Shown one piece after another: positions 1-64,000 of a stretch of 64,000 bases of DNA (position 1 is its first letter; every line of letters starts with the position of its first letter). Position numbers and translations under genes: made by a program. Origin of the DNA: Octopus bimaculoides (Eukaryota); the NCBI RefSeq assembly GCF_001194135.2, contig NC_068986.1, positions 6,295,260 to 6,359,259 of the forward strand. Direction: 5' to 3'. The notes beneath the pieces are model-generated. The model saw nothing but the letters and a program-made list of their open reading frames with translations, searched no databases and was not told the origin of the DNA.

Positions 1-2
1 TG

Positions 3-560
3 TATAGTTTTTTTATTAAACTTTACTATGTGGTTCTTCAAGATGGTTTTTACACTGGTCCCTATTGCATATGCAACCATTTCTTTCACCTGATTGTTGT
101 TCTCAGGGTTTTGGGTGGGTGTGGTCCAGCCACTCCAGCGCTCTGTGGTGCTTTTCTTCACTGAAGTGATGGTGGGTGGTCTTCCCCTCAGTGACCTGAA
201 GGGGCAGAATCTACTGACTTCATGGTCATCTAAATAGTCATTGTCGTAGCTTAGTCTGAGGAGGAAGCCCAGTTCCCTCGTGTTGACCTTACAGAACTCC
301 ACTTCACTATCACAGATTACCTGAATACATTTCTCCACAGCAAAATCTATGTCTATAGATGGGTAGAGTGAAATCACATCCATTTTACCCACTACACAAC
401 CTAAGAGGTCGTTGGAGTAGTTGCAAGTACTGATTTTACTGAGGAGATCTTCCGTGCTCACACAGACATCTGGAGACATCTCTATGAGAGGTCGTAATAC
501 CTGTGAGAGGAAGTAGGACAGTCTATAGTTGCTGGAGATATTCGCTCTGCAAACTGCAGA
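3..560 (-). mobile_element. Penelope-like element (PLE) reverse transcriptase fragment, open frame running off the window start
   Basis: Manual translation, no stop over ~185 codons: AVCRANISSNYRLSYFLSQVLRPLIEMSPDVCVSTEDLLSKI...VVGKMDVISLYPSIDIDFAVEKC...LKNHIVKFNKK. DVxSLYPSI and NHxxxFN match PLE RT motifs. The upstream end is cut by a (TACA)n tract. Confidence 0.8.
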
Positions 561-645
561 ATGCATACATACAAATATATATACACACACACATACATAC
601 ATACATACATACATGCATACATACATACATACATACATACATACA

Positions 646-681
<36 letters not shown>

Positions 682-1630
682 TATATTATCANNNNNNNNN
701 NNNNNNNNNNNNNNNNNNNNNNNNNNNNNNNNNNNNNNNNNNNNNNNNNNNNNNNNNNNNNNNNNNNNNNNNNNNNNNNNNNNNNNNNNNNNNNNNNNNN
801 NNNNNNNNNNNNNNNNNNNNNNNNNNNNNNNNNNNNNNNNNNNNNNNNNNNNNNNNNNNNNNNNNNNNNNNNNNNNNNNNNNNNNNNNNNNNNNNNNNNN
901 NNNNNNNNNNNNNNNNNNNNNNNNNNNNNNNNNNNNNNNNNNNNNNNNNNNNNNNNNNNNNNNNNNNNNNNNNNNNNNNNNNNNNNNNNNNNNNNNNNNN
1001 NNNNNNNNNNNNNNNNNNNNNNNNNNNNNNNNNNNNNNNNNNNNNNNNNNNNNNNNNNNNNNNNNNNNNNNNNNNNNNNNNNNNNNNNNNNNNNNNNNNN
1101 NNNNNNNNNNNNNNNNNNNNNNNNNNNNNNNNNNNNNNNNNNNNNNNNNNNNNNNNNNNNNNNNNNNNNNNNNNNNNNNNNNNNNNNNNNNNNNNNNNNN
1201 NNNNNNNNNNNNNNNNNNNNNNNNNNNNNNNNNNNNNNNNNNNNNNNNNNNNNNNNNNNNNNNNNNNNNNNNNNNNNNNNNNNNNNNNNNNNNNNNNNNN
1301 NNNNNNNNNNNNNNNNNNNNNNNNNNNNNNNNNNNNNNNNNNNNNNNNNNNNNNNNNNNNNNNNNNNNNNNNNNNNNNNNNNNNNNNNNNNNNNNNNNNN
1401 NNNNNNNNNNNNNNNNNNNNNNNNNNNNNNNNNNNNNNNNNNNNNNNNNAGTTGCAAGTACTGATTTTACTGAGGAGATCTTCCGTGCTCACACAGACAT
1501 CTGGAGACATCTCTATGAGAGGTCGTAATACCTGTGAGAGGAAGTAGGACAGTCTATAGTTGCTGGAGATATTCGCTCTGCAAACTGCAGAATGCATACA
1601 TACAAATATATATACACACACACATACATA
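419..1630 (+). repeat. Identical ~181-bp duplication (419-599 and 1450-1630) flanking an N gap
   Basis: Base-for-base identity on both sides of the gap; the copies differ only where the TACA tract begins. Probably an assembly or haplotype overlap. Confidence 0.85.
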
Positions 1631-1631
1631 T

Positions 1632-1798
1632 ATACGACGGGCTTCTTTCAGTTTCCGTCTACCAAATCCACTCACAAGGCTTTGGTCGGCCCGAGGCTAT
1701 AGTAGAAGACACTTGCCCAAGATGCCACACAGTGGGACTGAACCCGGGACCATGTGGTTGGTAAGCTAGCTACTTACCACACAGCCACTCCTATGCCT
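1632..1798 (-). mobile_element. tRNA-derived SINE family A, 5' half
   Basis: Reverse complement has A-box TGGCTGTGTGG and B-box GGTTCAGTCCC, then the ccttgggcaag segment; many copies in the window. Confidence 0.85.
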
Positions 1799-2664
1799 AA
1801 AACTGTCTTAACTCAGGAAATCACAGAATGGAACTAGATATAACGTGATTGACCCAGAGATTGAACTCACACCTATTAACCCATTAGTGTACCCTCCAAT
1901 TAACCAACGCTTATATCCACTCACCCATTCTCCCTAGCAATGCACCCTGGTGTTGCCTGGGTGTTTGATCCACAGCCACATTGTATTATTTGTTCCTTTC
2001 TTATGGAAGAACTGGCACACGAGGAGTATGAAGCAAACAACGCTTCTTCATAAACATGGTTTTTGGTCATTTTCTGATGAACGACATTGCAATTTCCATC
2101 TACCAAATTCAGTCGCAAGTCTGTGGTTAGCCTAGGGCTATAGTAAAAAACACTTGCCCAAGGTACCATGCAGAGGGACTGAATGTGGAACCATGTGGTT
2201 GGGAAGCAAATTTCTCAACCGCACAGTCATTCTTGCACCTAATATGTGTATGTGTGTGTGTTTAAGTTTGTTGTTAAATCTAGTATTGTGTCCCACTATG
2301 TCTCAAAGTTATCAGTTCATCAACCAGAGATCTATAAAATAAATGCCAGATTGAAATACATACTGAGGTCAGGATGATCAATTAAATTTTTGAAGTTGAT
2401 ACTCGTCATCGTGACAGTCAAAAGACCAAGTCCAGCAAAATAATATTTAAAGACTTAATGGCTTCAAATTTAAGATAATGAGTTCAAAACTTCATATTGA
2501 ACTTCCACTCTGTATGGTAATAGTATATGTGCATCTCAGTCTACTTGACTTCCAACAATTAATAATTGTAATTTGAAGTTGAATGGTTAGTAGGAAGAAA
2601 GATGTCTAGATTTCTTAAATTATTGTGCAAAATATTCTGAAAAAAGTATTTTTTCCACCACAAC

Positions 2665-2701
<37 letters not shown>

Positions 2702-3087
2702 GTGTGTCTGTGGTAACTTGAGCTACTACAAATTGCATCCAAATCTCTCTTAAAACACGCCCTTTCATCAAAAGAAAGACACAGATTTACAGTATTTCAG
2801 GAAGTAAAAAAACTACACAATGGGTCTGCTACATCAGAGGCAACTCTGGGCTAAACAAAACATACTTCACATTAAAGGGTTATCTACTGAATAATACTAA
2901 TAAAGCTGATGGTATATCTTTGAAGTTTTATTCCCTGGTAAAATTCCACATAGATTGTTCAGGTAGAGTTGCCTCCCTTAGCAACAGACCTCAGAATTGT
3001 GCTCCAGCAAGGCCGCAGTCAAATGACTGAAACAAGCAAAAGAATAAAAGAATGTATGTATGTACCTATATGTAATATTCTTTTGTG

Positions 3088-3288
3088 TTCTAGGCCTGAA
3101 ATTTTGGGGGAGAGAGCCAGTCAATTAGATCGATCCCAGTATGCAACTGCTACTTAATTTATCGACCCTGAAAGGATGAAAGGCAAAGTCAACCTGGGTG
3201 GAATTTGAACTCAGAACGTAAAGACAGATGAGATACTACTAAGCATTTTGCCCAGCGTACTAAAGTTTCTGCCAGCTTCTGCGCCTTA
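3088..3288 (-). mobile_element. tRNA-derived SINE family C (variant tail)
   Basis: gaatttgaactcagaacg B-box complement and gaaaggatgaaaggcaaagtc body shared with about ten copies. Confidence 0.8.
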
Positions 3289-3304
3289 TCTATATGTAAT
3301 ATTG

Positions 3305-3720
3305 TAGCCACATGTTTTCAGATTCAGTCCCACTGCATGCCACCTTGGGCAAGTGTCTTCTACTGATGAAAGCCTTGTGAATGGATTTGGTAGATCGTAA
3401 CAGAAAGAAGTTAGTCATATGTGTATATGCATATGAATGTATTTGGGTTAATGAGTGTGTTTGTCTGTGTGCATGAATGTGTGTTTGCTTGGTTGTTTGT
3501 GTCTGTTTGCCTTGTTAGTATGTGATGGTTGCAAATAAAGTGTTGCCGTCAAGCAAGTGGTGTTGTACATTCCCAACCTTCTACAGAAACAGAGAAACAG
3601 GTGAGTGTTGAGTGACTGGAAAGACATCTGGTCATTGAAAATCTGCCTTAACAAATTCTGTCTGAGCCATGCAAACATGGAAAAGTAGACATTAAACAAT
3701 GATGATGAGGATGAGGATGA
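3305..3720 (+). mobile_element. SINE family E: family-A-type head with RTE-type (GAT)n tail
   Basis: ccttgggcaagtgtcttctact head, central GT tract, ending catgcaaacatggaaaagtagacattaaac(aat)gatgat; related copies at 31500-31765, 43505-43830, 56455-56660. Confidence 0.65.
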
Positions 3721-4684
3721 CATGTGCTTGTGTCTGTGTGTGCATGTATATATCAATAACTATATCTAAATATTTGTCTATCTATCTATCTATCTAATAT
3801 ATATATATGAATATGTTTATATAGGCTTATACATAATTTATGCTTTGATGTATGAAAACGCTATCTATAAATCTGTCATTACTGCATATTTATTTAAAAC
3901 TAAAAGCAGATCAAACAATTATATTGATTATCTGAAGAAAGCCAGAACGGCTCACATAAATAAATATATTAAATAAATATGTAAATAAATAGAATTTCCA
4001 AATGAGATCCTTGTCATATTGTAAATGATTCTAGAGAGATTTCTGATGAATTCCCTCTCATGTTATCCATATTAACTAAATAGATTATTCTAAAAAAAAG
4101 CTTGGTAAAAGACATATAAAGGAATATACAACTAAGTATTTAGATGACTCAATATGTGTAACTGCATCTGTAGTTGTATCCCTTACCCTGTAAACTATCA
4201 TATTTTACTGTTTAATTCCTTGTAACAGCTTCTACCTGGCAATAAATATATGGTGTGACTGTTTTAACAAAAGTTGTTACATCAGACCTGTTCTCTGTTT
4301 ATTAGTTGCAATTTTTGTTTGGCCTGCTATCTGTTTATTAGTTGCAACTTTTGTTTAATGATCTATATTCTACATATGTGTAAGTAAAATGCATAATGTA
4401 TATGGATAGATATATCACCATGATCATCATTGTTTGATGTCTGCCTTCCATGCTGGCATGAGTGGGACAATTTGACAGAAGCCGGCCAAGCAGAAGTTGG
4501 CCAGGCAGAAGCCTGCACCAGACTACTGTGTCTATACACACATACATACACACACGCACATGCGTGTTTTTTATAGCCTTCTATATGTTCGATATACAGA
4601 TTTCAGGAAGCGGTAGATAGACACAACTGTCTTCACATAACATACTTCATTTTACTCCAATACACACACACACACACACACACA

Positions 4685-4736
<52 letters not shown>

Positions 4737-4846
4737 TACATACAAAGAAGCATACATATATACACACACATTTAGTTGGAGTTCAGTCTTATGTTCTTTT
4801 CTATGTTCAACCACTCATATACATTCATGCATACATATATGCATTC

Positions 4847-5208
4847 AGTGGCACGTAAATAGCACCCTTTGAGCGTAATCGTTACCAGTGTCGCCTTCCT
4901 GGCACGTGAAAAGACATTCGAGCGAGGTCATTGCCAGTGCCGCCAGACTGGCTCCTATGCAGGTGGCACATAAAATACACCATTTTGAGCATGGCTGGTG
5001 TCAGTACCACCTCACTAGCCTTCGTGCCGGTGGCACGTAAAAGAACCCACTACAATCCCAGAGTGGTGGGCATTAGGAAGGGCATCCAGCTGTAGAAACT
5101 CTGCCAAATCAGATTAGAGCCTGGCGTAGCCATCTGGTTTGCCAGTCCTCAGTTAAATCGTCCAACCCATGCTAGCATGGAAAGCAGACGTTAAACGATG
5201 ATGATGAT
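4847..5208 (+). mobile_element. RTE-clade LINE 3' UTR (repeat family B), 5'-truncated
   Basis: Internal gtgccggtggcacgtaaaa units, ggaagggcatccagctgtagaaac block, catgctagcatggaaagcagacgttaaac(gat)n tail. Confidence 0.8.
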
Positions 5209-5334
5209 ACATACATACATACATACATACATACATACATACATACGTACATACATACATACATACATACATACATACATACATAAATACATACATACAT
5301 AAATACATACATACATACATAAATACCCAGATAA

Positions 5335-5445
5335 TAAATCTACATTCATACCAATAATAATTAGTGCACTGGGGTTGGTGAGTAATTGTCTTAGTGACAA
5401 TCTGGGTAAACTAGAGTTTTCAGAGAAAGAAATCAATCATCTCTC
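5335..5445 (+). mobile_element. REL-type non-LTR retrotransposon C-terminal fragment after a (TACA)n tract
   Basis: KSTFIPIIISALGLVSNCLSDNLGKLEFSEKE, homologous to FRFIPVIIGTL...NLEKLGFS at ~57720. Confidence 0.6.
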
Positions 5446-5724
5446 ACATTATAAACACACTTGTAAGTGGAACAGTAAAAATAGGCAAGACCTTTCTCAA
5501 GTTTAAAATGTGACTTTGTTTTTGTTATCTACATTCCAACAAAGGGGCTTTGTGTCTTTGTTTGAAAAAAGCTCCTACCTCAGAGGAAGAATTTAAATAA
5601 TTGAAACCAGAAGAGAATATATATATTTATATCTGTACAATATCAAAGCAAAAAACTGGAAAAATTTGGTGTATTCTTAATTTCAACATTTAATAATGCC
5701 ATACAGTAGTTGGAGCAAAGATAG

Positions 5725-5885
5725 CATCTCAAGATAGTTACAATACCAGTGATTGTAGGAGCACTTGAATGATCAGTAAAAGAACTGAAAATTATTTGAA
5801 AATGATCCCTGGATTACCATTCATGCAGGAAGCACAAAAGATTGTATTAACTGATACATCACCCGTACTGAGAAGAGTTTTGTTG
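5725..5885 (+). mobile_element. R4/Dong-like 3' ORF fragment
   Basis: LKIVTIPVIVGAL...ENYLKMIPGLPFMQEAQKIVLTDTSPVLRRVL matches the C-terminus at 11303-11563. Confidence 0.7.
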
Positions 5886-6504
5886 TGAATTTTCTTTCCT
5901 TCTTTGCCCTTTTCTTTGTTTACTTTTATATTTTATATTTTTTCTTTTTCTCTTTGTTTTTCTTCCCCATTTTTCTATCACATGACTTTGTAAATGAACA
6001 ATCTGGTGTGATTATTTTAATGGCCTACAAATGTATACAGTGCATGTCTCTGCCATAGGTGTCAGGAAGGTACTTGACAAGAAAAGGAAACAGAATTGAA
6101 AGAAGATCATGATGAAAGTGATTATAATAATGATAATAATTAACGGAACCCATAATGAAACCAAGTAAAAGAACAGCAGAAGGATAATCATAAATACTAT
6201 AAAATAGTTGATTTAGGAGTCACACACACACTACTATGCAACACCCCTCCATACAAGAATAAACTCATACCGAAAATACCCAACAAAATGAACAAAACCG
6301 ACAACATGTGCCATAGAAGGCCGATACCTGACAGAAGAACACAACCTGCACTACGCAAACAACACACACGATAAAAACTAATACAACGGAAAACTCAAAC
6401 AAAACCCCACACTAGAACATACTGATACAATACAATATCCCACACTACCAAAAAAAAAAAATGCAGTACACCCCACCCCACCAGCACAGAGGTGCAACAA
6501 ATGA

Positions 6505-8110
6505 TGCAATAGAAAATTTCTTGAGACTTTCAGATGCTGAGAAATAATAGTGGTGATGACGACGGTGCTGGACGTTACCTTACCTCAGTTTATGAGAGAC
6601 AGGAGTTTCTGAAAGACTCTGGTTGTAACAGTGAAAATGAAGCTGGACCTTTAAGGGTAGGTCTCTTGCTCGGCAGTGGATCAGTAAAGATGCAGACTGA
6701 CCACAGCTGTCATCCTAATGCAGCATCAGCAGATAATAGAACAAAGAGGAGGAAGCAGACCAGCAAAGAAAACAGGATGGTGATTCAGTGCTACTTAGAA
6801 AGTGAACCTAAAAGAAGAGGCTATAGAAAACGGATGTTAACACTTTGGGTTGAGAAGAGTATGTTCAAAGTGACTGAGGAGAGATTAGTTGATCAAGCTA
6901 ATGCTATTAGGAAAAGAAAGTGGACGACAGAATTGGAGGTAGAAGAGATCACAAGAGAACTGGAAAAGAAAGACCAGCAGTGGGAAAGACAAACAACAAA
7001 AGAGATACATCTCAAATTAAAGAAGAACCTAAAGAAAAAAATAATAATAGTGCTACCAATAAAGAAGGGATAACTGGTACCAACGACTTAAGTGATTTAA
7101 TTGAGGAAGATCAGAAGATTTCAGGTGAGTTGTAGGAAGTAATGAGTAAAGAAGTAAGAAAAAGATTGCCAGCCTTAAAAGACACCAACAGAAGGAAGCT
7201 AAAAGAAATGACTAGGAAAGTAGACCGTTATCAGGAGGATAGATACTAAAAATATAGAAGACACCAACTTATTGCTCTATGCAGGAGGAGTAGCAGTCAC
7301 CAGAAGATTAGATATCTTACAGGGAAAAATTAAAAAAGAGTGGAAAAGAAGACTACAAAATAAAGTGAAGACTTTAAGACAAGATCTGAGTGGAATAGAA
7401 ACCTGGAGACTCAACAAGTTAGGAAACACAAGATGCAAATCTTCCCTCGAGGAAAGACATTTAGTCAAAGAGAAAGGATTTGGGACAGTAATAGAAGAGT
7501 TGAAACCGCGTACCATAGCAGTAGCTGGGAAGCTCTCCAGATATCAGAAAAGAATAGATCAGTATCAACAGAATAGATTATTTGACACAGACCAGAGGAA
7601 TTTTATAACTAAATAAATAGTGGAGAATGAAGTACTAAAGATGAGAAACCTAATGCAGGGGAAGCTAGAAAGTTCTGGAGAAATATTTGGGATAAATCAG
7701 TCAATCATAATAAAGATGCAGTATGGTTAAAGAAAGTGAGAGAAGAAGTAATGAGGGAAGCAGCCAGATTTAAGACTAACTAGTGCATTAATGAGTAAAG
7801 TGTTAGGAAAAATGCCAAATTGGAAGGGCCCAGGACAGGATTTAGTTCAAGGGTACTGGCTAAAGAAATTCAGTAGTTTACATGGGAGGCTGAAGGAACA
7901 AGGACAAATACATAGCCAAAACACTAGGACTTTTGAATGTATCTAACATACAGAAAATATATGTAAGATGTGTGTGGCATCTAGGCACCGCACACATCCT
8001 ATGTAAAGCACTTTCAGTACAGTGAAAATAGAAGCACCAAAACAAACCACAGCACATATCCAAGGCACATAGAGCTGCGCTCAGTCATGCAGTGAAAGCA
8101 TGTGATAAAG
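6505..8110 (+). mobile_element. R4/Dong-like non-LTR retrotransposon, internally deleted (N-terminus plus RT start fused to the extreme C-terminus)
   Basis: ENRMVIQCYLESEPKRRGYRKRMLTLW...TEERLVDQANAIRKRKW; WKRRLQNKVKTLRQDLS...QQNRLFDTDQ; MPNWKGPGQDLVQGYWLKKF; at ~7900 jumps to KYIAKTLGLLNVSNIQK...LGTAHILCKALS, then 3' UTR and (AAT)n. Frameshifts and stops present. Confidence 0.85.
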
Positions 8111-8119
8111 ATAAGACTA

Positions 8120-8146
8120 CTGAATAATAATAATAATAATAATAAC

Positions 8147-8195
<49 letters not shown>

Positions 8196-8320
8196 TTAAT
8201 AATAATAATAATAAGAAGAAGAAGAATAACAATAAAAATAATGATAATAATAATAATAATAATAATAATAATATACGCAACAACAACAATAGCAACAATA
8301 ACATAACTGCTAAGACCAAA
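8120..8320 (+). repeat. (AAT)n/(AAC)n/(AAG)n microsatellite, tail or target of the upstream element
   Basis: Direct reading; explains the poly-N/poly-I/poly-L ORFs. Confidence 0.95.
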
Positions 8321-9549
8321 TAACAATACCTTCAAGTGTTAAACAAATACCATATTATCATACAATGTCCTATATACACTACAGTCATTTAGGAGATGTA
8401 AGAGATCTGGAGAAGAAACAGAAATTGCGGAGACAAAAATTAAAAGGAAGAACATTACTGGCTAGAGTTGATTAATAATAAATAATTGAATTTCTCTGAA
8501 AGGGAAATAGAATGGCTCAACGAAAGAAGATATGATGAAAATAACACAAAACTGTCCAAAAGCCAAAAATAAGATAAGCTTATTTAATTTCATTAATGAA
8601 GGCATCACAAAGGAGCTAAACATATAGGGAAAATGACTGAACAAAAATACAAAAATTTTCACAAGATAAAGCAAAAGACAGATGCAGGGACAGTGAATAA
8701 CTTGTTAGGTAAAGACATAGATAGGGGATGAAACTAGTTGATATTGAAAATACAAGATTTTGAAAGATTTGGGGTCTGTGATAGCAGTATCAGTATAAGA
8801 TGAATGTCAGAGTTAAGTAGAGTTACGATAGTTGAAATAAACTGATGATGTGTACTTTGAAAGAAGGTGAAGTAAGATGGATGTCCTCAATATAAAAAGA
8901 TATATCATTGGAAATTTGTTGTTGATTATAAGAGCTTGGAGAGTGGAAGAGGAAGTAGAGGAGAAGGGAACTTTGAGCTACAGTAACTGGAATATTTAGC
9001 TGCTGATAGCTGGGCCAGAGTATTGAGTGGCAGGGAGAATGGAAGTTACATATGTACAAATGACTTCATTATTCAGACTGAAATTTGAGTTTAGTCTGGA
9101 CAGCAGAAATGGGTTATAAATAATGGCTGACAGATTTATGTTTCATAGAGGAATAGCATGTGAAGTTGGCATATAAGAAGCCATGCTGGGTTTAGGTTGG
9201 ATTGGAGTTCAAAGATGTTAGTGGAACAGAGAAGCAATTTGCTTTCAGATTTAGAACTCTAAACATTAAGCAGTATATACATAATGCACAAGGTGTGTCA
9301 GAAGCTGTGACATATTGCCAAAAGGTATGGGTATGGCAGGTCAACTTCTCACTCCTCTCCTATCTATGACATGACTTGACAGTCTTCATAATGCTTGAAA
9401 TGCTTGAAAGTCCTTGCACCAAATATAATAAAAGGAACACAGAAAACATAATTGGTATTTATACTTTTTATAATATACATGAGTTTCAGAAGATAGGTAA
9501 AATGTCAATTACATGAACTTAAATACCCATTTATATGAAATACAGCCTA

Positions 9550-10480
9550 CCTTCTTCATTAGTATTATTGGTAAAAATACAACACAAAGAAGAAGGCATC
9601 CCCATCAAAATTGTTCTTCCAGATTCTGATAGGGCATTTTCCCCTCATCATATATACCATAACATCTTCAATAGAAACACTATTATGTTATCTAACTCCA
9701 CCAAACTGAGCCTTACTACCATTATTGCAGCCTCTAATAAGTGCAGACATGTGAGATACAAAGCCAGGATTACTGCCAGGGCTGGAGCTGATCACTCCAT
9801 TAATGTCTCTGGAGTCTGTACCACTTCCAAACAAGCACATTGTGAAATACACGATGTAGAAACCCACAGCATTGGGTTCAGGGAAGTGTGTAGATTTCAC
9901 CACTCTGAGCAGATCTGGACTTCCTACCCAGGATTGTGCTAACCAAACTATTTCTCTGCCATATTCTACTTTGGGTGAAGTGAGGGCTGGACCATTGGAC
10001 TCTTGGTCCAGGGCTCACCATCCTGTAGTTGAAACTGTAAGGTCCCCATCAAATGCTACCTAGCTAGCTACTACATTTAGAATAACATGTATAAGTTCAT
10101 GGGGAAGACTGCTAATTGTAGCAGGTTTTGCATCAGTACCATTGTAAACCCCGGGAATCCTTTTTCCAAGGAACGCTTGTGCATAGTTTAGGTTCTCTGC
10201 TTCATCTGTGGAGTATGTCCATTCTCTAACAGAGAGAGAGTGAAGTTAACTATACTTTGCAACAGTTGGTTTGGGGATTGCCTGGTCCTACCAGAGAGGG
10301 AGATGTACCTGCACACACTGTACCAAGGAGGGATTGAAAATTACATATCTAACAGTAACTCTTTACTTAATAAGCAGAATGAAGAAGGATTGTTTAGTGC
10401 TCATAGGAAATCTCATACCTTTTAACTCTACAAAGTGGGTTCTAGCAGTAACTATGACAGGACAGGCTAACCATCAGCCC
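9550..10480 (-). pseudogene. Decayed ~300-codon coding relic of unknown origin (possible endogenous viral element or processed pseudogene)
   Basis: One minus-strand frame with only scattered stops: ...EWTYSTDEAENLNYAQAFLGKRIPGVYNGTDAKPATISSLPHELIHVILNVVAS*VAFDGDLTVSTTGW*ALDQ...SWVGSPDLLRVVKSTHFPEPNAVGFYIVYFTMCLFGSG...SSSPGSNPGFVSHMSALIRGC...; in-register antisense shadow ORF 9535-9942. Confidence 0.6.
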
Positions 10481-10962
10481 TTGCTTTGAGTATTTTGCTG
10501 ATATCTCTCCCACTGTGCTCTTGTATTGCTGAACATGCAGAATGTTCTTAGTTGTCTTTTGTCCTAGATCAGACTACCCTTTTATTCCTTCCCCACTTAT
10601 GCACATTTGTCTCCCTTTCCAACAGTTTTTGTCCACTCACTCTGCCTTCCCCTGAGATCTCTTGTTGGAACTTTGATTCACCCTTTCACCATTTTCAAAC
10701 ACTTTGCACACGTTACTGACCTTCTAGTACACCAAGCTGCTTAAACTTTATCCTTATTTGCAACATATGCCTAAATCTGTTTGATTTCCTTGATTCATCT
10801 GCCTGCCATCGGAACAGTTTGTGGACCATTTTTTATAATGGCTGGAGTTTAAGTAATCTACTATTCCCTAACTTACACAACTTTTACAATTATAATTATT
10901 TTTTTGCTATTTTCTATTATTATCATCATGATATGATAATTATTACCACTATTGTTAATGCT

Positions 10963-11011
<49 letters not shown>

Positions 11012-11028
11012 CCACCACCACCACCACC

Positions 11029-11109
<81 letters not shown>

Positions 11110-11110
11110 T
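10963..11110 (+). repeat. Compound (ATC)n(ACC)n(ATC)n microsatellite
   Basis: Direct reading; forms the (GAT)n tail of the minus-strand element at 11110-11690. Confidence 0.95.
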
Positions 11111-11690
11111 GTTTGACTTTTGCTTTGTATTTGTACAAGTTGACTCCAAGTCTCACCCAGAAACCTCAAGAGACAACAAGTTAGAAGTTCAAGTTGGTAT
11201 TATGCCTAGGGTGCCACATACTTGGTTTTGCACATAGTATTATTCTAGATAATGTTTAAGAAAATATAAGGAAATATTTTGAAATTTTTTTTAAATTTGA
11301 GATTACATAGACAGTATTTTACCTAGAATATGGGCATTTCCCATGAGCACTATCTTTTGAATTTCTGCCATTTCGGGGTTCCCTGGTATCTGAGCTTGGT
11401 AGAAATCAACCCCTTTTGCTATCATTCCTTGGGCACCTATGACAACAGGTATTGTTTTAGTCTTGAGGTTCCACATTTTGCCAATTTCTATTTCAAGATC
11501 TTTATACTTGCTCAGTTTTTGGTAGGTCTTGACAGATAAATTTATGTCAATTGGGACAGTCATATCAATGAGGAGGCATGATTTTTGTCTGAAGCCTTTC
11601 AGTATAATGTCTGGCCTATTTGCATCTATCTTTCTGTCAGTTTAAACAGTGAAGTTCCAGAGGAGTGAGATGTGATCATTTTTATTATTA
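11110..11690 (-). mobile_element. R4/Dong-like 3' fragment with REL endonuclease and 3' UTR
   Basis: LLWNFTV*TDRKIDANRPDIILK...CLLIDMTVPIDINLSVKTYQKLSKYKDLEIEIGKMWNLKTKTIPVVIGAQG...IQKIVLMGNAHILGKILS (PD...D motif). Confidence 0.85.
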
Positions 11691-11937
11691 TTATTATTAT
11701 TATNNNNNNNNNNNNNNNNNNNNNNNNNNNNNNNNNNNNNNNNNNNNNNNNNNNNNNNNNNNNNNNNNNNNNNNNNNNNNNNNNNNNNNNNNNNNNNNNN
11801 NNNNNNNNNNNNNNNNNNNNNNNNNNNNNNNNNNNNNNNNNNNNNNNNNNNNNNNNNNNNNNNNNNNNNNNNNNNNNNNNNNNNNNNNNNNNNNNNNNNN
11901 NNNNNNNNNNNNNNNNNNNNNNNNNNNNNNNNNNNNN

Positions 11938-12108
11938 AGGTAGTAATCAGCCCGTTTCGCTGTCATTCCCAGGGCACCTATGACAATAGGTATTGTTTTC
12001 ATCTTCAGATTCCACATTTTGCTAATTTCTATTTCAAGATCTTTATATTTGCTCAGTTTTTGGTAGGTCTTGACAGATACGTTTATATCGATTGGGACAG
12101 TCATATCA
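11938..12108 (-). mobile_element. Second, diverged copy of the same R4/Dong-like C-terminus
   Basis: DMTVPIDINVSVKTYQKLSKYKDLEIEISKMWNLKMKTIPIVIGALGMTAKRADYY; several substitutions relative to the 11303 copy. Confidence 0.8.
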
Positions 12109-12221
<113 letters not shown>

Positions 12222-12222
<1 letters not shown>

Positions 12223-12432
12223 GCCTTTACACAGTTTCTAATACAGCTGTTCACTACCAGTGAACTAAGGTAACACCTCTTATTTTTCAAGCACCTTCCA
12301 GGGTATTCGAGCGATTCCAAGCAGTGCTGTTTTCTGCAAGTGCTCCACCCTTATTGCAGCCCCTGTTTGTTCCACGTACTTATCGAGATTTTTGCTCACT
12401 GTTCCTAGGGCTCTGACAATTATTGGTACTAC
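12222..12432 (-). mobile_element. R4/Dong-like 3' end, third subfamily
   Basis: VVPIIVRALGTVSKNLDKYVEQTGAAIRVEHLQKTALLGIARIPWKVLEK*, then 3' UTR and (AAC/AAT)n. Confidence 0.75.
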
Positions 12433-12580
12433 TGCTTAGCAGCATTTCGTACATCTTTACATTCTGAGTGCAAATTCTACTGAGGTTGACTTTGCCTTTC
12501 ATCCCTGGGGTCAATCTAATCAACTTACCCGCTCTCAAAATTTCAGGTCCTGTACCTATATTAGAAAAGATCATTATCAT
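12433..12580 (+). mobile_element. SINE family C, degenerate
   Basis: ttctgagtgcaaattc...gactttgcctttcatcc body. Confidence 0.65.
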
Positions 12581-13699
12581 TTTTATCTAAGTTTGTGAGC
12601 CGGCAGGATTGTTTGTGCATCTGACTAGGTGATTGGTAGCATTTGTTCTGGCTCTTTATGTTCTGAGTTCAAATTCCACTGATATTGACCTTGCATCTTT
12701 TTGTGGTCAGTGAATTAAGTACCTGTAGTGACGCATGGTTCTAGATGCCATGTTAGAACATTCATCTACGCATGCACAAGGATTAGAGCTTTCCGAAGAC
12801 CTGACAGAAGCCCCTTATGTGCATGCGCAATCATCATCAGCAGCTAGGGTTCACCACCATTCACTGTCTTCGATCGCAGCTTCTGACCAGGCAGGATGCA
12901 ACTTAGGGCAGCTCTGTGGAGAATAGACTTTTGATGGTGAGTGACACTGCGAGTCTGTGAAAATGCCTTATCACTTTTGTGTCTAACTACCAACCCAGCT
13001 GCTTTCTTCACCAAGGCATTCATGGCTACCATTAACCAGAGATGGAATGTTTATTCAGAGAAAATAAATTATTGTTATTTATTCAGAGAGATTTTGTCCT
13101 CTCCTTTCCTTCCATGTACTGTGTATGGAAATTGTGAGGCACCCAGCAAGTGCTAATCACTTTTCCTACATACCATTTGAGCACTAAGCTTGATGTGATT
13201 AACTGACCCTTTCTTCAAAAAGCCCTGTGCCAGAGTTTTAAACCTTTGTTATTATTATTTATTATAATTATCAAAATTATTATCATTATTACTATTATCA
13301 TATTATTACTATTATCATACATGGTGATTGTACTTTCATGGCTTGTAACAGGTTTGCTTGTGTTTGTGTGTTTGAGTTTTTAGGAGACTGTTGCACATGT
13401 GGATATATTTGTGATTGGGCCCTGTGTATGTGTGAGTGTCTCTATAGATTTAATATGTGTGTATGTGAATAGCAGTGCCAGGTCATGCATCTACAATTAC
13501 TCATATTTTTAAACTTCATGAACTTGGCGACCTGCTGCCTGCTAAGCTGTTTCCTTGTGTGATACATACATAGATAGATAGAATAGAAGACAGCCAAAGT
13601 GCTATCTAGTACATCCAGAAACTTAAAATTTTATTAATCTTTATAACTCGTCTCAAACATTTAGCATTTTGTACTATGCTATATTGACCTTTAAATTCT

Positions 13700-14000
13700 C
13701 AACCATTCTTTTTCCAGTTTGGGAACTTTATCTGCAACACTAACAAATTTTGCAAGGAGAACCAAGTTATATAAAAGGTTCTAAGAACTATAATCAATAG
13801 AAGGAAACTGAAGATAAAGCTTTAGTGTATACTTAACTTCTAAATTCCTCACTAAACTCTTTGTAAATTCTGTATTCAGCTTGAATGACTTTCACAAGCT
13901 CTTTATGAAGAGCTACTCTCTTAGCACACATCAGACTATAGTGTACAGGACTCTGTCAAAGATCTTCTTCAGATTCATAAAAGCTAACTAATTGTCTAAC
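13700..14000 (-). mobile_element. Degenerate RTE-clade reverse transcriptase fragment
   Basis: AFMNLKKIFDRV...VIQAEY...FSEEFEVKV...LIIVLE resembles the RTE AFVDLEKAFDRVP / QGSVLSPLLF region, with frameshifts. Confidence 0.6.
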
Positions 14001-14004
14001 TATT

Positions 14005-14163
14005 CACAGGCACGGTTGTGTGGTAAGAAGCTTGCTTCCCAACCACATGGTTCTGGGTTCAGTTCCATTATGTGGCACCTTGGGCAAGCATCTTTGACTA
14101 TAGCCTCAGGTCAACCAAAGACTTGTTAGTTGATTTAGCAGAGAAAAACTGAAAGAAGTCCAT

Positions 14164-14194
<31 letters not shown>

Positions 14195-14590
14195 GACCAA
14201 AGTGTACGTACGCTGCTATATTTTTTTATTTATAAAAAATACAAAAATGGGATAAGAACGCAAAACATCCAGACAGTTAGGTGATACTAAAAAGGGACAA
14301 CAAAACATCGAAACAGACGATACAAAGAAAACAAGGACGGGTCATCTGGGGTTGTATGTGTGTGTGTGTGAGTGTGTCTTTGCATCTGTGTTTGTTCTCC
14401 ACCACTGCTTGACAACTGGTGGTACTTTGCAGCTTAGTATCTCCACAACTTAGCAATTTGACAGAACTGACCAATAGAATAAATACCTGAAAAAAAAAGT
14501 TCTGGGTTTGATTTATTTGACTAAAATTCTTCAAGGCAATGCCCCAACATGGCTACACTCTAATAACTGTAACAAGTAAAAGACAAAAAG
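14005..14590 (+). mobile_element. SINE family A, interrupted in its central (TA)n tract by an unrelated ~155-bp insert (14190-14345)
   Basis: Head 14005-14165 and tail 14350-14590 match the uninterrupted copies at 15295 and 29262. Confidence 0.75.
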
Positions 14591-15213
14591 TATTAAATAA
14601 AATTCCATCATGTGTGTGTGCACAAAATTTGTCATTCTTGCTTCTAGTATCAGATTGTGAGAAAAACAACAACAACAACAACAACAAAAAATGGTATTTA
14701 TCCCCACCTAACCTTTTTTTTTTACCATATTTCTTTTGCAATGCATAATCTTTGTTTTAGTTAATTTAGAAAACAATGAAAAATTTAGTAAAATAACATT
14801 GTCATTGTTAAACCGATGTTTGGAACATAAATTAGCATGAAATTTTGATGAGAGATTTCAATTTAGATCCTTTTAAACAGAAAGTCTGTGACATAGAACT
14901 AGGAGTAATGTCAGGCAGGTTGGTATTAATAGGATTAAAAGTGTTAGAAGACAATATTGTGATAGTTACCATGAGAAAATCTCTCATATGAGCTTCCGGT
15001 GCATATAAACATTCTTGTTTACATCACTAGCATGAGATAAATCAAGTGCCATTGCCTTTAAAAAAAATTGGTGTTGTGTTGAATTTCCTAGTGAGCATTA
15101 TTACATCCCATGGCTCTACATTCTTGAAGAAGTGCAATAAAAGCTCTCTTAATTGTAGAATAGGAAAAAGTTGATAACAGGAAGAGCATCTGATCATTGA
15201 AATATGGCCTTAA

Positions 15214-15465
15214 CCCTTTAAGCATTCACATTACTCTGTCAAGTGTAATGCTTATTTATTCACATTGGTTTGAATTAATCATGTACTATTTTATAGGCGC
15301 AGGTGTGGCTGTGTGGTAAGAAGCTTGCTTCCCAACCATGTGGTTCCGGGTTCAGGCCCACAGCATGACACCTTGGGCAAGTATCATCTACTATAGCCAC
15401 AGGCTGACCAAAGCCTTGTGAGTGGATTTGGTACATGGAAACTGAAAGAAGCCTGTCATATAAAT

Positions 15466-15548
<83 letters not shown>

Positions 15549-15952
15549 TATAGATATATATATATATATATGTATGTATGTCTCTTTGTGTCTGTGTTTC
15601 TCCCCTCCACCATCACTTGACAACCGAAGTTGGTCTGTTTATGTCCTTGTAACATAGCAGTTCGATAGAAGACTCCCAATAGAATAAGTACCAGGCTTAC
15701 AAAGAATAAGTTCAGGGATAGATTTCTTCAACTAAAAAGCAGTGCTCCAGCATGGCCTCAGCCAAATGACTGAAACAAGTAAAAGAATAAAAGAATGAAA
15801 GAATATTTTGTAGCTTTGAGATTTCAAAGATGTAATTGCTTATTTTTACAATGACATTATAAGGTATGTGTGAAAGGTCAGATCTAGCCAGTTTCAACAT
15901 AAAACAGGAAGAAAATTTTAGGCCAGATATGACTGGTTTAAATGCTAAAGGG
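15214..15952. mobile_element. piggyBac-type MITE with a nested SINE
   Basis: TTAA at 15210-15213 and 15953-15956; TIRs cccttt(a)agcatt / aatgctaaaggg. Confidence 0.8.
15295..15805 (+). mobile_element. Full-length SINE family A inside the MITE
   Basis: aggcgcaggtgtggctgtgtggtaag head, central (CA)n(TA)n, tail gtgctccagcatggcc...gactgaaacaagtaaaag; tatttt(a/g)t on both flanks as probable TSD. Confidence 0.88.
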
Positions 15953-16125
15953 TTAAATGAGTAAGCATCCAACCTGTATCAGCAAAAAAAAAAAGAAATG
16001 ACTCAGCAAAGGAACAAATAAAACAAATTGCAGTTTTTAAGCTGTGGATGAAAGTACATGCTTATAGAAGCCTGTTTAACCAAAAGATTTGTTTTCTCAA
16101 AGCTATTTACCTAACACAAATATAG

Positions 16126-16209
16126 AAACACTATAATGGCATTATTGCTGATGTGGTCAAAGATTATTTACAGGAAGTCATTAATCAGTTATTATTTTTC
16201 CCACTTCTG
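16126..16209 (+). CDS. Candidate internal exon of an unidentified host gene (KHYNGIIADVVKDYLQEVINQLLFFPLL)
   Basis: Branch-point-like CTAAC, acceptor tatag, donor CTG|GTAAGC, 84 nt, phase 0-0, open frame, no repeat similarity noticed. Protein not recognised. Confidence 0.45.
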
Positions 16210-16824
16210 GTAAGCACTCTTTATTAACTTCTTTGTTGCATATGATTAAGCAAGTATGATAGAAAACCTGAAGCTGCTTAATGGAATTATGAGAGAACAG
16301 TAATTTAATCAAACACCCAAAACAATTTTACCTGTATTTAATTGCTGCCAATAGAGATTGGATATTCACATTGAGACAACTGACTTTATAGCAACTATGA
16401 AGAACATTGGAGACGTCTAGCTATTGACCCAAATTTTTGCTGTCAAGGAAATCTTGTAGTAATCATTGTGTGGATTAATAAGAAAAGAGAAAAAAAAGAA
16501 GAAAGAAATACAGTTATAAAGGAATATATGCCAGAACTATAGTTTGTTTTCCTCAAAGCGTAATAACATTAAACATACATTAAACACAATAGACAAATAT
16601 AATAACGATTGAGGAAAGTAAACAGACTGAGAAATATTGTTTGAAAACGGGCAAAAGGAAATGAACAATATCAACGAATAAAAAAAGAACAACAAAAAAA
16701 TAACAAACATTGTTACAAAAAACAAAATCAGTAGTCTTTTATTATCACAGAATCACCTGAAATAGTTTTAGAAAGAATTCTATAAATTTTTCAAATGTAG
16801 GTTGACAGATATTTTTTTTACAAA

Positions 16825-16847
16825 CATCATCATTATCATCACCAGCA

Positions 16848-16895
<48 letters not shown>

Positions 16896-17070
16896 TCATC
16901 ATCATCATTATCATCATCATTTAATGTCTGATTTCCATGCTGGCATGGGATGGACAGTTTGGCAAGAGCTGGTCAGCCAGAGTGCTGCACCAGACTCCAA
17001 TTGTCTGTTTTGGCGTGATTTCTATAGCTGGATATTCTTCCTAACAGAAACCACTTGACAGAATGTACTG
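16825..17070 (-). mobile_element. RTE-type tail (family B variant) with (GAT)n/(GAC)n tail
   Basis: ttccatgctggcatgggatggacagttt...tttctatagctggat block. Confidence 0.7.
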
Positions 17071-17310
17071 GGTGCATTTTATATGGCACCAGCACCAGTG
17101 CATTTTTATGTGGCACTGGCACAGGTGCCTCATATGTGGTGCACTAACCTGGGTGCTTTTTATGTGGCACCAGCATGGTTCCTCTGTATATAGAGCTGGC
17201 ACAGGTGCTTTTTATGTGGTGCCAGCACAGGTGCACTTTACATGGCACTAGCATGGGTGCATTTTACATGGAACCAGTACAGGTGTTTTTTATATGGCAC
17301 CAGTATGGGT
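17070..17310. repeat. Degenerate ~26-bp minisatellite (ggtgcttttatgtggcaccagcac..), about 9 units
   Basis: Periodic ggtgc...tttta...tggcac...gcac units; the unit resembles the family B internal module. Confidence 0.75.
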
Positions 17311-17500
17311 CTTCTAAATAAACCCTTCTTTTGTTGTTATAATTCACTTCACATCTAGGATGCTCTACCCTCTAAAATTTATAGGAATTTTAAAGCATCC
17401 CCAGTATTTGATTGCTATTTTGTTTTCTGGATCTCATAAAAGGGAAAGGCAAACTTGATGGGATTTGAACTCAGAATGCAAATGATTGTAAATAAGTACT

Positions 17501-17646
17501 GAAAAGTTACCTTAGGAATGAGAACCCAGGTTCGAAATTTCCCCAAGACACCTGAAGAAGGCTGGAGGGTATATCAGCTGAAACATTGTGTTAACAACAA
17601 AAAAGATGACAAATATCCATCAAATGTAAATAATGTAAATAATGTA
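17501..17646 (+). mobile_element. Penelope-type pLTR fragment with decayed hammerhead (family i)
   Basis: Near-identical to 59414-59560; the core has cagct-gaaacatt instead of cagcc-gaaacgtt (CpG decay). Confidence 0.75.
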
Positions 17647-18363
17647 CTCAAAAGTTATTTTGTCCCATATGCTAATGATTCTGCTGTATATGCTTCAAAA
17701 AACAAATATTAGTATCGCCATAATTATTTCTTTATGCAGTTTTCTATGCATGCATGAGTTAGACAGAGTTTCTTCTGACAGATTGTCTGTAGCTNNNNNN
17801 NNNNNNNNNNNNNNNNNNNNNNNNNNNNNNNNNNNNNNNNNNNNNNNNNNNNNNNNNNNNNNNNNNNNNNNNNNNNNNNNNNNNNNNNNNNNNNNNNNNN
17901 NNNNNNNNNNNNNNNNNNNNNNNNNNNNNNNNNNNNNNNNNNNNNNNNNNNNNNNNNNNNNNNNNNNNNNNNNNNNNNNNNNNNNNNNNNNNNNNNNNNN
18001 NNNNNNNNNNNNNNNNNNNNNNNNNNNNNNNNNNNNNNNNNNNNNNNNNNNNNNNNNNNNNNNNNNNNNNNNNNNNNNNNNNNNNNNNNNNNNNNNNNNN
18101 NNNNNNNNNNNNNNNNNNNNNNNNNNNNNNNNNNNNNNNNNNNNNNNNNNNNNNNNNNNNNNNNNNNNNNNNNNNNNNNNNNNNNNNNNNNNNNNNNNNN
18201 NNNNNNNNNNNNNNNNNNNNNNNNNNNNNNNNNNNNNNNNNNNNNNNNNNNNNNNNNNNNNNNNNNNNNNNNNNNNNNNNNNNNNNNNNNNNNNNNNNNN
18301 NNNNNNNNNNNNNNNNNNNNNNNNNNNNNNNNNNNNNNNNNNNNNNNNNNNNNNNNNNNNNNA

Positions 18364-18505
18364 CAACAAGGGTCGCCGCCACCCTCTGCCAGAGCCTTGT
18401 GGAGCTTTAGGTGTTTGCGCTCAATAAACACACGTAACACCCGGTCTGGGAATCAAAACCTCGATCCTCTAACTGCGAGTCCACTGCCCTAACCAATGGG
18501 CCATT
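18364..18505 (-). mobile_element. tRNA-derived SINE family F
   Basis: Reverse complement: tggcccattggttagggcagtggac...ggttttgattccc A/B boxes. Confidence 0.65.
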
Positions 18506-18514
18506 GAAAAATAA

Positions 18515-18762
18515 ATGCGCCCTTTTAAAGCCTAGCCAGGCTCATGGGCCCGGTTTCCCGGTTTCAATGGCGTATGTGTTCCCCAGCTGGACAGGATGCC
18601 AATCCATCATGATGTTACTCATTTTTGTCAGCTGACTGGACTGGAGCAACGTGAAATGAAGTGTTTTGCTCAAGAACACAACATGTCGCCCGGTCCAGGA
18701 ATCGAAACCACAATCTTACGATCATGATGCTGACACTTTAACCACTAAGCCATGCACCTCCA
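18515..18762 (-). mobile_element. tRNA-derived SINE family G (Meta/MESC-like core)
   Basis: gcatggcttagtggttaaagtgtcag...gtttcgattcc head and ccagtccagtcagctgacaaaaatgagta core; related copies at 34615 and 63140. Confidence 0.65.
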
Positions 18763-18780
18763 GTATTTGGTCTTCACTTA

Positions 18781-19009
18781 AGCTTTATTATTATTGTTCT
18801 AGTTTCTTTGTCAAAGCTGTTTTGAGTTACACATCCTGTGACCTCTTCAGAGACCCTCTATCCTATGCATCTCTTCTTGTTCTGCTTATTCTAGAAAATG
18901 TAATAAGCAGAACAAGAGAAGACATATGGGATAGAGCATCACTGATGGGGTCACAGGATGTATGATGAAATAACTTTGACAAAGAAACTGAAATAATAAT
19001 AATAAAGCT
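18781..19009. repeat. Fold-back element (~110-bp arms, 11-nt loop)
   Basis: 18781-18890 is the reverse complement of 18902-19009 with scattered mismatches. Confidence 0.9.
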
Positions 19010-19426
19010 GAAATGAATACCAAATATTTATAGTACATGTGTTTAATTGGCAAAATATGACCATCCCTAATTATAACAATATCTATTTCAATGCACGATT
19101 TCTCATCAGGAATCTTGCAAAACAAATACATAAATGTATTGGTAAAATACTTTATGTGAATTTCTGCATTGAAACAAATTTTGTTGTGTCTAAGGAGAGT
19201 CATTATGCCAATGTAATTAACACACACACTGGTTCAATTCATTGAAAAGGCTGCAAGTAGCAATGTTAGAGCTTTGACAAAAACAAAAGAAATGACCAAC
19301 TGTTTAATCAAATTAAAGAAACAATTAATTAGTTAGTTGGATATTTAATCAATTGACTAATAATAGAGGAGTGGAATTGAACTAGTGTGTGTGTTAATAT
19401 TGGCATAATGACTCTCCCTTGACAAT

Positions 19427-19528
<102 letters not shown>

Positions 19529-19964
19529 GATTAAATTACTGTGTATTATTTAAAATAGTAAGTAGCTGCCAAACTCCAACCAGAGACCCTTAAAGCCAGA
19601 TCTGAGAACTATAAATGGTCTGTTATTTCTTTACTCACCTTTTTTTCAATTTAAGATACTGCAAACAGTTATGGTTTCTGATCACTGTGAGACTAAAAGC
19701 TTTAGCATCCTCTGATTGACAAACCAGACATGTTTTTTCAACTTTGTCAAAGACTCTATTATTTGATTGGGATACATTCACGTAAACTAAATTTTATCTT
19801 CTTGTCATTATAAAAAAAATTCATTACCTCATCTGGATGTTTTTATGTAAACTATTTTTTGATTCATCACAGAGGATGCACAAAGCCTCACACTTTACTT
19901 TTGAAAATCTTTTTAAATAAGTGAAACCTGTTAAGGTTAATAAATACTTTTAAAAGACTTCTGC

Positions 19965-20470
19965 ATTAGGCCTCACCGAGGCAATGACTAGTGATCAAAA
20001 CCTTTGGAAATATGTTGTGCTTGAGAAGACCCAGCAAGCCAAGTGAGACCATAAACCGTGGCCTATGCCAGTGGTGTAACCAGCCCACTTATGCGTACCT
20101 TTCCTTCATTGGACACCAAACTCTGCTTGCGAAGACCTGTTGAGGCAACTGAAATTGGAATGAAATTCAATGACAGCACCGCTTGACTGGCATCCTTGCT
20201 AGTGGAGTGCTGAGAGCACCATCCGAGCGTGATCGTTGCCAGGGCCACTGACTGGCTACCATGCCGGTAGCACGTAAAAAGCACCATTCTAGCATCGCTT
20301 TATTGGCACTTGTGCCGGCGGCACGTGAAAAATAACATTTGCGCGAGGTCGTCGCCAGTGCCGCTGGACTGGCTCCTGTGCAGGTGGCACGTAAAAAACA
20401 CCATTTGAGCGTGGCCGTTGGCAGTACTGCTTGACTGACCCTCGTGCCGGTGGCACGTAAAAGCACCCAC
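19965..20470 (+). mobile_element. RTE-clade LINE 3' end (ORF2 stop plus 3' UTR), cut off at 20470
   Basis: LGLTEAMTSDQNLWKYVVLEKTQQAK*, then family B modules; the usual tail after aagcacccac is missing. Confidence 0.8.
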
Positions 20471-21300
20471 GTGCCAAATAATATGATATATTTCATATTT
20501 TCAAAACTGACACTCCCCTCATCACAATGTTTTCACACAAGGCAAAAAAGCAAATACAGAAATAGAGTTATACAATTACATACCAGCCACCAGAGAAAAA
20601 TTTCTTTATTGCCCACAAGGGGCAAACACAAAGACATGTGGGGATACATAACAAAGAAAAAGAAAAAAAGAAAAGGCGAATGTTATAATGAATGATAAAA
20701 TGAAAATGAGAAATGGAATGATGAGTTACTTCATTTTACTTCTTTTATTTTTTCCTTTTAAACTCGGAGCCTTTCTGACACCTTAAACACTCCTGCATAG
20801 CTTCTTTCATTCCTGTTGGCCCACGAAGTGTCCGACTGTTCAGAATCGGACACCCCAGTGTAACTATTATCTGACCAGCTGATTTCTTCCATTTTTCCTG
20901 GCTTACCCTCCTCTATGAGGAGGGAGAGCACAACTATCCTGCCACAGGGCAGTAAAAACCAAAGTGTTCAAAGAACACTACGACAATTAACAACGATAAT
21001 CGACCAGGCACTCGAGAAAATATTTCTTTATTGCTCACAATGGACCAACACAGAGGGGACAACATAAATACATGTTGGGACACATCACAAAGAAAAAGAA
21101 AATAAAGAAAAGAAAAGGCGTATGTTACAATTCATGATAAAATGAAAATGAGAAATGGAATGAAGTTTCCTCAGTTTTCCAAATTTTTATTTGTGTTATC
21201 GTACATTATTACGTAGGTTCCTTTCTTCCTTTTTCCGGGAGAGGGGAGGTTGAATTACTTGTCTCTGACTGTGTTTGCTTACGTGTTGGAGGGGTGTTAA
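20470..21300 (-). mobile_element. Inverted arm: two head-to-tail 3' ends of the ORF1-only element plus target or hammerhead-like sequence
   Basis: 20470-20785 is the reverse complement of ~22990-23330; 21003-21300 is the reverse complement of ~22680-22790 plus 23055-23212; 20758-20892 encodes MEEISWSDNSYTGVSDSEQSDTSWANRNERSYAGVFKVSERLRV*. Confidence 0.8.
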
Positions 21301-23192
21301 ACTTTGCAGAGGCAGCAGGAAAGAAAGAAAGAGAAACTATTACTGAAATGAAAAATTTGAAAGCATTTACGTCAATGTTAAAAAAAAGGAGCGGACGGAT
21401 ATAAAAGTAGCCCCTCCAACAGAAACAGTAGAACAAGTAAACAAGAACAGAATTGGAAAAACGGTTCGGAACAGTCGAAGTGAGGTTTACATCAGAGGAG
21501 GTGGCTAGGCGGCATACCTCTAAAACTCTATATATATGGGAAGAAGAACATCCAAAGTAAAAATCACAAATATTCCTCCTGAAGTAGATGCTGCCTGGCT
21601 TGTGGCAGCCATAATAATGAACCAGGAGGAAGAAATCTCCATTCTCCAGGACTCAGTGGTGGAAGAGATGAACTGGAAGGGACAATGTCTAAACATGTTG
21701 ATCCAGGCAGAGATCCCCACGCTGGAAGAAGTTCCAGAAATAATAAATTTCAGCGAAGAGAGAGTGATTGTCTTCGTGGAAGGCAGGAAGACAAGATGTT
21801 TCAACTGCGGGCTAAAGAGCCATATAAGGTCCGAATGCAAACCCGAAAAAATAAAAGTGCAAGAAGAAAAGCAAGGAGAAAAAGCAGCGACGGTGGAAGC
21901 GTCACCTACAACAATAGAGAGGGCACCACTACCATCAAAGCCAGAAGAAGAGTGTGAAGATAAAGAAAAGGAGCAGGGGTGGTCGACTGTCTTAATAAAA
22001 AAACGAAGACCACCCTTTCCAAACTGGAAATAGATGAGAAAATAGGAAAAGAAAAAGACACCAACAAATAATAGACTAATCAACCGTTTGGCAGCTGTGT
22101 CATCGAAAGACATTCACATATACAGAATAGGCCGGAAGGATTGCGGACGGATTAAGTCGGAATTCTTTCACGACGTAGGCCCTCTCAGAATGGATTTCTC
22201 TCCATACATTTACGAGGGCCTACGTCCAAATATGCCCCGAGCCCGGAAAAGGAGAAAGAAAAGAAAATGAAAACGAAGAAACCTCGAACCACTGATGCAA
22301 TGGTAAGCAATGTCAAACGTTCATGTAGGTTGTATAAATGTGCATGGCCTGGTGTCAAGCTGGAAGCAGGTACGCAGGTGCTACAAGTGTGGCCAGAAAG
22401 GTCACATACGAGCAATCTGCTCTCTACAAAAGAAAAAAAATTGGAAGAACTGGTAAAAGAAAAGGAGGAGACAATACCTCCACCAGAAGAAACAGAAGAA
22501 AAAGCAGGCAGAACAGAAGACCAATGGGTGACACCAGGAAAGAAAAGGAAGAGAAAAAGAAGGAAACCAGGCAAAATAAATCCTGAAACCCACCCCACCC
22601 AACTACCACCCTCACCCTCTTCTCCCCACCCTCTCCCTACAGACACTGAATNNNNNNNNNNNNNNNNNNNNNNNNNACCCACCCCCCTCCAACACGAAAA
22701 CAAACACAGTCAGACACAAGTAACTCAATCTGCCCTTCCCTAGAAAAAAGGAAGAAAAGAACCTACATAATAATGTACGATAAAAAAAAATTGGTAAGAC
22801 ATTAGAGCGGTGGACACACGCAGGTTCGACAACGTGCAAGGGTGGCATTGCTGCCTGTTGCTGGACGAAATCCAAAGAGGGAAAATTATAAAATTTAAAA
22901 AGGACATAAAATATGGCAAGTCGATATGCAAAATCTGCCAGAGACTATGGAGTACACGTTCTTATTGAAGGAGTACGGAGTAGACATTTTGGAAGGCTCC
23001 GGGTTAAAAAGAAAAAAAAGAACAGAAGTAAAATGAAGAAACTCAGAAGTGGGGCTGAGGAAACTTCATTCCATTTCTCATTTTCATATTTTTATCATTC
23101 ATTATAACATTCGCCTTTTCTTTTTTTCTTTTTCTTTGTTATGTATCCCCACATGTCTTTGTGTTGTCCCCTCTCTGTAGGCAATAAAGAAA
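21300..23192 (+). mobile_element. ORF1(gag)-like, RT-less non-LTR element (L1/Tx1-like ORF1), frameshifted, with AATAAA 3' end
   Basis: NFAEAAGKK N-terminal motif, RRM-like FGTVEVRFTSEEVA...KVKITNIPPE, CX2CX4HX4C knuckles CFNCGLKSHIRSEC (21797-21838) and CYKCGQKGHIRAIC (22379-22420), K/E/P-rich tail, no endonuclease or RT motifs before AATAAA at 23183. Confidence 0.75.
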
Positions 23193-23269
23193 TATTTTCA
23201 CGAGTGGTTGGTATGTAATTGTATAATTGTATTTCCGTATTTGTTTTTTTTTTTTACATTGTGTGAAAA

Positions 23270-23350
23270 CATCCTGATGAAGGGAGTGTCAGTTTTAAAA
23301 ATATGAAATATATCATGTTACTTGGCACGTCTTTGAAACGGTCGTAGATG
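23270..23350 (+). ncRNA. Type I hammerhead ribozyme motif (family iii) with extended stem II
   Basis: CAUC-CUGAUGA-[stem II ~12 bp plus long loop]-GAAAC-GGUC-GUA-GAUG; all core nucleotides present, stem I CAUC/GAUG. Confidence 0.65.
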
Positions 23351-23734
23351 GAATTTTTTAAAATTTTTGTTATATTTTCGTGGTATTTTAGTACGTCCTT
23401 TTAATGTTTTATCCTCTCAAATTTTTATTACACCAATGTATCGTAACTTTTAAATGTAAAACTCACTGTGTTTTATGTATCATATCGTTATTTATTTATA
23501 TGTATTTTTATATTTATATATTTTGAATCTTTAGATCAGTTTTATAAATGTAGAAGAAGATATATATATATATTTGATTTTGTGTGTGGTCATTATGTTC
23601 CTCTAGTTTCCGCTTGCATTGCCTCCGTTCAGATTATTAAACGGAATATAGCTCACTTGGAGCACTACAACTCCAGTCTATATTTTATTTGCGAGTATTG
23701 TTAATATTAGCAATCTCAAAATAAAGCAGTGTAT

Positions 23735-23766
<32 letters not shown>

Positions 23767-23774
23767 CATACGCG

Positions 23775-23805
<31 letters not shown>

Positions 23806-24217
23806 AAATGCCCTTTGATTAATTTTAATACTTCAGTTATTTAATGCATTTTTGAGGCCTGCAATCGCCTATATTATTGATTCTGTTACTATCATTTTTT
23901 TTAAATAGTCATACCAGATAATTACAAAATTAGTNNNNNNNNNNNNNNNNNNNNNNNNNNNNNNNNNNNNNNNNNNNNNNNNNNNNNNNNNNNNNNNNNN
24001 NNNNNNNNNNNNNNNNNNNNNNNNNNNNNNNNNNNNNNNNNNNNNNNNNNNNNNNNNNNNNNNNNNNNNNNNNNNNNNNNNNNNNNNNNNNNNNNNNNNN
24101 NNNNNNNNNNNNNNNNNNNNNNNNNNNNNNNNNNNNNNNNNNNNNNTATATATATATATATATATACATACATACACGAGGGGTGTATGAAAAGTCTTGA
24201 GCCTCAAAAAAAAGTGT

Positions 24218-24365
24218 TCAGTTTCCGTCTTCTATATCCACTCACAAGGCTTTGGTTGGCCTGAGGCCATAGTAGAAGACACTTGCCTAAGGTGCCATGC
24301 AGTGGGACTAAACCCGGAACCATGTGGTTGGTAAATAAGCTACTTACCACACAGCCACTCCTGGT
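24218..24365 (-). mobile_element. SINE family A, 5' half
   Basis: Same head as 1632-1798; an older copy follows at 24455-24600. Confidence 0.8.
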
Positions 24366-24412
24366 GTATATATAAATATACAAACATATATATATACAAA
24401 TACATACATACA

Positions 24413-24453
<41 letters not shown>

Positions 24454-25333
24454 ATAGATATATGATGGGCTTCTCTCAGTTTCTGTCTACCAAATCTTCT
24501 TGCAGAGCTTTGTGTTTCTCACAAGACACTTGTCTAAGGTGCTATGCAATGAGACTGAACCCAAAGTCATGTGGTTGGGAAGCAAACTTCATAATGACAC
24601 ATGAAATCTTTTCCCTTTTCTTCCCCTCACCTCCTTAAATTTTTTTTTTTTTTTTTTTTGCTTTATATAAGTTATTCTTTTTAAGCAGGGCTGCAATCAA
24701 AAAGCGAACTACCGAGTTGATGTTGGAATGACCCCAATATATTTGACAAGGAAGTAAACACTAGGAAACTGTGGAAAAAATTATTGCTCTCTAAACAAGG
24801 ACCTTTTCAATATTTGTTTTCAACTGAGTTACACCCACTTCCTTATTATACTCTCATCACAAATACAATGAATCCCAGTGACTGGGCCACTGAAAACCTT
24901 TAAGAAATGATTCTGTTATTCAGTAATATCGATATAAAATAAAACTAAATGAATAATTAGTTCTACAATTTCTAAGAAATAACAATAATGGTAATTCTAA
25001 TTTGTTTTAAGCCTAATAACTAATTATATACAAAACTCATTAGGTACTAAATTCCAGCTTTCTCTCCAACTACACACGCACACACGCTTGTCTCTGAAGA
25101 AACTTTTTGTTTATCATTTATTTACATATTATTTAATATTGTGAAATTGCCTTATGAAATAAGATAAACTTAATCTACCTCATAGATAAAAAAAAAGGAT
25201 AAACTTTACATTCAAGAAGATGTTTTTTGTTGTTGTTATTGTTAGTTTGACATAGCTTTCTTTGAGTAAATGAGCAAAGTGAATGTTCAGCTGCTTACTA
25301 GAACTAAATTTGTTCTCTCCTTCTCTTTGTCTC

Positions 25334-25380
<47 letters not shown>

Positions 25381-25607
25381 TGAAGTCTAAAAACTTATGC
25401 CATGATAACATCTTTTCATTGAATGCCAAACTTTGCTCCCTCTTCTCTGCCTCACCTCACCACACACAACCACACTGTTCCTGCTCAAGATGATTCTCTT
25501 GCAGCACTCTAAGCTGGAATAGCTTTAACAGAAGCATTTTTCTACATTATAAATAATGGCAAGGAAAGAATATAGACATTACTATTATTAGTTACGTTCT
25601 CTAATTC

Positions 25608-26050
25608 ATCATCATCATCATCGTTTAACGTCCGCTTTCCATGCTAGCATGGGTTGGACGACTTGACTGAGGACTGGTGAAACCGGATGGCAACACCAGG
25701 CTCCAATCTAAATTTGGCAGAGTTTCTACAGCTGGATGCCCTTCCTAACGCCAACCACTCAGAGAGTGTAGTAGGTGCTTTTACGTGTCACCTGCACGAA
25801 GACCAGTCAGGCGATACTGGCAACGGCCACGCTCGAAATGGTGTCTTTTATGTGCCACCCGCACAAGCCAGTCCAGGGGCACTAGCAACGATCTCGCTCT
25901 AAAATCCTACGGAGACCAGTCAGGCGGTACTGGCAACGGCCACGCTCAAAATGGTGCATCTTATGTGCCACCCGCACAAGAGCCAGTCCAGGGGCACTGG
26001 CAACGATCTTACTTGGCTTGCCGGGTCTTCTCACGCATAGCACATTTCCA
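25608..26050 (-). mobile_element. RTE-clade LINE 3' end (family B), young copy
   Basis: Near-identical to 39566-39894 and 58978-59390; includes ...REKTRQAK* ORF end. Confidence 0.85.
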
Positions 26051-26264
26051 ATTGTTCATTTTAAAACAAATGAGTGCAAACTATGTGATCTTAGGTTCTT
26101 CACATAGCATTATCTCACATTAATGTTGACAGTTGCGACATCGACAAAAGCACAGCTATAAGACTAGCATTAGATTCTCAACAGAATAAATAGACTTGGG
26201 TGCATTGTTTAACAATACACAACAGGATAAAAAGTTTTGGCTCATAAAAGGCAATTTTCTCACT

Positions 26265-26299
<35 letters not shown>

Positions 26300-26301
<2 letters not shown>

Positions 26302-26998
26302 GTTCCAGAAATTCTGAACCTTTTCTGGACTGAATAGTGACTGGTGACAAGAAATGGGTTCCCTATAAAAATGTCAAGTGCCAATGACAGTGGGTAAGGA
26401 AAGTAGAAACACCAGCACCCCAGGCTAAAGAAGGCCTTCACCCATGTAAGGTGGTGTTATCTGTTTGGTGGGATACGAAAGGTTTAGTCCACTTTGACCT
26501 TTTAAATCCAAACCAAACAATAACAAAGGAAATCTACTGCGAGCAGCTTGAGTGGCTTCAATCAGTGCCAGAAGAAAGACAACAATCTTTGGTTTCAAGA
26601 CGAAAGGTGTTCTTCCATCAGGATAATGCTCGGCCACATACAGCAAGGATGACATTCCAGAGGCTAGAGCATTTTGAATGGGAAATGATACCCCACCCAC
26701 CATATTTGCCGGACATTGTCCAATTCGATTATCATTTATTCTGCAGTCTTCAAAATCATTTAGACACAAAGAATATGAATTCTGCAGATGTGGTCAGTAC
26801 AGTACTGGAGGAGTATTTTTCATTACGGACAAGTGAGTTTTGGAAGAGGGACTTTGCAAGTCTACCAGATAGATGGAAGAGCATTGCAGAAAATGAAGAA
26901 GAGTACATTTTAGATTAAAAAAGAACTTTGTTTATCTTAATTTTGAAAATAACAGAGGTATAAAAAAAAAACCATGTTATTTATGGGTTGACTCAATA
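26300..26998 (+). mobile_element. mariner (DD34D) transposase 3' half with right TIR
   Basis: EPFLD*IVTGDKKWV, VVLSVWWDTKG, FHQDNARPH, HPPYLPDIVQFDYHLF; 34 residues counted between D2 and D3. Confidence 0.93.
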
Positions 26999-27914
26999 CA
27001 ATGGTAAAACATACTTACACACAAAAACAAACACAACACATACACACTTATGTTTTACTAACACATTTTGTGAATTTGTTGTTGTTGCTGCTGCTTGTTT
27101 TCAATTATTGTTGCCAAACTGTGTCATTAGGGGGATACACTCTGCATGAAAACATTATAATAAAATTGATGTGAATGTACATAAGGTAGTGAAGGGAAAG
27201 GATTATTAGTTTAATAATTAATTCTGGTCAAGAGAGACAGGGGAGACAACTCTGGTATCTAAACTATACTTCACTGAGGAGGTTGATTAAGATGGAAACA
27301 CGTCCAGAGTTGTCAAAGAGGAGACCTACTCTCCTCTACATTGTCCACTTATTGCTTTTAATTAATTCAAAATTATGGCCTCTCCACCCCCACCTCCACT
27401 CCTCCTGTCTTACGTTAGCAACAAGCAATGTGCATTAGACCTCAAATGATAAATACTGAACTTTGAAATTCACATTCAGTTTGTGTCCTTGGTATTACAG
27501 AATAGCTATTGACATATTCTAAAGATGTCAAAACTTGTTACATAGAAACGTTTGACATGGTTTTAAAACATATGCCAATCATTTTGCAGGTTATTATGTC
27601 TTATAGAAATATACTACCTTTTGTTTTCTGGTTTCTTGAGAGTAAAACTGATTTGAGATAAGTATACAATAGAAATCAATAGGGACCATTGTGAGTGGAC
27701 AGCTGTATAATATATCACTAATATGACTTTTCTATAATAGCATGTAGTTTTCGCTTCTATATTCTGTGTGGTTTTCTTCCAGCTACTTGCAAGACAAAAG
27801 TAAGAGTTCCCTGATGGGTCTTAAGAAAGGTGAATCTAGTTGGTTCAGTCCTTGGTTCAAGCTGCCAAAAGGCCCATAATTAAATTATGAGACATAACTT
27901 CTCAGAGAAATTAA

Positions 27915-27952
<38 letters not shown>

Positions 27953-28553
27953 AAGCCATATTTGCTTAATAGCAGCAAAGAAAATGGAGAGTTGAAAGTT
28001 AATAATTATTTATTAATAAAATGATACTTCATACATCCTACAGCTGTTTCAATTGTGCTTATTAAATAAATTACAAATTTATGGTCTAAATTTGCCTTTA
28101 TAAGGTATAAAAACAATATCAGGGAAAAAAACATACAATAAAAGATTACATGTTGACCTCTTAGTTCATACTGGCAGACTAAGTATATGGAATTATTTTA
28201 TTTTTATTTATGTGTGTGTGTGTGAGGGATAATGGATTAATTTGAATATAATAAGAAATAAAGTAATATAATAAGGTCGAATAAAAAAAAGTAATATAAA
28301 AAGTAAGGTATAAGATATCAAATAAATAAAATAAAAATTAAAATAAAGTAAATGAATAAATAAAAGTAGAACAAAAATAAAATAAGAAAAAATAGAATAG
28401 CCTCTATATATTAATCTGTGCCCATTTGTTGGAAAAATTTTAATTAGTTCACATGTGGTTAAGCATGTCAGAAAATATCAAATCATAACAGTTTGACAAT
28501 ATACATGTGTGTGGAATTATATGGTAATAAAAGACTCAAAGTAGAAATCCCAT

Positions 28554-28612
<59 letters not shown>

Positions 28613-29261
28613 TGCTCATATACACACACACATATATACATATCTATATACATACCCATGTATACACACACATGCATATACATTAATGTGTATATAAATG
28701 CACAGATATGCAAATACATGCTCATCGGTATGTACATGAGGCATACAATCATACACATATAACTTTCAATTTGGTAGTATTTATTTATATTCAGGTGTGA
28801 TTTAATTAATGCTTCTATGAAATACATTTACATAAAATGATAAGCATAGGTATTTATCTACCATATAATCAGCACGATGAATCTATATTGTTTGTTTACA
28901 TTCTAGATGGATAGAAATCTTGTGCATTATGTCATCATAAATGTGGTTTATTGAAAGAATTTCGAGATATTATCAATATATGGGAATTTAGTTCATCTGT
29001 ATTATTTAATTAATAAGTATTGTTAATTATAGCTTAATATTAATATTAACGTTAGATAATAGGCCAAAAATATTATGTATTGTAACATAAATGTTACAAA
29101 TATTCAGTTAGGTATAAATGTAGAAAGACTAGTGTGTTAGTTATAGATATGAGTTTGTTATGTTATGTCATCTCAATTATGTTGATATAAATAGTTACAA
29201 TATCTAATCAATACGTGATGATTAAGTTAATCTCAGTAAAATAATTAATAATTATTATTAA

Positions 29262-29478
29262 CTATTCTTTTCTTTTATTCTTTTACTTGTTTCAGTCATT
29301 TGACTGCGGCCATGCTGGAGCACCACCTTTAGTCGAGCAAATCGACCCCGGGACTTATTCTTTGTAAGCCTAGTACTTATTCTATCGGATTCTTTTGCCG
29401 AACCGCTAAGTGACGGGGACATAAACACACCAGCATCGGTTGTCAAGCAATGCTAGGGGGACAAACACAGACACACAA

Positions 29479-29527
<49 letters not shown>

Positions 29528-29672
29528 TACGACGAGCTTCTTTCAGTTTCCGTCTACCAAATCCACTCACAAGGCTTTGGTCAGCCCGAGGCTATAGTAG
29601 AAGACACTTGCCCAAGATGCCACGCAGTGGGACTGAACCCGGAACCATGTGGTTGGTAAGCAAGCTACTTAC
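29262..29672 (-). mobile_element. SINE family A, near full length, young
   Basis: CpGs retained; head, central (TA)/(CA) tract and tail intact apart from ~25 nt of 5' truncation. Confidence 0.9.
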
Positions 29673-30292
29673 CGAATATATTATGTATCATAAATGGTGT
29701 AATCAATAATAGTTATCTCAATAATTTTTTGTCGATATAATTATGAGATATTTTTAATAACTCTAGTCTGTTATATCAATAGGTAATATGTCTTCTAAAT
29801 GTTAGGAGATATTATATGAATAGTATATTATATAGTTTAGTATTACCCTATGTTATGAGTATAAAGTTTAATTATACTTAGAGAAAACATATTTCGCTGA
29901 ATGAAGACATATTAGATTTTTTTCTCTTTTCTTTAATTAAGTAATTTTTTTCTAGATATAAGGATTCTATATGCTTCTTCAGTACACAACTCACATCTTT
30001 TGTTGGAGATTTTATATGATTGTGCAATAAGCACAATTGAAACAACTGCAAGATGCATGAAGTATCATTTTATTAATAAATAATTATTAGCTTTCAACTC
30101 ACCATTTTCTTTTCTGCTATTAAGCGAATATGGATTATATGCATAATATATACCTACTGATTTAGGGAAATTTTATTTTCCAAAAATATATTTGGTATAG
30201 AACTAGTGTCTTCATGGATGTAATCATCCCTTTATGAAGTTAATATATCCTCTATTTAACTTATATATAAGTTAATTAGAGGATATATTTAA

Positions 30293-30500
30293 CTGGCAGA
30301 ATCATTAGCACGCTAGGCGAATGCTTAGCGGTATTTCGTCTGCTGCTACGTTCTGAGTTCAAATTCCGTCGAGGTCGACTTTGCCTTTCATCCTTTCGGG
30401 GTTGATTAAATAAGTACTAGTTACACACTGAGGTCGATGTAATCGACTTAATCCCTTTGTTTGTCCCTTCTATGTTTAGCCCTTTGTGAGCAATAAAGAA
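30293..30500 (+). mobile_element. SINE family C, near full length
   Basis: ctggcagaatcattagc head, gttctgagttcaaattcc B-box, tail tatgtttagccctttgtgagcaataaagaa. Confidence 0.88.
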
Positions 30501-30582
30501 TTGTATATATATAAATATATATATAAATTCCTCTATTTGCATAATATCAAGGTCTCTTTCTTTCTTTTGTTGTCCTTCCTGT

Positions 30583-30620
<38 letters not shown>

Positions 30621-30918
30621 NNNNNNNNNNNNNNNNNNNNNNNNNNNNNNNNNNNNNNNNNNNNNNNNNNNNNNNNNNNNNNNNNNNNNNNNNNNNNNNN
30701 NNNNNNNNNNNNNNNNNNNNNNNNNNNNNNNNNNNNNNNNNNNNNNNNNNNNNNNNNNNNNNNNNNNNNNNNNNNNNNNNNNNNNNNNNNNNNNNNNNNN
30801 NNNNNNNNNNNNNNNNNNNNNNNNNNNNNNNNNNNNNNNNNNNNNNNNNNNNNNNNNNNNNNNNNNNNNNNNNNNNNNNNNNNNNNNNNNNNNNNNNNNN
30901 NNNNNNNNNNNNNNNNNN

Positions 30919-31090
30919 GGGGGGCAGTCAATTAGATCGACTCCCAGTATGCAACTGGTATTTAATTTACCGACTCCGAAAGGATGAACGGCAAAGTCAA
31001 ACTCGGCGGAATTTGAACTTAAAACATAAAGACAGACAAAATACCGCTCAGCATTTCGCCAGGTGTGCTAACGTTTCTGCCAGCTCACTT
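30919..31090 (-). mobile_element. SINE family C variant
   Basis: Same head and body as 62877-63110. Confidence 0.8.
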
Positions 31091-34000
31091 GTCTTAAGAG
31101 AAATATTAATAGCATTATTGTCATCTGTCTAGAATGGTCTACAAATGCCATGAGCACCTCCCCTTCCTCCACACCAAGCAAGTAAAATAAAGCTATGTAG
31201 TAGTAGTAGTAGTAGCAGCAGCAGCAGCAGCAGTAGTTGTTGTAGTGAGAGTAGCAGGAAGAGGAGTATACTCATATGATATCCAGTCCTGTTAGTTGAT
31301 TTGCACACAGCAATACATGTTAAATAAATACTTATTAGTTACTCAATGCTGCTGTTATATAATTAATTACTATATGATTAACAGGTATAATTAACTCTAT
31401 AATTAGTGAGTGGTTATATACACAAAAATTACTATTTATAACTTGATGGACTGAATTGTTTCTGAATTATCTTGTCCTTGGGCCAAATACTTGCATACAA
31501 ACCTTTTACATCATCATCATTGTCATCGTCATCATCATCATCATCATTATAATTATCATCATTATTTTAACATCCACTTTTGCATTCTTGCATGGCTCAA
31601 CCGAAATTTGTCCGGGCTGATTTTCTGTGACTAGACTCTCTTCTTGTCACCAGCCTCATCTGTTTCTAGGCTCGGAAATATTTTTCTGGGTCTTTTGAAC
31701 ATGAGCAGCACAATGGCCAGGTATGTTTTTCATCGAAGATTATAAATGAACACTGTCACTTTGTTTGTTGTCGCAGCTGGATTCATGCTACTTCCCCCCA
31801 GATACTCCTGTCCCACTCATCCCTCCCCTTCCCATTACTTTTGCTGTGTCCAGTCTACTTAGGTACCTCATTATTCATTACACTGAATCATTCTTGCCTA
31901 GAATATCGGACTCTGAAATTTCTACTTCATTTAAGATACAGCCAATAATTTTGATGTACTTAGAAAGTAAATTGATTTGAGACTACGAATTGAAAACAAA
32001 GCAGCTACGCCATTTTAACCATCTAAACACACAAAAATCTACAATGTTCATTTTATACTGACAAATAAAGAAATCCAAGCATTAATACATAACCAATAGA
32101 AAGTCAAAAGATTCAATATAGTCAGACAAAACACTTAGATTTCTGACCTTACAAAATCTGTGTTTATGAATCCTTTGAGGCAATGTGCTCCTGCATGGCC
32201 ACAGTCCAATGACTGAAACAAGTGAAATAAAAGAATAATACAGAAATGTTAATTAGACACTTTTAGTCTCTTTGTGACTTTTAGGACACTCTATAGTTGT
32301 TGACTAACTTCTGTCAGGTTTTATTTTTGCTCTTTATATTCTGAGTTCAAATCCTGCCAAAATCAACTTTGCCTTTCATTCCTTTGAGGTTGATAAAAGA
32401 CAGTATTGTCAAGTACTGTGGTTGATGTAATCAACTAACCCATGTCCCCCTAAAAATAGCTAGTCTTGTGCTAAAATTTCAAATAATTATTTAATCTTGC
32501 AATAATTTTTATGAAAGTTGATTGAAAAGACTTCGAAATTCTGTATTGTTTAAATAAGGTTCATTGACCATTATTTTATCTGTATATGTTTTGTTGATAT
32601 TTCAATGCCTTGTTAAGTGTTCAGACTTCATCATCGATAAGACTTGATAATAATCTTAAATAACATTAACTTTATTGCACAATATATGATTGAAATATTA
32701 TATGTATTATGACAGTACAACTTGGCTAAGCTGACAGAGAGTTAGAGTGTTGGCCAACTGACCAAAGAACCAAAGATATACTGGCTATTACCAAGCACTA
32801 AGTAAATGCTCTAAATAAAGATTTAACTGGTAAGCAAAGATACAACTGTTGTTGTTGCTGTTAAGTTCTGATTAAACAGACCTAGGATCTGAAGTATCCA
32901 AGCATGACCACATCCAGTCTATTTTTAAGACAAATGCTATTTGAAGGAAATTTAGCTATTATTTCTAGTAAATCATTAGCCCTCATTCATAGAGGCATCT
33001 TCATTTACTTGATGAAGCACTATTGCAGTTTAGCTCCAGGGCAGCTCTGACAGTGCAGATTTATATCTACAGTTCTGCCAGCCATGATCATCATATCTGT
33101 AAATATTTCAAGGGTTGCATTGCCCAATGTATCCTTTATCTCAGACAATAGAGTGTGTTCTGAGGTAGATGTGATTGTTATTTCTAATTGAGCAAGATAC
33201 TTTTTCATTGACTTGTCGATCTTACTATAGATATTATGACTTCGAGAAGCACTTTACAATATCAATTATACCAATTACATAATAATTAGTAAAAGTCAAA
33301 CAATTAACTCTGTTTGTCAAGAAGTTTATATCTGAGGTTCTGGAAAGTCTAGGACATTCTACATTCTCTTCTCTCTATCCATTTTTCATTTATATCTGAG
33401 CTTAATATATTTCATATTCTCTGTAAGTACTAATTATCAAGAAACACTGTAAATTAAGAAATGACTGAATATACAACCAAACCACATTGTACATAAGACA
33501 TGTGAGGTTTGATCAAAGAGTATTGGAACTGTTGCTATAAAAAGAAAACTACAGCACATATCAATTCAGCATTTAATCTCCTTCAAAGTAACTCCCTTTT
33601 GAAGCCACTCATGTTATCCAGTGTCGTTTCCATTGATAGAAGCATTCCTGGAACAAATGTGTTGCATGGGATGGGTGAGAATGGTATGCAGCCAGCTGAT
33701 TCAGAGGAACAGAGAATAATGTGATAGTGGTAGTAGTAGAAGAGACATACAGAGAGGAAACAGCACATCTGTGAACCAACAGTCGTGGTAGTGAGTTGAT
33801 GAGTGAAATTTTGCCAGTTAGTTGAGTGTACAATGGATATGTTCTAGGAAGTATGAAGCAGCAGCACCATCCCTTATATGTGAATGATACTCCAAGATGG
33901 GTTTTACTTGAACTTTTTTTCATATCAGTAACTGACCATGACCGATAGATTTACATATATCCTAGTCCTAAAGAAGAAACAGTTTTTGTAACGTCATATA

Positions 34001-34614
34001 TAAGGAGAGATCACCGTAATACTGATTTATTCAGATAGCTATTCAATATCTAGAATATGTTTTTTGTCAGTTTTATCTCTTTATTTAAAGTTTTAAAAGT
34101 GATGACAACTGACTGAGTTACACACCAAATTCTTTTCTTTTTATACTAGCTTCAGTCATTGGTCTCTGACTATGCAGGAGGTTCACCTTCAAACATTTTT
34201 TGTTGATTAAATCAACTCCATTACATTGTTTGGTGTAAAGTTTATCAGCCTTGTAGGGGAGGAACAACATAACGTAACCACAACAAAGCTGAGCCCCTGT
34301 GTGTAACTTTACCCTCCACCTGGGCTCCTGAGCGAAAAAAAAAATAGCTGCATATACAACTCAAGAGTAATGATTACAAGCAAACTAATGGACAAAATTG
34401 GCTGCATCTTCTTTTTCTAAGTGTGTTGTCCATTACCACTTTACCAGGAATCTGGCAGAGATGATGTTTAACCTATTCCTGCTACAGCAGTAATACGGCA
34501 TATCATGTTTAAGTGCAACCATTTAGCCATACATGCAGATAGCGAACTAATTCTCTCCTATTTCTGACTCATACATTTACTGATATATTTCAATAAACTA
34601 TAACACATATATAG

Positions 34615-34900
34615 TGAAGGAGCATGGCTTAGTGGTTTGGGTATTTGGCTTATGAATGTAAAGTTGTGAGTTCAATTCCCGGTGACATGTTGTGTCCTTG
34701 AGCATTGCCCCAGTCCATTCAGCTGACAAAAATGAGAAGTACCTGTATTTCAAAGGGTCAGCCACATCATGCTCTGTGTCACGCTGAATCTCCCTGAGAA
34801 TTACATTAAGGATACACATGTCTGTGGAGTGCTCAGCCAGATACACATTAATTTCACCAGCAGACTGTTCCATTGATCGGATCAACTGGAACCCTTGTCA
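34615..34900 (+). mobile_element. SINE family G-type head and Meta/MESC-like core with a different tail
   Basis: gcatggcttagtggtt...gagttcaattccc; ccagtccattcagctgacaaaaatgag. Confidence 0.65.
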
Positions 34901-36762
34901 TCACAATGCATCCCTGCTGTTTTCTGACTCTCAGCCTACTCCATTATAATCTTACTCTCTTACATACAGTGTATTGATCATATTTGGCTTTATACAATTA
35001 TAGCAAACTTTACACATCTGCATATTACTAACTTGGTGATTATTTTTGTACCCAAATTAGCAACAAGCTTATTCCTGTATTTACCAGTATTATCACAATC
35101 TTTATTAATGTTTATCACTTATCTGTTCATTTTATATATCCTGCCATACCTTTCTCATTCCTGTTAGTTTTTTTTATCACAATCATCTTAAACGTATATT
35201 CCATTAGTCATCTTAATTACATTATTATGAACCTCTTCAATTCATGACATTGTGAAATGTTTAACCTTATATACTGGGAACCCAATAATTTCCTTTCCTG
35301 AAATATTTTAATCATTTGTTTTATATTTTAAACCGTATCATAAACTTTGTATTTTCAATTTAATCATTTTAATTATCTTAATTATTCCTGATAATACTAA
35401 ATTATTTTAGTCGTTTAAAACATTTTAACTAGTTTTAAAACTTGAACATAATTTTACAAAAACTATCCTAGAAAAAGAACGCAGCGTAAATAACGGACAG
35501 TCAAGACTATTGAAAAGGTTGCAAGACACAACGAAATTTTAGGAAAAGAAAAAGAAAAATAAGTGGAAATGTTACCAGTGAGTGTGTTAAATTTTTGAGG
35601 CACAATAAGAAAATGACTCTCCCCAGACACAACAGAATATCCTAGAAACATTCTCTGAATCATTTCAAGTATATTAATTAAAACCTACCTAGTTAACTGT
35701 TGTAGAGTGTTACACACACACCTCCCCTCCTTCCATTCTTCTCCCAATGACATATTCCTCCTCCTGTCATTTTTCTTTCCTTTCCTCTTCTCCTCTTTTT
35801 CATCCACATCCCCATTTCCCCCCTTCCACCAAATCATCCTTCTTTCTCCGTGCCCTCCCCCTTACTCTTGTTCACCCTTCACACATGTGTGCCCCTGTTT
35901 CCTCTATCAGTATATCTCCCATTATCTCGCCATCCTTTCTTACCCATGTCACTCTTTAATCTAATGCCTCTCTCCTGTTTTCTCTTCACATTACCTTCCA
36001 CTTTCCTCATTTTTCCATTTCCTTATCTTCTTTACTTTCACTTCTATCCTAGATTTACTTGTCCTTCTTTCTCCCTTCTCCATCTCTGTTTCTGTCACTG
36101 TCCAGCTCTCTGTCATTTCATCAAATGTACTCATCTACATTCATTTAGTAACTGATCCTTTTTCTTCTTTTGCACTCTGTTTTTCTCTCCACTGTTTTGT
36201 CTCCTTTCAGGTGTGTGTGTGTGTGTAACTTTTTTTCTCTGTGAAGACACACAATTGTTGAAATGTGTTGGCTATGTTGTAAAAACACTTGAGCCCTTAA
36301 TTAGAAGAATCACACCAGCTGCCTAGCTAACCAGTCGCAAAAAATTATCTGTGCTTTGCTACCTGCTATTTTCTATATCCTTTAGGATTTCTTCTAAGTG
36401 TTACTCACCATTCTTGTCTTTTTGGCCCTAAGGCTGTATTCTGCTTGTTTCATTTCTATTTCATCTTTGTCCATCATCTTAAATTTTTTTAACATTTTTT
36501 TTTACTTTTGTATGTCCACTCTGTGTTGTTTTGTTTGCTCAAGGCACCACATTCTCTGTGGCTTTCATGGGCATCACCAGTATGGGAAGTTTTCAGTCTT
36601 ATCGTTAATGGTGTGAAACTGAGTATTACTATTTTGGTTGATAACCGATGAAGAATTAGGGACCTTCTGTATCTGTCTCCCATCTGGTTGTACACTCAGT
36701 ATATGTAAACATTTTAATGTTGTTTTTACAATGCATTTTTTTCATTTATATATATGTATATA

Positions 36763-37326
36763 CAGACATGCAGGAAGTAAATAGACACCTTTAATTTTCA
36801 AAATTTCTGATCTAAGCATCTTAATATGTTTTCAGCGGTGTAAAATTTACAATGTAATTATTCTTTTTCTTTCCAGGTGCCATTATATTAAACATTTGTG
36901 AAGAGTAACCATGCCACACAAAAAATTCAGCTGAACTGTCAGATTTTCAAAGAGGTCGTATTGTTGGGCAATCTGAGGCTGGTCTTAGCCAGCGAAAAAT
37001 TGCTGAAAATGTTCAAATTCCTCTTGCTACTGTTAATAGAATTATAATGCAATTCAAAAGTCAAGGAAAAGAATCAACAGATTCTTGTCCCGGCCGACCT
37101 GGGCTTTCAGAAAGAAAGCTTTGCTGTTTGAAGAGAAATGTGGAAAACAAACCCTGTTTGAAAGCTTCTGACATTGCAAGACAGCTAGAAGTTAGTCCAA
37201 GAATGTATGTTACATATCTGCATAAATTTGGTTATTATGGACGAGCAGCTAGAAGAAAACCTCTCCTTCAACCAATTAATATCAAATAAAAGATTTTGAA
37301 AATTAAAGGTGTCTATTTACTTCTTG

Positions 37327-37334
<8 letters not shown>
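36763..37334 (+). mobile_element. Internally deleted Tc1 element retaining both TIRs and the DNA-binding N-terminus
   Basis: 42-bp TIRs 36763-36804 and 37293-37334 (2 mismatches), TA at left; [38 protein letters not shown]...GRP...[11 protein letters not shown]. Confidence 0.9.
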
Positions 37335-37398
<64 letters not shown>

Positions 37399-37931
37399 NN
37401 NNNNNNNNNNNNNNNNNNNNNNNNNNNNNNNNNNNNNNNNNNNNNNNNNNNNNNNNNNNNNNNNNNNNNNNNNNNNNNNNNNNNNNNNNNNNNNNNNNNN
37501 NNNNNNNNNNNNNNNNNNNNNNNNNNNNNNNNNNNNNNNNNNNNNNNNNNNTATATATATATATATATATGCACATATAATAACAATGATAATAATCCTT
37601 AGATGGAATTTATAAACACTTACTGCATCATTATGCGTATTTCCACATATCACATGTTTCTTAAGATCACAGTCCATATTCCTGGGATAAATTCCATCCA
37701 AGTATTATTGTTATTATTATTATTACTATATTGGTCCTACATTATATTGCTACAGCTCCATGCAACCTCCAAAAACTGGTTCACCAGTCAGCATCGTTAG
37801 GTTGTGGCCAGCATAATGGAATAGAAGCTTTATTTGCATTTTCAAAATGTTTTCCATAAACAAATTTAGAAGATATATGTACACACACACACACACATAA
37901 CTATACATACATACACACACATACATATATG

Positions 37932-37995
<64 letters not shown>

Positions 37996-38510
37996 TCATC
38001 ATCATCATTTACCATTCAATTTCCATACTGGCATAGTTTGGACAGTTTAACAGAAGATGGCAAGTGAGAAGACTGCACGAAGCTCTATTTTCTGTTTTGG
38101 CATGGTTTCTATGGCTGGATGCTCTCCCTAATGTCAACCACTTTGCAGAGTTTACTGGATGCTTTTTAGAGGCACCAGCACCAGCGAGATCACCAAGTAA
38201 CTTGCAAGATAAGGGCCCCTCAATTGAGGGTTTTTTCCTGTCTTCGTATCTTTGCTTAATCTATCACATATTTTCAAACGTTTTCCATCAACATCTTCCA
38301 TCAGCCTACGGTAGAATACACATTCCCAAAATGCTACATAGTGGGTTTGAATCCAGAACAATATCGTTTTGGTTCAAATGTTAGTGTCTATTGATGAGAC
38401 TTTATGTACTGAATAAGAACTGGTCATATTTGCCTTATTTTTAGCTCTCAGAAGGCTGGGTACTTAGAAGACAGAAGTTATATACAGTACCACAAGAAGT
38501 TACTCTAGAG

Positions 38511-38823
38511 CAGTGATTCTCAACAGGGTTTCATATCGCCCCTGTGGGTCCATATAAGATTTTTGAGGGTCAACGCAACAAAATAATAAATTGGAGATCT
38601 ACAATAGTACTTGACGGGCCCCTGAAAAACTTTTGATGTATATATTGTATGTATTGCAAAAACAGCTAGGTTTATTTCTTTACATAGTTCGACCATCACA
38701 AGTTAATATGTAAAAAAGCAAAATAGGAATTTTAAACGAAGTATCTATAAAACTAGTTTTTAAACACCAAATGGCTGTAGTATTCAAAGGGTTCCATAGA
38801 TAAAAAATGGTTGAGAAACCCTG
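38511..38823. mobile_element. hAT (Charlie-type) MITE, 313 bp
   Basis: TIRs cagtgattctcaac / gttgagaaaccctg; 8-bp TSD ctctagag (38503-38510) / ctttagag (38824-38831). Confidence 0.9.
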
Positions 38824-39565
38824 CTTTAGAGCAAACTATTCTCTCCTCTGTTATACACCATTTTCCATCACATATCACACAGGTAGATTAATTTGATAAG
38901 TTATATGTGCTTTCTTGTTACAGGCTTTAATAAATTTGAATATTTATAATATAATTAGGCTTAATGTGTGGTGGTTTCTTTTTTCTTCTTTTATCAAAGA
39001 GAAAAGAATGTGCTTATGACCCTCAAACAAGCCCATAAAAAGGTAGGGAGACAGTAAAAGATACCCTTAAACAGGAGATCTGGCTTGAATGCTCACAAAA
39101 GAGACGAATCTGCTACAGTAACCAAAGTTGCTAGTTGATAGTCTTAAATTTAGAGACAGATTCATCTACCACCCAAGCAGAACATAGCAGGATTTGAATT
39201 CAGAATGCAAAAGCCTGAAACTTATACTGTAGGACATTCAGTCTGATGTTCTTATCGTTCCACCAATCCATCACCAGAGTTTTTATTGACCCAAGAGGTC
39301 AATAAGAGGCAAAATTGATGTGGGTGGCATTTGAACTTTGATTGTAAGGCATCCAATGCTCTAAAAATAACTCTGCATATTTGTCAACTTGCAAGTTAAA
39401 GATAATTATCTTTCATTTCTTACTTGTTTCAGTCATTAAACTGAAGTCATGCTGGAGCACAGCCTTCAAGAATTTTAATCAAACTTACCATCCATAGCAC
39501 TTATTACATTTTTGTAAAGCCTGCTATTTATTCTATCGGACTCTTCTGCTGAACCACTAGGTTAC

Positions 39566-39894
39566 ATCATCATCATCATCATCATCGTTTAACGTCCGCT
39601 TTCCATGCTAGCATGGGTTGGACGATTTGACTGAGGACTGGTGAAACCGGATGGCAACACCAGGCTCCAATCTAATCTTGCAGGGTTTCTACAGCTGGAT
39701 GCCCTTCCTAACGCCAACCACTCAGAGAGTGTAGTGGGTGCTTTTACGTGTCACCCGCACGAAAACGGCCACGCTCGAAATGGTGTCTTTTATGTGCCAC
39801 CCGCACAAGCCAGTCCAGGGGCACTGGCAACGATCTCGCTCGAAAATCCTACAGGAGCCAGTCAGGCGGTACTGGCAACGGCCACGCTCAAAAT
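39566..39894 (-). mobile_element. RTE-clade LINE 3' UTR (family B), runs into a gap
   Basis: Near-identical to 25608 and 58978 copies. Confidence 0.85.
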
Positions 39895-40598
39895 NNNNNN
39901 NNNNNNNNNNNNNNNNNNNNNNNNNNNNNNNNNNNNNNNNNNNNNNNNNNNNNNNNNNNNNNNNNNNNNNNNNNNNNNNNNNNNNNNNNNNNNNNNNNNN
40001 NNNNNNNNNNNNNNNNNNNNNNNNNNNNNNNNNNNNNNNNNNNNNNNNNNNNNNNNNNNNNNNNNNNNNNNNNNNNNNNNNNNNNNNNNNNNNNNNNNNN
40101 NNNNNNNNNNNNNNNNNNNNNNNNNNNNNNNNNNNNNNNNNNNNNNNNNNNNNNNNNNNNNNNNNNNNNNNNNNNNNNNNNNNNNNNNNNNNNNNNNNNN
40201 NNNNNNNNNNNNNNNNNNNNNNNNNNNNNNNNNNNNNNNNNNNNNNNNNNNNNNNNNNNNNNNNNNNNNNNNNNNNNNNNNNNNNNNNNNNNNNNNNNNN
40301 NNNNNNNNNNNNNNNNNNNNNNNNNNNNNNNNNNNNNNNNNNNNNNNNNNNNNNNNNNNNNNNNNNNNNNNNNNNNNNNNNNNNNNNNNNNNNNNNNNNN
40401 NNNNNNNNNNNNNNNNNNNNNNNNNNNNNNNNNNNNNNNNNNNNNNNNNNNNNNNNNNNNNNNNNNNNNNNNNNNNNNNNNNNNNNNNNNNNNNNNNNNN
40501 NNNNNNNNNNNNNNNNNNNNNNNNNNNNNNNNNNNNNNNNNNNNNNNNNNNNNNNNNNNNNNNNNNNNCATTGATGACATCCTGTACCCATATATGCA

Positions 40599-40651
<53 letters not shown>

Positions 40652-40724
40652 TGTACATGCATATATATTATATATTATATATGTGTGTGTGTGTGTGTAT
40701 GTATGTATATGCATACACATATTT

Positions 40725-40782
<58 letters not shown>

Positions 40783-40789
40783 TATATAT

Positions 40790-40945
40790 ATATGATGGCA
40801 TTCTTTCAGTTTCTGTCTACCAAAATACACTCACAAGGCTTTAATCAGCCTGAGTAGAAGACACTTTCCCAAGGTGCCATGCACTGGGACTGAACCCAGA
40901 ACTATGTATTTGGGAAGCAAACTTCTTACCACATAGCCATGACTA
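40790..40945 (-). mobile_element. SINE family A, 5' half
   Basis: Family A head sequence. Confidence 0.75.
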
Positions 40946-41321
40946 CAACTTTGTTATAAAAAGATAACGAGAGATTGTTGCAGTGTTATATAGGAATAGC
41001 ATTGCTAAAATCTTAATTGATATACAGAACTAATTATTAGAGGTAAATTTTCTCTACTCTTCTAAACTAAATTTCAATAGCTGTTAGCTACATATTTATT
41101 TTCATTATTGTAGTTGTTGCTTGTGAAGTTTATTGACAAATAGAAATAATAACAGAGATTGAGATCAAAGCATAGAGTTCATAAAAATTACTGCAGAATT
41201 TTCAATAATGTCTTATGTGATGCATGTATCAATTACCTGTCTTTATTTTTTTTTTTTATTAATATGTGGACTGTCATTGGTTTCTTTTGGAGGCTTTGTT
41301 ACAAACACATGCATTTATACA

Positions 41322-41612
41322 CATTTATACACAGCTTTTTAATATTCTCCCAAAGAGCCTGAGGAATCTGCACAAAGTAGATGTAGGAGATTTTAAATCA
41401 AAGCTGGACCTCTTCCTATCGAGAGTCCCAGATGAACCTACCTCGCGACAGGAGGTGCAAATGAGGGTTGCTAAATCAAACTCCATTCTTCACCAAGTGC
41501 CACATATTGTAAGAGGGTCCCTGCAATAACAGTGTAGCAACATGGTGGTGCATCAGCATGGCCGCAGCTCTAAGCTGAAACTTAAAAATAAAAAAATAAA
41601 AAATAAAAATAT
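41322..41612 (+). mobile_element. CR1-like LINE 3' end (ORF2 C-terminus, 3' UTR, A-rich tail)
   Basis: LFNILPKSLRNLHKVDVGDFKSKLDLFLSRVPDEP...RVAKSNSILHQ; the tail ggtggtgcatcagcatggccgcagc..gctgaaac matches the SINE A tail. Confidence 0.75.
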
Positions 41613-41859
41613 ATATACAATACATAAGTATNNNNNNNNNNNNNNNNNNNNNNNNNNNNNNNNNNNNNNNNNNNNNNNNNNNNNNNNNNNNNNNNNNNNN
41701 NNNNNNNNNNNNNNNNNNNNNNNNNNNNNNNNNNNNNNNNNNNNNNNNNNNNNNNNNNNNNNNNNNNNNNNNNNNNNNNNNNNNNNNNNNNNNNNNNNNN
41801 NNTATATATACAGGGTGCAGTGAATATATTGTTGTCTAAGTTATATATTTATATATATA

Positions 41860-42225
41860 CAGGGTGCGGTGAATATATTGTCGTCTAGGTTACGCAAAAA
41901 TGAAAATAACACTGACATCTCATTTTAACAGATATATTTACCAAAATTACATGAACATATCTTGAAATACTAAAACATTAATTTATTCAATAAAATCGCC
42001 ATTGGCTTCAACCACAGCCTCCAGACGACTTCAGAATCTCCTGCAACTCTTCTAGACAGTCTCTTTGTTTAAGCTGGTGAATGCTGCCATAATCCTTGCC
42101 TTCATTTCATCTTTGGTGTTACAAGGAGTTTCGTTGGTTTCTCGCTCAACTGCCCTCCACACATTATAATCAAGGGAGTTGCAGTCTAGGGAGTTAGGTG
42201 GCCAGATATTAAGGGCAGTGGGAAG
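41860..42225 (-). mobile_element. Tc1/mariner-superfamily (maT-like, D-terminated triad) transposase C-terminus with TIR
   Basis: IWPPNSLDCNSLDYNVWRAVERETN...SRLEAVVEANGDFIE*; terminus TA-cagggtgcggtg. Confidence 0.8.
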
Positions 42226-42849
42226 ATGAATGGATGTATAACGTTGCCATCACAAGTGATCACACCATATTTTCTGGCAAGTTCTGTTGTTAGACTTACA
42301 AAGTTCCTAATGATGTGTGTTACCTTTCTCTTTGAAGATGGAACTAGTAACTTCTTTTATCTTTTATTAAGGATATTCCTTGATCCTTCAATGCTGGAAC
42401 TGTGAACTACTATATCTTTTACTAAGGATTTCCTTAATTCTCTGAACATAAAGGTGCTAACTACTATTATCTTTCACTTAGTATGTTCTTTAATTCTTTG
42501 ATGTACTGGTAATTACTAATATCCCTTATTCCTTAATTTTTTTCTCTCTAATGGCCGGTATAGTTGGCTTACATGGAAATCTTTGCTCAATGATTCTAGA
42601 AACAACTGTAGAAACTTTACGTATTATTTTTCAATCCCTTATTTACTCTAACAGCTCTGCAATTATGTTTGAATTATAAATTACACACTCTAAGGTGATA
42701 CTGCATGTTTTACTTGTTCATCTCTCTTTCTAATATATATCTACCAGCTCAATGATGAACCGCTTATAGCCATCTTTGATAAGCAGCTTCAACAACACCT
42801 TTGTTTCAGCTTTTATCTTTTATGATTAACTTTTCATACAGAAACTTCA

Positions 42850-43046
42850 TTCCCTTCTTAACACTACAAGAACTGGAGACTGTTTTAGCTGAAGAATGGA
42901 CAAAAATTCCCTTCGAAACAATTCAAACTTTGTCCATACCTCATAGAATTCAAGCTGTAATTACTGCCAAAGGTGGTCCTACTCCATATTAAAATAAATT
43001 TGCTTGAAATATTAAGGTGTTTCCATTATTTTGTCCAACCCCTGTA
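42850..43046 (+). mobile_element. Tc1 transposase C-terminus with right TIR
   Basis: LQELETVLAEEWTKIPFETIQTL-SIPHRIQAVITAKGGPTPY*; ends ttttgtccaacccctg-TA. Confidence 0.85.
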
Positions 43047-43080
43047 TGTATATATATATATATATATATANNNNNNNNNN

Positions 43081-43121
<41 letters not shown>

Positions 43122-43317
43122 ACATGTATGTATGTATGTATATACATGTATATATCATCATCATCATCATTTAATATCCGTTTTCTGAGCTGGCATGGGT
43201 TGGTTGGTTTGACAGGAGCTGACCAGCTGAAGGGTTGTTCAAATTTCATGTCTGTTTTGGCATGATTTCTACAGCTGGATGCCCTTCCTAACACCAACCA
43301 CCTTACAGAGGATAATG

Positions 43318-43350
<33 letters not shown>

Positions 43351-43826
43351 TTATATAGCAGCATGAAAATGGAGGGGATTAATCGGTGATATTCATCAAC
43401 TTGCAGACATTGTATTATGTCAATTTACTTGTTTATTTGTTTACTTAAAGGACTATATATCATTTTTATAATTACTAATATGACAGTAATTATAAGTAAC
43501 CAGTGTGCCTACAGCTATGACAGAAGATACTTGCCCAATCTGCCCTGCTTGTGGCTGGGAAGCAAACTTCTTACCACATAGCCATATATGTAATGGTGTT
43601 TCCTTGTTTTGACATTGCTTGAATATTGTAAATGAGTGTCACTTTCACACACCAGTATTCTTTATTTCCATTCTTGAGTGAAAACATGTCTAACCATGAG
43701 GAAATATTACTCTATTTGGAAACAGGTGAGGTTAAGTAACAAGGAGGACATTGAGCTGTAAAAAATCTGTTGCAACAAATCCTGTCTGACTCATGCAAGC
43801 ATGGAAAAGTGGATGTTAAAACAAGG

Positions 43827-43867
<41 letters not shown>

Positions 43868-44852
43868 CATCATGAATTAACATCATTTCCCTGCTGGCAT
43901 GAGTTAGATGGTTTTACTGGAACTGCTAAGCCAGAGAGCTGTACCAGGTTCCAGTCTGACTTGGCTTGGTTTCTATGGCTGGATGCCCTTCTTAATGCCA
44001 ACCACTCCAAGAGTGTAATAGGTTCCTTTTATGTGTCACCGACACTGGCCACAACTATGATTGTACTTGGCTTGATGAGTCTTCTCAAGTACAAGAGATA
44101 TGTAGAAAGACCAGGACAACTAACCAGTGTGCCTTTTTCTGAGATAGAGATGATCTGCAGAACATTTCTTTGCTACTTCTAGCAATGCAAACAACTACAT
44201 AGAGGCTTCTTAACTGGCTTGAAAAAACCATAAGGTTGCATGGAGTTGTAAGCTCAGGGTACTGAAGCAAAATGTGTTGGACATTGTAATAAAGTAAAAA
44301 ACAAAAAAAAGTAACTTTAGCATAGTTCACTGTTGGAGGTGATGTGATATATCAATGAGCGAATTAAATAAAGAGCTGGTAAATTGTGGAGTGGTGTACA
44401 AACTGGATAATAAATAGAATTGTCATGAAGGTTGGCACCCTGCCAATTTTTAACCTGTTGCAAATGACTCACAGACTATTTATTCCCTATTGGAATGGCA
44501 CTTGGTTTGTATTTGGTGATTGGTCCACATGACAACCTGGAAATATTTAAGAGATACATTTAGTGTTTCTTCTCTCTCTCTCACACACACACATGCATAT
44601 ATGTATATGTTTGTGTATATATATATATGTGTGTATATATAAATACATATACACATACATATATACACACACACATGCATACACACACACACTCACACAT
44701 ATACATAAGAGGTATTGGTATCTAGAAGACCCAAAGAGTGGCAGGTAATGTTAAGTAAGTGCTATGGACAGACTGTAATTAAACCTTTGGTTCGATAGTG
44801 ATATGAGTGAGGAGTCTCATGTGGGTCTTGTATTAGCATGCATATATATATG

Positions 44853-45579
44853 TTAGACAAAATGAAATAACAAGGCTAAGGCTGTGAGGAGTTTTCAGGA
44901 CATTTATAAAGAAAAAGATATAGATATAGTTTTACAGCTGTTTCTGGGATATTATGCATATCCCTTCATCAGAGACGATGTGAGATGGTTAAATAGAGGA
45001 AGATATTTGAGTTTGAAATAAGGAATTATTATGGAAAAGGAGGAGATAGAGAATATAGAGGGAAATACGAGAATGAAAGTAGAAATAAAATATAAAATAT
45101 AAACACATCTCTCACCCCATCTATCCATAAATATTACCAATACATTCTTAAAATTTCATTCACACCACAAGACCCCTTCGAATGAACAACACCTGAATCC
45201 ATGACTCCATACTTTGAAATGACTAAACATGAACTACTATTGGAGCTTACACACCATGTACAGGAACTTTTTCTACCACTTCTATACACCACTTTCCTCG
45301 GATAATGGAACTGCAACTACAATATCTTTATATATTTTATATTTTATTTCTACTTTCATTCTCGTATTTCCCTCTATATTCCCTATCTCCTCCTTTTCCA
45401 CAATAATTCCTTATTTCAAACTCAAATATCTACCTCTATTTAGCCATCTCACATCGTCTCTGATAAAGAGATAACCATAATATCCCAGAAACAGCTGTAA
45501 AACTATATCTATATCTTTTTCCTTATAAATGTCCTGAAAACTCCTCACAGCCTTAGCTTTGTTTTCTCATTTTGTCTAA
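44853..45579. mobile_element. Penelope-type pLTR pair in inverted orientation (arms 44853-45101 and 45331-45579)
   Basis: ~250-bp arms are reverse complements; both carry a hammerhead motif; a third copy at 51040-51445. Confidence 0.85.
44929..44976 (-). ncRNA. Minimal hammerhead ribozyme motif (family ii)
   Basis: GUCU-CUGAUGA-A-GGGAUAU(gcata)AUAUCCC-A-GAAAC-AGCU-GUA-AAAC; the 51100-51155 copy has GUA-AGAC, restoring stem I. Confidence 0.7.
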
Positions 45580-45879
45580 TACACACACACACACACACAC
45601 ACATAGATTATACACACACATAGGTTATACACACATACACACACATATGCATATATCATCATCATCATCATTTATGTCCACTCTCCATGGGCTGGAGCGG
45701 TTTGCTAACCTAGATGGGCTGAGGGGACCTCATCTCATTCATATATAACTTTTGTCATGATTTCTACAGCTGAATATCTTTCCTAACAATATCCATTTTA
45801 CAAAGTGTACTGACCTCCATTTTGTAGCACCAGCACTAGTGAATTTCTTTATCCCCACAGCCTCACATTTTACTAAGTG

Positions 45880-46760
45880 TACTGGGTGTGATTTTGTTAG
45901 GTCTGTCACCCTCAGTAATTTATCTTGTAGAAATTCTCAATTGTCCTCTTCTACCTTGTCATATATGCTGATGAATACATCTCTATGTTGCAGGTTGTTT
46001 GCTTTTTCAGTTAAATGCCCTTCTGCCCTAGGTTATCTTTTGTCTTTGTGTCTGGCACTAATCACTAATCACTAGTCTATACTGGGTAGTGAACTCTTCA
46101 GTGGGATGAACTTAACATTCACAACAAAGTGTCTGTCACTTTTTCTGGTGGGAATAGAGTCTAGCTTTTGTGTTCAACCAGTTGGTCAGTGATTAGTTGG
46201 TTAACTAATTTCTTACAGTTGGTGTGGTAGATAGTGAGGTCATTTGCATTACAGAACTCCCCGATCAGTCCTAACTTTATGTACCTTAGCTGTAAACTCT
46301 GATGCCAGCAAAGCTCTCATATTGTTGTCCAATATATCAATTAAAATCACCAGTCACAACAATAAATTCAAAGTTACAGTTATTTATTTTGGAGGATGTC
46401 TGCAGAAGAGTCTCATCAAAATAGTCTTTCTGTGTATCTTCCAGAGCTGACTGTGGTGCATAAGCAGAAAATAAATGGCCACTGTCATGTTGTTGAAGAT
46501 TGGCTAGAGCTTATTCATCATATTGCACATCCTATTGCACACTTTATTATATACCTTGATTGTTTTAATTACCATATATATTAATTTCTCTGCTAGTTAT
46601 ATGCTCATGCCACCCACTCCATCTTTGGTACCTATTCAGATTGATTTATATCTTTGTTCCTTGCCTGTGAGGAGTCAGGCTAAGGATCCTTACCATCTTA
46701 CTTTCTGCACACAGCACACTGCCTCTCACCTCCCTTTCAGTATCTCCTCAGTCTCATGAA
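45880..46760 (-). mobile_element. Degenerate RTE-clade apurinic-type endonuclease region
   Basis: QKDYFDETLLQ...FIVVTGDFN...GEFCNANDLTIYHTN...EEFTTQYRLVISD, with frameshifts and stops. Confidence 0.7.
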
Positions 46761-46873
46761 TCCTACTTTCTATTGTACTGACATTAATGGTATCTCAAAG
46801 ATGGTTACCTGACAGGAAATGGGGTTGGGATTCTCATATATATACACACACATGCACACATAAGCATTCATGG

Positions 46874-46906
<33 letters not shown>

Positions 46907-47374
46907 TGCATGCACACACATACATGCATGCACACACATGCACATTTTCCATCTACATAATTCCACTCCCAAAGTAGAGATCCTAGTTAGCTTTTTAAAG
47001 CTTATGGCACTAAATATGGTAAGTAATTTTTTTAAATCAATATGTTAATTTTTCACACCTAGCCATGTATGTATGATATTGTACATCTATCTATTGATTC
47101 TCTCTTCGCTATTAATAAATTAACTGTTTAATGTTGAATGCAGTAAATGTGTAACATTAACTGAACAGCTAAATAAACAGAAAAAAAAACAAAAAAAAAA
47201 AAGCAGTGTAATATTCACAGATATTTTTCATTGCTGAACATTATGTTGTAGATGATATCTTTGAAAATCTATGAATTGCACCAAATCGTTGGTTGATTTC
47301 ATCTTATCAGTACAAACTATGTTCCTACAAGATGTATTAAGACATCACTAATGATGGCCAAATGTTTATTATTT

Positions 47375-47585
47375 CTACTCTAGGCACAAGGCCTGAAATT
47401 TTGGGGTGGTAGAGCAGTCAGTTAGATCAATCTCAGTATGCAACTTGTACTTAAATTTATCGACCCCGAAAGGATGAAAGGCAAAGTCGACTTCTGCGGA
47501 ATTTGAACTCAGAAAGTAAAAACAGACGAAATACCGCCAAGCATTTTGCCCAACGGGCTAACGTTTCTGCCAGCTCTCCGCTTTG
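47375..47585 (-). mobile_element. SINE family C variant
   Basis: cgaccccgaaaggatgaaaggcaaagtcgac body and tRNA-like head. Confidence 0.8.
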
Positions 47586-48079
47586 ATGGCTGAATGTTTA
47601 TTGATTAATCACAGGATTCATACTGAGATCAACATTTTAATTTGCTTATTGATATGACATGTCACTTACTACAATGGTAGCATTCCAAGCTGTTGCTATT
47701 GTTGTAAGAATAGCTGAGGTGTGAAGGGTGTGGGAGGAATTACCCAGGGACCCCCGATGTTTGTAATGCAAATAATAAAGTACATGTTTAGATACTTAAT
47801 GGTGGTGAGTTAAAAAATTTTAATGAACTAAAATTACATCTTTAATGAGACCTTCCCATCTTGTGTGTCAGGGACTACACCGTCCAAGGCTTCCTTCTTT
47901 ATTTAAAACAATAGGATATGATTTGATTTAAAAGGAATTTTGTAACTATTTCCTGTAGATCAAGCACACATGTAGAGTTTCCCGTCCTTAAGGCTCTCTA
48001 TCTATATGGCTTATGGTTATATTGGGTCACTATTTTAGGTGTGGCAGGTAAGATTGATGAAGATTATTATGCTGCTGTT

Positions 48080-48086
48080 AATTGAA

Positions 48087-48123
<37 letters not shown>

Positions 48124-48240
48124 ACGATGATGATAATGCTGATGATGATGTTAAGAATTATGATGACAATGGTGATAAGGACGATGACGATGATGCTGCC
48201 ACTGATGATGGTGATGAGGATGATGATGATGATGACTAAT
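48080..48240 (+). repeat. Degenerate (GAT)n microsatellite
   Basis: Direct reading; explains the poly-D ORF. Confidence 0.9.
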
Positions 48241-48699
48241 GGTAGATAAATTTCTTTTAAGGTTTATTAAACAGTTTTTCCAGTCCAACCATATTTCCAA
48301 GTTACCATAGGAAAGCCACCATATTTTGTCATCATAGCTGCAATGTACCCTCTTAGATTTCAAACACAAATACTCAGTGGTTTAGTCTAATTAATTCATT
48401 ATTTTAACCAATTGTAGCATTGTAGAATTGAGGATTATCTCATAAGCTGACAATACCATTATCAGGCTAACACATCTTAATATTCAATATATGAGGAACA
48501 AAGTAAAGTCACCTGATGACCTAGTGTACACTGGGACTGCCTCTTCTGTCATCACTTTAACTTTAAGATGATGCCAAGGGTAGTACTGAAGCTGGTACAC
48601 CATTTAACACTAAGTTAGCCCTCATTGAGCAGATCCATGATCACAGGCATTCTAACCATGGCCATTGTTTCTGGCTGTGTATATATGAAGATGTATCTG

Positions 48700-49145
48700 C
48701 ACACAAGTGAAGCATGGCTGTGTGGTTAGGCAGTTTACTTTGCACCCACATCACATGGTTTTGGGTTCAGTACCACTCCTGAGTACCTTGGACAAGTGTC
48801 TTCCACTATAGCTCTGGGCTATACTACTATAGCTCTGTGTTTTGAGAGTGAATTTGGTAGATGGATGCTGCACGAAACTTATTGCATATATATATATGTA
48901 CACACATACACACACAAACATACACACACATATGTATGTGTGTGTGCATGTATATGTGTGCATGTGTGTATGTGTGTGTGTGTGTGTGTGTTTATGTCTC
49001 TGTGACTTAGCACTTCAACAAAAGGAACTGATAAAATAAATACCAGACTTTGAAACAAGTCCTGGGGGTGGGGTTGATCTGTTCAATAAAAACACACTTC
49101 AACGCAGTGCTCCAGCATGGCCACAGTCCAATGTTTGAAACTGCA
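48700..49145 (+). mobile_element. Old SINE family A copy
   Basis: Degenerate head, GT tract and gtgctccagcatggccacagtc tail. Confidence 0.65.
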
Positions 49146-50183
49146 TTAAAGTATGCAGTATAGTCAACAACTGTGTTTCTTATATAACTGTCTTGTTGTT
49201 GAAGAAAAAGAAAAGCATATCATGGTTGGAGAGTTGGAGACCATGGCAGAAATTCTGCCTTCTTGTTATTGTTGTTGTTATCATTTAATACTGGTTGAGC
49301 AAATGGATCTATGATGAAAGGCATTCCAATCATGAGCATCCTGTCGTTGTGAATACAATCATTCTTTTTTAATTAGTGTGCTTCAGATTGAGGGACATTT
49401 GGCTGCTATTTCCAGCAGTCTAACTGACCACATAGAAATTCCTTCATTGACAGGCGTTTCTTTGTGCTCACAGACAGGTAGGGTGTTTATTCAATCTATT
49501 GTGATTCAGCAGACGTCTTTGTTGAGAAGAGGTACAGGAACTAATCGAGGAGTTATCTGCGAGAGGCTGAAGTTCAGTCTAAGATGAATGTTTATCTTGC
49601 ATCTAATTAATCTTACAGAAACAAGAATTAAGTGCTGAGTCAATGAATCCCTGGAGTATTTTGCATGAATAGATCAAATTTTAGGTTTGATGTATTTTGC
49701 CTTCACTGTGGGAAGGAATTTTAGGTATGATGATGATGTGTGTGTGCAGTTAACTATGAATGAGACAGAAATATAGTAGCATTAATAATGGTTTCAAATT
49801 TTGGCACAAGGCCAGTAGCTTTCTGAGGGGAGGGGAAAAGTTGATTACATCAACCCCAGTGCTCAACGGGTACTTATTTTATCAACCCTAAAGTCAACCT
49901 TGGTGGAATTTAAACTCAGAATGTAAAGCCGGATGAAATTCTGCCAAGCATTTTGCCAGCTTGATGTTTTTATGGTAGTATTAATAATAATGTCAGTAAT
50001 GTAATGAGAGCTATTGGTCAGCCAGAGAAAAACAAATCTTTTAACGAAATAACATTTATCAGCTTGAATATTTTATCAGTTATCTGATTGATGTTACGGT
50101 TTGATGGGATTCGCTAATTAAAATAAATGTTATTAATTATATCAGAATTGAGAATTAACACAGCAGAAAAGTCAATAATAATG

Positions 50184-50221
<38 letters not shown>

Positions 50222-50907
50222 TATATATATATAAATCTGTACTAATTCAATGTTACATGGTAATTTAATTTTTCATTTAAACGGTGTCTAATTTTTCAGC
50301 ATCATTTTTAGTTTCCTGACCCTGTATCCCACTTATCCCACATTTTTTTAGTTTTTGTTACTATTTTTGATATTTTCACTCTGATTATGAAAATAGCAAT
50401 AATCATTTATAATATCATTTTCATTTACAACCCTGTACACTCATATAGATACAGGAACAAAGAATTTCATGTTATTTTTGAACAACATTCTTATAATGTG
50501 TGAAGTATTGCTAACCTGATATACACTTTCTCCTTAAACACAACTTTCCTTCTTCCTCTCTCTCTTTCTCTCTCTCTCCCTAATTATCCTTCTCTTCTCT
50601 CTCCCTCTCCTTCTTTCTCTCTGTCACACACATACTACATACACACACACAAACACACACACTCACCAAACACACACATCCCACACACAACACACGTGGA
50701 CACACACATACGCACTCACATGCACACACTCACACACACATGCACATACACACATACACACGCACACACACACATACGCACACACATGCACATGAACAGA
50801 ATTTTCTCTATGGCAAACTGCAGTGAAATTGGCCTTTTCAGAGACCAGATACGTCATAAACATATTGGAAGTGATTTAAAAGCACATATATATATATATA
50901 TACACAT

Positions 50908-50958
<51 letters not shown>

Positions 50959-50975
50959 NNNNNNNNNNNNNNNNN

Positions 50976-51029
<54 letters not shown>

Positions 51030-51039
51030 TAAACAAAAC

Positions 51040-63955: not shown

Positions 63956-64000
<45 letters not shown>

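What the first reader, a model, noticed from the sequence alone, without database searches (positions are those of the whole stretch)
20470..23350. RT-less, gag(ORF1)-only retroelement in a large inverted composite ending in a hammerhead
Seen: a plus-strand unit (21300-23192) encoding only ORF1-type motifs (FAEAA, RRM-like, CCHC) and ending in AATAAA. It is preceded by an inverted block (20470-21300) of two diverged copies of its own 3' end, and followed by a hammerhead motif. No endonuclease or RT lies between ORF1 and the poly(A) signal. Established: ORF1-only non-LTR elements exist (mammalian HAL1, Drosophila HeT-A), and Penelope-like elements form inverted pLTR duplications with hammerheads. 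Inference: a non-autonomous ORF1-only family mobilised in trans, possibly carried inside a PLE-type ribozyme-terminated unit. I know of no description of this combination.
Basis: partly seen in the sequence, partly recalled or inferred. Interest (0 to 1): 0.85.

Follow-up and report, generated by a model that had tools for sequence, protein, structure and literature searches.

The report
Broken octopus L1-like LINE pile-up
This stretch is a cluster of dead fragments of L1-like jumping genes in an octopus genome: one piece is an ordinary two-gene element cut off just after its second gene starts, another comes from a sister lineage that really has lost that gene, and the supposed hammerhead ribozyme is a chance look-alike.

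Summary
The inverted repeats and the gag/ORF1 motifs are real. The hammerhead is not, and the plus-strand "unit" is a chimaera rather than one ORF1-only element.

Part A (21303-22376) is a decayed ORF1 plus the first 22 codons of an endonuclease ORF2. Its closest relatives in Octopus vulgaris, O. sinensis and O. bimaculoides continue into APE endonuclease and reverse transcriptase in 4 of 4 loci.

At 22355-22378, A is fused to part B (22379-23330). B is the CCHC-to-end half of a different ORF1 followed directly by a 3'UTR. B belongs to a lineage that does lack ORF2. Two full copies in O. sinensis are colinear over 1.4 kb at 62% identity, running from ORF1 straight into the tail. One keeps an intact 464-aa ORF and a poly(A) tail. 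This is a HAL1-like "half-LINE".

The tail core is shared with the 3'UTRs of the full-length LINEs and with a SINE-like repeat.

The two inverted blocks (L, M) are further 5'-truncated copies of that tail.

The assembly gap joins colinear sequence. Relatives have 2 nt there.

No Penelope-like feature was found beyond the layout.

Verdict: an ordinary TE graveyard that exposes a modestly interesting half-LINE lineage.

The parts
20170..20468 (.). Flank: 65/66-nt tandem repeat (GGCACGTAAAAA... unit) that abuts the 3' end of copy L. Other arrays of it occur elsewhere in the window. Context only, not part of the LINE debris.
20469..20773 (-). Copy L: a 5'-truncated copy of the LINE 3' module (end of ORF1/K-run, tail core, distal tail). 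Against 22993-23330 the core is 95% identical and the distal tail 89%. All similarity stops at 20773.
20774..21002 (.). Spacer between L and M. It has no nucleotide match to B (z=1.3) or to any held locus. There is only a faint peptide resemblance (ERSYAGVFKVSERLRV, 20808-20761, minus strand) to the end of B's ORF1.
21003..21319 (-). Copy M: a 5'-truncated, internally deleted copy. Tail core 21003-21174 corresponds to 23055-23212. The proline-rich ORF1 piece 21190-21297 (NTPPTRKQTQSETSNS) corresponds to 22681-22789. M lacks the equivalent of 22790-23054 and the distal tail. Its inner end lies somewhere in 21298-21319, where it meets or overlaps part A.
21303..22270 (+). Part A, ORF1 pseudogene of an autonomous L1-like LINE, 5'-truncated at about codon 60. 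21303-21535 is broken by stops and one frameshift (FAEAA, RFGTVEVRF). 21536-22030 is an open 165-codon stretch (RRM-like fold; CCHC 21797-21838). In-frame stops lie at 22031 and 22043. The C-terminal domain IYRIGRKD..FFHDVGPLR..YIYEGLRP spans 22067-22243. The frame closes at 22268.
22310..22376 (+). Part A, stub of ORF2: MSNVHVGCINVHGLVSSWKQVR, the first 22 codons of the APE endonuclease (L002: MMNYICVGCLNVRGLGSSGKQGR). Nucleotide homology to full-length LINEs (74-77%) stops here.
22355..22378 (+). A/B junction. A-type homology ends at about 22376 and B-type homology begins at about 22378. There is ambiguous microhomology (GGAAGCAG against GGAGGGCAG) just upstream.
22379..23054 (+). Part B, the 3' half of a second ORF1 from the ORF2-less lineage. 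It holds CCHC 22379-22420, an acidic/basic linker with QWVTPGKKRKRKRRK at 22522-22566, a proline-rich tract interrupted by the gap, THPPPTRKQTQSDTSNS at 22677-22727, and a decayed C-terminal part ending ..RYAKSARDYGVHVLIEGVRSRHFGRLRV at 22922-23005 followed by a K-run. It has several frameshifts and stops.
22652..22676 (.). Assembly gap (25 N). The flanks are colinear with L004 and L003, which have 2 nt at this point.
23055..23212 (+). Part B, 3'UTR core module (TCATTCCATTT...GTCCCCTCT...GGCAATAAAGAAAT, AATAAA at 23183). It is shared with the 3'UTRs of full-length LINEs in L002, L003 and L005 and with the ORF1-only copies in L003 and L004. Its last ~40-50 nt are shared with a SINE-like repeat.
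23213..23330 (+). Part B, distal tail, shared only with copy L (89%). Both copies end at ...TTGGCACG(T) with different flanks and no poly(A).
23274..23343 (+). The 'hammerhead' string CTGATGA...GAAAC-G-GTC. It straddles the repeat end (23330). It has no viable helix III and a poor helix I, and no covariance-model hit. Judged a chance look-alike.

Best explanation
The locus is a cluster of dead fragments of L1-superfamily LINEs in an octopus genome (genus Octopus or a close relative).

SHOWN.
- The plus-strand unit (about 21303-23330) is a 5'-truncated chimaera of two related lineages.
- Part A is an autonomous-type element: an ORF1 pseudogene, the inter-ORF spacer and the first 22 codons of the APE-endonuclease ORF2.
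- At 22355-22378, A is joined to part B. B is the CCHC-to-stop half of the ORF1 of an ORF2-less sister lineage, followed directly by that lineage's 3'UTR.
- Intact relatives of A have ORF1, then an APE-RT-zinc-finger ORF2, then a 3'UTR and poly(A).
- Relatives of B have ORF1, then the 3'UTR and poly(A), with no ORF2. They form a HAL1-like 'half-LINE'.
- The 3'UTR core module is common to both lineages and to a SINE-like repeat.
- The two inverted blocks are further 5'-truncated copies of that same 3' module. L is tail only. M is tail plus a piece of ORF1 with an internal deletion.
- Nothing in the window is coding-competent.
- The hammerhead-like string is a chance match.

INFERRED.
- The shared 3' module is the handle by which the ORF2 protein of the autonomous elements would copy B-type and SINE RNAs in trans by target-primed reverse transcription.
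- The A/B chimaera most likely arose in one retrotransposition event. The RT started on a B RNA, switched template at a short microhomology to an A RNA, and stopped early.
- L and M are separate insertions, not arms of one unit.
For: FAMILY AND HOST.
- 193 relatives of the 165-aa ORF at E<=1e-3.
- The named ones are from Octopus vulgaris, O. sinensis and O. bimaculoides.
- The window shares interspersed repeats at 75-91% with all octopus loci.

PART A IS A TRUNCATED AUTONOMOUS LINE.
- tblastn of the L002 ORF1 against the window gives 56% over 124 aa and 52% over 105 aa, running through the two in-frame stops.
- Nucleotide homology of 74-78% covers 22105-22375 and includes the ORF2 start.
- In L001, L002, L003 and L005 the ORF1 homologue is followed by EN-RT.
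- The L002 ORF2 carries Exo_endo_phos, RVT_1 and zf-RVT domains and matches human L1 ORF2p at E=1e-61.

PART B IS AN ORF2-LESS LINEAGE.
- Window 22352-22646 and 22677-22740 align to L004 10284-10575 and 10583-10648. Window 22379-22645 and 23082-23194 align to L003 3422-3701 and 4064-4185.
- L003 2795-4195 and L004 9692-11066 form one 1.4-kb colinear alignment at 62% identity, from ORF1 into the tail.
- No ORF2 lies within 10 kb downstream in L004, or between ORF1 and the tail in L003.
- L003:2666-4057 is an open 464-codon frame, followed by the tail and a poly(A) at about 4270-4295.
- The B-type ORF1 is 33% identical to the L002 ORF1 over 285 aa (E=1.5e-55).

SHARED 3' MODULE.
- An nhmmer profile of the core hits downstream of each full-length ORF2 whose 3' end lies within the held sequence in L002, L003 and L005. 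It also hits downstream of both ORF1-only copies, at L, M and B in the window, and partially at the ends of SINE-like repeats.

L AND B ARE NOT A SIMPLE INVERTED DUPLICATION.
- Identity is 95% in the core and 89% in the distal tail, then no similarity at all upstream (z=1.3). M has a different internal structure.

GAP.
- Relatives have 2 nt where the window has 25 N.

HAMMERHEAD REJECTED.
-.
Against: - No octopus genome could be searched by DNA. The copy number of B-type elements, target-site duplications and the uniqueness of the A/B junction are therefore untested.
- The ORF2-less lineage rests on two full copies (L003, L004) plus fragments (window B and M, Logan contigs L006 and L007). All loci were reached through ORF1 homologues, which is an ascertainment bias.
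- L and B end at the same base without poly(A), unlike L003_B and L002. Their true 3' terminus is therefore not understood.
- An inverted 5'-truncated copy abutting the 5' end of a unit is the layout described for Penelope-like elements (PMC8557442). It is not a textbook outcome of LINE insertion, and it is left unexplained here.
- The window is a short-read draft with 15 gaps, so a contig-level chimaera at 22376 or 21300 cannot be excluded without reads.
- The template-switch origin is an inference from order, orientation and a weak microhomology only.
Confidence: 0.7

Rival explanations
1. One reading: the whole plus unit (A-type ORF1 + ORF2 stub + half of a B-type ORF1 + tail) is one member of a propagating, non-autonomous ORF1-only family. 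It would be a second, independent 'half-LINE' born from an A/B recombinant and mobilised in trans.
For: The unit carries a complete (though now decayed) ORF1 and the shared LINE 3' module, with no ORF2 in between. It is 5'-truncated like a genuine retrotransposed copy. HAL1-type elements are reported to have arisen several times independently in mammals (PMC5753468).
Against: No other copy with this junction was seen in about 120 kb of octopus loci. No protein in the 5.8-billion-sequence collection shares even three 5-mers with the junction peptide, although that search has limited sensitivity. A useless half ORF1 and an ORF2 stub inside a 'master' element is an awkward design.
Confidence: 0.2
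2. Nested insertion plus deletion. A 5'-truncated B copy inserted into codon 22 of the ORF2 of a resident A element, and the rest of A was later deleted.
For: LINEs of this group do insert next to or into one another. L003 holds four successive head-to-tail units of different subfamilies, and L002 holds units with poly(A) at each junction.
Against: Nothing downstream of 23330 resembles ORF2 or any part of the element. A second event must therefore have removed exactly the remainder. No poly(A) or TSD marks the B insertion.
Confidence: 0.15
3. Penelope-like composite: an ORF1-only cargo carried in a PLE-type unit with inverted pseudo-LTRs and a terminal hammerhead ribozyme.
For: The layout matches the published PLE layout: an inverted 5'-truncated copy abutting the 5' end, and partial repeats of the 3' end (PMC8557442). 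The string CTGATGA..GAAAC..GTC occurs twice in the window against 0.045 expected from shuffles.
Against: No hammerhead covariance-model hit at any threshold tried. Helix III would have a 1-nt loop and helix I is mostly mismatched. Half of the motif lies outside the repeat, and the other arm has G in place of the essential C3. No PLE-type RT or GIY-YIG ORF was noticed among the window's ORFs of 130 aa or more, though no dedicated search was run. The repeated module is the 3'UTR of L1-type LINEs. The arms are of different structure and share no sequence upstream of the tail.
Confidence: 0.03
4. Assembly artefact: the inversion, the A/B junction or both are chimeric joins of a short-read draft.
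For: The window has 15 gaps. PLE and LINE papers note that short-read assemblies mishandle such repeats (PMC8557442; PMC9115989). The only scaffold join in the unit (22652-22676) falls next to where M's homology begins.
Against: The gap's flanks are colinear with two gap-free relatives. L, M and B differ from one another by 5-23% and have different structures, so they are distinct genomic sequences, not one sequence placed twice. The L/spacer, M/A and A/B junctions lie inside contiguous sequence with no long shared repeat to mislead an assembler.
Confidence: 0.1

Closest known systems
HAL1 ('half-L1') of mammals: a non-autonomous L1 derivative that encodes only ORF1p (PMC5753468, citing Smit 1999 and Bao & Jurka 2010)
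   Same: The B-type lineage (window 22379-23330, L003:2666-4295, L004:9692-11066) has an ORF1 homologous to that of the autonomous LINEs and no ORF2. It has a 3' end shared with the autonomous elements. One copy has an intact ORF and a poly(A) tail. Two copies are colinear but only 62% identical, which implies a lineage that evolved on its own.
   Different: The host is a cephalopod. ORF1 is of the RRM-like + CCHC-knuckle kind, not the coiled-coil/RRM/CTD kind of mammalian L1. Trans-mobilisation, copy number and TSDs are untested. The window copy is a dead, 5'-truncated fragment fused to a piece of an autonomous element.
L1-superfamily LINEs with an ORF1 carrying RRM + CCHC knuckle ('type I' ORF1p in the classification of Khazina & Weichenrieder; L1/Tx1-like; recalled from memory for the classification)
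   Same: Full-length relatives (L002, L003, L001) have ORF1 with a CCHC knuckle and a ferredoxin/RRM-like fold. Their ORF2 has APE endonuclease, RT and zf-RVT domains, and they end in a 3'UTR and poly(A). ORF2 matches human L1 ORF2p at E=1e-61 over about 730 aa.
   Different: The window holds only ORF1 and 22 codons of ORF2. The clade within L1/Tx1 was not resolved. The relatives form head-to-tail arrays in two species.
Chimeric retrocopies made by RT template switching during L1 target-primed reverse transcription (for example U6/L1 and L1/L1 chimaeras; recalled from memory)
   Same: The order and orientation fit. The 3' part comes from one RNA (B) and the 5' part from another (A). The join is at a short microhomology, and the whole is 5'-truncated.
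   Different: No TSD or poly(A) could be identified, and single-event origin is inferred, not shown.
Penelope-like elements with inverted or tandem pseudo-LTRs and hammerhead ribozymes (PMC8557442)
   Same: An inverted 5'-truncated copy of the 3' end lies immediately at the 5' end of the unit, with a further partial copy next to it.
   Different: There is no hammerhead. No PLE RT or GIY-YIG was noticed among the window's ORFs (no dedicated search). The repeated module is an L1-type 3'UTR. The arms share only the tail.
SINE/LINE pairs with a common 3' tail (Ohshima & Okada, cited in PMC9115989; PMC5786205)
   Same: A ~230-bp SINE-like repeat (for example window 62877-63108, minus strand) ends in the last ~40-50 nt of the same 3'UTR core (..GTCCCCTCT..CCCCTTGTGGGCAATAAAGAAAT).
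   Different: Only some copies of the repeat carry this tail. ARAGORN finds no tRNA in it. The partnership is inferred from sequence only.

Membership tests
L1-superfamily autonomous LINE (part A and its relatives) | ORF2 with an APE-type endonuclease | tested here: met
   Relatives: Exo_endo_phos on L002:11337-11756. Window: only the first 22 codons remain (22310-22376).
L1-superfamily autonomous LINE (part A and its relatives) | ORF2 with an L1-type reverse transcriptase | tested here: met
   Relatives: RVT_1 and zf-RVT domains, and E=1e-61 to human L1 ORF2p. Window: absent, with no tblastn hit in 64 kb. The window copy is therefore a fragment, not a functional member.
L1-superfamily autonomous LINE (part A and its relatives) | ORF1 upstream of ORF2; poly(A) 3' end; 5'-truncated copies | tested here: met
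   ORF1-ORF2 order in L001, L002, L003 and L005. A poly(A) of about 35 nt at L002 15222-15256. Window part A starts at about codon 60 of ORF1.
HAL1-like ORF1-only LINE derivative (part B lineage) | ORF1 homologous to that of an autonomous LINE of the same genome | tested here: met
   L003_B ORF against L002 ORF1: 33% over 285 aa, E=1.5e-55. The window B knuckle and linker align to L003_B and L004_B.
HAL1-like ORF1-only LINE derivative (part B lineage) | No ORF2: ORF1 is followed directly by the 3'UTR, as a lineage trait and not a one-off deletion | tested here: met
   L003 2795-4195 and L004 9692-11066 form one colinear alignment at 62% identity. There are no EN/RT hits between ORF1 and the tail. 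Window B and M show the same contiguity. This is based on few copies.
HAL1-like ORF1-only LINE derivative (part B lineage) | 3' end shared with the autonomous partner | tested here: met
   The core module lies downstream of each full-length ORF2 whose 3' end is within the held sequence, and downstream of both ORF1-only copies.
HAL1-like ORF1-only LINE derivative (part B lineage) | Many dispersed copies with TSDs; mobilisation in trans by ORF2p | not testable with these tools
   No octopus genome is searchable by DNA here. Only a poly(A) on L003_B and several 5'-truncated copies were seen.
Hammerhead ribozyme | Score to a hammerhead covariance model | tested here: not met
   No hammerhead family at gathering score, at E<=10 in 4.2 kb or at E<=10 in 221 nt.
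Hammerhead ribozyme | Three helices around the CUGANGA / GAAA / UH core | tested here: not met
   A long helix II can be drawn. Helix III would close on a 1-nt loop (GAAA-C-G-G-UC), and helix I pairs at only about 3 of 7 positions (read). The fold z-score is -0.46.
Hammerhead ribozyme | Conservation in paralogous copies | tested here: not met
   The inverted arm has GTGATGA (C3 to G). Its sequence beyond the repeat end is unrelated. GAAAC..GTC lies outside the repeat.
Penelope-like element | PLE-type RT with GIY-YIG endonuclease | not tested
   No search with a PLE RT or GIY-YIG query was run. Indirect indications only: no such ORF was noticed among the window's ORFs of 130 aa or more. All of 20469-23330 except the 229-bp spacer is accounted for by L1-type ORF1, the ORF2 stub and the 3'UTR.
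Penelope-like element | Pseudo-LTR architecture: partial tandem and/or inverted 5'-truncated copy at the 5' end | tested here: inconclusive
   The layout is present. The arms share only the tail, differ in structure and belong to an L1-type family. In five other loci the tails are all in the same orientation as the ORFs.
Twin-priming L1 inversion | The inverted segment is the part of the same RNA lying just 5' of the direct segment | tested here: not met
   The inverted blocks are copies of the 3' end, not of upstream sequence. They differ from B in structure.

The most novel reading that the evidence does not exclude
Octopus genomes harbour an old, diversified ORF1-only 'half-LINE' lineage, a cephalopod analogue of mammalian HAL1. 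At least one copy is still coding (an intact 464-aa ORF in O. sinensis). The lineage shares a 3' recognition module with autonomous L1-like LINEs and with a SINE-like repeat, so three kinds of RNA would compete for one ORF2 protein. The A/B chimaera in this window could be a snapshot of how such half-elements recombine with their autonomous partners.
Probability: 0.45. Interest if true: 0.45.

Novelty: new member of a known kind. Interest (0 to 1): 0.3.

Why it matters
The locus itself is ordinary: a graveyard of LINE fragments with no function to propose.

Following it up gave two results.
1. A striking claim (a gag-only retroelement inside a ribozyme-terminated Penelope-type unit) is removed. 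The ribozyme fails every test, and the well-preserved ORF1 is simply the front end of a truncated two-ORF LINE.
2. The back end of the unit points to a real ORF2-less L1-derived lineage in octopuses, with one intact, polyadenylated copy and deep divergence between copies. ORF1-only LINE derivatives are known from mammals (HAL1) and from Drosophila telomeres. My three literature searches, which were not aimed at molluscs as such, turned up no mollusc example.

Octopus genomes are rich in retroelements, and LINE activity in the octopus brain is under study (PMC9115989). For those reasons, a lineage that makes ORF1 protein without ORF2 and shares its tail with autonomous LINEs and a SINE is worth a proper genome-wide description. 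It does not open a long-standing question.

Tried and rejected
- The search for homologous proteins on the 165-aa ORF found nothing. With the family alignment it returned only P0082. On the A/B junction peptide it found nothing. The word index is evidently too coarse for this family, and the exhaustive HMMER search was what opened the case.
- The look-up of encoding contigs found no record for the window's own ORFs. The same locus could therefore not be fetched from a long-read assembly.
- P0082 and P0021 were not on record either.
- Pfam sees only a sub-threshold zinc knuckle in the window ORFs.
- The family profile against PDB sequences hits only zinc knuckles.
- The fold search gave only weak RRM/ferredoxin-like matches, so 'RRM-like' stays a fold-level resemblance.
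- I considered that the C-terminal part of the B-type ORF might be a leftover of the ORF2 C-terminus. BLAST gave nothing, so this was dropped.
- I considered terminal inverted repeats of a DNA transposon for 20469/23330. This was rejected: no TSD was found, the arms are the 3'UTR of LINEs, and their upstream parts are unrelated.
- Twin priming was considered and rejected (see the membership test).
- ARAGORN finds no tRNA in the SINE-like repeat.
- The bacterial promoter/terminator scan is irrelevant here and was empty.
- Logan contigs L006 and L007 are B-like but too short to show the tail. The tail-core profile does not hit them.

Full report
WHAT THE WINDOW IS. The 64-kb window is a gappy draft of a eukaryotic genome. 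It has 15 runs of N, many microsatellites, a mariner-like transposase remnant and interspersed repeats. The only open frame of note in the finding is 21536-22033 (165 aa). A word-indexed search found no relatives. An exhaustive HMMER search of 1.84 billion representatives found 193 at E<=1e-3. Those with names are from Octopus vulgaris, O. sinensis and O. bimaculoides. The window shares interspersed repeats at 75-91% with octopus loci. The host is an octopus.

THE OBSERVATION. The inverted repeats are real and far beyond chance.
- 20469-20773 against 22993-23330: 83%, E=4e-98.
- 21003-21174 against 23055-23212: 81%, E=9e-43.
- 21190-21297 against 22681-22789: 86%, E=3e-30.

The ORF1 motifs are real. 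FAEAA lies at 21303, RFGTVEVRF at 21462, and CCHC knuckles at 21797-21838 and 22379-22420. An AlphaFold model of the 165-aa ORF (pLDDT 80) gives a beta-alpha-beta-beta-alpha-beta domain. Its weak best fold matches include several RRM domains, none significant. No RT is present anywhere in the window.

Three points need correction.
- The repeat continues 140 bp past the AATAAA, to 23330.
- AATAAA occurs six times on the plus strand of 20401-23400.
- A short stub of an endonuclease gene is present (see below).

THE GAP (tested first, as asked). The flanks of 22652-22676 align colinearly to two gap-free relatives from chromosome-level assemblies. L004 and L003 have 2 nt where the window has 25 N. 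With 2 nt the homologous reading frame runs through..PLPTDTE-x-THPPPTRKQTQSDTSNS, against L004 ..ADTKPTHSLPTRKQKIDTQNN. With the nominal 25 N it is shifted. The join is therefore sound and the gap length is over-estimated.

PART A (21303-22376): A TRUNCATED AUTONOMOUS LINE. Loci around five relatives were fetched. In O. vulgaris (L002) the closest relative, P0001 (57% identity), is ORF1 of a full-length element. ORF1 spans 9908-11328. An ORF2 spans 11337-14734 and carries Exo_endo_phos, RVT_1 and zf-RVT domains. That ORF2 matches human L1 ORF2p at E=1e-61. A 3'UTR and a poly(A) of about 35 nt follow.

The same ORF1-then-EN-RT order holds in L001, L003 and L005.

The window aligns to this element from about codon 60 of ORF1. 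The stretch 21303-21535 is broken by stops and a frameshift. The open 165 codons follow. Two in-frame stops lie at 22031 and 22043. The C-terminal domain IYRIGRKD..FFHDVGPLR..YIYEGLRP follows. The alignment continues at 74-78% nucleotide identity into the start of ORF2. There the window reads MSNVHVGCINVHGLVSSWKQVR against MMNYICVGCLNVRGLGSSGKQGR in L002, and the homology stops at about 22376.

PART B (22379-23330): A MEMBER OF AN ORF2-LESS LINEAGE. From 22378 onward the window aligns to a different ORF1, from its CCHC knuckle onward. That ORF1 is the one in L004 (protein P0007) and in L003:2630-4060. In both of those loci ORF1 runs straight into a ~130-bp conserved tail core ending in ..TGTGGGCAATAAAGAAAT, with no EN or RT in between.

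L003 2795-4195 and L004 9692-11066 form a single colinear alignment at only 62% identity. The ORF1-to-tail architecture is therefore old and inherited, not a one-off deletion. The L003 copy has an open 464-codon frame from the ATG at 2666. It also has a UAUAAA and a poly(A) at about 4270-4295. Its ORF1 is 33% identical to that of the autonomous L002 element over 285 aa.

This is what mammalian HAL1 is: 'a non-autonomous derivative of L1 [that] encodes only ORF1p', which arose several times (PMC5753468). The window's B copy is 5'-truncated and frame-broken.

THE SHARED TAIL. A profile of the tail core hits in five places.
- Downstream of each full-length ORF2 whose 3' end is within the held sequence in L002, L003 and L005.
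- Downstream of both ORF1-only copies.
- At L, M and B in the window.
- With its last ~40-50 nt, at the 3' ends of a ~230-bp SINE-like repeat, for example window 62877-63108.

In L002 the poly(A) tail lies about 270 nt further on. I infer, but have not shown, that the module is the handle recognised by the ORF2 protein. If so, B-type and SINE RNAs would be copied in trans.

THE A/B JUNCTION. A-type homology ends, and B-type homology begins, within 22355-22378, at a weak microhomology. The order fits one target-primed reverse transcription event that started on a B RNA, switched to an A RNA and stopped early: the 5' part comes from A, the 3' part with the 3' end comes from B, and the whole is 5'-truncated. 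That origin is an inference.

Three alternatives remain open. They are a B insertion into A followed by deletion, a propagating recombinant family, and an assembly chimaera. No other copy of the junction was seen in the held loci or in the protein collection. Neither search is decisive.

THE INVERTED BLOCKS.
- L (20469-20773) is tail only. It is 95% identical to B in the core and 89% in the distal tail. Similarity then stops abruptly, with z=1.3 for the next ~200 bp.
- M (21003 to about 21319) is the tail core plus a proline-rich ORF1 piece. It lacks the 265 bp between them and the distal tail.

The two blocks therefore differ in structure from each other and from B. This argues for separate 5'-truncated insertions rather than an inverted duplication of one unit.

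Elements of this group do pile up. L002 has at least three head-to-tail full-length units with poly(A) at each junction. L003 has an ORF1-only copy followed by four units of different subfamilies. Insertion into the A-rich tails of older copies would give the head-to-tail arrays. It does not explain the head-to-head M/A arrangement here. That arrangement resembles the layout described for Penelope-like elements (PMC8557442), and I leave it unexplained.

THE HAMMERHEAD. CTGATGA (23274), GAAAC (23336) and GTC (23341) are present.
- No Rfam hammerhead model matches at gathering score, at E<=10 over 4.2 kb, or at E<=10 over 221 nt, where hits as weak as 13.5 bits were listed.
- The fold is no better than shuffles (z=-0.46).
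- Helix III would close on a single-nucleotide loop, and helix I pairs at about 3 of 7 positions.
- The 3' half of the motif lies beyond the repeat end at 23330.
- The paralogous arm has G for the essential C3 and an unrelated flank.

The strict string occurs twice in the window against 0.045 expected in shuffles. The second occurrence (52599) also has no hammerhead hit. I judge both to be chance.

VERDICT. The finding is a dead mosaic of L1-type LINE debris. The Penelope/ribozyme reading is rejected. It is right, by way of relatives, for the lineage that supplies the unit's 3' half. Novelty: a new member of a known kind (a HAL1-like half-LINE in a cephalopod), pending genome-wide confirmation. 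Interest is low to moderate.

Noticed in passing
L002:4600-20000 (O. vulgaris OX597840.1) and L003:2600-20850 (O. sinensis CM016867.1): Full-length L1-like LINEs stand head to tail. L002 has at least 3 units with a ~5,284-bp period, a ~35-nt poly(A) at each junction and ORFs 97-100% identical. L003 has four successive units of different subfamilies (ORF1 39, 65, 86 and 71% identical to L002), preceded by the ORF1-only element. The mixed subfamilies argue for repeated insertion next to older copies rather than tandem duplication.
   Followed up: partly
L003:2666-4295: An intact 464-codon ORF1-only element (RRM-like region, CCHC, acidic/basic linker, proline-rich tract, its own C-terminal domain). 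It is followed by the LINE tail core, a UAUAAA and a ~22-nt poly(A). This exact protein is not in the protein collection.
   Followed up: partly
window 62877-63108 (-), 3073-3277 (-), 47365-47586, 54879-55060, 30293-30500: A ~230-bp SINE-like interspersed repeat (head GGCAGAAACGTTAGCACGC..GTTCTGAGTTCAAATTCC). The copy at 62877 ends in the LINE 3'UTR module ..GTCCCCTCTATGTTTAGCCCCTTGTGGGCAATAAAGAAAT, which suggests a SINE/LINE pair with a common tail. ARAGORN calls no tRNA in it.
   Followed up: partly
window 20170-20468, 25771-25955, 51914-52051, 39734-39892, 59144-59172, 4979-5050: Short arrays of a 65/66-nt tandem repeat (unit containing GGTGGCACGTAAAAA). One array abuts the end of copy L. 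Its origin was not identified.
   Followed up: no
window 26451-26918 (+): A mariner-like transposase remnant (..HQDNARPHTA..PYLPD..), 155-aa open frame.
   Followed up: no
window 11938-12320 (-): A C-terminal remnant of another retroelement protein (..KYKDLEIEISKMWNLKMKTIPIVIGALGMTAKR), cut by the gap at 11704-11937 and followed by an I-rich low-complexity run.
   Followed up: no
window 52437-52650: A second CTGATGA..GAAAC..GTC string at 52599, inside a hairpin-like region that gives a weak MIR8643 hit (37.7 bits against a gathering score of 135). There is no hammerhead hit.
   Followed up: partly
protein P0123 (MetaClust UPI0006959F66, 1135 aa): A gene model that fuses Helitron Rep/PIF1-helicase domains with a B-type ORF1 fragment (residues about 466-700). 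It is probably a half-LINE copy inserted in a Helitron and read through by the gene predictor.
   Followed up: no
window 6534-7073 (+): A 179-aa open frame (..RRGYRKRMLTLWVEKSMFKVTEERLVDQANAIRKRKWTTELEVEEI..). It was not identified and not found as a recorded gene.
   Followed up: no
window 23213-23330 and 20469-20586: Copies B and L end at the same base (..TTGGCACG/T) with unrelated flanks and no poly(A), unlike their polyadenylated relatives. Either this subfamily has a non-poly(A) terminus or both copies lost their tails.
   Followed up: no
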